In this document: positions 1-50,743 of the stretch, in pieces | Layout of the letters: each line of letters opens with the position of its first letter | Position numbering within the stretch: the stretch's first letter is position 1 | NCBI GenBank assembly: GCA_964609495.1 | Contig: CAZSTA010000003.1 | Coordinates: forward strand, 1-50,743 | Reading direction: 5' to 3' | Length of the DNA stretch: 50,743 nt | Origin: an uncultured bacterium | GTDB lineage: Bacteria; CAZSTA01 | The notes under the pieces: model-generated | Seen by the model: the letters and a program-made list of their open reading frames with translations, nothing else | What the model was told of the DNA's origin: nothing | Databases searched by the model: none | Position numbers and translations under genes: made by a program

Positions 1-216
1 TTTCTCGGTTATAGCTGATAGACCAATACTGCTATAACCGGCATCTACTCCTAGAGTGATCGGTTGCCTGTAACCAGATGAACCATATAGCAACTGAATG
101 ATAAAAGGTTTCCTTCTAATTACCTTTGCTTTACCTTCTTTAAGCAGTATCCTTGCCTTAGCAGGATAGCAAGGCATTAATGATTTTCCATGCTTGTTAA
201 TTACAAAAGCTAACAT
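1..216 (-). CDS. iscB: IscB/IsrB-family RNA-guided nuclease (IS200/IS605 OMEGA), N-terminal 72 aa; runs off the window edge
   Basis: Hand translation MLAFVINKHGKSLMPCYPAKARILLKEGKAKVIRRKPFIIQLLYGSSGYRQPITLGVDAGYSSIGLSAITEK. It has a PLMP-type motif (SLMP), an RRXRR-like AKARILLK..GKAKV..PF.IQL segment and RuvC-I LGVDAG. Not in the ORF track. Confidence 0.9.
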   Translation of the reverse strand, partial: MLAFVINKHGKSLMPCYPAKARILLKEGKAKVIRRKPFIIQLLYGSSGYRQPITLGVDAGYSSIGLSAITEK

Positions 217-224
217 AAAGCTTC

Positions 225-461
225 CTTTCTCCACCTAACGGTGGGTTGGTCCTCTTCGGAGCTGTTAGCAAAGGTTTTTAAGTCTGCCACACTGTCCCTA
301 CCCTCAGAACTGTTTAATGACAAACCACAGAGCTTAGAACGAGAGGAGTATTCTAAGGTGTGTATGTGATTTCTCTTTGCTAACTTCTGCACCATTGGTG
401 CCTCCTAGTCAACCAGGGCTTGATCTCTCAAGCCCCTACCCTCGTGGTAGGGGTTGTTGAC
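225..461 (-). ncRNA. omegaRNA (HEARO-like) scaffold of the IscB element
   Basis: Minus strand starts GTCAACAACCCCTACCACGAGGGTAGGGGCTTG...CAAGCCCTGGTTGAC (nested 5' hairpins). It contains TTAAACAGTTCTGAGGGTAGGGACAGTG and the GTTAGCAAAG/CTTTGCTAAC pairing, and lies directly upstream of the iscB start. 3' boundary approximate. Confidence 0.85.
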
Positions 462-568
462 TATACTTTGTAATCAGACATTAGTTTCATCCTTTGGGGT
501 AACAACTGGGTTGAGATCAAATATTGACTTTTGTGAATTGGTCATATAAAGTTGTTTTATCATCACTC

Positions 569-597
569 TTGACAAATAAGCCGAGTTAGAGTAATAT
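569..597 (+). promoter_or_regulatory. sigma70-type promoter
   Basis: TTGACA-17 bp-TAATAT upstream of the epimerase RBS GGAGG. Confidence 0.6.
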
Positions 598-636
598 TAT
601 AGAGAATTTTATCGATTATTGCAAGGAGGTAAATCT

Positions 637-1410
637 ATGAGATTTGGGGCTTGTGTCGGCTTAGATAGAGTCAGCGTTTTAGAGAAATACGGTTATGACT
701 TTTTCGAATTAGGGGTTAGTAGCTTGCTTCCCGAGGCTCTTGACTCCGAGTTCATACCGGTCAAGGAGAAGGCGAAATCGTTCAGGATAAAGCCCGAGGC
801 TTATAATGTCTTCATCAAAGGAGAATTAAAATTAACTGGGGAAGAAGTCGATTTTGACAGAGTTATCCGCTATGTCGAAACTGCGGTGAGAAGAGCAGCC
901 GCCTTGGGAGGCAAGATTATCGTCTTTGGAAGCGGAACCGCTCGTCGAGTCCCCGATGGCTTTCCTAAGGAGAAAGCCTATGAACAACTTAAGAAGTTCT
1001 TGAATATGGTAGCTGATAATGCTGGTAAACATAGGATAACTATCGCTATCGAGCCTCTCAATAGGGAGGAGACGAATATCCTAAACTCGGTAGAGGAAGC
1101 GGTATGGCTTGCTAAGGAGGTGAATAGAGCTGAGATCAGGGTCTTAGCTGATATCTATCATATGATCAAGGAGAATGAGAGTTTCGATAGCATAATCAAA
1201 GCTGGCGATTATATAGTTCATATACACCTCTCCGATCCCGATCGCTTCTACCCTGGTCGAGGCGAATACGCTGAGATAAAGGACTTCTTCTCTGCCCTGA
1301 AGAAGATAGGTTACGAGGAGAGGATATCCGCCGAATGTCGCTGGGAGAATTTCGAGGAGGAATGTCCAGGGGTATTAGCTTATATGAAGAGCGTTTGGAG
1401 TAATGCCTAA
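637..1410 (+). CDS. Sugar phosphate isomerase/epimerase (xylose isomerase-like TIM barrel, ketose 3-epimerase-like)
   Basis: IAIEPLNREE, LADIYHM, HIHLSD..R..PG, ISAEC metal-site motifs; GGAGG RBS before ATG 637. Confidence 0.85.
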   Translation: MRFGACVGLDRVSVLEKYGYDFFELGVSSLLPEALDSEFIPVKEKAKSFRIKPEAYNVFIKGELKLTGEEVDFDRVIRYVETAVRRAAALGGKIIVFGSGTARRVPDGFPKEKAYEQLKKFLNMVADNAGKHRITIAIEPLNREETNILNSVEEAVWLAKEVNRAEIRVLADIYHMIKENESFDSIIKAGDYIVHIHLSDPDRFYPGRGEYAEIKDFFSALKKIGYEERISAECRWENFEEECPGVLAYMKSVWSNA

Positions 1411-2408
1411 TCAAGCTCGATAATCTTTCCCCTGTTCTTTATCGAGCGTTGAGCCGCTTCTAAGATCTTCACCACGCGGACTCCATCCTCTCCATCGCTT
1501 CTGGGTTGCTTATTTTCCTTTATACAATCGAGGAAGTGCTGACATTNNNNNNNNNNAGAATCGATTTTAGGGATGTAGATATCCCCAAAACGTAGAGATA
1601 GAGCCTCTCCATAGGAGGTATAATTTAGTCCATCAACTATCCCTTTATCGTATATCTTTACCTTTTCCGTTGGCTCCATATCATCAAAGACAGCCATCTT
1701 ACGACTTCCCACCACAGTCAGTTTTCTGATCTTGTGAGGATCTAACCAACTCACCTGGATATGAGCCATCTTATTATCGGGAAAGTACAGATCTAAAAAG
1801 GCGATATCCTCTATTCCGTCCTGAATGTAGCTTGCTCCCCTCGCAGTTACAAAGGATGGGTTTGGTCTATCTAAAAGATATAGGATCATCGATATATCAT
1901 GAGGGGCAAAACTCCAAAGGGCATTTTCATCCCTCCGCACTCTTCCCAAATTAAGACGTTGCGAATAAATATAGTATATATCTCCGAACTCTCCCTGTTC
2001 TAGATATCCTTTCAGTTTCTCCACCGCAGGATGATACTCCAAGAGATGCCCAACCATTAGAATCTTTCCTTCAGTATTAGCTATATCCCTCAATTCCTCT
2101 GCTTCGGCTAAACTTAGGGTCATAGGCTTCTCCACAAAGGTATGCTTTCCACTTCTCAGGCAATCCTTAGCTATTTTATAGTGAGTATCAGCAGAGGTAG
2201 CAATTACCACGGCCTCTACCTCGCGATCTGTCAGGAAGTTATGGTAATCATCATCAATTTTAGTATAAGGGTATGATCTCTTCACCTTCTCCAAATTATT
2301 CGGCTTCAGATCACAACATCCGTAAAGAAGGGAATCATATAATTGATCTATGTTTCTCACTAAATTAATTCCCCAGTAACCACAACCTATCACCACTGTA
2401 TTAATCAT
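1407..2408 (-). CDS. Gfo/Idh/MocA oxidoreductase, WlbA/WbpB-like nucleotide-sugar dehydrogenase
   Basis: GCGYWG, VEKPM, LMVGH, ENALWSFAPHD, VSWLDPHK motifs; AAGGAG RBS before ATG 2408; spans the N gap at 1547-1556. Confidence 0.85.
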   Translation of the reverse strand: MINTVVIGCGYWGINLVRNIDQLYDSLLYGCCDLKPNNLEKVKRSYPYTKIDDDYHNFLTDREVEAVVIATSADTHYKIAKDCLRSGKHTFVEKPMTLSLAEAEELRDIANTEGKILMVGHLLEYHPAVEKLKGYLEQGEFGDIYYIYSQRLNLGRVRRDENALWSFAPHDISMILYLLDRPNPSFVTARGASYIQDGIEDIAFLDLYFPDNKMAHIQVSWLDPHKIRKLTVVGSRKMAVFDDMEPTEKVKIYDKGIVDGLNYTSYGEALSLRFGDIYIPKIDSXXXXCQHFLDCIKENKQPRSDGEDGVRVVKILEAAQRSIKNRGKIIELD

Positions 2409-2436
2409 AGATTGCTCCTTTTCCCAATTTAGTGGG

Positions 2437-3594
2437 TTAGCCGGCCTGTTTATCCTCATTACCTTTACTATAATCATCATAGTACTTCTTATAGTAATGA
2501 TGGTAGTAATAGTAATAATATCCGGAATCCTTATCTGGACTCATCTTATTTATTATATAGCCCAGAACTTTTCCTCCTATATCCTTTATAGATTTTTCCG
2601 TATATTTAGCGATATTTATGGGGACTTTTCCCGCATCCAAAACTATTATCACTCCATCAACCTCGGTTGCCATAACTGTGGCGTCAGTTACTGACATCAT
2701 CGGAGGAGAATCGAATATTACAAAATCAAGATTCTTCCTCAGAATCTTGATAAGCTCTAACATCGACCGAGATCCTAATAGTTCTGAGGGATTAGGAGGG
2801 GTGGGACCACTAGGAATTAGATATAAATTCTCGATTTCCGTCTTTCTTATGGTTTTCTTCCAATCCAGTCCTTCAGTTAAGATATTGGTCAATCCGGGCT
2901 CTCTAGCGATGCCGAAAACCTTATCTAAGAATGGTTTCCTCAGGTCACTATCTATAAGTATAACCCTATTCCCAGCTCTAGCTATAACTATCCCTAGATT
3001 AGTAACGACTGTTGATTTACCTGCTCCGGGCCCGGGGCTAGTTACCAGGAAGATGTTATGAGAGGAACTCGTTTTGGATAAAATCAAGTTAGTTCGGAGG
3101 ACCCGAAAGGACTCGGCCGCTTGAGAAGTAGGCTGACGATAACTGATCAAGTGGGTTGTGTTCAAGATACTTATATCAGAGAGGACTGGGGTGCTATAAT
3201 TCCCCTTCTGAATTAGTAGATCAAATTCGCGATCTCTTAATATCTCGCTATCACTAGAACTTCCGTCCACTTCCCTATATCTTAATTTTACTGCCTTTCG
3301 CCCTAAATAGAGTATATCACCATCTTCAAGCACTCTCTTATCTATCTTATGACCATTTAGAAAGGTGCCATTAGCACTTCCTAGATCGTAGAATATAAAT
3401 TGTCCCTCTTTGGAGACAACCCGCGCATGATGCCGTGATACAGATCTGTTAGAGATAGTTATATCGTTATCCTTTCCTCTTCCCAAGGTTATAAGATCTC
3501 TATTCAATTCTATCTTTTTTATTTCACCTTCACCCTTTTCCACTATTACCAACTGAGCTTTACGTCCATTCGAGCTGTTTGCCAATTTTATCAC
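2437..3594 (-). CDS. FHA domain fused to a bacterial tyrosine (BY) kinase of the CpsD/CapB type
   Basis: FHA: LGR, SVSRHHA, DLGSANGTFLNG. Kinase: ESFRVLR (Ex2Rx2R), Walker A GPGAGKS, A' LIDSDLRKP, Walker B IFDSPP, C-terminal Tyr cluster YYYYYYHHYYKKYY. Confidence 0.9.
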   Translation of the reverse strand: MIKLANSSNGRKAQLVIVEKGEGEIKKIELNRDLITLGRGKDNDITISNRSVSRHHARVVSKEGQFIFYDLGSANGTFLNGHKIDKRVLEDGDILYLGRKAVKLRYREVDGSSSDSEILRDREFDLLIQKGNYSTPVLSDISILNTTHLISYRQPTSQAAESFRVLRTNLILSKTSSSHNIFLVTSPGPGAGKSTVVTNLGIVIARAGNRVILIDSDLRKPFLDKVFGIAREPGLTNILTEGLDWKKTIRKTEIENLYLIPSGPTPPNPSELLGSRSMLELIKILRKNLDFVIFDSPPMMSVTDATVMATEVDGVIIVLDAGKVPINIAKYTEKSIKDIGGKVLGYIINKMSPDKDSGYYYYYYHHYYKKYYDDYSKGNEDKQAG

Positions 3595-5456
3595 CTCATC
3601 ATCTTCCGGCCAAAGACTATTATGAACAGAGCCATCATAAAGGCTCCGATGAAAGCTTCTATAGCCGCGAAGGCTCTAGTTAGGGGAAAGGCAGGGACGA
3701 TGTCACCATAACCGACTGTGGTAAACGTCACTATGCTGAAGTAGATACATTGGGCGAAAATCCTCAAATATTTCCCGAGGCTCAAGGAGGGATCGAATTG
3801 TAGCAACATATCTCCAGATTTCAATCCAGAGAAGAAGTAGAGGATCGAGCATATAAATACTAAGAGCAAGGAGGAAAGAATAACTTTCCAGGGCTTTTCT
3901 CCATAACCACAGAGGAGATCTACCAGAGAATACCAAAGACCGATTGAAGACCATTCTCTAGCTTGCTTCCTCTTCATCGTCATCTCTCGGTAAAAGAACT
4001 CCCCTCCCTCTGAATACATTCCGGCATTGCCATAATTTTCCTTTATCTCCCGGTAAACTCTTTCTGCATCTATATATGCTCCATCCTTCTCCTCTCCTAC
4101 TATATATTTATCTCCCCAATTCACACTTTCTAGATCAGCTCTCTCTAAATTGGCGTCCCTTAGATAAGCCTCACATAAATTGGCAGACTTAAGGTTTGCC
4201 TCATATAGATCGGCTTCCTCTAAATGAGCCCCTGCTAGATCAGCTCTCGTTAACTGAGCCCCTCGAAGATCTGCTTCGGCTAGTATAGTAGATTTAAGTT
4301 GAGCTTCATTTAATATTGCCTCGGTTAAGGTAGCTCTTCTCAGTTGAGCCTCATCCAAAATTGCCTTGCTTAATACAGTTTCTCTAAGGAGTGCCTCGTT
4401 TAATTGAGCTTTCGTCAAATCAGCGGATTCAAGTCGAGCTTTATCTAGGATAGCACCAACTAGATTCGCTTCTTGTAGCTGAGCCGAAGCTAGAAGTGCT
4501 TCTTTTAAGTTCGCCTTCTGAAGATGGGCTCGGCTCAGAAGAGCCGAGGTGAAATCGGCTCTTTCTATCTGAGCATCAGTAAGGTAAGCACCGGTAAGAG
4601 TGGCTTCACTAAAATTGGCTCTCTGGAGTTTCGCCTCTTCCAGGTGGGCAGATGTTAGATCGGCTTTAGTTAGGTTAGCCCCTCCTAGACGAGCTCCTAA
4701 CAGAGTAGCTTCTTTAAAGCTCGCCTCGGTCAAATTAGCTCCTCTAAGGTCTGCCTCGGCTAAAGTGGCATAGGTGAAGTTAGCTCCCTCAAAGCGAGTG
4801 CCAGCTAGGAAAGCCCCGGTAAGAGTTGCTCCAGTTAAATCTACCGCTCTCAGGATCGCTCCCGTAAGGATCGCTCCTTGCAATTGGGCTCCCCTAAGGT
4901 CCGCCTCTACAAAAGATGCTCGCTCCAGATGAGCGCCTTCGAGGGAAGCTCTAGTCAGAGAAGCCCCCTTAAGATAGGCAGACTTTAGAATAGCTTCGGT
5001 AAGAATGCTTCCATCTAACCGAGCTTCCTCTAAATTCGCTCCGGTAAGATCTGCTCCTCTTAGATTAGCCCCTTCGAGATCAGCTCCTCTAAGACTAACT
5101 CTCTTCAGATCGACTCCCTCGAGAAGACTGCCCTTGAGATCAGCACCATCTAAGTTAGCTTTGCTTAATTCGCATCCCTTTAGTATAGCCTCCCCTAAGT
5201 TCGCTTTCTGAAGATGAGCATCTTTGAGATCTAGTCCCTGTAAATCCATACCTTTTAGGAAAGCTCTCTCTAAACTCTTATTCTCCCTAACTCTCCCCTC
5301 CACCAATCTTTTTATTATCTCTCCTATCCTCTTCTCCGTCTTATCCATCTCGGGATCATGGAGAATACACCAACCAGAAGCTCTAGGAGGTATATCGCAA
5401 TGTTCTCCCTTATGTTCACCCCAATATTCCCACTCGTAGTTACAAAGATTCTGCAT
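3591..5456 (-). CDS. Pentapeptide-repeat protein with C-terminal two-TM K+-channel-like pore domain (Ion_trans_2)
   Basis: About 390 aa of A(D/N)Lxx repeats, then CGYGE..W, TM helices and the filter TTVGYGD; N-terminal C..C..CxxH cluster. Confidence 0.9.
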   Translation of the reverse strand: MQNLCNYEWEYWGEHKGEHCDIPPRASGWCILHDPEMDKTEKRIGEIIKRLVEGRVRENKSLERAFLKGMDLQGLDLKDAHLQKANLGEAILKGCELSKANLDGADLKGSLLEGVDLKRVSLRGADLEGANLRGADLTGANLEEARLDGSILTEAILKSAYLKGASLTRASLEGAHLERASFVEADLRGAQLQGAILTGAILRAVDLTGATLTGAFLAGTRFEGANFTYATLAEADLRGANLTEASFKEATLLGARLGGANLTKADLTSAHLEEAKLQRANFSEATLTGAYLTDAQIERADFTSALLSRAHLQKANLKEALLASAQLQEANLVGAILDKARLESADLTKAQLNEALLRETVLSKAILDEAQLRRATLTEAILNEAQLKSTILAEADLRGAQLTRADLAGAHLEEADLYEANLKSANLCEAYLRDANLERADLESVNWGDKYIVGEEKDGAYIDAERVYREIKENYGNAGMYSEGGEFFYREMTMKRKQAREWSSIGLWYSLVDLLCGYGEKPWKVILSSLLLVFICSILYFFSGLKSGDMLLQFDPSLSLGKYLRIFAQCIYFSIVTFTTVGYGDIVPAFPLTRAFAAIEAFIGAFMMALFIIVFGRKMMR

Positions 5457-5560
5457 AGCAAGCCTTGCGACTATGATTTAAGTCCATCGGATAATGTGCT
5501 TTTAGATATATAGTCGCATAAACACCAGAATTATTTGTATAAAACATCCGAAAGCTCAAC

Positions 5561-5590
5561 AAAAAAGGTGGCTGGATACCAGCCACTTTT
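5561..5590. terminator. Intrinsic terminator after rnc (possibly bidirectional)
   Basis: AAAAAAGGTGGCTGG-ATA-CCAGCCACTTTT hairpin flanked by A and T runs. Confidence 0.75.
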
Positions 5591-5604
5591 GAGGTATGTA
5601 TTCA

Positions 5605-6315
5605 CTAGGGTGTTTTCTTACTTACAACTGAGCAAGCCTCTTTAGCCGCAGCCTGCTCCGCTTTCTTCTTACTTTTGCCGCTTCCTTTACCCAATACTTT
5701 ACGGCCAACCTTCACTTGTCCAAAGAAGGTCTTATCGTGATCGGGCCCTTCTGTGCCTATTATCTCATATTCAGGTAGACGCTTCAAATCCCTCTGGATT
5801 AGCTCTTGAAGATAACTTTTATGATCTTGCCATCGCTTATTAGTGAATATATCCTCGATCTGTTCCTTAAAGAAATCTATGAGGAAATCTCTTGTCTTCT
5901 GCCAACCTTGATCTAAAAATATAGCCGCAATTACCGCTTCCAGAGCATCAGCCAGATTTGAACTTCTTTCCCTCCCCCCGCTTGTTCCCTCCCCCTCTCC
6001 TAAGCGTAGGTATTTCCCCAGCTCCAGCTCTCTGCTTATCTTAGCCAGAGTTGAGCGTCTGACTACCACCGCCCTTAGTTTAGTCAGATCGCCCTCTAAC
6101 AGTTCTGGGTAGCGATGATATAGGTATTCGCTGATGATTAAATTCAGTATCGAATCCCCCAAGAACTCGAGTCGCTCGTTATCTCCTATCTCATCCTCAG
6201 CTTCATAGCTAAAGGATCTATGAGTTAGAGCTTTAAGAAGAAGCTCTTCATCCTCGAAGTTGATTTGTAACTTCTTTTGAAGTTCAATTATGTTCATGTT
6301 ATCTCTATTACTCAT
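5605..6315 (-). CDS. rnc: Ribonuclease III
   Basis: [10 protein letters not shown] signature and C-terminal dsRBD; follows fabF. Confidence 0.97.
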
Positions 6316-7556
6316 CCTTCATACTTTTTTATAACTAGAGCGGCGTTATGCCCTCCAAATCCGAAGGAATTGGAAAGCGCCACCTTTATATCGGCTGGAC
6401 GCGCTTTGTTAGGAACGTAATCCAGATCGCATTCTGGATCCGGATATTCATAGTTTATAGTGGGAGGGATCATCTTATTCTCCATAGCTAATATGCAGGT
6501 TATTAACTCCGCTACCCCAGCGGCTCCTAAGAGATGTCCAATCATCGACTTCGTAGAGCTTATCGGTACTTTATAGGCATACTCTCCAAAGGCTCTTTTG
6601 ATCGCTATCGTTTCAAATTTATCTCCGGGAGGAGTAGCGGTGCCATGAGCATTTATATAATCCACCTCACTAAGAGTTAAGCCAGCTTTAGCTACAGCTA
6701 TCTGCATTACTCTAACTGCTCCCTCGGCCTCTGGTTCTGGCTTGGTGATGTGGTAGGCATCTGAGGTCATCCCATAGCCTGCTACTTCGGCATATATCTT
6801 AGCGTCTCTCTTTAGGGCATGCTCTAGAGATTCCAATATTACTATCCCTGCTCCTTCTCCAATGACAAATCCATCTCTCTTGAGATCGAAAGGACGACTA
6901 GCTTTCTGTGGTTCATCATTACGAGTAGAGATCGCGCGCATAGCGTTAAAGCCCCCTACTGCTAAAGGAGTTATGGCCGCCTCTGTTCCTCCAGCAACCA
7001 TCACCTCTGCTTCATTACGAGCTATTATCTCCGAAGCATCTCCGATGGAGTGACTAGAGGAAGCACAAGCGGTAACGATCGTGCTGCTAGGACCTTTCAA
7101 GCCGAAGGAGATCGAGATCTGTCCCGTAGCCATGTTGGCAATTATCATTGGAATGAAGAAGGGACTTATCTTATTAGGACCTCTTTCGAGAAGGACCTTG
7201 TGTTGTTTCTCTATGGTCTCGATCCCACCTATTCCTGATCCTACTAAAACTCCTACCCTCTCGAGATCCTCGTTGTTCAAATCCATTTGAGCATCTTCCA
7301 AAGCCATCTTAGTCGCCGCTAGGCCAAACTGAGTGAATCTATCAAGCCTTCGAATTTCCTTCCTATCTAAGAAATCCTCTGGCACAAAGTCCTTAACTTC
7401 GGCGGCAAATTGAACTGGAAAATCGCTAGCATCGAAGTGAGTTATCTTATCCACTCCAGATTTGCCATTTACCAAGCCTTCCCAAAAGGCAGATTTACCA
7501 ATTCCCAAAGGTGTTATGGCGCCGATTCCTGTTATCACAACCCGTTTTCTAGTCAT
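6312..7556 (-). CDS. fabF: 3-oxoacyl-ACP synthase II
   Basis: [32 protein letters not shown]. Confidence 0.97.
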
Positions 7557-7710
7557 AATTGTCCCTCACTATTAATATACTATAAGCGATTATTGGAGAG
7601 CAGATTAGGGGGTATCCAAAGGGATATTAACCCTCAGTGGCTAGCGATCTCTAATTTAGAGCAATTCAACAAAAATTTGCGCTAGCCACCGCTCGGATTA
7701 ATCGCTTTCC

Positions 7711-8752
<1,042 letters not shown>

Positions 8753-8811
8753 TTTGCCATTCCCTCTTTGGATTGGGTTAATGAACTGGAAATGCTCGAT
8801 CTCTCCAATTT

Positions 8812-9747
8812 CTACTCTCTATTTTCCAAGCTATGTAGGGTTTTCTCTAACGATCGTCTATCTTCGACATTAAAGATATTTGCTCTTCGGTCGATCCGTT
8901 TTATTAATCCACTTAGTACTCTACTAGGACCAATTTCTATGAAAGTTTCTCCTTTCTTCACCATCTCGATGACGGAATCTTCCCAGAGGAGAGGACTGAT
9001 AAGTTGCTTCGATAGAGCCTCTTTTATCTCGGCGCTCGAAGTAAGAGGAGAAGCGTTAAAGTTAGCAACTACTGGTATTTGAGGCTCTGGGAAATCTATC
9101 CTATCCATCTCCTTCTTGAATCTCTCGACAGCGGATTGCATCAAAGGAGAGTGAGAGGGAACGCTTACGGCTAATTTTACAGCTCGTCTCGCTCCTGCTT
9201 CTGAAGCTAATGCTACCGCTTTCTCGATAGCTTTGACCTCTCCAGCTATCACTATCTGTCCGGGGCAGTTGAAGGCGGCGGGAGATACTATCCCTTCAGA
9301 ACTCGATTTTCGACAGATATCCTTTACTTGAGGACGGCTCAATCCCAGTATAGCAGCCATTGCTCCTTTATCAGCAGGAACAGCCTCCTGCATAAATTGC
9401 CCTCTGAGGCGAACGAGCTTCAAAGCCGAGGGAAAATCGAGAACTCCAGCGGCTACTAACGCAGAATATTCTCCCAAACTGTGGCCCGCTACTAGATCAG
9501 CTCTGACTCCTTTTTCCTTTAATACCTCAAGGCAGGCGATACTTGTCGTCAGTAATGCTGGCTGAGTGTTAGTGGTCTCATTCAGCTCTTCTTCTGGGCC
9601 AATAAAACATAGCTCTGATAAGGAGGAACCTAATACCTCATCAGCTTGAACGAAGATCTGTTGAGCGACGAGAAAATTATCAGCGATATCCTTTCCCATT
9701 CCCACGTATTGCGAGCCCTGTCCAGGGAAGACAAAAGCTAATGACAA
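8812..9747 (-). CDS. fabD: Malonyl-CoA:ACP transacylase
   Basis: FPGQGSQ, GHSLGEY, SHSPLM. Confidence 0.96.
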   Translation of the reverse strand: MSLAFVFPGQGSQYVGMGKDIADNFLVAQQIFVQADEVLGSSLSELCFIGPEEELNETTNTQPALLTTSIACLEVLKEKGVRADLVAGHSLGEYSALVAAGVLDFPSALKLVRLRGQFMQEAVPADKGAMAAILGLSRPQVKDICRKSSSEGIVSPAAFNCPGQIVIAGEVKAIEKAVALASEAGARRAVKLAVSVPSHSPLMQSAVERFKKEMDRIDFPEPQIPVVANFNASPLTSSAEIKEALSKQLISPLLWEDSVIEMVKKGETFIEIGPSRVLSGLIKRIDRRANIFNVEDRRSLEKTLHSLENRE

Positions 9748-9767
9748 TTAACTTCTCCTTTCAAATT

Positions 9768-10709
9768 TCAGATCAGCTCGGCTAATCTTCTGATCTCCTG
9801 CTCTGCCTCGGTCATTATATCATTGATGATCCCCCTTACAGGCTTCACTGTGTTGATCAGCCCACATATTTGACCAGCGATAACTGTTCCTCTCTCCATA
9901 TCACCATCGACTACAGCCGCTCGCAGTCTGCCTATCCCAAAAGCTTCTATCTCCTCCTTAGAAGCTCCACTCTTCTCCAGAAGAGCGAATTCCCTTGATA
10001 GTTTATTTTTCAAGGCTCTGAGAGGGAGTCCTATCGATTCTCCTGTAATTACGGTATCTCTTTCGTTAGCCTTCAATACCTTCTTCTTATAATTCTCGTG
10101 GATCTTAGTTTCGGTAGCACAGACGAATCTAGTTCCCATCTGGACTCCTTTAGCTCCCAAAGCCAGGGCGGCTACTAAGCCCCGACCATCAGCTATTCCT
10201 CCCGCGGCGATAACTGGGATCTCGACGGCATCCACTACCTGGGGAACTAAAGCCATCGTAGTTACCTGACCTATGTGTCCACCTTTCTCCATTCCCTCAG
10301 CGATTACAGCATCAACTCCTATTCTCTCTAACCGTCGTGCTAGAGCTACCGCAGCTATTACTGGAATAACTTTAATACCCGCTTCCTTCAAACTGGGAAC
10401 ATACTTACCCGGATTACCTGCCCCGGTAGTGATTACTGGTATCCTCTCCTCGATAGCTATTTGTATTGCATCTTCTACATAAGGGGATAGGAAATAGATA
10501 TTGACGCCGAAGGGTTTGGTGGTCATCTCCTTGGTTTTCCTTATCTCATTGCGTATGAGATCGGGGGTCATATTTCCTAGGCCGAGAATCCCCAATCCTC
10601 CAGTTTCGGAGACTGCCGAGGCAAGCTCAGCGGTAGCAACCCAAGCCATTCCCCCTTGAATTATAGGGTATTCTATATTAAGCAAATCACATATCTCAGT
10701 TTTTATCAC
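9768..10709 (-). CDS. fabK: Enoyl-ACP reductase II
   Basis: PIIQGGMAWVA, GGHIG, AAGGIADGRG; position before fabD. Confidence 0.92.
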   Translation of the reverse strand: MIKTEICDLLNIEYPIIQGGMAWVATAELASAVSETGGLGILGLGNMTPDLIRNEIRKTKEMTTKPFGVNIYFLSPYVEDAIQIAIEERIPVITTGAGNPGKYVPSLKEAGIKVIPVIAAVALARRLERIGVDAVIAEGMEKGGHIGQVTTMALVPQVVDAVEIPVIAAGGIADGRGLVAALALGAKGVQMGTRFVCATETKIHENYKKKVLKANERDTVITGESIGLPLRALKNKLSREFALLEKSGASKEEIEAFGIGRLRAAVVDGDMERGTVIAGQICGLINTVKPVRGIINDIMTEAEQEIRRLAELI

Positions 10710-10778
10710 TGCTCTATCTCCTTCTTATAAAAGTAGCTAAGCGATAGGGTCAAGATCAGCCGAGTCACCTAGCTACCT

Positions 10779-10807
10779 ATTATATTAGGTTATTTGTTCA
10801 TTGTCAA
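10779..10807 (-). promoter_or_regulatory. sigma70 promoter for fabK-fabD-fabG-acpP-fabF-rnc
   Basis: Perfect TTGACA-17 bp-TATAAT on the minus strand. Confidence 0.75.
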
Positions 10808-10834
10808 GACTTTTGGCAGATATAGATGAAAAAA

Positions 10835-11731
10835 TTAAGACTTTATAAAAAATGTTATATATTCATGCTTAAATATATAAAATCCTCCAGCTAAAGCTCT
10901 ATATCTCCATAAATGTAATTGATTCCTTTTCCCTCTATTTTCCTGAATATCCTTAATACATATACTCTTTAGCTTATAACCGCAATTCAATATAACTTCC
11001 ATCGTTCTGAAGCCTAAGGGGATCCATTCACCATTTTCGTATTTGTCACCTATAACTAAAACTAAATAACGATCTCTCTCTAAAAAATCAGATACATTTT
11101 TAACGATCTTTTTAAATTTATTATAGAAATCTTCTTCGCTTTCTGCATTAGAGAGATCCTCCTTCAGATCACTAAATTTGATAATATCATAGTAAGGGGG
11201 ATGCATTATAAGCAATTGGGCTTTTTCCTGCCCCATCTCAGCTAGAGCTTCTCCGATCTTATCCTTAACTTCGATAGATCCGCTATCTCCTACGATAACT
11301 TTAGTTTTAATATTGTAATTGTTAGTCTCTTGAGAGATCCTTTCTTCAGCAATTTTAGCTACTTGGGGATAGATCTCGACCCCTATGCCATTTCTTCCCA
11401 ACCTTTTACACTCGATAAGAGTAGTTCCCGATCCCAAAAAAGTATCGAGCACCGTTTCTCCTCTTTTCGTGAATCTTAGGAGAGATTGAGTAGCGATCTG
11501 AGGAATAAAATTTCCCCAATAATCACCCTCATGCGCTCCGCTTTTATCACGCCCAGGAAATAACCACAGACTATCAGTTACTATCTCCGGGTAATCCTTC
11601 CATCTTTTAAGATCTATATCGTTAAGATAAGATGTTCTAGGTTTATAATCAGGCTCGTTATTCTTCTCTAAGATTTTAAAAGGTTCTTCTTCGGGGAAGA
11701 GTTCACCCTGTGATTCAGGCATAATCATCAC
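10835..11731 (-). CDS. Site-specific DNA amino-methyltransferase (m4C/m6A; motif I precedes motif IV)
   Basis: VLDTFLGSGTT, then IMHPPY; GNFIPQI. Confidence 0.85.
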   Translation of the reverse strand: MMIMPESQGELFPEEEPFKILEKNNEPDYKPRTSYLNDIDLKRWKDYPEIVTDSLWLFPGRDKSGAHEGDYWGNFIPQIATQSLLRFTKRGETVLDTFLGSGTTLIECKRLGRNGIGVEIYPQVAKIAEERISQETNNYNIKTKVIVGDSGSIEVKDKIGEALAEMGQEKAQLLIMHPPYYDIIKFSDLKEDLSNAESEEDFYNKFKKIVKNVSDFLERDRYLVLVIGDKYENGEWIPLGFRTMEVILNCGYKLKSICIKDIQENRGKRNQLHLWRYRALAGGFYIFKHEYITFFIKS

Positions 11732-11734
11732 CCT

Positions 11735-12544
11735 TCAGATTTCTAACTCTTCATAAGTTACTATTTCGATCTGGGAAACAGTCTTGTCAAAAAGCGATGG
11801 CTGAAGTTCTTCGTCTAATCTCTTGGCAGCCGATTTGCAATATTCCCTAGAGTTATCAATTAAAATAAAATTACGTCCTAACTTTTTTGCTACTAATCCA
11901 ACTGTTCCAGAGCCAGCGAACATATCTAAGACAGTATTTCCTTTATAGGAGTAAAATTTAATCAACCGATAAGGTAATTCCTCCGGAAATGGTGCTGGAT
12001 GACCAATCTTTTTTCTGCTTTCGGGAGCAAATACCCAGACACTGCGAGTATATTTCATAAATTCTTCTTTATCCAAGTCACAATTTTCAGGACTTCCTTC
12101 AAGTTTCCACTGGCCCTTGGAAAAGACAATAATGTATTCGTGGCGAGGAACGATATGGGGGTTGCTACAACTATTCCAACTACCCCAAGCGCAATGCTTC
12201 GCGGCACTGTGTTTATTCCAAATAAGTGTCCCTCTATAGAGCATTTTCAAATCAACACATTGTTGAATAAAGGCACTAAAAGCAGGATAAGTAATATTTT
12301 GCCTTTTATTTTCTCCCATATTTATACATAATCTTCCACCCTTTACCAAAACTCTCTTTGTTTCATTCCATACTTGTCCCATCCAATCGAGGTATTCGTT
12401 GTAGTCCATAAGGTCATTATGATCGCTGTAAGGTTTATTCAGATTATAAGGTGGAGATGTGATAACAAGATGCACTGACTCACCAGGTAACAGCTTTAAT
12501 GTATCCAGCGCATCACCACAGACTATTTTATTGAGTGGTAACAT
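11735..12544 (-). CDS. Beta-class DNA methyltransferase (probably m4C)
   Basis: ITSPPY, HPAPFP, VLDMFAGSGT. Confidence 0.9.
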   Translation of the reverse strand: MLPLNKIVCGDALDTLKLLPGESVHLVITSPPYNLNKPYSDHNDLMDYNEYLDWMGQVWNETKRVLVKGGRLCINMGENKRQNITYPAFSAFIQQCVDLKMLYRGTLIWNKHSAAKHCAWGSWNSCSNPHIVPRHEYIIVFSKGQWKLEGSPENCDLDKEEFMKYTRSVWVFAPESRKKIGHPAPFPEELPYRLIKFYSYKGNTVLDMFAGSGTVGLVAKKLGRNFILIDNSREYCKSAAKRLDEELQPSLFDKTVSQIEIVTYEELEI

Positions 12545-12589
12545 AGTGATTACTCCTGATAGTCTAAAGGCTACAGGTTAAGCTTAAAA

Positions 12590-13039
12590 TTATCCACCTT
12601 TGGAATCTACTTTATCCTCGGACTTCCTAAAATACCCCCACGAAGTTTTTAGAAGATTCTTCTCCTCGATATATCTTTGAGCTTTCTTCCTGAATTGGGT
12701 GAATAACTCCCTATCTCCCCAAAGCAAGATTCCATCCAATAACGCATCTAGGATAAGACCTCTATAAAGTAGAGAATCGACCTCCCCCTGGGTAAAGGCA
12801 ACTATATCTACCCAAACAGGTTTATCCTTATTTATCAAGGCTAACCTCTCCCAATAATCATAAGGAAGTTCTGAGGCAACTAAGAATAGGTCGTAATCAC
12901 TATATTTGCGGGGTTCACCTCTGGCTTGAGAGCCGAAGAGGAGAACGAACTTGATATCTAGTTTTAGAGATAAGCTATCTATAAATTCTCTAATATAGTC
13001 CGGGAGCTCTGGACTATCTTCTTCGCACATTTTACACAC
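12590..13039 (-). CDS. MNT minimal nucleotidyltransferase (antitoxin of a HEPN-MNT pair)
   Basis: LFGSQARGEPRKYSDYDL (GSx10DxD); overlaps the HEPN gene. Confidence 0.88.
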   Translation of the reverse strand: MCKMCEEDSPELPDYIREFIDSLSLKLDIKFVLLFGSQARGEPRKYSDYDLFLVASELPYDYWERLALINKDKPVWVDIVAFTQGEVDSLLYRGLILDALLDGILLWGDRELFTQFRKKAQRYIEEKNLLKTSWGYFRKSEDKVDSKGG

Positions 13040-13395
13040 TCTCGAGCCTTAATTTCGTTATAGAACTCGTATGGTTTCCCGAAGGGAAAACTATTGGGGT
13101 AACGGGAGGGGATGTAATGTTGATCCAATTCCTGCGCTTCAGCTAATAGTGGTAAAAGCTCATTGATAGAGTTTAAGTTATAATTAGGGTCTCCTTTGAT
13201 AAGAATAGTTACACTATGGATTCGCTGAATATCTTCATTTATCGCTATATGCAGAGCCTTAACAGCTTTTTCTCCTGCTTGTTGAGAGATGAAGCAAGCC
13301 CAGTTATAATTTCCTATTCTAGCGTTATCCTCCGCGACCTTGAGATCAAATTCGGCCTCCTCTAGCCATCTGAGAGCTTCATCCCGCGGATTCAT
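12979..13395 (-). CDS. HEPN domain protein
   Basis: WLEEAEFDL, YNWACFISQQAGEKAVKA, YIPSRYP. Confidence 0.88.
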   Translation of the reverse strand: MNPRDEALRWLEEAEFDLKVAEDNARIGNYNWACFISQQAGEKAVKALHIAINEDIQRIHSVTILIKGDPNYNLNSINELLPLLAEAQELDQHYIPSRYPNSFPFGKPYEFYNEIKARECVKCAKKIVQSSRTILENL

Positions 13396-13423
13396 TATCC
13401 ATTCCCCCCCGCTAATCTGAAGA

Positions 13424-14716
13424 TCAGGTGGTCTCCAATCTCCCTCTAGGCATTTTGCTAAGCATTCGTCTGAAGCTGAAATTTATGGGAATAAAGAATG
13501 CCCAACGCTTCTTGAAATCCGTGAGGATTCGGGAGAATATTGACTTATAGGAGTAGAACTCATGCCAAGCCCAGTTAGAACCGTTCTGTAGAGCCTCTAC
13601 CGACATCTTCTTGGGAAGAAAGACTACATTGGATATAGTGTACTTCGACCAATCCCTATCGATTATTCTATTCTCCTTCTCAAGTTTATCGAATAAATCG
13701 GTCCCAGGGAACGGAGTGAGAATTCCAAACTGGGCGGCAGCTAATTTCATCTTCTTAGCGAATTCCACTGTTCTTTCGAAGACTGACACATCGTCTCCAT
13801 CGAAACCGAAGATGAAGGCTCCTTCGATTCCAAGGCCATGGTCCTGGATCTTCTTGATCGAGGTTTCGAATTCTTCGACTTTGTTCACTTTGGACTTCCT
13901 CATCTCCTCGAGGTTCTCAGGTGATAGGGACTCTAATCCAATAAAGAGCCCCATACAACCGCTCTTGGAGGCTAAGGAGAGAAGTTTTTCGTCTTTAGCT
14001 ATCGTTATCGAACTCTGACTTATCCACTTTATCTTTAGGGGGATCAATCTCTCAAAGAGTTCCTTAGCATAACGAGGATTACCAGTAATATTATCATCCA
14101 CGAAGAGAACCCTATTACCCTTAATTGTCTCTAACTCTTTGATAACATCATCTACGGGACGATAGCGGAAGGTCCTCCCAAAGAATTTCGTAACAGCACA
14201 GAAATCGCAGTCGAAGGGACAGCCCCTAGTAGTCTGGACCACATTTGTCGTTAGATAACGTCTCTTTTTTAATAGATCCCTTCTGGGAATCGGTAGTTTA
14301 TCTAATTTTGGTCTCTCGGAACAGTGGTAGAATTTCTTTAATTTCCCCTTTTTTGCATCCTCTATGACGTCTTTCCATACATCCTCTGCCTCTCCGATCA
14401 CCACCGCATCGGCATGTTGAGCCGCCTCTTCGGGCATAAGGCTGGGATGGATCCCACCTAATACCACCTTTACCCCTCGCTTGCGAAATTCTTTAGACAT
14501 CTCATAAGCTTTAGGAGCAGCAGGAGTCATAACTGTAATTCCCACCAAATCCACATCCTTATCGAAATCTACCTTGGATACCATCTCATCGGTCAGCGAT
14601 ACCTCCACATCTGGGGGAGTTAAAGCTGCCAATAGAGGCAAGCTAAGGGGTGGGAATATCGAAAAGTTGCTGATCGCATATTCTCTCCAACGAGGAGATA
14701 TAATCTCTATCTTCAT
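13424..14716 (-). CDS. B12-binding radical SAM protein
   Basis: N-terminal cobalamin-binding domain (VVLGGIH) and CPFDCDFC (CxxxCxxC). Confidence 0.9.
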   Translation of the reverse strand: MKIEIISPRWREYAISNFSIFPPLSLPLLAALTPPDVEVSLTDEMVSKVDFDKDVDLVGITVMTPAAPKAYEMSKEFRKRGVKVVLGGIHPSLMPEEAAQHADAVVIGEAEDVWKDVIEDAKKGKLKKFYHCSERPKLDKLPIPRRDLLKKRRYLTTNVVQTTRGCPFDCDFCAVTKFFGRTFRYRPVDDVIKELETIKGNRVLFVDDNITGNPRYAKELFERLIPLKIKWISQSSITIAKDEKLLSLASKSGCMGLFIGLESLSPENLEEMRKSKVNKVEEFETSIKKIQDHGLGIEGAFIFGFDGDDVSVFERTVEFAKKMKLAAAQFGILTPFPGTDLFDKLEKENRIIDRDWSKYTISNVVFLPKKMSVEALQNGSNWAWHEFYSYKSIFSRILTDFKKRWAFFIPINFSFRRMLSKMPRGRLETT

Positions 14717-14740
14717 ATCCTTCTCCTTTCAATTTAAATC

Positions 14741-15733
14741 TTACCAACGTATTACTAAAGATCCCCACGTCAATCCTGCCCCGAAGCCGGTGAGAACGAG
14801 GATATCTCCCTCTTTAATTCTATCCTCTTGTAAGGCTTCTTTTAGAGCAATGGGGATGGAAGCAGCCGAGGTGTTGCCATATTTGTGAACATTGGTGAAA
14901 ACCTTGCTCATAGGCACTCCCAATCGATTGGCTGCCGCTTTAATGATGCGAATATTAGCTTGATGGGGGATCAGAAGATCTATGCCCTCTGGAGATATGG
15001 AGCATCTGTTTAAAGCTCGCAGGGATGATTCCCCCATAATACGAACTGCGAACTTGAATACTTCGTTACCACTCATTTTAACGAAATGGAGCTTCTCATC
15101 AACGGTTTTGTGAGAGGCTGGATATCTTGAGAGTCCACCTGGTAGCTTAAGAAGGTCCCCACCAGAGCCATCAGCTCCTAAATCGATTCCTAAGATACCC
15201 CTATCTCCCTCTACCTCTTCTAGGACGACCGCTCCTGCTCCATCGCCGAAGACAACACAAGTGGTTCGATCGGTCCAATCGGTTATCTTGGATAGGGTCT
15301 CAGCCCCGATGACCAAAGCCTTTTTGGCTAAGCCAAGCGCAACGAATTGAGCCGCACTAGCTACCGCGTAGATAAAGCCGGTGCATCCTGCTAGTAGATC
15401 GAAGGTCGCGGCACCTTTGGCTCCCAGACGATCTTGAACGATGCAGGCCGTGGCAGGAAACGCCATATCAGGAGTAGCAGTAGCTACTACAATAAGATCT
15501 ATATCCTCCGCTTCCGCTCCGGCATCTTTTAAAGCATCTTGAGCGGCTATTGTGGCTAAATCGGAGGTAGCTATTCCATCCTCCGCTATCCTTCTCTCTT
15601 GGATTCCAGTGCGAGTGCGAATCCACTCGTCACTTGTATCAACCATCTTCTCCAAGTCAAAGTTGGTAATGATCTTGGTGGGAAGGTAAATTCCCACGCC
15701 AGATATTCCTACTCTTTTAACTTCGCCGTTCAT
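14741..15733 (-). CDS. fabH: 3-oxoacyl-ACP synthase III
   Basis: AGCTGF, PHQANIR, YGNTSAAS, GAGLTWG; start chosen after an AGGTGG RBS. Confidence 0.96.
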   Translation of the reverse strand: MNGEVKRVGISGVGIYLPTKIITNFDLEKMVDTSDEWIRTRTGIQERRIAEDGIATSDLATIAAQDALKDAGAEAEDIDLIVVATATPDMAFPATACIVQDRLGAKGAATFDLLAGCTGFIYAVASAAQFVALGLAKKALVIGAETLSKITDWTDRTTCVVFGDGAGAVVLEEVEGDRGILGIDLGADGSGGDLLKLPGGLSRYPASHKTVDEKLHFVKMSGNEVFKFAVRIMGESSLRALNRCSISPEGIDLLIPHQANIRIIKAAANRLGVPMSKVFTNVHKYGNTSAASIPIALKEALQEDRIKEGDILVLTGFGAGLTWGSLVIRW

Positions 15734-15777
15734 TATCCCACCTTTACAATCGATCTTTTCGATATTCAATATGTTCA

Positions 15778-16812
15778 CTACATCCCGTAGTTTTCTTCTA
15801 TCTTCCGGACCCTTTCGATCCTTTCCCTTATCCTCGTTAAACCATCTTTTTCTATGAATTCACACGCTGCCCGCAGAGCATTCTTTATAGCCTTAGCATT
15901 CGATCTTCCGTGAGCGATAATGCAGGTCCCATTTACTCCTAATAGCGGGGCCCCTCCATATTCACTACTATCGAGTCTCTTCTTCAAGGCCCTTAATCTA
16001 GGGGCTAAAAGCGCTATCCCCAATTTAGATCTGAGAGTTCCCATATCTGAGGCTTCTCGCTTTAACACCCCGAACATTACCTCCCCTATGCCCTCCGCGA
16101 ACTTCAAGACTATATTGCCAGTGAAACCATCACAGACTGCTACATCCACTTTGCCATGGGGGACATCCTTTCCCTCCACATTACCGATAAAGTTTGGTTC
16201 AGCTTTTTTAAGAAGCTCATAAGCGGCTAGAACTAGCCCGTTACCCTTTCCCTCTTCCTCACCCACGTTCAGAAGCCCAACCTTAGGCTTCTTCTTCCCG
16301 AATATTAACTCGGCATATACACTTCCCATAAGGGCAAACTCGACTAACTGAGTAGGCTTGCAGTCCATATTGGCTCCAGCATCAATTAAAATACAGATGT
16401 CGGTCAAAGTGGGCATTATAGCCGCTATCGCTGGTCGCTCAATCCCTTTGAGCCGGCCCAACTTAGTCAGAGCACTCACCATCGCCGCCCCGGTGCTTCC
16501 TGCTGAGATCATCCCCTGAGCTTCCCCATCTCTAACTAACTCTCCCGTAACCAAGATAGAGGCCTTCGGCTTACGTTTTATCGCTTTAGCTGGAGATTCA
16601 TGCATCTCGATCACTTGGCTGGCGGGCGCTATCTCGATAGCCGATTCCGGATATTCATAGAGGTTAAGCTGGGATTTTATACCGTTCTCATCTCCAACCA
16701 AGATGATTTTTATCTCAGATCGCTCCCCTACGAAGTCAACTGCGCCCTTAACTATCTCCTGAGGAGCAAAGTCTCCTCCCATAGCATCGACTGCTAACCT
16801 CATTACCTTCAC
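15778..16812 (-). CDS. plsX: Phosphate acyltransferase PlsX
   Basis: AVDAMGGDFAP, SAGSTGA, CDGFTGN, HGRS. Confidence 0.96.
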   Translation of the reverse strand: MKVMRLAVDAMGGDFAPQEIVKGAVDFVGERSEIKIILVGDENGIKSQLNLYEYPESAIEIAPASQVIEMHESPAKAIKRKPKASILVTGELVRDGEAQGMISAGSTGAAMVSALTKLGRLKGIERPAIAAIMPTLTDICILIDAGANMDCKPTQLVEFALMGSVYAELIFGKKKPKVGLLNVGEEEGKGNGLVLAAYELLKKAEPNFIGNVEGKDVPHGKVDVAVCDGFTGNIVLKFAEGIGEVMFGVLKREASDMGTLRSKLGIALLAPRLRALKKRLDSSEYGGAPLLGVNGTCIIAHGRSNAKAIKNALRAACEFIEKDGLTRIRERIERVRKIEENYGM

Positions 16813-16891
16813 CTCATCACGGAGATTGGGAGAGAAAATATCCCCGAACTGAAACTCGAGTTTCGGTTATCCTTCCATATCAGATGATAAG

Positions 16892-17071
16892 TCACGCGAC
16901 TTTTATAATTTCCCGACCATTGTAGTAGCCACAGGCCGGGCAGGCTCGATGTGATAATTTGGGTTTATGGCATTGAGGACATTCGCTGAAAGTTGGCACT
17001 TTTATCTTAGGATGTCCTCCCCTTCTTTTATCCCTTCTGGACTTAGAGACTTTCCTTTTGGGAACTCCCAT
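16892..17071 (-). CDS. rpmF: 50S ribosomal protein L32 (zinc-ribbon form)
   Basis: Hand translation MGVPKRKVSKSRRDKRRGGHPKIKVPTFSECPQCHKPKLSHRACPACGYYNGREIIKVA (59 aa, absent from the ORF track); GGAGG RBS. Confidence 0.95.
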   Translation of the reverse strand: MGVPKRKVSKSRRDKRRGGHPKIKVPTFSECPQCHKPKLSHRACPACGYYNGREIIKVA

Positions 17072-17089
17072 TCTGTATTCTACCTCCCT

Positions 17090-17782
17090 TCAACGTCTAT
17101 TCGGAATTATATCGACTATTTGATGATCTTGCTTCAATTTCACTATCCTATGAGGGGGATAGTATCCTCTAAGGGAGATATTGGCATAGACTATCGTCTC
17201 TCGACCAATGAGCGTCCCGGGGTTAGTCACGGTGTTACAGCCAGTCTGCACCCTATCTCCGATAATAGCCCCGAACTTAGTTAATCTGGTATCATATTCT
17301 CGACCGTTGATGAAGAGCTTAATATTTCTCTTCGTCACCTTTACATTAGAGAGTCTAGTCCCCGCTCCAAGATTAACTTCGTTTCCCAAGACGCTATCTC
17401 CCACATAAGCAAAATGAGGAGCACGGCTATGATTCAACATTATAGAACCTTTAACCTCGGTGGAATGTCCAATGATGCAATTATCTCCAATCAGAACATT
17501 TCCTCTAATATAAGCTCCATGGCGAATAAGGGTATTTTCCCCGATTATAGTGGGACCTTTTATATAAGCCCCAGGTTCTACTATCGACCCCTCTCCCAGA
17601 TAGACCTCTCCTTCTATTATCGCTTGGGGCATAATTTTACCTTTTAGAGCAGATACCACCCGCTCCTTGATAAACTCGTCTCTTCTATTCAGCACCTCCC
17701 AGACATATTCGAGATCAGCAAACAATTCTTTATATCGAAAATCAGCAAGATCAAAGAAGCTTTGAGGATCTAACATTCTCAC
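17090..17782 (-). CDS. Left-handed beta-helix acyltransferase, similar to the archaeal-type GlmU C-terminal domain
   Basis: Hexapeptide repeats, APHFAYVGDSVLG, NLGAGT, KFGAIIGD..QTGCN..TNPGT. Confidence 0.8.
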   Translation of the reverse strand: MRMLDPQSFFDLADFRYKELFADLEYVWEVLNRRDEFIKERVVSALKGKIMPQAIIEGEVYLGEGSIVEPGAYIKGPTIIGENTLIRHGAYIRGNVLIGDNCIIGHSTEVKGSIMLNHSRAPHFAYVGDSVLGNEVNLGAGTRLSNVKVTKRNIKLFINGREYDTRLTKFGAIIGDRVQTGCNTVTNPGTLIGRETIVYANISLRGYYPPHRIVKLKQDHQIVDIIPNRR

Positions 17783-17795
17783 CTTCTCTTTCTTT

Positions 17796-18311
17796 TCAAT
17801 CTAATAGCTCGGTTAATACCGCTAGACGAGGATCGATAGTTTCTCGTTTACAATCACACTCTTTTATATTTAGATTCTGGCCACATATCGGGCATAAACC
17901 CCGACAATCTTCTTGGCAAAGTGGCTTCATCGGTAGCTCTACTAACAAGCTACTTTCTACTTCATCTTGAAGATCTATCTCTGAATCTTCGTATAACCTT
18001 CTCTCCACTTCCTTATCCCGTTTACCGATCGATCCTAGATTACCCACATACTCACTGTTTATAGGAGCTTTCAAAGATAATACTACGGGAGATAAACAAC
18101 GACTACAACTGACCTCTAACTCAGCCCAAACCCAACCGGTAACTAAAATACTATCTCCGGTACTTACTAAGGTGACATTGATACTAACTGGTTTATGGAA
18201 AGTGAGATATTCCTTTCTGTAGAATATAGTCTCCATTTCCTTAACGAATTTCAGATGGCGAGCTTCTCCTACCTCACTCTCCTCTAGCTCAGAGATGTCT
18301 ATCTTTATCAT
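17796..18311 (-). CDS. yceD: YceD/DUF177 family protein
   Basis: CSRCL, LPMKPLC...C.GLCPICG, DPRLA; upstream of rpmF. Confidence 0.9.
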   Translation of the reverse strand: MIKIDISELEESEVGEARHLKFVKEMETIFYRKEYLTFHKPVSINVTLVSTGDSILVTGWVWAELEVSCSRCLSPVVLSLKAPINSEYVGNLGSIGKRDKEVERRLYEDSEIDLQDEVESSLLVELPMKPLCQEDCRGLCPICGQNLNIKECDCKRETIDPRLAVLTELLD

Positions 18312-18391
18312 CTCGTATCACCTCAAAATTACCTCATTATCAAAGAACAAATGAGGGCGATAGCTATCTAGGATAGAAATAATCCAAGTAA

Positions 18392-18420
18392 AGAATAGCA
18401 TATTGTTTTGGACTTGTCAA
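18392..18420 (-). promoter_or_regulatory. sigma70 promoter of the yceD-rpmF-plsX operon
   Basis: TTGACA-17 bp-TATTCT with extended TG. Confidence 0.55.
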
Positions 18421-18462
18421 GCCTATTTTTAGTATATCTTACTTCTTTCTCCCCAAACAATA

Positions 18463-18490
18463 AGCCCCTCCAGCACGTCGCTAGAAGGGC
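18463..18490 (-). terminator. Probable terminator downstream of the tRNA
   Basis: GCCCTTCTAGC-GACGT-GCTGGAGGGGC followed by TTATTGTTT on the minus strand. Confidence 0.55.
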
Positions 18491-18562
18491 GCAAATCCAC
18501 CTCTTAATAAATCCAGCGAACGAAAGTGGGAACGATCGCATCTACTCTCATTAGGAGAACTA

Positions 18563-18652
18563 TGGCGGAAAGGGAGGGATTCGAACCCCCGGAGGCATGG
18601 AAGCCTCAGCGATTTTCAAGACCGCCCCAATAAACCACTCTGGCACCTTTCC
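18563..18652 (-). tRNA. tRNA-Ser(TGA)
   Basis: GGAAAGG acceptor stem, anticodon arm GCGGT-CTTGAAA-ATCGC, long variable arm, GGTTCGAATCC T-loop, encoded GCCA end. Confidence 0.95.
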
Positions 18653-18659
18653 ACCATAT

Positions 18660-18688
18660 ATTATATCATCGAAAGGGGAGTTTGTCAA
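18660..18688 (-). promoter_or_regulatory. sigma70 promoter of tRNA-Ser
   Basis: TTGACA-17 bp-TATAAT with extended TG. Confidence 0.75.
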
Positions 18689-18695
18689 ATTTTTT

Positions 18696-19613
18696 TTAGA
18701 TAGCGAATCCCAATTCCTCTAATCTTTTTCTTCCTTCCTTATCGAACTTTCCTCTCTCGCCATCGGTTAGGTTTCGCAAAGGTGAGCGCGATGTGCCTCC
18801 TTCTATCCCCCGCCAATATAACGCCCTCTTCAATAGAGGAAGATCTCCCTTAACTACCTCTTCTAATTCGAAGATCTTCTGCTGATAAGCTAAGGCGCCC
18901 TTGTAATCACCAGCTTGAAACCTCTCATATAGGGCTACGTAAGGCTCTGGAAATGCGCTCCCAACTCCCGTTACTGCTCCTGCTCCTCCATGGGCTAAAT
19001 TCGAGAGAAAGAGGGTATCAGCTCCTGAGATCACTCGGAAATCTTCTTTCTCCACTCTTAGATAATCCAATAGCTTTTGGAAAGAACCACTGCTATCCTT
19101 TATCCCCACTATATTAGGAAAGTCCTTTGCCAGACGCTCGAGTGTTTCAAATCCCAAATCATTACCTGTAAGTTGGGGGATATTATAGATATAGATATAG
19201 GTATCTTCAACTGCCCCCGCGATCTGTCCGTAATAGTCGTAAAGAGCTTCTTGGCTACACTTGTAGTAAAATGGGGTCACGACTCCTATACCTGATACCC
19301 CTAAGCTAACGGAATGGCGAGCTAGCTCTAAAGTGTCTTGAGCGGTGATAGCTCCTACATGCATTACAACTCTGGTCTTATCTCCCACCTCATCTATAAC
19401 TGTCTCAGCTACCTTTTTACGCTCCTCTATCGAGAGAAGAGGTCCTTCTCCTGTAGAGCCACATACAAATAATCCATGCACCCCCTTATCCACTAGAAAG
19501 GCACAAAGCTTCCTTACAGCCTTATAATTGACCTCCTGGTTCTTATCAAGAGGAGTAAGCATCGCGGGGTTTACTCCCCTCATCTTTTTATCGTTATCCA
19601 ATCCTTTTGACAT
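18696..19613 (-). CDS. DHDPS/N-acetylneuraminate lyase family aldolase
   Basis: GSTGE, IYNIP, GIKDSSG. Confidence 0.88.
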   Translation of the reverse strand: MSKGLDNDKKMRGVNPAMLTPLDKNQEVNYKAVRKLCAFLVDKGVHGLFVCGSTGEGPLLSIEERKKVAETVIDEVGDKTRVVMHVGAITAQDTLELARHSVSLGVSGIGVVTPFYYKCSQEALYDYYGQIAGAVEDTYIYIYNIPQLTGNDLGFETLERLAKDFPNIVGIKDSSGSFQKLLDYLRVEKEDFRVISGADTLFLSNLAHGGAGAVTGVGSAFPEPYVALYERFQAGDYKGALAYQQKIFELEEVVKGDLPLLKRALYWRGIEGGTSRSPLRNLTDGERGKFDKEGRKRLEELGFAI

Positions 19614-19635
19614 CTCCTTTCCGTTATAATTAATA

Positions 19636-20649
19636 TCAATAATTCAACTCAAGCCTCTTGCCCTCTTTGGATGCTCTATAGGCAGATAAGATGGTCTGGA
19701 GGGTTAGTTTTGCCTCCTCGGGTTTAACGATCGGTTCTTTATCCTGTAGAATACAATCCACAAAGTGATTCACACCTCGTCCCACAGAATATTCCCACCA
19801 AACCGGATTGTGTTCGACTTCTAGGTATTGAGGAGAACCCTTATCCTTTACTATAAAGAGGGGCTTCTCCGCTTCATTGCAGATGTGGATAGAACCGTTT
19901 GGGCCATATATGTCCTTCCTCTCACTCCATACATCAGAGGTTGCGGCATAAGTTACTACCACTTCAGCCATAAAATTATCGGGAAACTCCAGAGTGACGG
20001 TGGAGCAATCATCAGCTTTATTCTCAGCAGTTACGACTAACCTCTTCATAGTAGCCGTTACTGCGTTGGGTAGGCCGAAGAAGTAGTGCATCAGATCGAT
20101 GAAGTGCGTTCCAGTATCCGCCATAGCTCCTCCCCCAGCCTTATCCCAGGTTCCCTTCCAGCTATTTGGATCATCCATTCGCCACATCTCATTTCCGATA
20201 CAGACTGCTAGGCAGAAGAAGGGTTTGCCTATCTCTCCGTTGTTCAATAATTCCTTTGCCCTCTGGTGAGCAGGGAGGAAGCGCTGATTTAGAGCTACGA
20301 AGAAGCGTCTCCCCTTCTTCTCCGCGGTGGTTATCATATCATCAGCCTCTTCAATAGTCATAGAGATCGGCTTCTCTAAGATAACATCTTTGCCAGCTTC
20401 AAAGGCTTCTAAGGTGACTTGGTGATGGAGGAAGTGAGGGAGACATATATCAACTACTTGAATGGATTTATCCTCTAGGAGATAGTGATAATCGGTTGTG
20501 ATCTGGGAAACTTCATATTTATCAGCGAGAGCCTTAGCCGCTTTCTCGCTTAGGTCAGCTATGCCGGCTATCTGAACATCTTGACGCTTCAAATAGGCAT
20601 TTACATGGACTCTGCTCACTCCTCCAGCCCCGATGACGCCGATCTTCAT
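19636..20649 (-). CDS. Gfo/Idh/MocA family sugar dehydrogenase
   Basis: GAGGVS, LEKPIS, GGGAMADTGTHFID. Confidence 0.88.
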   Translation of the reverse strand: MKIGVIGAGGVSRVHVNAYLKRQDVQIAGIADLSEKAAKALADKYEVSQITTDYHYLLEDKSIQVVDICLPHFLHHQVTLEAFEAGKDVILEKPISMTIEEADDMITTAEKKGRRFFVALNQRFLPAHQRAKELLNNGEIGKPFFCLAVCIGNEMWRMDDPNSWKGTWDKAGGGAMADTGTHFIDLMHYFFGLPNAVTATMKRLVVTAENKADDCSTVTLEFPDNFMAEVVVTYAATSDVWSERKDIYGPNGSIHICNEAEKPLFIVKDKGSPQYLEVEHNPVWWEYSVGRGVNHFVDCILQDKEPIVKPEEAKLTLQTILSAYRASKEGKRLELNY

Positions 20650-20981
20650 ATCAATCCGCTCCTTTCCAACTCTAATCTCTTTAATTCCTCCAGATTGCGC
20701 TTCATACTCTCTATCCCGTCTCTAGCCATATCCCAATCACAATGATCACTCTCCACCTCAGATGAATAACCTCTCTGCTTTACAATGTCTTTACTCTCGA
20801 ATTCCTCGAAACCCATCTCATATTTCTCTTCGAGGTGGCGATTGATAAGCTCATACCGATTCAAACGCTTTATTACCTCGTTCTTTAGAATTTTGATGAG
20901 CTTATCGTTAAGATCTCTCCCTGACTCAAGTTTATCTAAGATCTTTATTATCTTATCTGCTATAATAGGCAACTGCCTCAC
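20646..20981 (-). CDS. Small antitoxin-like protein (TumA-like), no adjacent toxin
   Basis: LEEKYEMGFEEF...E.ESD..DW motif, shared with the ORF at 29332. Confidence 0.5.
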   Translation of the reverse strand: MRQLPIIADKIIKILDKLESGRDLNDKLIKILKNEVIKRLNRYELINRHLEEKYEMGFEEFESKDIVKQRGYSSEVESDHCDWDMARDGIESMKRNLEELKRLELERSGLI

Positions 20982-20985
20982 CTCT

Positions 20986-22791
20986 TTAGGTCAGTTTCTC
21001 TCCCTTTTTCTCCTCCTCATACTTCTTCCTTCTCTCCTTCATATAGGTAGGAACTGGAACATCCCACCAACCAGCGACCTTACCACCAGAGTAAGGGAAT
21101 TCCCTATTCACCATTACCTCAATGACCGCGGGCTTGCCAGAGGCGAAAGCTCGCTCTAAAGCTGGCTTTACCTCCTCCGCCCTCTCGATCCTCTCTCCAT
21201 AAGCTCCGAAGGCCTCGGCTATATCCGCGAAGTTTGGGGTATAGAGATCACCGCTGTCCTTAGCAAATTCGGTCGCCATCGCTTTATCATCTCCATATAC
21301 AGCCATCTGGAGGTCTTTGATAGCTATCCAACCGATGTTGTTTAAAAGAGCTATGACTATCGGGATATCATATTGAACTGCGGTAGCTAATTCATGCAGA
21401 GCCATCAGCATATCACCATCCCCGACTACTCCGATTACCGGGGTATCGGGCGCGGCTAACTTCGCTCCCAGGGAGGCGGGAAGGGTAAAGCCCATAGTGG
21501 AGAAGCCACCAGTAGTCAGATTAGTCTTGGGCTTAACGAAACAGTATTCCTGAAATACCTGAGCTTGAGCATTGCCCGAGGAGGTAACTACAATAGCCTC
21601 TTCGGGAAGAAACTCCTGAAGTTCCTTAATAAAGCGGGAGATAGTCACCGGAACTCTATCGGAGTAACGGAACTCGCTGATCATTCCAAACCACTCTGCT
21701 TTGAGATCTTGGATCTCCCGGTAATAATCTGTGTTCATATAATCCTTGGGATCAGCGTTCCCTTTTAGCCAAGTGGCTAACTCCCTAAGCGCTTGTTTAG
21801 CATCAGCGATTATTCCCACTTGAACAGGGTAGTTTTTGCCGATCTCCGCAGGATCAAGGTCGATATGGATCAACTTAGTGGGAGGAATCGAGAAGCTCAC
21901 TCCGTGCTTATAGGAGGAGGTGGTTTGATCGGCAAAGCGACATCCCACCGCTAGAAGGACATCTGCCGATGAGCTCAATTTGTTTCCGCAATAGGTCCCC
22001 TTAGAGCCGGGATGCCATCCATATAAAGCATGATCCTCGGGGAAAGCACTTTTACCCATCACGGTAGTTACTACCACCGCTCCTAAGAATTCCGCTAGTT
22101 CCTTAAGTTCATCCCAAGCCCTGGCGATTATAACTCCCCCTCCAACTAGGATAACAGGGCGCTCCGCTTGAAGAAGGAGTTCGCCAGCTTTCTCGATCTG
22201 GTCGGGATCGGGTCTGGTCACTCCTGGGGGATGCCTCCCCACCGGATCGGGGATATTCACCTCCGCAGAGTCGCATTGAACATCCATAGGCAGATCGATT
22301 AGGACAGGGCCTCTTCTTCCCCCTAACATCTGGTTGAAAGCGCGATGCAATACAAAAGGTAGTTGATCTACTCTTGTCACCTGCCAATATCTCTTGACGA
22401 GCGGCTCTAATACTCGAGGGAAGTTAGCCCAATGTCCTCGCTCGATCTCCTGAAGCACTCCTCGTCCAAACATATGAGTATGAGTGTCTCCAGTTAGAGC
22501 CAGCACTGCGGTGGAATCGACATAAGCTGTGGCTAATCCGATCGCGGTATTTATAGCACCCGGCCCTATGGAGGTGAATACCGCTAGAGGTTGTCCACTT
22601 ATTCTATAGTAGGCATCAGCCAAGTGGACAGCACTCTGCTCATGGCGCACCTGTAGTATCTTAATTTTATCTTCACGTCCGCGAAAAGCATCTACTAATC
22701 CTAAATTTCCGTGCCCAGGGATTCCCACCAGATAGGGAACTTTTTCCCTTATAAGATACTCCGCTATTATCTGTCCTCCAGTAAGTAACAT
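20986..22791 (-). CDS. Thiamine-pyrophosphate enzyme (acetolactate synthase/IolD-like)
   Basis: GIPGHGN, RHEQSA, SIGPG, GDGD...LLNN TPP motif. Confidence 0.88.
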   Translation of the reverse strand: MLLTGGQIIAEYLIREKVPYLVGIPGHGNLGLVDAFRGREDKIKILQVRHEQSAVHLADAYYRISGQPLAVFTSIGPGAINTAIGLATAYVDSTAVLALTGDTHTHMFGRGVLQEIERGHWANFPRVLEPLVKRYWQVTRVDQLPFVLHRAFNQMLGGRRGPVLIDLPMDVQCDSAEVNIPDPVGRHPPGVTRPDPDQIEKAGELLLQAERPVILVGGGVIIARAWDELKELAEFLGAVVVTTVMGKSAFPEDHALYGWHPGSKGTYCGNKLSSSADVLLAVGCRFADQTTSSYKHGVSFSIPPTKLIHIDLDPAEIGKNYPVQVGIIADAKQALRELATWLKGNADPKDYMNTDYYREIQDLKAEWFGMISEFRYSDRVPVTISRFIKELQEFLPEEAIVVTSSGNAQAQVFQEYCFVKPKTNLTTGGFSTMGFTLPASLGAKLAAPDTPVIGVVGDGDMLMALHELATAVQYDIPIVIALLNNIGWIAIKDLQMAVYGDDKAMATEFAKDSGDLYTPNFADIAEAFGAYGERIERAEEVKPALERAFASGKPAVIEVMVNREFPYSGGKVAGWWDVPVPTYMKERRKKYEEEKKGEKLT

Positions 22792-23324
22792 TATAATCCC
22801 TCCATATTGTTCGCAACTAAACGTGATATATCGTATTCACTCTCTACTTCGGTAAAGGCTATAAGTAATTCTAAATCCTCCTGCTCCTGGGGAGAGACTA
22901 TTATCTCCGAGGATAAAGTTAGAAGCTGATCCCTATCTTCATCCGAGATGTAAGGTGAGACTTCGATCTCCCCTATATCTTCCTCCAGAAGATCATATTC
23001 ATCCTCATACAATTCCTCCTCCTCAAAATCGAAGGTATCATCCGAGGAATCGACCAACCGTTTGGTAGCGAATAAACCTTCCCTTTTGTTGGGATAGATA
23101 TCTATATTTGTCATCAATGCAGAGATAAATTTAAACATCATCTGCAAATATCTGGCAAGATTTTCCTCCCCTTTATCTCGAACGTCATCGATGAATTTGG
23201 AGAAAGTGTTGAGAAAGGTTTTATCAAACTTCTCCAGATTTTCCTTAATCAGAGATTTCATCATACTAGGTGTAGAGGCATTAGCTATCTTCTCAATTAA
23301 CCTTTTAGCTTGTCTAGGCGTCAT
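22791..23324 (-). CDS. Hypothetical protein with an acidic C-terminal half
   Basis: 177-aa ORF with its own promoter; TAATG overlap with the TPP gene. Confidence 0.65.
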   Translation of the reverse strand: MTPRQAKRLIEKIANASTPSMMKSLIKENLEKFDKTFLNTFSKFIDDVRDKGEENLARYLQMMFKFISALMTNIDIYPNKREGLFATKRLVDSSDDTFDFEEEELYEDEYDLLEEDIGEIEVSPYISDEDRDQLLTLSSEIIVSPQEQEDLELLIAFTEVESEYDISRLVANNMEGL

Positions 23325-23353
23325 TATATATATCTCTCTTCTCTTGATTGTTC

Positions 23354-23442
23354 TTGACAGAAATCGTTATAGATAGTATAATTATTGACGTTATAATTTG
23401 TTATACATCCAAATTATAGCATTTGAAATCGCCATTTGTCAA
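23354..23442. promoter_or_regulatory. Face-to-face sigma70 promoters
   Basis: Plus strand TTGACA(23354)-17-TATAAT(23377); minus strand TTGACA(23442-23437)-18-TATAAT(23418-23413) with extended TG. Confidence 0.6.
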
Positions 23443-23464
23443 GTTTTTTAAATAGGAAAAGAGG

Positions 23465-24163
23465 TTGATGATCATCGAAGGAACTATAGTAAATATCATT
23501 ACGGTAGTAGCTGGAAGTTTGATAGGATATTTCTTCAAGCGGCATCTCAGCCTAAACATCCAGCAGATTTTGATGCAGGGCTTGGGATTATCTACGATAT
23601 TAATTGGACTAAAGATGGGCTTTGAGACGGAGAATCTATTAATAGTTATATGTAGCTTAGTTATCGGAGGAGCAATAGGAGAGGTGTTAATGATAGAGGC
23701 AAGATTAGAGAGGATAGGAGATAATTTGAAGGAAAGATTCGGCAAGGGAGAGGGGAGGTTTACCGAGGCTTTTTTAACAGCCAGCTTAGTATATTGTGTA
23801 GGAGCTATGACGGTGCTGGGCTCCCTACAGGATGGATTAGGAGAGACTCCTGTAATCCTCTACACTAAATCTATGCTTGATGGAGTCGCCGCGATCGTCT
23901 TCACCTCCACCTTGGGTATAGGAGCTATCTTCGCCGCTTTAACGATTCTCGTATATCAAGGGTTGTTGACCCTCTTCGCCAGCTTCTTAAAACCGATATT
24001 AACTGACGCTATGATCAGGGAGATGACAGCCGTGGGAGGGCTATTGATAGTGGGGATCGGGATTAACCTTTTGGATATCAGGAAGATCAAGGTTGGAAAT
24101 TTACTTCCGGCTATTTTAATAGCGGTATTAATAGTAGCGATAATCGGATTATTTGGAGGGTAG
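23465..24163 (+). CDS. DUF554/YdfK family membrane protein
   Basis: GTIVN, YCVGAMTVLGS, KSMLDG, KIKVGNLLPA. Confidence 0.9.
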   Translation: MMIIEGTIVNIITVVAGSLIGYFFKRHLSLNIQQILMQGLGLSTILIGLKMGFETENLLIVICSLVIGGAIGEVLMIEARLERIGDNLKERFGKGEGRFTEAFLTASLVYCVGAMTVLGSLQDGLGETPVILYTKSMLDGVAAIVFTSTLGIGAIFAALTILVYQGLLTLFASFLKPILTDAMIREMTAVGGLLIVGIGINLLDIRKIKVGNLLPAILIAVLIVAIIGLFGG

Positions 24164-24166
24164 AAA

Positions 24167-24490
24167 ATGGGCTATAGCATAACTCGTTTTTATAGAGCGG
24201 GGAAGAAGAAGTTATTCGATGAGATAGATGAGCTAATGAGGAATAGTGGCTATGATCTGAAGGATTTTGATGATAGAGGAGGGGTATTGAAAGTTCGATA
24301 TATCGAGCCGATCGTAACTTTCTTCGAAGGATGGATAGAGATCACTATTACGGATTATGACCTTATATATTCTTCAGTCCTTCCAACTGAGAAGATATAC
24401 CAGGTCGAGTTGGCTTGCGATGATACCAGGAGAAAGGAAATGATGGAAATAGTGGTGGAGAGATTGAAAAAATACGAGAAAGCGGATTGA
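24167..24490 (+). CDS. Hypothetical protein
   Basis: 107-aa ORF with GGAGG RBS, coupled to the DUF554 gene. Confidence 0.65.
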   Translation: MGYSITRFYRAGKKKLFDEIDELMRNSGYDLKDFDDRGGVLKVRYIEPIVTFFEGWIEITITDYDLIYSSVLPTEKIYQVELACDDTRRKEMMEIVVERLKKYEKAD

Positions 24491-24599
24491 GATCGAGTCG
24501 ATCTTATGGTATAATAGGTTATGATCGCGTGTTTCGAGAGTTATGTTCCGAAGCGAGATGTTGCTTTAAGTCTTTAAGGAAAGAAAGGAGTTTGAGATT

Positions 24600-25793
24600 A
24601 TGAGTTTATCAAGTAGAGCAAGAAATTTAAATCCTTCTCCGACTTTGGCTATGACTACCAAAGCGGCGCAGATGAGAAGGGAGGGGATAGATGTAATCAG
24701 CTTCAGTGCGGGGGAGCCCGATTTCGATACTCCTGATAATATCAAACAGGCCGCGATCGAGGCTATCCAGAGCGGATTTACTAAATATACTCCTGTTGCA
24801 GGGACTCCTGAGCTTAAAGAAGCTGTATGTAAAAAATTTGCCAGAGATAATGGACTGAATTATGAGCCCTCCCAGGTGATAGTTTCTTGCGGAGGTAAAC
24901 ACGTGATCTATAACGCTCTTCAAGTGCTTTGTGAGGAGGGAGATGAGGTGATAATCCCCTCTCCTTATTGGGTGAGCTATCCTGAACAAGTTAAGCTAAC
25001 TTCTGCAACTCCAGTGATAATCGAGACCAAAGAGGACAAGGAATTTCGCTTGGATACGAAAGCCTTAAAGCAGAAGATCACCGATAAGACAAAGGTGATG
25101 ATTCTCAACAGCCCTTGCAATCCCACTGGAGCGGTTTATGATAAGAATACCTTAGAGCAGATCGCCGAGTTAGCGGTGGCGAAGGGTATGTATGTGATCT
25201 CCGATGAGCTATATGAGGAGATAATCTATGATGGGAATGTCCATTATAGTATCGCCTCCTTCGGAGAGGATATCAAGAATCTGACGATAATGGTCAACGG
25301 GGTATCGAAAGCTTATGCTATGACTGGTTGGAGAATCGGTTATGGTGTGGGACCTGAGGAAGTGATCAAAGCTATGAGCAAGTTACAGGGTCAAAGTACC
25401 TCTAATCCTACCTCTATCTCTCAGAAAGCGGTGATAGAGGCGCTAAATGGTCCTCAGGACACGATCGAGATGATGGTAGCTGAGTTCGATAAGAGAAGAA
25501 GGTATATAGTTGATAGGGTCAACGCGATACCGGGTATAAGCTGTCTGCTTCCCAAGGGAGCGTTCTATGTATTTCCGAACATAGCAGAGTTGAAGGGGAG
25601 GAAGTATAAGGGTGAGACTATAACTAACTCCTCTCGTATAAGCGATTTCCTCCTTGAGGAAGCTAGGATAGCGACAGTTCCCGGAGTTGGTTTTGGGGCT
25701 GACGATTATATAAGGATATCCTATGCTACCTCTATGAGCAATATAGAGAAGGGATTAGATAGGATGCAAGAGGCTCTTAGGGAACTTGAGTAA
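24600..25793 (+). CDS. aspC: Aspartate aminotransferase (class I PLP)
   Basis: GEPDF, NSPCNPTG, SDELY, SKAYAMTGWRIG. Confidence 0.88.
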   Translation: MSLSSRARNLNPSPTLAMTTKAAQMRREGIDVISFSAGEPDFDTPDNIKQAAIEAIQSGFTKYTPVAGTPELKEAVCKKFARDNGLNYEPSQVIVSCGGKHVIYNALQVLCEEGDEVIIPSPYWVSYPEQVKLTSATPVIIETKEDKEFRLDTKALKQKITDKTKVMILNSPCNPTGAVYDKNTLEQIAELAVAKGMYVISDELYEEIIYDGNVHYSIASFGEDIKNLTIMVNGVSKAYAMTGWRIGYGVGPEEVIKAMSKLQGQSTSNPTSISQKAVIEALNGPQDTIEMMVAEFDKRRRYIVDRVNAIPGISCLLPKGAFYVFPNIAELKGRKYKGETITNSSRISDFLLEEARIATVPGVGFGADDYIRISYATSMSNIEKGLDRMQEALRELE

Positions 25794-25818
25794 AACTTGA
25801 GTAGAATACAACTTTGCT

Positions 25819-25857
25819 AATAAACTCCTCTAGTTCTATGGTCAACTGGAGGAGTTT
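25819..25857 (+). terminator. Terminator hairpin; shares 17 bp with the hairpin at 27553
   Basis: AAACTCCTCTAGTT...AACTGGAGGAGTTT. Confidence 0.6.
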
Positions 25858-25946
25858 CAGTATATCACAAAGTTAAGATTTTATTCACTGACAAATCCAT
25901 TTTGCGGTTAAAAATCATCGAACTTTTTAAATTAGGAGGGTATAAA

Positions 25947-26639
25947 TTGAAAAAAGTATATATAATAGCAACTATCATTGTGATAGTAGTAGGTATAGGC
26001 TCCTCTGTTGTCCTATCTAGGTGTAGTGGATCTATGACTAATACAGAAATAATCAAGCTCCCTGAGCCAAAGTTCGACAGCACTACCTCTGTCGAAAAGG
26101 CTTTGCATGAGAGGAGATCGATCAGAGATTATAAGGATGAGCCGTTAACGCTTGCCGAGGTTTCCCAGCTCCTTTGGGCTGCCCAAGGAATTACCAACCC
26201 AAGAGGTTTTAGAACAGCACCTTCTGCCGGTGCCCTTTACCCGCTTGAGGTTTATGTGGTGATAGGGGAGGTAGAGGGTCTAACCCAGGGTATTTATAAA
26301 TACAAACCTGATGAGCATGAGCTGGTAAAGGTTGCCGAGGGAGATAAAAGAGCTGAGATGTCCGCTGCTGCACTCGGACAGTCTAGCGTCGAAGATGGGG
26401 CTATAAACATCATATTTTCGGCGGTTTATGAGCGGACAACTAGAAAGTATGGAGATCGAGGCTATAGATATGTTTTTATGGAAGCTGGTCATTCAGCCCA
26501 AAATGTTTATCTACAGGCAGTTTCCTTGGGGCTCGGAACGGTGGTTGTTGGAGCTTTTGAGGATAATAGGGTGAAAAAAATTATAAATATGCTAGACGAG
26601 GAGAGTCCTTTGTCTATAATGCCTGTAGGGAGAAAGTAG
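25947..26639 (+). CDS. SagB/ThcOx-family nitroreductase with N-terminal hydrophobic anchor
   Basis: RRSIRDY, RTAPSAGALYPLEVY, EAGHSAQNVYL; AGGAGG RBS before TTG 25947. Confidence 0.88.
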   Translation: MKKVYIIATIIVIVVGIGSSVVLSRCSGSMTNTEIIKLPEPKFDSTTSVEKALHERRSIRDYKDEPLTLAEVSQLLWAAQGITNPRGFRTAPSAGALYPLEVYVVIGEVEGLTQGIYKYKPDEHELVKVAEGDKRAEMSAAALGQSSVEDGAINIIFSAVYERTTRKYGDRGYRYVFMEAGHSAQNVYLQAVSLGLGTVVVGAFEDNRVKKIINMLDEESPLSIMPVGRK

Positions 26640-26656
26640 GTGAAAGAAGCCTGAAA

Positions 26657-27523
26657 ATGAAAAGAGTTAGTAGAGATAAAACTGTTCCTGTTGATAAAAG
26701 GTATAGGATTAAAGAGCCAGTTGCTGAAGTTGATCTTGAAGAGAGTTTCATTATAGAGACAATTAATTTCAGAACACCAATTATATACTCACCAGATGAT
26801 GCAAACCCGAAGGAATACAAGGAAAGAGAGGAGACTGGTCCCATTTATATTAATGGGATTAACGCGGGAGATATCATCCGAATTCATATTGAGAATATAA
26901 AGCCGGTGGGACATGCCAGCGGAGGTTGGTATAATGATCCTCAACAGAATTCTTTCCTGGAAATAGAGAATGACAAAGTTTATTTCCCAGGTGGGATATG
27001 GGCAAGAAAAGAAATGATGATAGGCGATATTTACGTTACACCTGCTTCAATGGTTCTAAATCCCTGGGATAATGGGGGCAACATGGATTTTAAAGACATT
27101 TGCCCTGGTAATAGTCTTTGTCTCAAGGCGGAGTATGCGGGTGGACTCCTGGTTTTAGGAGATGTGCATGCCTGCCAAGGCGATGGTGAGATACTTGGAC
27201 TTGGGGCGGAATGTGCCGCTGACGTTCAAATTAAGATAACAAAGGAGGAGAGATTTCGATCTGAGCGACCATTGATAATCAAGCAAAACTCGTATGTTTG
27301 TATTGCCTGTCGAGAAAGCTATGCGGAAGCGAGGGATTTAGCTGCTGCTGATGCTGCGAAGATCCTGAGAGAGTTAGCAAAAATCACCGAAGGTGAGGCT
27401 GAATTATATTGCAAGACCGTTGGGGATTTAAGGAATGGCGCTGTTTGGCCGATGGGCTTAAAAGAAGTGCATAATATTCCTTTAGTAGTTGGATTAGAAG
27501 TGCCTACACCATTTTTAAAATAA
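26657..27523 (+). CDS. Acetamidase/formamidase family protein
   Basis: TGPIYING, GGNMD, GDVHACQGDGE. Confidence 0.82.
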   Translation: MKRVSRDKTVPVDKRYRIKEPVAEVDLEESFIIETINFRTPIIYSPDDANPKEYKEREETGPIYINGINAGDIIRIHIENIKPVGHASGGWYNDPQQNSFLEIENDKVYFPGGIWARKEMMIGDIYVTPASMVLNPWDNGGNMDFKDICPGNSLCLKAEYAGGLLVLGDVHACQGDGEILGLGAECAADVQIKITKEERFRSERPLIIKQNSYVCIACRESYAEARDLAAADAAKILRELAKITEGEAELYCKTVGDLRNGAVWPMGLKEVHNIPLVVGLEVPTPFLK

Positions 27524-27552
27524 GAGAGAAAAAGTCCGCTGATTATCAAAGG

Positions 27553-27598
27553 AATAAACTCCTCTAGTTGCCTATAAAAACTAGAGGAGGTTTTATTT
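27553..27598 (+). terminator. Intrinsic terminator
   Basis: CTCCTCTAGTT...AACTAGAGGAG followed by GTTTTATTTT. Confidence 0.7.
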
Positions 27599-27602
27599 TG
27601 GA

Positions 27603-27631
27603 TTGACAGGAGAGATTATATTTGCTATAAT
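27603..27631 (+). promoter_or_regulatory. sigma70 promoter
   Basis: TTGACA-17 bp-TATAAT with extended TG. Confidence 0.75.
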
Positions 27632-27681
27632 TATCGCAAAGTTTCTCGTTTCAATTATAAATGCTATCTAGGAGGATGAAA

Positions 27682-29310
27682 ATGGTGGCGGAGGTCTTAA
27701 AGATAGGGGCATTCCTTTGCGGATGTGATAAAACTATATCGGAAATATCCGATAGCTTATGTGATTATATATCTACTCTTCCCCAAGTTGAACATATAGC
27801 TAAGGTAGAGGATTTCGATTCTGAAGAGGGACGAGAGGCGATAAAATCAGCTATTAGGGATAAAGGATTGAATCGCATAGTTGTTGCGGGCTATACTCCT
27901 AAAGTGGCAGAGCAAGTTCTCTCTAATATATTAGTAGAGGCGGGACTTAATCCCTATCTCTTCTCTTCTGCTAATATCGTAGAGCAATGTAGTCGGGTGC
28001 ATAGGGATAAAGAGAAGGTCTTGGATAAAGCTAAAAGGCTTATCTACGCGGCTTACAGAAGAGCTTGCCTTTTAGAGCCTCTGGATAATCAGGAGATAGA
28101 GGTGATCAAGAGAGTGTTGATTCTGGGGGGAGGGATCGCCGGTATCCAAGCCTCCTTAGAGCTATCCGATCTAGGATATGAAGTGATCCTTGTGGAGAGA
28201 GAGGCAGAATTAGGAGGTAAAATGGTAAAACTCTCCAGCCTCTATCAACTAGATACTAAACCAAGCGAGTTGCTCGAAAGTAAGATAAAGGAGATAAACA
28301 GGCGTGATAATATAAGAGTTCTAACCGACAGCGAATTATTATCTTTAAAAGGTTATGTGGGGAATTTCAAAGCCGAAATCGTTAGGAATGAAGCCCTCTT
28401 CGAGGTAGGAGCTGTCATCATTGCAACTGGCTTTGACACTTACGAGGATGGTTATAGCGCGAAGCTCTCAGAGGTAATAATGACTCAATTCCAATTTGAG
28501 GAGAAGTTAAAAGAGGGACTGAAAGTTAAGGAGGGGAGTTGTATCTGTTTCCTCCTGGATAGCATCGATTATGGGACTAAATTATCATCTATGACCGCTT
28601 TGAAGAACGCCCTTTTCCTTAGAGAGCAGTTCAACTGCGAAATATTTCTTTTATATCGTAATATGAAAGTGGCCGAGGAGGGATTAGAGCGATTATACCA
28701 AAGGGTAAGGGATAGTGGCGTTATGCTTTGCAAATATGAGGAGGAACCTCGTCTCCTAGGTGAAACTAGCATAAGATTTAAAGATCTCCTAGTGGGAGAG
28801 GAACTCAGATTGGATTATGATCTCCTGATCCTAGCAGAGAGGATAGGTCCTAGCAGGGACTTTGAGGAGTTAGGAGATATATTAGATATAGCTTATGATG
28901 AGGAAGGCTTTTACCCAGAGGACGATATCTATTTATTGCCTTATAACTCCAGTCGAAGGGGTGTCTTTCTAGTAGGAGGATGTCGCGGCTCGAGAAGCGT
29001 TACTCAAACGATGTTCGAAGTAAGTTCAACTGTCTCCGAAATACACTCCTTATTGTCCGAAGGGAAGACAGTTATCACTATGGACAAGGCGATCGTGGAT
29101 TCAGAGAAGTGCACTTTCTGCCTTACCTGCTATCGCACTTGTCCTCATAGCGCAATAGTTCTTGACTATGAGGAGCAGGCAGCTAGGATAATAGAGGCGG
29201 CTTGTCAGGCCTGCGGGATATGTGCTGGAGAGTGTCCAGCTAAGGCTATACAGCTGAGACATTATACTGACGATCAGGTAATAGCTCAGCTAGAGATAGC
29301 TATTACCTGA
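27682..29310 (+). CDS. Heterodisulfide reductase subunit A-like flavoprotein (degenerate cluster ligands)
   Basis: ANIVEQC..VH, GGGIAG, VGAVIIATG, two C-terminal CxxCxxCxxxCP ferredoxin motifs. Confidence 0.85.
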   Translation: MVAEVLKIGAFLCGCDKTISEISDSLCDYISTLPQVEHIAKVEDFDSEEGREAIKSAIRDKGLNRIVVAGYTPKVAEQVLSNILVEAGLNPYLFSSANIVEQCSRVHRDKEKVLDKAKRLIYAAYRRACLLEPLDNQEIEVIKRVLILGGGIAGIQASLELSDLGYEVILVEREAELGGKMVKLSSLYQLDTKPSELLESKIKEINRRDNIRVLTDSELLSLKGYVGNFKAEIVRNEALFEVGAVIIATGFDTYEDGYSAKLSEVIMTQFQFEEKLKEGLKVKEGSCICFLLDSIDYGTKLSSMTALKNALFLREQFNCEIFLLYRNMKVAEEGLERLYQRVRDSGVMLCKYEEEPRLLGETSIRFKDLLVGEELRLDYDLLILAERIGPSRDFEELGDILDIAYDEEGFYPEDDIYLLPYNSSRRGVFLVGGCRGSRSVTQTMFEVSSTVSEIHSLLSEGKTVITMDKAIVDSEKCTFCLTCYRTCPHSAIVLDYEEQAARIIEAACQACGICAGECPAKAIQLRHYTDDQVIAQLEIAIT

Positions 29311-29331
29311 GGATTTTGAGGAGGAAACAAG

Positions 29332-29646
29332 ATGGAGAATATAAGAGAAGAGCTAATTGAAAGTTTGAGGAATATTGAGCCTTCAGAGGATATCAATAGG
29401 AGTTTTGCTATACTTCTCAAGACCTATGCTGGGGAGAAGAAGAGATTTTTTCGATCCATAGTCGCTTATTATCAGAAGCGCTATGGGATGTCATCAGATG
29501 AATTTTATAAGTCTAGGATAGAAGGTAAAGATCATAGTTGGGATGATGAGGAGACTTATTCCGATTGGGTATCAGCAGAGCAAATAGTTGAAAGTATGAA
29601 TAGGGAGATAGAGAAGCTTGAGGTAGTAATGCATGATACGGGATAA
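29332..29646 (+). CDS. Small antitoxin-like protein (TumA-like), no adjacent toxin
   Basis: YQKRYGMSSDEFY...DEETYSDW motif. Confidence 0.5.
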   Translation: MENIREELIESLRNIEPSEDINRSFAILLKTYAGEKKRFFRSIVAYYQKRYGMSSDEFYKSRIEGKDHSWDDEETYSDWVSAEQIVESMNREIEKLEVVMHDTG

Positions 29647-29668
29647 TATAAATAGGGAGGTATAATCT

Positions 29669-30790
29669 GTGAAAATAACTTTCGCCCATATGGGCAATAT
29701 ATATATACCCTTAAGAGCTATTCTAGAGAGGCTAGGGGTGGATTATCTGATCCCTCCTCCGATAACTAAGAAGACCTTGACCATAGGGGTCCAAATGGGA
29801 CCGGAGTTCGCATGCTTTCCCCTCAAGGTCAATCTCGGTAACTTCGTTGAGGCTCTGGAGTTAGGAGCAGATTCGATAGTTATGGCTGGGGGAATAGGGC
29901 CCTGTCGTTTTGGCTACTATGCTCAGGTGCAGAAGAAGATCCTGGAGGATTATGGCTACAAGTTCGATATGTATATCCTCAACCAAAATCCAATGGTAAT
30001 AGTAAATAAGATCAGGGAGATCACCGGGCTAAGGATCACTTGGCTGGATATGATAAGAGATTTCTCCTTCGGTTGGAAGAAGCTGAAAGCGACTGAGGAG
30101 ATGGAAATCTTAGCCCATAAGATCAGACCCTATGAGCTTAAGAGGAGGGATACGACTAAAGCTTATAGGAAAGCTCTAAAGTTGATAGATGATGCCGAAA
30201 CTGATGAGGAGGTCAAAGAGGCTGGGGATAAAGGACGAGAGCTTATGAATAGCGTTCCAACTAGAGAACCTCGCGAGGGTGCTTTGAAGGTGGTGATTGT
30301 AGGAGAGATTTATACGGTCCTTGAGCCTTTTGTGAACTTCGATTTGGAGATCAAGCTGGGGGAGATGGGGATAGAGGTAGAGCGAATGGTATATTTGAGC
30401 CACTGGCTAGAGGGATTAGTCCCTATTATCGGAGGTAAGCAGAAGAGGAAGGTATATAAAGCGGCTCGTCCCTATCTCAAGTATCCGGTGGGAGGAGAAG
30501 GAATGGAATCTATTGGTAATACTGTCCTCTATGCCAAACGAGGCTTTGACGGAGTCATCCATCTCTTGCCCTTCACTTGTATGCCAGAGATTGTTGCGAG
30601 GAGCATCCTTCCCAAGGTGAGCAGGGATTTCGATATACCGGTGATGACCTTGATCCTGGATGAGCAGACCGGTGAGGCTGGATTAGTGACCAGAGTGGAA
30701 GCCTTCATCGATCTTATGGCGAGAAAGCGTGATATTAAGATTACCAGCGGAGCTAAAATTCCTCCCGCGATATTTGATCCCTCTCGTTAG
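29669..30790 (+). CDS. 2-hydroxyacyl-CoA dehydratase/CoA-protein activase-related protein (DUF2229-like)
   Basis: PEFACFPLK, GPCRFG, VGEIY, PFTCMPE, DEQTGEAG..TRVEAF. Confidence 0.82.
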   Translation: MKITFAHMGNIYIPLRAILERLGVDYLIPPPITKKTLTIGVQMGPEFACFPLKVNLGNFVEALELGADSIVMAGGIGPCRFGYYAQVQKKILEDYGYKFDMYILNQNPMVIVNKIREITGLRITWLDMIRDFSFGWKKLKATEEMEILAHKIRPYELKRRDTTKAYRKALKLIDDAETDEEVKEAGDKGRELMNSVPTREPREGALKVVIVGEIYTVLEPFVNFDLEIKLGEMGIEVERMVYLSHWLEGLVPIIGGKQKRKVYKAARPYLKYPVGGEGMESIGNTVLYAKRGFDGVIHLLPFTCMPEIVARSILPKVSRDFDIPVMTLILDEQTGEAGLVTRVEAFIDLMARKRDIKITSGAKIPPAIFDPSR

Positions 30791-30798
30791 GAGGCGAG

Positions 30799-31569
30799 TT
30801 GATGTATATAGACTGGTATAAAGACGATCGTTTCTTCGGAGAGGATTATCTAAAATTATACACACCGCTTCTTACTGAGGAACGCACTCTTGGGGAGATC
30901 AATTTCATAGATGAGGTATTAGCGCTTCCGTCAGGCGCTCGTATTCTCGATCTATGCTGTGGGCATGGCAGGCATAGCCTCAAATTGGCCCAGAGAGGAT
31001 ATAGGGTGACAGGACTGGATATTACTCCTCTATTTTTGGGAGTGGCTAGGGAAGAGGCGGCAAAAGCAGGGGTGGAAGTTGAATTTATCGAAGGTGATAT
31101 GAGGGAGATCCCCTTCGAGGATGAATTTGATGCAGTGATCAATATATTCACCTCCTTTGGTTTCTTTGAGAATGAGGAGGAGGATTTTAAGGTAATAAAG
31201 CAAGTCGATAAGGCGCTCAAGGATGAGGGGAAATTCATACTTGATACTATCAATAGAGAGAGGATCTTAGCCAACTTCATGCCCAAGGATTGGGAGAAGT
31301 TCGAGGATGGGACTTTGACTATAACTGAGAGGACTTTCGATCATAAGAGAAGCATGGTTCATTGCTGTATAGCTATGTTAAAGTCAGATGGAACTGAAAA
31401 GGAGATGGTTCATTCTCTCAGATTATACACTTTGCGGGAGTTCGTCCTTATGTTCAAGAGAGCTGGTCTCGATATCTCGGATGTATATGGAGACTTCGAC
31501 CAGAGCAAATATAGCTTGAAGAGTAGGCGTATGATTATGTTAGCTGAGAAGGGGTATGATCTGGAGTGA
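30799..31569 (+). CDS. Class I SAM-dependent methyltransferase
   Basis: ILDLCCGHGRH, GDMR, FTSFGFF. Confidence 0.88.
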   Translation: MMYIDWYKDDRFFGEDYLKLYTPLLTEERTLGEINFIDEVLALPSGARILDLCCGHGRHSLKLAQRGYRVTGLDITPLFLGVAREEAAKAGVEVEFIEGDMREIPFEDEFDAVINIFTSFGFFENEEEDFKVIKQVDKALKDEGKFILDTINRERILANFMPKDWEKFEDGTLTITERTFDHKRSMVHCCIAMLKSDGTEKEMVHSLRLYTLREFVLMFKRAGLDISDVYGDFDQSKYSLKSRRMIMLAEKGYDLE

Positions 31570-31669
31570 TAAATATAGGATGAATTTGAGAGCTATATGG
31601 ATATGAAATATATCCCCGGAGAGCGAAAGTTCTCCGGGGAAATTGAATTTCGGAGGGGAGGACTCTTAT

Positions 31670-32635
31670 ATGGCGATAGAGCTATTCACTGAAGATATGT
31701 CGGGGGAGGTTATAAAGCTTTGGAATAGGAGTATCGGAGATGATTTTCCACTAAGCGAGAGGCTCTTCAAACAGAATATCTTCACCGATCCCGATCCTAA
31801 GAGATTGAGGGGATTAGTCGCTAAGGAAGGGGATAGGATAGTCGGCTTCATATTAGCGAAGGGATGTTTGAAAGAGGCAGGAGAGAGGGAAGATCAGGGG
31901 TGGATAAGCATAATGCTGATCGATCCAGAGCATACGGGGGAAGGGATTGGAACGGAGTTATATTCTCAGGCGGAGGGTTTCCTCCGAGAGCGAGGAGCTA
32001 GGCGACTCTCATTAGGAGGAGATTTTTTCCACTTCTTCCCCGGAGTTCCGACCAAGTTCACCTCTGCTATGGACTTCTTTGAGAAACAAGGATACGAGAG
32101 AGGAGCAGAAGCCTATGATCTAGCGAGATCGTTGGTCGATTATGAAACTCCTGCTTATGTTTATGAGGCTATTAAGGATAAAGTGGATTTGACCATTCGT
32201 AATTGCCGAGAGGATGAGAAGGAGGCTTTATTGGACTTTCTAGCGGGAGCCTTTCCCGGACGGTGGTATTATGGGAGTAAGCTATTTTTAGAACGGGGAA
32301 CAGCCGCGAGCGATTTCTTGATAGCGTTGGAGAAGGAGAAGATAATAGGATTTTGTCATATTTATCATCCAGGGTCGAAGATGATCATCGGTCCTAATGT
32401 CTATTGGTCGAAGTTGCTAGGCGAGAATTACGGGGGTTTAGGACCAATGGGGCTGGATGCTGAGAAGAGAGGAAAGGGAATAGGATTAGCTCTCCTCGCT
32501 AGGTCTGTAGAATATCTGAGATCTTTAGGAGTGGAAAAGATGGCTATCGACTGGACTGGTCTATTGTATTTCTACGGTAAATTGGGATTCGAAGTGTGGA
32601 AGGAATACACCCATATGTATAAAATCCTTGAATAA
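31670..32635 (+). CDS. Tandem GNAT N-acetyltransferase
   Basis: Two acetyl-CoA motifs (GEGIG; RGKGIG), HFFPGVP, IDWT. Confidence 0.85.
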   Translation: MAIELFTEDMSGEVIKLWNRSIGDDFPLSERLFKQNIFTDPDPKRLRGLVAKEGDRIVGFILAKGCLKEAGEREDQGWISIMLIDPEHTGEGIGTELYSQAEGFLRERGARRLSLGGDFFHFFPGVPTKFTSAMDFFEKQGYERGAEAYDLARSLVDYETPAYVYEAIKDKVDLTIRNCREDEKEALLDFLAGAFPGRWYYGSKLFLERGTAASDFLIALEKEKIIGFCHIYHPGSKMIIGPNVYWSKLLGENYGGLGPMGLDAEKRGKGIGLALLARSVEYLRSLGVEKMAIDWTGLLYFYGKLGFEVWKEYTHMYKILE

Positions 32636-32761
32636 GGTCTGCCGAAGGTGCAGGTCTTTTCTATATGCTGGTGTTAGTTTCGCATCACTTATTTATATAC
32701 TTGACATAGAGTCTTAACTTGGATATACTAATATATATCAATTCAGAAAAGAGGGGTCTTT

Positions 32762-33019
32762 ATGAGAATCACGCTGGAGCTTCACATCGCTAACATCACA
32801 GGGGCGAAAAAGATGCTCGAAAGCTTAGAAGCTAAACCTGGTATATCAAAATTAACTCTGAATGAATACATCCGAACTAGTCAAACTGATAGACAGGGCA
32901 GAGCTAAAATTCAGATAGAGCATGACACAACCCCAATGCAGATAGCTTTGTGGCTAGAAGGATTAGATTGTAGGATTAATAAGCTGGGTTTAAAGTTGAT
33001 TAGAGCCACAAAACTATAG
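32762..33019 (+). CDS. Hypothetical protein
   Basis: 85-aa ORF with GAGG RBS and TTGACA-17-TATACT promoter at 32701-32729. Confidence 0.6.
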   Translation: MRITLELHIANITGAKKMLESLEAKPGISKLTLNEYIRTSQTDRQGRAKIQIEHDTTPMQIALWLEGLDCRINKLGLKLIRATKL

Positions 33020-33076
33020 GGCAGTGAGTAAAAGCTATCGTGGTTGTAGTGGATATGTCTTAGGGAATATAGTTAT

Positions 33077-33117
33077 TTGGCATACTCCAACGACCTTCAG
33101 TCATTAGAGTATGCCAA
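33077..33117 (-). terminator. 18-bp hairpin between convergent genes
   Basis: TTGGCATACTCTAATGAC-TGAAG-GTCGTTGGAGTATGCCAA (two G-U pairs on the minus strand). Confidence 0.55.
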
Positions 33118-33144
33118 TTTGCTCTCCTTGCTAAAAAGCTGGAA

Positions 33145-33367
33145 CTACTCCCTTATGAATCCTGATCTCGCCCCCAGCCAGGTAAATTCAAACCGTTTTC
33201 CATTGGGATAATTAACGACTTCTCCATCTATACTGCCCCAAACTAAACCAAATTGAAAATCTCCGTCATTGTCCGAGCCTATCTTAGTATATGCCTGAAC
33301 CTCCATGTTAAGGTAGTCCTCATCAAGCCCTTCCATCTCATAAATATGATATGTTCCTAAAGTCCAT
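33145..33367 (-). pseudogene. Frameshifted, truncated remnant of a conserved hypothetical protein
   Basis: ATG GAC TTT A then GGA ACA TAT CAT ATT TAT GAG ATG (MDF-shift-GTYHIYEM..DEDYLNMEVQAY..FQFGLV..FEFTW), stopping early. Confidence 0.55.
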
Positions 33368-33841
33368 ATGGGCAGTGGATCGTGTGTCGCTGGATCGCCA
33401 AGCTATGCAATGGGCCGCAAAATTCTTCAGAGCACCGCTCTTGATTATGATAGCCTCTACCCGAAATACGGTTGCATACATAGTGAGGAGTGAGATTACA
33501 TCCAGTAGCGACCGATAGCCAGATAATCCTGATATGTCGATGTATATCTTAGTGAACTGCTTTCCTAGATCAAGCGCTGCTCGGACATCAAAAGCATCAA
33601 GAACCTCGAAATGAAGGTCCGGATGCCTCTCTCTTGCCCGTTGAATACATTCACTACTGATATCCGTTCCTATCACTTCTTTGCAATGCGGAGCTATGAG
33701 CTTTGTAGTCGTTCCCCACTCGCACCCAATCTCCAGCACCACATCATTTTCATTGACCCAGACTGGAATGGTCTCGCGATATTCCTTGACATTTCGGGTG
33801 GCAACGAACTTGGTATTTAGCCTGAATTGTCTCTCGTTCAC
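33338..33841 (-). CDS. Small class I SAM methyltransferase-like protein (cassette-like)
   Basis: VLEIGCEWG, IGTD; AAGGAG RBS before GTG 33841. Confidence 0.75.
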   Translation of the reverse strand: MNERQFRLNTKFVATRNVKEYRETIPVWVNENDVVLEIGCEWGTTTKLIAPHCKEVIGTDISSECIQRARERHPDLHFEVLDAFDVRAALDLGKQFTKIYIDISGLSGYRSLLDVISLLTMYATVFRVEAIIIKSGALKNFAAHCIAWRSSDTRSTAHMDFRNISYL

Positions 33842-33888
33842 TACAATATACTCCTTATTAGAGTTGCCCAATAGAGTGCTGGCTTAAT

Positions 33889-33969
33889 TTCATATAACAT
33901 CTCCGCTGTTTGTGAAACCCAAGGGATTTGAGTCGAACGAAGTGAGCCACAAACGGCGTGTTATATGAA
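33889..33969 (-). mobile_element. Integron attC-like recombination site
   Basis: Minus strand: TTCATATAAC-A-CGCCGTTTGTG ... CACAAACAGCG-GAGAT-GTTATATGAA; outer AAC/GTT boxes and paired inner boxes, between two same-strand genes. Confidence 0.65.
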
Positions 33970-34014
33970 GTCGCCTACCAATATTGGATTGAATAGTTTA
34001 ATGCTATGCTAAGG

Positions 34015-34809
34015 TCAAACTTCTCTCCAGACTTCTCTGACGTATCTCATCCCCTCTACAATGCCCTCTCTCCCTTTTGTGCCACCTGCTTCCAGCGAAA
34101 TCCACCCGTCGAAGTTAGCTGACTTCAATATCTTGAATATCTCGGCAAAGGGAACGCAGCCTTCCCCAACAACTTGATGTTCGAGCTGCTCATCTCTATC
34201 ACTAGCGTGGACGTGGATGACTCTTTCCTTGACGATCTCCGCAAGTTCGACAGCACTATCTCCCGACTCCATGGGATTTGATGTGTCCAAGTTGACCTTC
34301 AACCGATTATCGTTGACAAGGGCCAGAATCTTTGTAAAATCTTCCACACTCGTTCCGATTTGAGGATGATCTTCTAGCGCAAGCATCACCCCTTTTTCTT
34401 CTGCATAGTCGAGACTCCTCTTCAGGCAATCCGCCACATTGCCTAGGGCTTCCTCCTGGTTACAATCCTGAGGCCAACTACCCGCCGTTACTCTTACAAT
34501 GTTGGTGCGAAGGATAACAGCCGCATCGACATCTCCTCTTAGGGATTCAATCTGCTTGAGTCGCTCTTTCTCCGAAGGAGATGCAAGTTGTCCGTAACTG
34601 GTAAACATTGAGATTTCTAGCCCAGCCCGGTTTATCTCATCAGCGAGCTTCTCTAGAAAGCTATGTTCGGTAGTTTTCAAGTAGGGACGATACACCTCGA
34701 TGCCATCGAGACCTATATCCGCTGCCATTTTTATCCACTCACTAAGAGACATCTTCCCCGTGCGAATGATATCGTCAAAGAAGCAAATGGGTATACAACT
34801 TACTTTCAC
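34015..34809 (-). CDS. Sugar phosphate isomerase/epimerase (cassette-like)
   Basis: LALEDH, NLDTSN, HVHASD, ISLE. Confidence 0.85.
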   Translation of the reverse strand: MKVSCIPICFFDDIIRTGKMSLSEWIKMAADIGLDGIEVYRPYLKTTEHSFLEKLADEINRAGLEISMFTSYGQLASPSEKERLKQIESLRGDVDAAVILRTNIVRVTAGSWPQDCNQEEALGNVADCLKRSLDYAEEKGVMLALEDHPQIGTSVEDFTKILALVNDNRLKVNLDTSNPMESGDSAVELAEIVKERVIHVHASDRDEQLEHQVVGEGCVPFAEIFKILKSANFDGWISLEAGGTKGREGIVEGMRYVREVWREV

Positions 34810-35025
34810 AATTTCTGTCCTCCTTTTATTCTCTTTGCTTTAAACTAAGCTAACGATTTCATATAACTTAAAATGATGAGCAACTTCGTTTATGCACGAC
34901 TCTAGGTGAAGCCTAAAATTGTAACTTTCGATTATCGCCATCAATTCAGTATTGACCAATATTCTATATAGAGATCGCTCTATTTTTGTTATCTTCAAAA
35001 TGTTTCTTCTAAGCGACCTTTTCTT

Positions 35026-35820
35026 TCACAGTTTTATTCTCAGGTTTAGCCTCCTCTCTAGTTGAATCTTCTCCAGTTTTCGCTGCAATTCCGCCCAATA
35101 GGGATGATCAGATGAGAAGGCGATCTGCCTGTACTGTCCTGTCACCTCAGGGAAATGATGCTCCAATATGCCCCGAACGTTCTGCCAGTTTCGGTCTCCC
35201 TCCCCTTCAATGCTCAGAGAGTAGATCCAGATCGTGTCAGCGTATGGCGCTGTCATTTCGATAAGCGACTCTACATCGGTGATGAAAGGCATCACTGGAC
35301 TAATCAGCGTGTAGGTTTCGAGGCCTGCATCTTTCAACTTCTTGAGGGCTTCGATCCTCCTTTCATTGGGCGGAGCGTTGGCCTCGAATAGCCGTCGAAT
35401 ATGATCGTCCTGAAAGGCAATCGAGATACCCACCGATGAGCCAGTCATACTCGCGAGCAAATCGATGTCGCGGGCTACCAGGTCGGACTTGGTCAGGATA
35501 CAGACCGAGAAGTTCTGCTGTGCTAACAGTTCTAGCGCTTGTCGGGTCTGCTGGTAGATTGCCTCAGATGGTTGGTAGGGGTCGGTATTCATCCCGATAT
35601 AGATTGTCTGAGGTTCAAGTGCGGAGAGCTCGTGACTCAGTTGATCGGCAATGTCATGGTGCATAAGGATCTCTTCTGCCGAGTCTATCTCAGTCTGGTT
35701 GAGGGTATAGCAGTAGTAGCAGTGGTGTTCGCATCCAATGTATGGATCTAGCTGATAGGCAAACATCTCCAAGCTACAAGGTTGGAGGATTTGCCGACTG
35801 GAACACCTGCGCACTCTCAT
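35026..35820 (-). CDS. Radical SAM protein (SplB/Rv2578c-like)
   Basis: DPYIGCEHHCYYCY, TDPYQP, ILTKSDLV.RD. Confidence 0.85.
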   Translation of the reverse strand: MRVRRCSSRQILQPCSLEMFAYQLDPYIGCEHHCYYCYTLNQTEIDSAEEILMHHDIADQLSHELSALEPQTIYIGMNTDPYQPSEAIYQQTRQALELLAQQNFSVCILTKSDLVARDIDLLASMTGSSVGISIAFQDDHIRRLFEANAPPNERRIEALKKLKDAGLETYTLISPVMPFITDVESLIEMTAPYADTIWIYSLSIEGEGDRNWQNVRGILEHHFPEVTGQYRQIAFSSDHPYWAELQRKLEKIQLERRLNLRIKL

Positions 35821-35940
35821 TGCTCTACGGCACTCCTTTTCAATGATCCACTATTACATGGCTACCTTAAGTAGTTTAAAAGAAGTTTCGGGCTGTTTGG
35901 TCTGAGATGTTTGAGATCAGATTAGGTCTTGACTCACCTT

Positions 35941-36105
35941 AAATCACCCTCCCCTCAAGGGAGAGGGAAACTAATCTCATCAAGAGAAGGGCTTAATTAT
36001 GTTCCCTCTCCCCTTGTGGGAGAGGGATAAAAGGTAACTTTTTAACCTTGAGTCCTATTTGAAGCAAAAGTTACCTTTTAAGGGTGAGGGGAAAATTATA
36101 TCTTG
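35941..36105. repeat. REP-like CCCTCTCCC/GGGAGAGGG element, copy A
   Basis: AAATCACCCTCCCCT ... CCCTCTCCCCTTGTGGGAGAGGGA ... AGGGTGAGGGG; homologous to the copies at 38693 and 46705. Confidence 0.8.
36028..36080. mobile_element. 53-bp mini-MITE with terminal inverted repeats, flanked by TA
   Basis: TAAAAGGTAACTTTT ... AAAAGTTACCTTTTA (perfect 15-bp IR) interrupting GAGAGGGATA/GGGTGAGGGG, which is contiguous in copies B and C. Confidence 0.65.
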
Positions 36106-36160
36106 AGCTAATAATCGAAAAACTAATAATAGGAAGTTATTTATTTGAAACTACTTAAAT

Positions 36161-36773
36161 TCAACTAGAACCAAATCTCAATCTGAGGATAGTATAAACC
36201 GCTTTGTATATTTCCCGCTTAGATATTTTAGATCTGCCAGCTCTTCTGTCAACGAAGATAATCGGGATCTCTCCTATCTTAAAACCCTTCTGCTTGCACT
36301 TATACAGCATTTCGACTAAAAAAGAATATCCATCGGAGAATATGTTATCGAGATCTATCACCTCTAGAACCTCTCTTCTATAGCATCTAAACCCAGCGGT
36401 GCGATCGTTATTCTCGAATCCCAAAAGTGCCTTAGCTACAAGATTAGCGGTTCGGCTTATTGTCTTCCTTATAATCCCCCAGTTCACCGTGCCGCCACCT
36501 TCTATATACCGCGAGCCGATCACTAAATCGTATTCACCAGCTTTAGATATCAACTCTGGTATATACTTCGGATCGTGGGAGAAATCAGCATCCATAGTTA
36601 AGATGAGATCGCTTCCCCAACTCATCAGCTATTCGTCCTGTTCCATCAGGGGAATTATCATCAACTATAACTATCTCCAACCTCGAGTTTAGATCTAAAG
36701 CTATTATTTTCTCAACCAGCTTCTGGAGGTTATCCCTCTCGTTATAAGTGGAAATAATAATTGTAGCTTTCAT
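36161..36773 (-). pseudogene. Polyprenol-phosphate mannose synthase (Dpm1-like GT2) with internal deletion and frameshift
   Basis: TYNERDN..VDDNSPDGTG in one frame jumps to MDADFSHDP in another; the usual HR..KxGLG segment is missing. Confidence 0.8.
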
Positions 36774-37312
36774 TCCCCATATACGCTCTGGTCGGCCTCT
36801 GCCTCCCAGAATAGATATTTTTTCCATCGGCTATCTACATTCTTGGGAATGTTAGTCATAATATGGAGGTAAGGGATCATACCTGGCTCCCGAGGAGCCT
36901 TTAGAAGCTTCAAGCCAGCTTGCTCAGGAGTCCTATCCCCCTTGATGCTATTACACCTGTGGCAAGCGGCTACTACGTTAGTCCAAGTGTGCTTTCCTCC
37001 TCTCGACAGAGGAATCACATGATCTATGGTCAGGTTAGGGTCCTCCCTCCCACAGTATTGACATCTTCCCCTATCTCTCTTAATTATATTTTTCCTGGTA
37101 AAAGCAAATTCCTTTACCGGTTGCTTAACAAATTGAGAAAGGCGAACAACGTTGGGTAGCCTAATAGTTATAGACGGAGAGTGAATCTCCACACTATCAT
37201 CTTCAACCCGTTCAGCTTTCCCTAAAAATAACATAATGATAGCCCGACGAGCGCTACAGATATGTAATGGCTCATAAGAAGCATTTAATACTAAAACTCG
37301 CCTCTTTAACAC
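36770..37312 (-). CDS. HNH endonuclease (McrA-like, Rv2469c-type)
   Basis: VLVLNASYEPL, RD..RCQYCG, TIDHVIP.SRGG..TWTNVVAAC..CN..KG. Confidence 0.9.
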   Translation of the reverse strand: MLKRRVLVLNASYEPLHICSARRAIIMLFLGKAERVEDDSVEIHSPSITIRLPNVVRLSQFVKQPVKEFAFTRKNIIKRDRGRCQYCGREDPNLTIDHVIPLSRGGKHTWTNVVAACHRCNSIKGDRTPEQAGLKLLKAPREPGMIPYLHIMTNIPKNVDSRWKKYLFWEAEADQSVYGE

Positions 37313-37343
37313 TGGAGAACACTCCTTTAGGGAGATGATTCCT

Positions 37344-38534
37344 TTATATCATCCCTATCTCTTTTCCCGCTTTAGCAAAGGCCTCTAAAGCCTGCTCTAT
37401 GTCCTCATCGCTGTGAGCAGCGGTTACTGTAGCTCTAAGACGGCTGGTATTGGGAGGCACAGCCGGGGGAAGGATATAGCATATAAAAATACCCCTCTGT
37501 TGAAGTTTCTGAGTCATCAATTGCGCTCTTTCATCACTTCTCATCAAGACAGGAATGACAGGAGTCTCACTATTCATAGTATCGAATCCCAACTTCTGCA
37601 ATCCATCTCTGAATAATTTAACATTATGCCACAACTTTTCTCGTCTTTCAGGCTCCTCGTCCATAACCTCAAAAGAGGCAATGGAAGCAGCTACCGCAGC
37701 TGGTGGTAAGCTAGCGGAAAAGATGAAAGCTCTAGCATTATGCTTTAAGTAGTCGATCATATCCTTCTTTCCAGCGATATATCCTCCTATGCTCGGAATG
37801 ATCTTGCTCAGAGTCCCCATTTTAACCTCCACCTCGCCCTCCATTCCGAAGTACTCCTCTATCCCTCGACCATTCTCCCCTAAGATCCCTGAGGAGTGAG
37901 CCTCGTCCACCATCAGCCAAGCATCATATTTTTCAGCTAACTCTTTTACCCTAGGCAGGTTGACTATATCTCCGTCCATACTGAATACAGCATCAACTAC
38001 TACTAATCTGCCAGGCGCATCCTGAGCATCCTTTAAAGCCCTCTCTAATTCATCCGTATCCTTATGCTCGTAGCGGACAAATCGAGCCCTGGATAGCATA
38101 CATCCATCTACTATACTGGCATGATTTAACTTATCGGATATCACCACATCCCCTCGTCCACACAGAGTAGAGATCGTAGCTAAATTAGTCACATAGCCGC
38201 TACTATAGGTTATTGCCGCTTCGGTTCCTTTAAAAGCAGATATCTTCTCCTCCAATTCGATATGCAGATCAGTTGTTCCAGCTAATATTCTAACCCCATG
38301 AGTCCCAGTTCCATATTTTTCGATCGCTTCGGTAGCCGCCCTTGCTATCTTGGGATGCCCCAACAATCCTAAGTAGCTATAGGAGGCAAATATAAGCATT
38401 TGGCGACCGCCTATAGTGACTCTTGGTCCGTCGAGTTCTTCCACTTTCTGAAGATAAAAGTATAAATCTCTCTTCTTTACATCTATCATTCGCTCAATGA
38501 AATTGGCGATTTTCCTCTCATAAGAGTTCATCAC
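37344..38534 (-). CDS. Alpha-oxoamine synthase (BioF/Kbl/serine palmitoyltransferase family)
   Basis: SYLGL, NHASIVDG, FSMDGD, VDEAHS, GTLSK. Confidence 0.88.
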   Translation of the reverse strand: MMNSYERKIANFIERMIDVKKRDLYFYLQKVEELDGPRVTIGGRQMLIFASYSYLGLLGHPKIARAATEAIEKYGTGTHGVRILAGTTDLHIELEEKISAFKGTEAAITYSSGYVTNLATISTLCGRGDVVISDKLNHASIVDGCMLSRARFVRYEHKDTDELERALKDAQDAPGRLVVVDAVFSMDGDIVNLPRVKELAEKYDAWLMVDEAHSSGILGENGRGIEEYFGMEGEVEVKMGTLSKIIPSIGGYIAGKKDMIDYLKHNARAFIFSASLPPAAVAASIASFEVMDEEPERREKLWHNVKLFRDGLQKLGFDTMNSETPVIPVLMRSDERAQLMTQKLQQRGIFICYILPPAVPPNTSRLRATVTAAHSDEDIEQALEAFAKAGKEIGMI

Positions 38535-38589
38535 GTTTCCCCCTGTCCACTTGGTAGAAGCACTTTATCTACTTCTTCTCCTAATTGGG

Positions 38590-38618
38590 ATTATAACACA
38601 GCTAAAGCCCTTTGTCAA
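38590..38618 (-). promoter_or_regulatory. sigma70 promoter
   Basis: TTGACA-17 bp-TATAAT with extended TG. Confidence 0.72.
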
Positions 38619-38692
38619 TATCAATTCTTTTGGAGTTCCAGCGGATAAAATTATCGGTTACAAAACTGTGAATAAGTTCATAGTTTCAATTT

Positions 38693-38813
38693 AAATCACC
38701 CTCCCCTAACCCCTCCCATCAAGAGAGGGGAAGATAAAAAGAGCGAGCAGTTCTATCAAGAAACCCTCTCCCGCGAGGGGAGAGGGATAGGGTGAGGGGG
38801 AATTATGTCTTGA
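38693..38813. repeat. REP-like element, copy B
   Basis: AAATCACCCTCCCCTAACCCCTCCCATCAAG ... CCCTCTCCCGCGAGGGGAGAGGGATAGGGTGAGGGGG. Confidence 0.8.
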
Positions 38814-39009
38814 CTATAAGAATTAAATTATCACAAAATTTTACTCACTCGGCTACTTTACCACCTAACAGTTAGATTAAAATTTGATATAAATAGGCAA
38901 GAAGAAGTTTTTATGTTTTTAAGGGAGGTGATCGAGGGATAGTTTTTATCAACTTATCTAGGTCGAAGGATAGATATAAAATCTACAAGGAGGGAATTTT
39001 ATGAAAAAG

Positions 39010-39041
39010 AAAACTCCTGCTTTTAGGCAGGGGTAGCACAC
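39010..39041 (+). mobile_element. Isolated IS200/IS605-family end hairpin
   Basis: AAACTCCTGCTTTTAGGCAGGGGTAGCACAC; same architecture as the IscB element end at 430-461. Confidence 0.55.
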
Positions 39042-39140
39042 AGAAGATAGGAGATCAAGGACAACGATGCTATTAAACTATAAATATAGATTGTATTCTA
39101 TGAACGTAATAAGACTTCTATTACCTGTTATCAGCAGATA

Positions 39141-39224
39141 ATGACTATTCCGGTAGTGATTCTATTTTTCGCTGCGCAGAAGTATTTCATTAGAGGGATT
39201 GTGCTGACTGGGATTAAGGGCTAG
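39141..39224 (+). pseudogene. C-terminal remnant of a carbohydrate ABC permease (MalG-like)
   Basis: [27 protein letters not shown] matches the typical C-terminus of CUT1 permeases. Confidence 0.7.
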
Positions 39225-40239
39225 TCAGAGAGGTTGCTATCTTCTTTAGCTCCTTAGGGGAAATATCACTTACCAAGATATAATTTATGTCCTTGCTTTT
39301 CCCCTTGAGGAGCTGAAGCTTAAGTTCCCCAAGGGAGTCGTCAGTAGGTATTGCCACCTTGGGTTCTCTTCCGAGGAAGGAGGGAAAGGCTATCCTTTTT
39401 ATCGGCCATTCGAAGAGCGAGACGGTGCTCATTCCATTGGTGTATTTTAGATGTAATATAGCTCTATCCTTAACTTTTAGCAAACTGGCTCCTCGAAAGA
39501 TATATCCCTCGGGGATGTAGGTGGGTATCACAAATTTGAACTTGATGTTTTTCTCGATATCCGCCAATGATTTAAACTCCCTCTCTGGAGCTTCCGCAAT
39601 GATATCGATATGGGGAGGCGCTTTGAATTTAAAGAGAGTTTCATCCAAGGGAGAGGAGAAATTTATTTCCGCATAGTAGGATAAGGATATAAGTTTCCCT
39701 TTAGGAGCATAGCGCTCAGTTTTTAAGGTTAATCCATACTCTTTATCTATCCAAATCTTCTTGGAATTCCCAGCTCCACTTTTTGGCTTCAGGTGTATAA
39801 CATAGGTCTTTCGATCAGCTATCTCATCCCCAGCGCTGAAATTAACCTCGTAATTCTCAAGGAGTAGAGCTAGATCGGATTTAAATTTTTCCTTCTCCAA
39901 TTCCAGTCTTGGAGCTAGACGAGTAAAGACTTTTCTGAGATGGGGCTCATATCTCCAGATGGTAGTTCCATCGTTGATGGTGGTTCGACCGGCTAGGGGA
40001 GGTGGAGATAGAAATTCTCTTCTGCTTTTATCCCCCATCTGATACACCTTGGATGTTATCTCTCTCGGCTGTCTGGGTCCTAAGATCACATTGATCTGCT
40101 CTCCTATATAATTTATCTTCCCCAGAGAATCGATCATTAATTTTATTATTGGAGGAGGGAGCGTGTTATCCTCGGCATAAGTTGATGAGTAACTGGGAAG
40201 AAGAAGGAGAATAACTAGCCATATAGTTAGCGATCTCAT
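39214..40239 (-). CDS. MucB/RseB-like (LolA-fold) sigma-E regulatory protein
   Basis: Signal peptide, [47 protein letters not shown]. Confidence 0.75.
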
Positions 40240-40347
40240 AGCTATTCTACAGTTCGGAAACCCCCGTAATATGCTCCAGCGTAACCGAATTTTTAATTAT
40301 GGGGGAGGAGAACTGCCCTCCTTTGTAAATTTTTTCACCTTTAGAAT

Positions 40348-40800
40348 CTATTGAGTCTCGATATCGAGGATATCTCCAACCCAAGAGGCTTCCTCAGAGA
40401 AGGGTTGACTTGCGGTGAATAGTATATGTTTTTCGACCAGATAATCAGCATTTACTACCTCTTGTTTAGGAAGTAAGAAGTCATTTATAATAAACCCGAT
40501 AGCGATCAGTAAGATCACGGCCGCTATAGCTGGTATGGGATGTCTCAACATCCGAGAGAATATATTGGGAGATCTCGCCTTCTCCCTCTCCAGCCTCTTC
40601 ACTAATTTGGGCCAAAATTCAGGTGATAATCTCTCATCATCAATTGATTTGACAACAGCTACTAGCTGATTCAACTCCTCATATTCCTGGGCACAGCTAG
40701 AGCAGATCTTGAGATGATCCTCTATCTTTTGCCTCTCTCTTTCCCTTAATTCCCCATCCAGATAAGCCGACATAAGTTTTTGAACTTTTGCACATCTCAT
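40348..40800 (-). CDS. Zinc-finger (ZAS) anti-sigma factor with one TM helix
   Basis: SAYLDGEL...HLKICSSC (HxxxCxxC). Confidence 0.88.
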   Translation of the reverse strand: MRCAKVQKLMSAYLDGELRERERQKIEDHLKICSSCAQEYEELNQLVAVVKSIDDERLSPEFWPKLVKRLEREKARSPNIFSRMLRHPIPAIAAVILLIAIGFIINDFLLPKQEVVNADYLVEKHILFTASQPFSEEASWVGDILDIETQ

Positions 40801-40818
40801 ATCAGATCACCGAACCCT

Positions 40819-41469
40819 CTATATATCCGATTCGCTCAAAAGGGACTTAAGGCGCATCCTAGCTTTATGCAGACAAGACTTAGTTGTTCCCATTGGGCAG
40901 TTGAATATATCCGATATCTCCCGATAGGAAAAACCTTGAAGATCGTGAAGGATAATTACTATTCGATATTTATAGGAGAGCTTGCTTATCGCCTTTTGAA
41001 CTCTCTCTTTTAGTTCGTTACTCTCCCTGATCTCCTCGGGATCGATTAGATCGGGGGAGGAGGCTTCATTCGACATCACCCTCTGAGTATCTTTATACCA
41101 ATCCTCTCTAAATTCCCAATCTTTATTTGAATTACCTCTCTTATTTTTTTTACGCCAAGCATCGATGCACATATTGACTGTCACTCTATATAACCAGGTG
41201 GAGAAGGTCGATCTTTGTTTAAATTTCTTGAGCGATTTGAAGACCTTGATGAATACCTCTTGAGTCAGGTCCTCAGCCTCCTCATAGTTATCGATCATTC
41301 GATAGATGATGTTGAAAACTCGATCCTGGTGGCGATTCACTATATCCTCGAAAGCCGATTTATCCCCATTTTTAAAAAGGCGGACTAATTGAAGGTCTAT
41401 ATCTTCTTCCCTTGCCATACTCTTTCTGAGGCTTATAGCTATGCTCCTCAAGTTCGACTCGCTCCTCAA
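40819..41469 (-). CDS. ECF RNA polymerase sigma factor (RpoE/SigW-like)
   Basis: AEDLTQEVF, STFSTWLYRV, SYREIS...GTTKSCL; true start may be 41418. Confidence 0.92.
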   Translation of the reverse strand: MRSESNLRSIAISLRKSMAREEDIDLQLVRLFKNGDKSAFEDIVNRHQDRVFNIIYRMIDNYEEAEDLTQEVFIKVFKSLKKFKQRSTFSTWLYRVTVNMCIDAWRKKNKRGNSNKDWEFREDWYKDTQRVMSNEASSPDLIDPEEIRESNELKERVQKAISKLSYKYRIVIILHDLQGFSYREISDIFNCPMGTTKSCLHKARMRLKSLLSESDI

Positions 41470-41514
41470 GGTTTGATCGAATGCGGTTGAGCAATAGTTT
41501 CCTTCTACTATAGA

Positions 41515-41543
41515 TAGACGAAAGAAAAGGCATAAATGTTTAC
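41515..41543 (-). promoter_or_regulatory. Putative ECF-sigma autoregulatory promoter
   Basis: GTAAAC-17 bp-CGTCTA directly upstream of the sigma gene. Confidence 0.5.
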
Positions 41544-41679
41544 TTTAACTGAGGGATGGGCGCAAATATTTCTAATTGCTGTCGTAGAGCAGACTTGAAT
41601 CAGACAAGATGATAAGGCTATAGTTTGATAAGATGGTTATAGAGAGATTCTTTGTCGAATTATGCCTGTCCTCGGTTAA

Positions 41680-42789
41680 CTACCTCTTCATACTCTCAGC
41701 TAAGATCAACTCTAGTTCTCCTCGATTGCTCTCTGGATCATAGTAACAATCCAAGATCCTATCATGAGGTAGAGAACTGATCCTCTCGTTCATTATATTC
41801 AGAACCTTGAAGTTGATCTCGATGGCTTTCTGCACCGGCATCCTCTCAGGATTAATATCTATCCCGAAGTATCCAGTATAGCCGATCATCTTTAGAACGT
41901 AGAGGGTGGCTTCAGCCTGTTGCCATTCCACTACCCCTGTATTCAAGTCCTGATCATAATTGCCTAAGGGTTGGCTGTTCCAGTGAGTATGCGCTAATCT
42001 TCCCTCCCTGGCTACTCTGCTGAAGGCGTAAGGGGTATCCTCAAATCCCATCCTTACATGTCCAATCTCTGGATTGAGCCCTACTAGACGATGTCCCTCC
42101 TCCAGCCACTTCTTGTTTTCTGGATTAGTCAATCGCGCCTCTACATCCTTCGCCATGATTATCCCATCAGCAGTAGTCCGATAGATATTATTGGGAGCAG
42201 GCTCATAAGGTTTTGGCTCTATGGCAACGCGAACTCCTGGCACCTCATCCATAGCCTCGGCTAAACCGGCCTCGAAGCGATCCCACATCTCATAGTATAG
42301 CGTCCCCATAGAGTAGGTATAACCATCGATCCCGGGCCAGACAACCGCCATATCCGCTTCCGCCTCTTTGACCAGTTTGAGAGCTTTGACCGTCCTATCG
42401 AAAGCTTTCTGGCGATACTTCTCTATCGGGTTGGAGAGGGAGCCAAATTCAAACTCCTTGTCGAAGAAGATGAAGGGGGGAATCAATACTAAACGAATCC
42501 CAGTCTCCTCCTCCAACTTCTTATAAAGAGGTAGATTCTCCTCATTCACCTCGTTTGGATAGTGAGCCTCGATCCCTTTAACCCCATATTTAGTGAACTC
42601 CGCGGCGATCTCCAGCCTCTCAGCGATCGTCATCTCCTTCACATAGCGATCGTGAAATCTTCCTCCTGCGGGAGAGAAGTACCAAACCCCAACTGAGAGC
42701 TTAAGATCTAGATTGAAGGTATTAAGTTGCTCAAGTAATTCCTCCTTTATCCGTCTTTTCTGTTGATAGCGCAGATCAACCAGTGCCAT
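41680..42789 (-). CDS. Xylose/L-rhamnose isomerase-family TIM barrel
   Basis: VWYF..GGRF, WPGIDG, IEPKPYEP, NPEIGH, HWN..YDQDL. Confidence 0.82.
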   Translation of the reverse strand: MALVDLRYQQKRRIKEELLEQLNTFNLDLKLSVGVWYFSPAGGRFHDRYVKEMTIAERLEIAAEFTKYGVKGIEAHYPNEVNEENLPLYKKLEEETGIRLVLIPPFIFFDKEFEFGSLSNPIEKYRQKAFDRTVKALKLVKEAEADMAVVWPGIDGYTYSMGTLYYEMWDRFEAGLAEAMDEVPGVRVAIEPKPYEPAPNNIYRTTADGIIMAKDVEARLTNPENKKWLEEGHRLVGLNPEIGHVRMGFEDTPYAFSRVAREGRLAHTHWNSQPLGNYDQDLNTGVVEWQQAEATLYVLKMIGYTGYFGIDINPERMPVQKAIEINFKVLNIMNERISSLPHDRILDCYYDPESNRGELELILAESMKR

Positions 42790-42930
42790 TATTCATCCTC
42801 CTTTTATAAAGAAAATGTGAATCTAAGGAGCATCTGCCGCATTACTTTATATCTTTTCCCCTAGATCACCCTTCACCTCTTATCTTGATTAGGACGAAGA
42901 TCGCTCCCAAGATCGAGCTTATAGCAGGAC

Positions 42931-44613
42931 TCATCTCCTCATCTCCCCTCCCTTAATTCTCCCCTCAAAATCCCTCTTTATCAGTCTCCAATATCTTCTC
43001 AATTTGTTAACCTCCTCCTTTTCCAATTCGTGCTCTCCATAGCGAGTCTCAACGAATCCCTCCGTCAAAGGGGCTATCTCATCTTTATATTCAGGAAAGG
43101 CATCTTTGAAATCCTCGGAATATTCATTAGGGGTTCTACTCCTAATTCGTGGGCATCCCAGCATAGTCGATAGTTTGATTAAAGTCAGATATATCTCAGT
43201 TATGAAAATAGCTTCAGCAGATAGTTGCTTGGATTTACCCACTCTAGCCGAAGGGGTGTATCTACCTCCAGCTGCTCCTTCCTTTGCGGCTCTTTTCTCC
43301 CTCTGGGCTTCCTTTATGGAGATGAACAGTTCCGCTATTCTCTCTAACAGTCTTGATATCGCTCGCCAGATTAGAACGACATAGCGACCGATAATCATAA
43401 AAATTCTGCCCAGCAGAGTCTTTTTAAAGCCCCTACTCTTAAACATAGGATATAAGGCGTAAGCGATCGCCATAAGGATCGCGGCCAGCATAAGAGCCCA
43501 CTTGACCGTTTCCCACCAAGGAAATGATATAGGTTGACCAGACGGGGGAGGGGAAAAATCTGGTCCTCTTGGCATTCCTCCCAGCTTCTTACTCAATTCT
43601 CTCATTGTTTCCATATCCGGTGCGAAGCCCTTACCAGCGAAAAGAGAAGCGATGAGGCTAATTAACCATATTACTCCCGCGATAAACCTATCCCATGATA
43701 GAGGAGAAAAGTTAGTTGGAAGTAGGAGGATTATTACGAATATCACGAGAATAGCTCCTAAACTCGTTACTATCCAGGAAGAGGACATCTCTTCAGAGAA
43801 GGTTATCTCCTCCCGATGCCAATCTATCTTTCGTCTAAGATAGTGCGCTCTGCTTACTAAAGTTAGACCTGCTATATAGTAGAGGGATCCTCCTATCAGA
43901 GCATAGCGATATCCTGGTGGCATTCCCGTAACCTTCAACCTAACTTGCCAGGTTACTATCATTGCCAGTATCAGCAGGACTCCCATCGAGAAGAAGCGAG
44001 AGGTTATCGCCCTCAGCAGTCTAGTAGCAGGGATAAACTTCACATTTGCCGCCAGCCATCGCTTAAATTCAGGGGAATTGGCAGGGGGAGCATAGCGATC
44101 AGGAGTTAATTGGAGAGATAATATATCTTCCATATAGAGATTGCTCAACCACCAGGGGAGGAGAAAGAGCAAGCTATTGATTATATAAGGGAGGGGGAAT
44201 AGAGCCTTAGCACTTTTCAGAGAGAGGATGATCTCCTCCAGACTTATCCCCGGAGAGCCAGAGAAGAAATAGGTCAAGATTCTTAGGAAGAGCAAAATTA
44301 GTATTAACTCCCTTATTCGATAGGGGGCCGATGATTCTCGCCGATGAGCGTAGGTATATCTAGTGTAGAATACACTTTCAATTACTAAGAAGATAACGAA
44401 TAGATAGTAACCAGGAAAGATGGGAGAGGAAGGATATATTATCTTAGCTAGCTCCACTAAAGCCACGATTAAACCAGTCAACATCGTTGTTATGGCCATA
44501 GGTTGGAAGAGATCTCTATCCCAATCTGGTTTCCACGATTCCTCCTCGCCTTCAGAGGTAGGAAGAGATTGCTCTTCTCCCTTATATTTTTCTTTCGGTT
44601 GCTCTCCAGACAT
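42931..44613 (-). CDS. Multi-TM protein with C-terminal DUF4129
   Basis: Many TM segments; C-terminal SRTPNEY...LT..F...RYG. Confidence 0.75.
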   Translation of the reverse strand: MSGEQPKEKYKGEEQSLPTSEGEEESWKPDWDRDLFQPMAITTMLTGLIVALVELAKIIYPSSPIFPGYYLFVIFLVIESVFYTRYTYAHRRESSAPYRIRELILILLFLRILTYFFSGSPGISLEEIILSLKSAKALFPLPYIINSLLFLLPWWLSNLYMEDILSLQLTPDRYAPPANSPEFKRWLAANVKFIPATRLLRAITSRFFSMGVLLILAMIVTWQVRLKVTGMPPGYRYALIGGSLYYIAGLTLVSRAHYLRRKIDWHREEITFSEEMSSSWIVTSLGAILVIFVIILLLPTNFSPLSWDRFIAGVIWLISLIASLFAGKGFAPDMETMRELSKKLGGMPRGPDFSPPPSGQPISFPWWETVKWALMLAAILMAIAYALYPMFKSRGFKKTLLGRIFMIIGRYVVLIWRAISRLLERIAELFISIKEAQREKRAAKEGAAGGRYTPSARVGKSKQLSAEAIFITEIYLTLIKLSTMLGCPRIRSRTPNEYSEDFKDAFPEYKDEIAPLTEGFVETRYGEHELEKEEVNKLRRYWRLIKRDFEGRIKGGEMRR

Positions 44614-45799
44614 TTAAATCCTCGCTTTCCTTTATGTGATATATCACTATACCCTGTTCGGCATATTTTTCCTTCTCTTCAATCTGCTTGAAACTGTCGC
44701 ATACTAAGATCAAAACGATGTTATATCCTGCATTTCTAAATCCTAATAGTTGCGAGATCAACTCATCACTGAAGATTGGAGTGATCAGGATGAGAGTTGT
44801 TCCCCAGGGAAGATGAACTCGCTCCGTACCTATCATCTGCTCGAAAGGAGATTTGGGTTTAGAAGCTACCTTGATCCTAGCTAGTAGATCTAGGATACGC
44901 ATCAAGTGAAGATGTCCCTTATTCGGAAGGATTGAGGAGGGGCCTGTGCTTTCCAGCTCAGCTAAGGGATCGAGCCCATTGGTCATCAAGCCAACCTCCT
45001 GCTTAAGGCGATAGATATGATGAGAGATGGAAGCCGCGACAACTATCGCTAGCTCCGAGTAATATACTGAGTGCGGGAGATCCTTATAATCATTTATATC
45101 AAGATTGAGAAAGATAACAGTCCCCAAGGACATGGTGGGTTCGAACTTCCTCACTTGAAGTTTACCAGTCCGAGCAGTCGCCTTCCAATGAATACGATTA
45201 TAGCTATCGCTGGGAATATACTCCCTGATTCCGTGAAAGCGGGAGGGATCTTCATAGATGGGAGTATAGGTCTTAATCGTCCCAAAGGGCTGCCTAGAGG
45301 GGATACCTAATCTCTCAAGGGGTATTATTCGAGGATAGACGATGATCGTTTTCTCCTCCGCATCCCTCCTGCTCCAGGGATGAAAACCAAAGATGTCGCT
45401 TGATTCGAGATCCAATGGGCCAAGCGTGTAATATCCTCGATATCGCCCGGTTAATTTATAGGATAGAGTCGCTTCGCTTTTAGGAGAGACGCTGATCACC
45501 TGACGGAAGAACCCCGGAGCCAGAAGCTGATATGGATATCTATCATGGAGCTTTAACCAGGGGAGGGGTAGAATAGTATTGTTTTTCACATTGATTTTGA
45601 TCTCCATGCTCTCGCCTAAGAATAGGCGATCATCGCTCAGCACCTTCTGGCAGATAGTCCCCTTTTGATTCTGCTCGCTCCATATTCGAGCGAAGAAGTA
45701 GAGACCCGCAAAGAGATATAGACTGTAATAGAGGAAACTAACTTTGAAGAATAGAGTAGCTAAAGCGACTATGATTATGAACAGCGGCCAATGTTTCAT
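44582..45799 (-). CDS. DUF58 family protein
   Basis: RGYY.LGP, IVYP, GIREYIPSD..RIHWKATAR; AGGAGG RBS. Confidence 0.88.
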   Translation of the reverse strand: MKHWPLFIIIVALATLFFKVSFLYYSLYLFAGLYFFARIWSEQNQKGTICQKVLSDDRLFLGESMEIKINVKNNTILPLPWLKLHDRYPYQLLAPGFFRQVISVSPKSEATLSYKLTGRYRGYYTLGPLDLESSDIFGFHPWSRRDAEEKTIIVYPRIIPLERLGIPSRQPFGTIKTYTPIYEDPSRFHGIREYIPSDSYNRIHWKATARTGKLQVRKFEPTMSLGTVIFLNLDINDYKDLPHSVYYSELAIVVAASISHHIYRLKQEVGLMTNGLDPLAELESTGPSSILPNKGHLHLMRILDLLARIKVASKPKSPFEQMIGTERVHLPWGTTLILITPIFSDELISQLLGFRNAGYNIVLILVCDSFKQIEEKEKYAEQGIVIYHIKESEDLNVWRATERKI

Positions 45800-45838
45800 A
45801 TTACCTCCTTTTCTCATCTCAAGAGAGCTTCATTTATG

Positions 45839-45953
45839 ATTATACTCTAAACTATAATCTCAGTCAAGTATTTTCGTCCGATAATATCTTGGTAAGAAGT
45901 AAAAAAATATATCTTCGATTTTTATTGACGCTTATAAACCTGTATGTTATAAT
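45839..45953. promoter_or_regulatory. Divergent sigma70 promoters
   Basis: Minus strand TTGACT-17-TATAAT (45867-45839); plus strand TTGACG-17-TATAAT (45925-45953). Confidence 0.6.
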
Positions 45954-45991
45954 AAACATAGTCGTCTTATACCTTAGGGAGGTGATTTCTT

Positions 45992-46690
45992 ATGCTCAAA
46001 AGAGTTACTCTATTTATTCTAATCCTAACTTTACTCCTATTAGTAGCTTCGGGAGCCTTCGGGGAAGATGGGACCACTGGGCTTCAATTGCTCTGGGAAA
46101 GATCTCTAATGAACCTACCATGGCAGCCGGTCCCTGGTTGGCCCTCCTATACTAACCCTAATCCTATTTGGAGCATTAACTATCCCCCAGGCTGGCAGAT
46201 ACAACAAGATCAAACGGGAATCGTTTACTTTAGCGATTCTACTCAAAGTTACTTCTTTATGGTAGGCTTCGGTCTTGTTTGGCAGTTGCTAGATAAAGCA
46301 CAATTCACAAACTTAATTATTCAGAACATGGCAGGGGGAGCCTCAGTTCAAATCCTTATGCACAATCAGGTCCCTTTACCACCTATACTTCAGATGGAGC
46401 CAATCGATTTCATAGGTTTCTCCTGGACAGACCAGCAAGGGGTAAAACACACTGGAGTATTAAGCGTTTGGTTTGTTATGCCTTCTCCTATGGTGGGTAG
46501 CACCCACTTCGGCTTTATGGCGGCTTTAAGTTCAGCCTCCGCCTTCGATGAATATGCTACCTCCGTTGTAGCTCCGATGGCAACCTCCTTCCTAGCTCCT
46601 AAATCCGGTGGAGGGGAAGAGGAAGATAGGGATGGAGACGAGGTGCCAGATAGTGAAGATAATTATCCCGATGACCCCGAGAGATGGTGA
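45992..46690 (+). CDS. Secreted hypothetical protein, PsbP-like N-terminal motif and acidic Ca-binding-like tail
   Basis: Signal peptide ending AFG; WSINYPPGW; DRDGDEVPDSEDNYPDDP tail. Confidence 0.7.
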   Translation: MLKRVTLFILILTLLLLVASGAFGEDGTTGLQLLWERSLMNLPWQPVPGWPSYTNPNPIWSINYPPGWQIQQDQTGIVYFSDSTQSYFFMVGFGLVWQLLDKAQFTNLIIQNMAGGASVQILMHNQVPLPPILQMEPIDFIGFSWTDQQGVKHTGVLSVWFVMPSPMVGSTHFGFMAALSSASAFDEYATSVVAPMATSFLAPKSGGGEEEDRDGDEVPDSEDNYPDDPERW

Positions 46691-46704
46691 GGATGGCTGT
46701 TTGC

Positions 46705-46892
46705 AATTATGTTCCCTCTTCCCTTGTGGGAGAGGGATAGGATGAGGGGGAGATTATATCCCAACTCACTTTTAGATCATCCCAATCACCCTCCCCTAAC
46801 CCCTCCCATCAAGGTAGGGGGAACTAAAGGGCTTTAGTTCAATCTCAGTGTTCCCTCTCCCCTCGTGGGAGAGGGATAGGGTGAGGGGGAAA
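46705..46892. repeat. REP-like element, copy C (three units)
   Basis: Two GTTCCCTCT(T/C)CCCT..TGGGAGAGGGATAGG(A/G)TGAGGGGG units around one AATCACCCTCCCCTAACCCCTCCCATCAAG unit. Confidence 0.8.
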
Positions 46893-46901
46893 TCGATCAA
46901 G

Positions 46902-47207
46902 AAGAGCGGATGCGTTAGGCACCCGCTCTTTATTATATATCTCAATCTGGCTCCAGTCTTATCTATCTAATCACCGCGAGAGTCTTGATCTCCTCTATAG
47001 TCTTCCCATCACCAGTGGCTCTTATCCGATAGATGTAAATTCCGTCTGCCACTTCCTCACCATCCTCATCTAATCCATCCCAAGCTACTTCATTATATCC
47101 CATCTCTCCGGCTATCTCATCTAATACTCTCACTAACTCTCCCGCAGTAGTGTAGATCTCTATCCTGACTTCTGCTTCCATACATAAGCTGAAGGTGAAG
47201 ACGGTCC
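46902..47207. repeat. Duplicated terminator plus C-terminal domain coding region (copy 1; copy 2 at 50438-50743)
   Basis: 306-bp direct repeat, about 21 mismatches by hand alignment; includes the GAGCGG.TGC..GCACCCGCTC hairpin. Confidence 0.9.
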
Positions 47208-50200
47208 GATTCGTCATCGGATTAGGAGCATTCATAACATTGTGTAATCCCAGGATCGCTTCTACGGTGAAGGTGGTGGTCATCTCGGTCTTGTTACTAA
47301 CCTTGTCCTTGACCTCTATCTTCACCGTGTATTCCCCGCTCTTCAGATTCCCCTTGAGGGTGTAGGAGATCTCACCTGTATTCTCATCATATCCGATCTT
47401 AGTCCAATCCACAACTATGTCGTTCATCCCCTCGGAGGAGATCGTTATCTTCAAGCTCTCCCTATCTATCCCACTCGTCTGATCGGTAACCTTAGCGGTT
47501 ATCTTCCATTCCGCTCGATCGCACTCGGTCTCTATGAATTTATCCTCCACCGCTAAGTCGCTCATCTGAGGAGGGGTGTTATCCACTATCACCGTTACCT
47601 TATCCGTAGCGGTTCTCCCCTCGGTATCCTTGGCGGTAATGCGGACGGTGTAAGTGCCATCGGGGAGAGAGGAGGTATCCCAATTCCCCAAGAGATCATC
47701 GGTTACTGCCTGAGTGGAAGTATTAATAAGCGTCCAGCTACTCGGATCTTCTCCTTCTCCATACTCTAGGATGTAGTTATCAAAGATCTCACTGAAGGCT
47801 GTGCCTATTACATCAACTTCTCCTTTGACGATCTGCATATCAGTAGGGGAGGAGATGTCCGCTATTGGAGGTGGAGCAGGAGGCTCAGGCAAGATGACAT
47901 GGATAAGTTGTGTCCCATCGGTCCAACCATAATCGGGAGCCTCGGCGGCCAGCATCGTCGCCGTTCCCAACTCAAAGCCTTTGAAGTGGAAAGTCACGCT
48001 GTTAGATCCCGCAGGAATGACTACCGAAGTGATGGGAACAAAGGGAGTGTGCGTCAGTGAGAACTGCCCGATCAAGTTGAGGGAGGTAAGGTTGATGGTG
48101 GTGTCCACCGCTACACTGACGGGATTGCCATTTATGTCCTGAAGTTGGATAGTTATCACATTACTGGGGAGACCCACATAGACCAGCCTTATCGGGGTGA
48201 TAAAGACTATCTCAGTTGGGAGGAAAACAACATCCGTCGTAACTGCGGTATCCATCGGACAGGGGGTTACCGCGGAGACGGTCGCGGTTCCTGCTATTGT
48301 GCTGGATAGAAGAGAGGTAGCACTTCCTCCAACAGTATAAGCAGTAGCAGGATCGATAGTTCCCAAGTTGGTAGAGAAATCGATAGGAGTCCAATCAGGA
48401 GCTTTATATATTCCTCCTGTCATCGTAGCGGTAATGGTAGAGGTGCCACCAGCGCCGACAGAGGTAGGATTGGCGGTGAGGGACATCTGTAGCCAGGGAT
48501 CATAATCTACGTTATCGCTGACCGCATCGCCAACTCCTCCCGGATTGGTTGTAGGATGATAAGGACCGCTGTTATCTCCCCACCAATTTCCTTCGGCATC
48601 AAGGAGAACACCGGTGGTGTTGTTGACGCCATAAGCGATATTACCACAGATAACGTTCTCATTAGCGGTGATATTAGTGGAAGTGGGATCGAGGTAAATA
48701 CCACCACTCACACCACTATACCCATTCTCAACGATGAAGTTCCCCTCAATTGGGATATTGTCTGAGGCTTCAAGGTAGATCCCATCCTCATAATTCTCTA
48801 TGGTGTAGTTGTTATAGATGGTGGTGTTATGTATATCAATTAGACGGATACCCCAGCCCCAGGCAGACATAAAAAGTATGTTGGCACCTGCGGCTTGCTT
48901 AGGAGCATACTTCTCCTTGATCCCCTTGATATCGAGTTCGAGTTCGGCTCTGCTCTTCTTGGTTCTACTGCGAGTTATATCTTCATGCGGGAGTTTCCTC
49001 TCTCTTCTAGGAGCTTTGTCCTCCTTGCTCTTTCTGGGCTTATCATCCTTCTTCTTGTCACCCTTAGAGATCGTCTTGCTCTTCTCGCTCATTTTGGAGC
49101 TATCATCTTTAGGGATGGATATCTCGCTCTTCCTCCCACCTCTGACCCTAGAAGCAGAGCGTCTCCTCTCGATCCTCTCCTCGATATCAGAGATACTGAG
49201 TCCCCTGGCAGAACTGCCTATGGTAAGATCCGATCCGCTCTTCAGATGAAGGCAACACATTTCATTATCAAAGCTCCAGTTCCCTGAGATGACGTTATAT
49301 TGCCCCGCCCAATCGGAGTAGATTCCCTCCCAATTCCAAGCAGCAGTAGTATTGCCAACGAACTGGTTCGAATCTGATGAGTCGGAGAAGCCAGTAAAAA
49401 GGATCCCAGCAAAATAATTGTCATAACACTCATTAGCAAAAATAAGGTTGTTATCAGAATCTTGCAGATAGATTCCACAACCATCTATAGCACCGACCCA
49501 TCCATTGTCGTGGATGTCATTACCCACTATAAAGCTATCCGTTATATAGACGAAGTAGATACCATCAAAGATCCCGTTCCCTTCGATCTCATTACCTTCT
49601 ATAAGGAGATCCGTTCCATTATAGGCATAGATACCCCACAAGTCGTTATCATAGATGTAGTTGTAAGAGACAGTGTTAGAAACTCCCGCATCCCAAAGAC
49701 CTATGCCGTCAAAATTACCATATATCTCGTTATAACCGATAAAGTTGTAATCCGAGGTATCCAAACCATCTTCTGTAAGCCAGATCCCAAACCAACCATT
49801 ATCATAGATGTAGTTTCCTCCGTTTATACCATCACCGATAATACTACCATTCACGCCACTCAACTCTATTCCATCATCGTTGTTGTCGTGAATATCGCAA
49901 TTATAGACCTCAATCGCCATATTCCCTGAGGAGGCACTGACATGGATACCATCGGTAGCCAAGCTTCTTCCATCGATCTCGATCTCATTGAAGACTACGG
50001 TATAGCTATTCCCATCAGTAGCGCTGAGATCGAAGCAGTTACCTCCAGTGCCTAAGCCATCTACAACTACTAGTGTCCCTGAGGTAGACGATTGGAAGGT
50101 CAGGGACTTATTCGTTACAGTTACATTCTCACTATAGGGATTACCAGCGGGATCGATTTCGATAATATCCCCACTGACAGTTGAAAGAGCATTGATCGCC

Positions 50201-50331
50201 GCTTGAATTGTTGCGTAATCGTAAGTAGGTGGGCCACCTGGCCCCACAGTCCACGTAGCGGCATCTGCTGAGGCTGCTAAAGTTAGCAGAAAAAGAATGA
50301 CCAGAACTACCCGAAAAGATGTACTTCTCAT
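46963..50331 (-). CDS. Large secreted protein: right-handed beta-helix (NosD/PbH1), Ig-like (Big) domains, C-terminal FlgD-Ig-like domain
   Basis: Signal peptide, TIQAAIN, repeated I..N..GI coils, NWWG..GP, WDTSSLPDGTY, NAPNP...IYTTAGELVR...WDG...GIYIYRI. Confidence 0.85.
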   Translation of the reverse strand: MRSTSFRVVLVILFLLTLAASADAATWTVGPGGPPTYDYATIQAAINALSTVSGDIIEIDPAGNPYSENVTVTNKSLTFQSSTSGTLVVVDGLGTGGNCFDLSATDGNSYTVVFNEIEIDGRSLATDGIHVSASSGNMAIEVYNCDIHDNNDDGIELSGVNGSIIGDGINGGNYIYDNGWFGIWLTEDGLDTSDYNFIGYNEIYGNFDGIGLWDAGVSNTVSYNYIYDNDLWGIYAYNGTDLLIEGNEIEGNGIFDGIYFVYITDSFIVGNDIHDNGWVGAIDGCGIYLQDSDNNLIFANECYDNYFAGILFTGFSDSSDSNQFVGNTTAAWNWEGIYSDWAGQYNVISGNWSFDNEMCCLHLKSGSDLTIGSSARGLSISDIEERIERRRSASRVRGGRKSEISIPKDDSSKMSEKSKTISKGDKKKDDKPRKSKEDKAPRRERKLPHEDITRSRTKKSRAELELDIKGIKEKYAPKQAAGANILFMSAWGWGIRLIDIHNTTIYNNYTIENYEDGIYLEASDNIPIEGNFIVENGYSGVSGGIYLDPTSTNITANENVICGNIAYGVNNTTGVLLDAEGNWWGDNSGPYHPTTNPGGVGDAVSDNVDYDPWLQMSLTANPTSVGAGGTSTITATMTGGIYKAPDWTPIDFSTNLGTIDPATAYTVGGSATSLLSSTIAGTATVSAVTPCPMDTAVTTDVVFLPTEIVFITPIRLVYVGLPSNVITIQLQDINGNPVSVAVDTTINLTSLNLIGQFSLTHTPFVPITSVVIPAGSNSVTFHFKGFELGTATMLAAEAPDYGWTDGTQLIHVILPEPPAPPPIADISSPTDMQIVKGEVDVIGTAFSEIFDNYILEYGEGEDPSSWTLINTSTQAVTDDLLGNWDTSSLPDGTYTVRITAKDTEGRTATDKVTVIVDNTPPQMSDLAVEDKFIETECDRAEWKITAKVTDQTSGIDRESLKITISSEGMNDIVVDWTKIGYDENTGEISYTLKGNLKSGEYTVKIEVKDKVSNKTEMTTTFTVEAILGLHNVMNAPNPMTNRTVFTFSLCMEAEVRIEIYTTAGELVRVLDEIAGEMGYNEVAWDGLDEDGEEVADGIYIYRIRATGDGKTIEEIKTLAVIR

Positions 50332-50498
50332 TTGATTTCCTCCTTGTTATATTTATCGAATGAAAAAAGCCTTTTCGATAATTGTAGCAAAAAATGATAA
50401 ATTTTCCAAGAGATTTCATTAGGCTAATAACTGTAAAAAGAGCGGATGCGTTAGGCACCCGCTCTGTATTCTATATCCCAATCTGGCTCCAGTCTTAG

Positions 50499-50743
50499 TT
50501 ACCTAATCACCGCGAGAGTCCTGATCTCCTCTATAGTCTTACCATCACCAGTGGCTCTTATCCGATAGATATAGACCCCATCTGCCACTTCCTCACCATT
50601 CTCATCTAATCCATCCCAGACTACCTCATTGTATCCCATCTCTCCAGCTATCTCATCTAATACTCTCACTAACTCTCCCGCAGTGGTGTAGATCTCGATC
50701 CTGACTTCTGCTTCCATACATAAGCTGAAGGTGAAGACGGTCC
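50499..50743 (-). CDS. C-terminal FlgD-Ig-like domain of an upstream secreted paralogue (5' part outside the window)
   Basis: Near-identical to the last ~80 aa of the 46963-50331 protein; frame is open to the window edge. Confidence 0.85.
   Translation of the reverse strand, partial: TVFTFSLCMEAEVRIEIYTTAGELVRVLDEIAGEMGYNEVVWDGLDENGEEVADGVYIYRIRATGDGKTIEEIRTLAVIR

What the first reader, a model, noticed from the sequence alone, without database searches (positions are those of the whole stretch)
2437..3594. FHA domain fused to a bacterial tyrosine kinase with no polysaccharide co-polymerase
Seen: a complete FHA (GR, SRxH, NGT) joined to a complete BY-kinase (Ex2Rx2R, Walker A/A'/B, Tyr cluster of about 10 Tyr), no TM segment, and no Wzz/CpsC/CapA-type gene nearby. 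Established: BY-kinases are normally activated by a membrane co-polymerase, and FHA domains bind phospho-Thr made by Hanks-type kinases. Inference: a soluble tyrosine kinase recruited or activated by pThr, which would directly link Ser/Thr and Tyr phosphorylation. I do not recall this architecture being characterised.
Basis: partly seen in the sequence, partly recalled or inferred. Interest (0 to 1): 0.78.

Follow-up and report, generated by a model that had tools for sequence, protein, structure and literature searches.

The report
FHA domain fused to tyrosine autokinase
A real but very rare bacterial gene joins a phosphothreonine-reading FHA domain to a complete polysaccharide-type tyrosine autokinase, hinting at a direct wire between Ser/Thr and Tyr phosphorylation, although its usual membrane partner does exist elsewhere in the genome.

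Summary
ORF 2437..3594 (-), probably starting at TTG 3585, encodes a canonical FHA domain (res 12-109), a roughly 38-residue low-confidence linker, and a complete CapB/CpsD-type BY-kinase with 11 Tyr in its tail. It has no TM segment.

It is not a misassembly. A 47-49% identical paralog with the same architecture lies on contig C44, and a 91% identical copy of that paralog lies on an independent metagenome contig.

The architecture is very rare. Searches of 5.8 and 1.84 billion proteins gave only these proteins, four clusters of 2xFHA-kinase proteins (one member labelled Brocadiia), and one Planctomycetes-labelled Wzc with a C-terminal FHA. Six literature searches found no description.

"No co-polymerase" is true only for the window. 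The genome holds a kinase-less Wzz+GNVR co-polymerase beside a giant export protein on C20, plus a short Wzz on C213. The two FHA-kinases are the genome's only BY-kinases.

Best reading (about 0.55): a stand-alone kinase partner of that split export machine, with an added phosphothreonine input from the genome's 16 Hanks-kinase domains. This is a new variant of a known kind. Binding was not tested, because the complex predictor was unavailable.

The parts
2437..3594 (-). FHA-BY-kinase gene. The ORF runs from GTG 3594; the likely true start is TTG 3585, giving 382 aa. The stop codon is at 2437-2439.
3268..3561 (-). FHA domain, residues 12-109. Pocket residues: GR 38-39, SRHH 53-56, NGT 75-77.
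   Evidence: Pfam 73.3 bits; alignment to Rv1747 and GarA FHA domains; confident beta-sandwich; coordinates
3154..3267 (-). Linker, residues 110-147. Low-confidence and probably flexible. Contains Thr135, Thr146 and Thr147, each with Leu or Ile at +3.
   Evidence: Segments 112-122 and 130-144 below pLDDT 50, helix 119-129 block mean 54. 7 of 28 aligned positions identical to the paralog. No BLAST similarity to PCP juxtamembrane segments. Thr list.
2527..3153 (-). BY-kinase catalytic domain, residues 148-356. ExxRxxR at 3094-3114, Walker A at 3010-3033, Walker A' at 2938-2964, Walker B at 2701-2727.
   Evidence: TIGR01007 186.9 bits against cut-off 108.05; 4jlv E 3.2e-50; Foldseek TM 0.86; coordinates
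2440..2526 (-). C-terminal tyrosine cluster tail, residues 357-385, with 11 Tyr.
3591..5456 (-). Upstream gene of the same apparent operon. It encodes a pentapeptide-repeat domain fused to a two-TM K+-channel pore. Its stop lies 5 nt before the likely start of the kinase gene.
   Evidence: Pfam Pentapeptide 338 bits, Ion_trans_2 51.5 bits; junction sequence
1407..2480 (-). Downstream gene, a GFO/IDH/MocA oxidoreductase. Its best NCBIfam match is UDP-GlcNAc 3-dehydrogenase, below cut-off. It holds a run of 10 N at 1547-1556.

Best explanation
The gene encodes a catalytically complete, cytoplasmic BY-kinase of the stand-alone (CapB/CpsD/PtkA-like) type. It has acquired an N-terminal, canonical phosphothreonine-binding FHA domain on a flexible tether of about 38 residues.

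It is one of two paralogs, and these are the genome's only BY-kinases.

Most likely it still works as BY-kinases usually do. It would dock on the cytoplasmic tail of a kinase-less PCP-2 co-polymerase, encoded on another contig beside a giant OPX export protein. It would then cycle through Tyr-cluster autophosphorylation to control polysaccharide polymerisation and export.

The FHA domain would add a second input. By binding a pThr made by one of the genome's Hanks-type kinases, it would set where and when the kinase engages. That pThr could be on the export machine, on another membrane protein, on a substrate, or on its own linker.

Shown: the domain identities, motifs and fold; the paralogy; the rarity; the presence of a kinase-less PCP and OPX elsewhere in the genome; and the presence of Hanks kinases and PP2C phosphatases.

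Inferred: PCP binding, pThr binding, the identity of the pThr ligand, and the regulatory direction.
For: Domain identity.

Only 2 of 7 TIGR01007 matches in the genome exceed the cut-off, and both are FHA-fused. The next best match is MinD, with MinC upstream.

The genome has a 504-aa Wzz+GNVR protein without a kinase domain, next to an 1819-aa Poly_export protein with 19 SLBB stretches.

Rosetta-stone evidence. The PCP aligns over 1-471 to residues 7-483 of the fused PCP-kinase P0258 (E 3e-58), including the segment just after TM2. The kinase domain of the window protein aligns to P0258 residues 514-724 (E 6e-51).

The PCP's best NCBIfam match is TIGR03007, 'XrtA system polysaccharide chain length determinant' (247.3 bits against cut-off 278.85, 2-492 of 498). 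The OPX matches TIGR03027 at 883.5 bits. The window kinase also hits TIGR03018, 'XrtA-associated tyrosine autokinase' (135.6 bits, below cut-off).

Independent parallel. In a Brocadiia MAG the 2xFHA-kinase gene is followed by a NusG-like gene, an exosortase EpsH, DUF3485 and a 1535-aa TPR protein. That is an exopolysaccharide/exosortase locus.

Precedent for a PCP-2 whose BYK-like partner is a separate protein: EcpK/EpsV (PMC12004946, abstract).

Signalling toolkit in the genome: 16 Pkinase matches, 19 FHA matches, 3 PP2C_2 matches and 1 LMW phosphatase.

Known Ser/Thr-to-BY-kinase cross-talk: PrkC phosphorylates PtkA at S223 next to the Tyr cluster (PMC4166321, passages).
Against: No physical or predicted interaction between this kinase and the PCP tail was obtained.

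Neither FHA-kinase gene lies near a PCP, a glycosyltransferase or another polysaccharide gene. The window gene sits after a fatty-acid synthesis cluster and rnc, in an apparent operon with a K+-channel protein.

The PCP and kinase scores for the XrtA-type families are below their curated cut-offs, and the genome has no exosortase match.

The PCP tail has only one Thr, in an unremarkable context; I read this from the sequence.

The paralog's FHA, and that of its 91%-identical metagenome copy, lacks the pocket Arg (GS) and Asn. For that copy at least, pThr reading is doubtful.

The genome is the only one of its phylum in the held set. Conservation of the gene or of the pairing across relatives could therefore not be tested.
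Confidence: 0.55

Rival explanations
1. Co-polymerase-independent soluble tyrosine kinase. The FHA domain has replaced the PCP modulator. Binding to a pThr-protein concentrates or activates the kinase, giving a Ser/Thr-to-Tyr kinase cascade that acts on non-polysaccharide substrates.
For: Neither paralog has a PCP or EPS gene in its neighbourhood. The window copy forms an apparent operon with a K+-channel/pentapeptide protein. The paralog follows a lipoprotein gene, and that arrangement is conserved in L039. The FHA pocket is canonical. BY-kinases with many non-polysaccharide substrates are known, for example PtkA (PMC4166321 passages).
Against: A kinase-less PCP-2 and OPX pair exists with no other BY-kinase in the genome to serve it. 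The linker shows no similarity to, and no confident structure like, an in-built activator segment. The Brocadiia relative sits in an exosortase/EPS locus.
Confidence: 0.2
2. Intramolecular switch of the GarA/OdhI kind. A Hanks kinase phosphorylates a Thr in the protein's own linker. The FHA folds back on it, which blocks or permits ring assembly of the kinase domains.
For: Three linker threonines (135, 146, 147) have Leu or Ile at +3. That pT-x-x-[I/L] is the preference of many FHA domains is recalled, not tested. The closest solved FHA relatives include GarA and OdhI; that these self-bind is also recalled. The linker is predicted to be flexible.
Against: The linker is poorly conserved, with 7 of 28 aligned positions identical to the paralog. 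The paralog linker has no such Thr context (sequence). No model shows the FHA docked (pTM 0.65). This reading is compatible with, and not exclusive of, the best explanation.
Confidence: 0.12
3. Priming-dependent substrate selector. The FHA brings pThr-marked proteins to the kinase, so Tyr phosphorylation is restricted to targets already phosphorylated on Thr.
For: A flexible tether between a reader domain and a catalytic domain. A rich Hanks-kinase and FHA complement in the genome.
Against: No candidate substrate is known. BY-kinase substrates characterised so far are recruited by other means (recalled). There is nothing specific in the neighbourhood.
Confidence: 0.1
4. Assembly or gene-calling artefact that joins an FHA gene to a separate BY-kinase gene.
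For: Only one contig piece, from a run that may be the source sample, bridges the linker region. Pieces from three other runs leave 3117-3236 uncovered.
Against: The frame is continuous with no stop. The same architecture occurs in the C44 paralog, in an independent metagenome contig at 91% identity, and in four clusters of 2xFHA-kinase proteins, one with a Brocadiia-labelled member.
Confidence: 0.02

Closest known systems
CapB/CapA (Staphylococcus aureus), CpsD/CpsC, PtkA/TkmA: split BY-kinase plus membrane modulator
   Same: Stand-alone cytoplasmic P-loop tyrosine autokinase. 36-40% identity to the CapA/CapB chimeras over res 145-363. It has all the motifs and a C-terminal Tyr cluster. A kinase-less co-polymerase is encoded as a separate gene.
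   Different: It has an extra N-terminal FHA domain and linker. The kinase gene is not adjacent to the co-polymerase gene. The candidate partner PCP is a long 504-aa Wzz+GNVR protein of diderm type beside an OPX, not a short CapA-like protein.
Wzc/Etk (Escherichia coli): PCP-2a with fused kinase
   Same: Kinase domain homologous (E about 1e-34 to Wzc chains). The C20 PCP matches Wzc residues 343-474.
   Different: There is no TM, Wzz or GNVR part in the window protein. The PCP and the kinase are separate genes on different contigs.
2xFHA-BY-kinase proteins (P0125, P0359/MBL7223279.1, P0360, P0361; only the P0359 cluster carries a taxon label, Candidatus Brocadiia) and Wzc with C-terminal FHA (KPK65281.1, labelled Planctomycetes)
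   Same: FHA domain(s) fused to a BY-kinase. The FHA next to the kinase keeps GR, SRH and NGT. No paper describing such fusions was found in six searches.
   Different: Two FHA domains and a linker of about 110 residues, or FHA at the C-terminus of a full Wzc. 38-43% identity to the window protein. Their FHA domains group apart from this genome's FHA domains (support 89/93), which suggests independent fusions. The Brocadiia copy lies in an exosortase locus.
GarA/OdhI and Rv1747 FHA domains (Actinobacteria)
   Same: Closest solved FHA relatives (E 3.6e-12 to 9e-11), with identical pocket motifs. They are readers of Hanks-kinase pThr marks (recalled).
   Different: Those FHA domains regulate metabolic enzymes or an ABC transporter, not a tyrosine kinase.
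EcpK/EpsV of Myxococcus xanthus
   Same: A kinase-less PCP-2 whose BYK-like partner is a separate cytoplasmic protein (PMC12004946, abstract).
   Different: EcpK is a pseudokinase lacking catalytic and Tyr residues. The window protein keeps all of them and adds an FHA.
PrkC to PtkA cross-phosphorylation in Bacillus subtilis
   Same: Functional coupling of Hanks-type Ser/Thr kinases and a BY-kinase (PMC4166321, passages).
   Different: There the coupling is by trans-phosphorylation of a Ser next to the Tyr cluster. Here it would be hard-wired through a pThr reader domain.

Membership tests
BY-kinase (TIGR01007 polysaccharide biosynthesis tyrosine autokinase) | Profile score over the curated cut-off | tested here: met
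   186.9 bits against 108.05, covering 1-203 of 204 profile positions
BY-kinase | Walker A, Walker A' (hhhhDxDxR) and Walker B (hhhhDxxP) motifs. The motif definitions are recalled. | tested here: met
   Residues 188-195, 211-219 and 290-298, aligned to the same motifs of the CapA/CapB chimeras
BY-kinase | ExxRxxR oligomerisation motif and C-terminal tyrosine cluster. The definitions are recalled. | tested here: met
   Residues 161-167; 11 Tyr in the last 30 residues
BY-kinase | Fold of the CapB/Wzc kinase domain | tested here: met
   Foldseek to 4jlv: TM 0.86 (normalised to target), rmsd 1.9 over 207 columns. Also the Wzc octamer 3la6.
BY-kinase | Tyrosine autophosphorylation activity | not testable with these tools
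   Needs an enzyme assay
BY-kinase, split (PCP-2b-like) system | Activation by the cytoplasmic tail of a cognate co-polymerase | not tested
   A candidate PCP exists on C20.
PCP-2a (Wzc-type fused kinase) | Two TM segments with a periplasmic Wzz/GNVR domain in the same protein | tested here: not met
   No Wzz or GNVR hit. Maximum hydropathy 1.50.
FHA domain (PF00498) | Profile score over the cut-off and a beta-sandwich fold | tested here: met
   73.3 bits against 20.7. Nine strands listed at pLDDT mostly 89-97.
FHA domain | Pocket residues Arg (GR), Ser and His (SxxH) and Asn (NG). Their roles are recalled. | tested here: met
   R39, S53, H56 and N75 align with the same residues of Rv1747 and GarA. 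In the paralog Arg is replaced by Ser and Asn by Arg.
FHA domain | Binding of a phosphothreonine peptide | not testable with these tools
   Needs binding assays
XrtA/PEP-CTERM-type EPS system (TIGR03007 PCP, TIGR03018 kinase, TIGR03027 OPX, exosortase) | All components present and over their cut-offs | tested here: not met
   OPX 883.5 bits, over cut-off. PCP 247.3 against 278.85, and kinase 135.6 against 230.65, both under. There is no exosortase match in a genome rated 99.45% complete.

The most novel reading that the evidence does not exclude
The FHA domain has taken over the role of the membrane co-polymerase. The protein would be a freely diffusing tyrosine kinase that is switched on, or localised, only by docking to a phosphothreonine written by a Hanks-type kinase. 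That would be a hard-wired two-tier Ser/Thr-to-Tyr kinase cascade in a bacterium, possibly acting at the K+-channel/pentapeptide protein encoded with it. The recurrence of FHA-kinase fusions in at least three formats would then mark a general, unrecognised signalling route: this lineage, the 2xFHA-kinase proteins, and the Wzc with a C-terminal FHA.
Probability: 0.2. Interest if true: 0.8.

Novelty: new variant of a known kind. Interest (0 to 1): 0.55.

Why it matters
BY-kinases and Hanks-type kinases are the two main O-phosphorylation systems of bacteria. Their cross-talk has so far been shown only as trans-phosphorylation in a few model organisms (for example PrkC-PtkA, PMC4166321).

A natural fusion of a pThr reader to a complete BY-kinase works as a Rosetta stone: it says the two systems meet on one protein. 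It also gives a simple testable construct, using FHA pocket mutants, pThr peptides and the PCP tail peptide. That construct can ask whether Thr phosphorylation gates tyrosine autokinase assembly and, through it, polysaccharide export.

The fusion recurs in different formats in other proteins, two of which carry Brocadiia or Planctomycetes labels. This suggests selection rather than accident.

The finding is tempered in two ways. The usual co-polymerase is present elsewhere in the genome. And the organism is uncultured and alone in its phylum in the held genome set.

Tried and rejected
Complex prediction (kinase res 140-385 with PCP tail res 428-478). At the tool said it was not available, so nothing was folded and there is no verdict.

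Activator remnant in the linker. BLASTP of the window protein against two fused or GNVR-bearing homologs and against the C20 PCP shows alignments starting only at residues 147-148, and no significant match to the PCP. AF2 gives the linker low confidence. The idea was rejected for lack of support.

RNA evidence. No RNA holder was listed among 24 runs.

Read-level check of the junction. Only Logan contigs were available. Pieces from X2, X3 and X4 leave 3117-3236 uncovered.

Relatives. The 40 nearest genomes offered are related only at domain level, and none of the listed matches spans both domains; 91 matches were not listed. The phylum holds only this genome.

Metagenome scan with the window protein: 542 pattern matches, 0 confirmed.

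Genome-contig scan with P0360: 215 pattern matches, 0 confirmed.

ESM Atlas: only plain CapB/CpsD clusters, at 0.81, below the level that counts as more than a lead.

FHA-plus-linker search: 1 of 89 hits carries a P-loop domain, and it is the window's own protein.

FHA tree. It could not resolve whether the C3 and C44 FHA domains are sisters, because they fall in an open polytomy.

Search for the 2xFHA-kinase in 401 genomes of the Brocadiia MAG's phylum: 1 of 401 at E <= 1e-70, the query's own genome. Only 3 candidates per genome were scored.

The C79 match to TIGR01007 was considered as a possible pseudokinase. It is MinD, with MinC upstream.
Full report
**What is there**

The minus-strand ORF 2437..3594 is open for 385 codons. 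The stop codon of the upstream gene overlaps the first GTG. A GAGGTGA stretch lies 5 nt before TTG 3585, and the public gene call begins there (382 aa, P0004). I take 3585 as the probable start.

Residues 12-109 are an FHA domain:
- Pfam FHA scores 73.3 bits against a cut-off of 20.7.
- The closest solved relatives are the FHA domains of Rv1747 (E 3.6e-12) and GarA/OdhI.
- The GR, SRHH and NGT positions line up with theirs. That these residues form the phosphothreonine pocket is recalled knowledge.

Residues 148-356 are a BY-kinase domain:
- TIGR01007 scores 186.9 bits against 108.05, over 203 of 204 profile positions.
- The CapA1B1 chimera 4jlv matches at E 3.2e-50.
- ExxRxxR, Walker A, A' and B lie at residues 161-167, 188-195, 211-219 and 290-298.

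The last 30 residues hold 11 Tyr.

The AlphaFold2 model has mean pLDDT 83.3 and pTM 0.65. Both domains are confident, and linker segments 112-122 and 130-144 are below pLDDT 50. Foldseek puts the kinase on 4jlv with TM 0.86 and rmsd 1.9 over 207 columns, and on the Wzc octamer 3la6. No TM segment is present: the maximum 19-residue hydropathy is 1.50, inside the kinase core.

**Is the junction real?**

Three lines say yes.
- The same genome has a second copy on contig C44 (362 aa, 47-49% identical, colinear from FHA to Tyr cluster).
- A 91% identical version of that copy (P0358, 364 aa) lies on an independent 3771-nt metagenome contig, with the same flanking genes.
- Four protein clusters (one with a member labelled Candidatus Brocadiia) carry FHA-FHA-kinase in one frame.

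Direct support for the window copy is weaker. One 1513-nt contig of run X1 bridges 2766-3800, but X1 may be the source sample. Pieces from three other runs leave 3117-3236 uncovered.

**How rare is it?**

- Word-indexed search of 5.8 billion clusters: 2 of the 120 listed hits carry FHA, namely the window's own protein and its paralog.
- Exhaustive HMMER search of 1.84 billion representatives: 146,685 hits at E <= 0.001, with the best 150 listed. I Pfam-scanned 21 of these 150, choosing those with more than one matched stretch or an N-terminal extension. 2 of 21 had FHA: P0125 (2xFHA + kinase, 555 aa) and P0199 (Wzz-GNVR-kinase-FHA, 878 aa). Of the other 19, 13 carried Wzz and/or GNVR (PCP proteins or fragments) and 6 carried only P-loop families. 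The remaining 129 were not scanned.
- Profile of four fusions: 6 of 120 listed hits carry FHA plus a P-loop domain (P0005, P0004, P0125, P0359, P0360, P0361). After them the score falls from 377 to 282 bits.
- Search with the FHA and linker alone: 1 of 89 hits has a P-loop domain, the window's own protein.
- Source names: a member of the P0359 cluster is called 'polysaccharide biosynthesis tyrosine autokinase [Candidatus Brocadiia bacterium]', and P0199 is from 'Planctomycetes bacterium SM23_32'.
- In 401 sampled genomes of that phylum, only the query's own genome matched at E <= 1e-70. Only three candidates per genome were scored.
- Six full-text searches gave no paper that describes an FHA-BY-kinase fusion. 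The passages I read in PMC11032199 and PMC2877116 mention the two terms separately. Subscription journals are not covered.

**The co-polymerase question**

No Wzz, GNVR or Poly_export family appeared in the 45 window ORFs I scanned. The window gene follows plsX-fabH ... fabK-fabD-fabG-acpP-fabF-rnc and a pentapeptide/K+-channel gene, and it precedes a GFO/IDH/MocA oxidoreductase gene.

The genome as a whole (99.45% complete by its rating) tells a different story.
- It has two Wzz matches.
- One is a 504-aa Wzz+GNVR protein on C20 with no kinase domain. It lies beside an 1819-aa Poly_export protein with 19 SLBB stretches.
- The other is a 265-aa Wzz on C213, ahead of sugar-nucleotide genes.
- Only 2 of 7 TIGR01007 matches pass the cut-off, and both are the FHA fusions. 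The next best is MinD.

The C20 protein aligns over residues 1-471 to residues 7-483 of a fused PCP-kinase (P0258, E 3e-58). That alignment includes the conserved segment just after the second TM helix. The window kinase aligns to residues 514-724 of the same protein. The two proteins therefore behave as the two halves of one known machine.

The PCP's best NCBIfam family is the XrtA-system chain length determinant (247.3 bits, cut-off 278.85, full length). The export protein matches the XrtA/PEP-CTERM export family at 883.5 bits. The window kinase hits the XrtA-associated autokinase family below cut-off (135.6 bits). In that type of system the PCP and the kinase are separate proteins (recalled). 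The genome has no exosortase match, so it is not a member of that system.

**An outside parallel**

In the Brocadiia MAG the 2xFHA-kinase gene is followed by a NusG-like gene, an exosortase (EpsH, 216.9 bits), DUF3485 and a 1535-aa TPR protein. The same MAG also has a kinase-less Wzz protein followed by an AAA_22 ATPase and a second BY-kinase-like gene on another contig. There, an FHA-kinase sits within exopolysaccharide/exosortase biology. This argues that FHA fusion modifies the polysaccharide role and does not replace it.

**Signalling context**

The genome has 16 Pkinase-domain matches, 19 FHA matches, 3 PP2C_2 matches, 1 low-molecular-weight phosphatase match and 3 initiating sugar transferase matches. 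None of the Pkinase matches is on the window's contig.

**Mechanism**

I commit, at about 0.55, to the following reading. The protein is the stand-alone kinase partner of the split PCP-2/OPX machine. Its eight-fold ring assembly and Tyr-cluster cycling follow the known scheme. That scheme is recalled, and is partly stated in the PMC4166321 passage.

The tethered FHA domains would lie at the membrane-facing N-terminal side of the kinase, which is an inference from the Wzc topology. From there they would read a pThr mark that decides engagement.

The ligand is unknown. Candidates are components of the export machine, the co-encoded channel protein, a substrate, or the protein's own linker. The linker has three threonines with Leu or Ile at +3.

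Points that weaken this reading:
- The paralog and its metagenome copy have Ser in place of the pocket Arg, and Arg in place of the Asn. One of the two copies has probably given up canonical pThr binding.
- Paralog identity is 43% in the FHA (42 of 98), 25% in the linker (7 of 28), 54% in the kinase (112 of 209) and 76% in the tail (13 of 17).
- The FHA tree separates the FHA domains of the 2xFHA-kinase proteins from this genome's FHA domains (89/93), which fits independent fusions. It leaves the relation of the two local copies unresolved.

**Comparison and novelty**

The kinase is a member of the BY-kinase family on every sequence and fold criterion tested, and the N-terminal part is a member of the FHA family. 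The protein is not a PCP-2a. What is new is the combination.

The fusion exists in public databases under generic names. As far as six searches show, it has not been described or tested. I rate it a new variant of a known kind.

Interest is moderate (0.55). It gives a clean handle on Ser/Thr-Tyr cross-talk. However, the 'no co-polymerase' twist does not hold genome-wide, nothing about binding or activity could be tested here, and the organism is uncultured and alone in its phylum in the held set.

Noticed in passing
window 3591-5456 (-): A 621-aa protein with an N-terminal Cys/His-rich stretch, about 400 residues of pentapeptide repeats (Pfam 338 bits) and a C-terminal two-TM K+-channel pore (Ion_trans_2, 51.5 bits) bearing a TVGYGD filter. 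Its stop is 5 nt from the FHA-kinase start. I did not look for this channel architecture elsewhere.
   Followed up: partly
G000 contig C20, locus L022:7095-12554 (-): A giant 1819-aa polysaccharide export (OPX) protein with one Poly_export domain and 19 SLBB_2 stretches, next to the kinase-less PCP. This is far longer than usual Wza-like proteins.
   Followed up: partly
G000 contig C44, locus L023:14358-16292 (+) and L039:447-2387 (+): The paralogous FHA-kinase follows, after 15 nt, a 276-aa exported protein with a CarboxypepD_reg-like domain. The pair is conserved in an independent metagenome contig. The paralog's FHA pocket lacks the Arg and the Asn.
   Followed up: partly
whole genome G000: The genome is the only one of its phylum in the held set of about 200,000 species. 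All 40 'relatives' offered are related only at domain level.
   Followed up: partly
window 10835-13395 (-): Two adjacent N6_N4 DNA methylase genes and a HEPN plus nucleotidyltransferase pair (typical of a toxin-antitoxin module) sit between fabK and a B12-binding radical SAM gene, which is followed by fabH and plsX. They interrupt a fatty-acid synthesis gene row.
   Followed up: no
window 1547-1556: A run of 10 N inside the GFO/IDH/MocA oxidoreductase gene, which reads as XXXX in the translation.
   Followed up: no
L040:512-9034 (+) (Brocadiia MAG): A 2xFHA-BY-kinase gene is directly followed by a NusG-like gene, an exosortase EpsH, DUF3485 and a 1535-aa TPR protein. The same MAG has a separate Wzz / AAA_22 / BY-kinase-like row on another contig (L090).
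   Followed up: partly
window 619-1410 (+), 34015-34809 (-), 41680-42789 (-); 1407-2480 (-), 19636-20649 (-): There are several xylose-isomerase-like TIM barrel genes and GFO/IDH/MocA oxidoreductase genes in the window, and also on C20 and C44. This looks like an expanded family pair in this genome. Its nearness to both FHA-kinase genes is probably chance.
   Followed up: no
window 46963-50331 (-): A 1122-aa protein with right-handed beta-helix/NosD repeats, Ig-like domains and a FlgD_ig-like C-terminal domain. It is probably a secreted surface protein.
   Followed up: no
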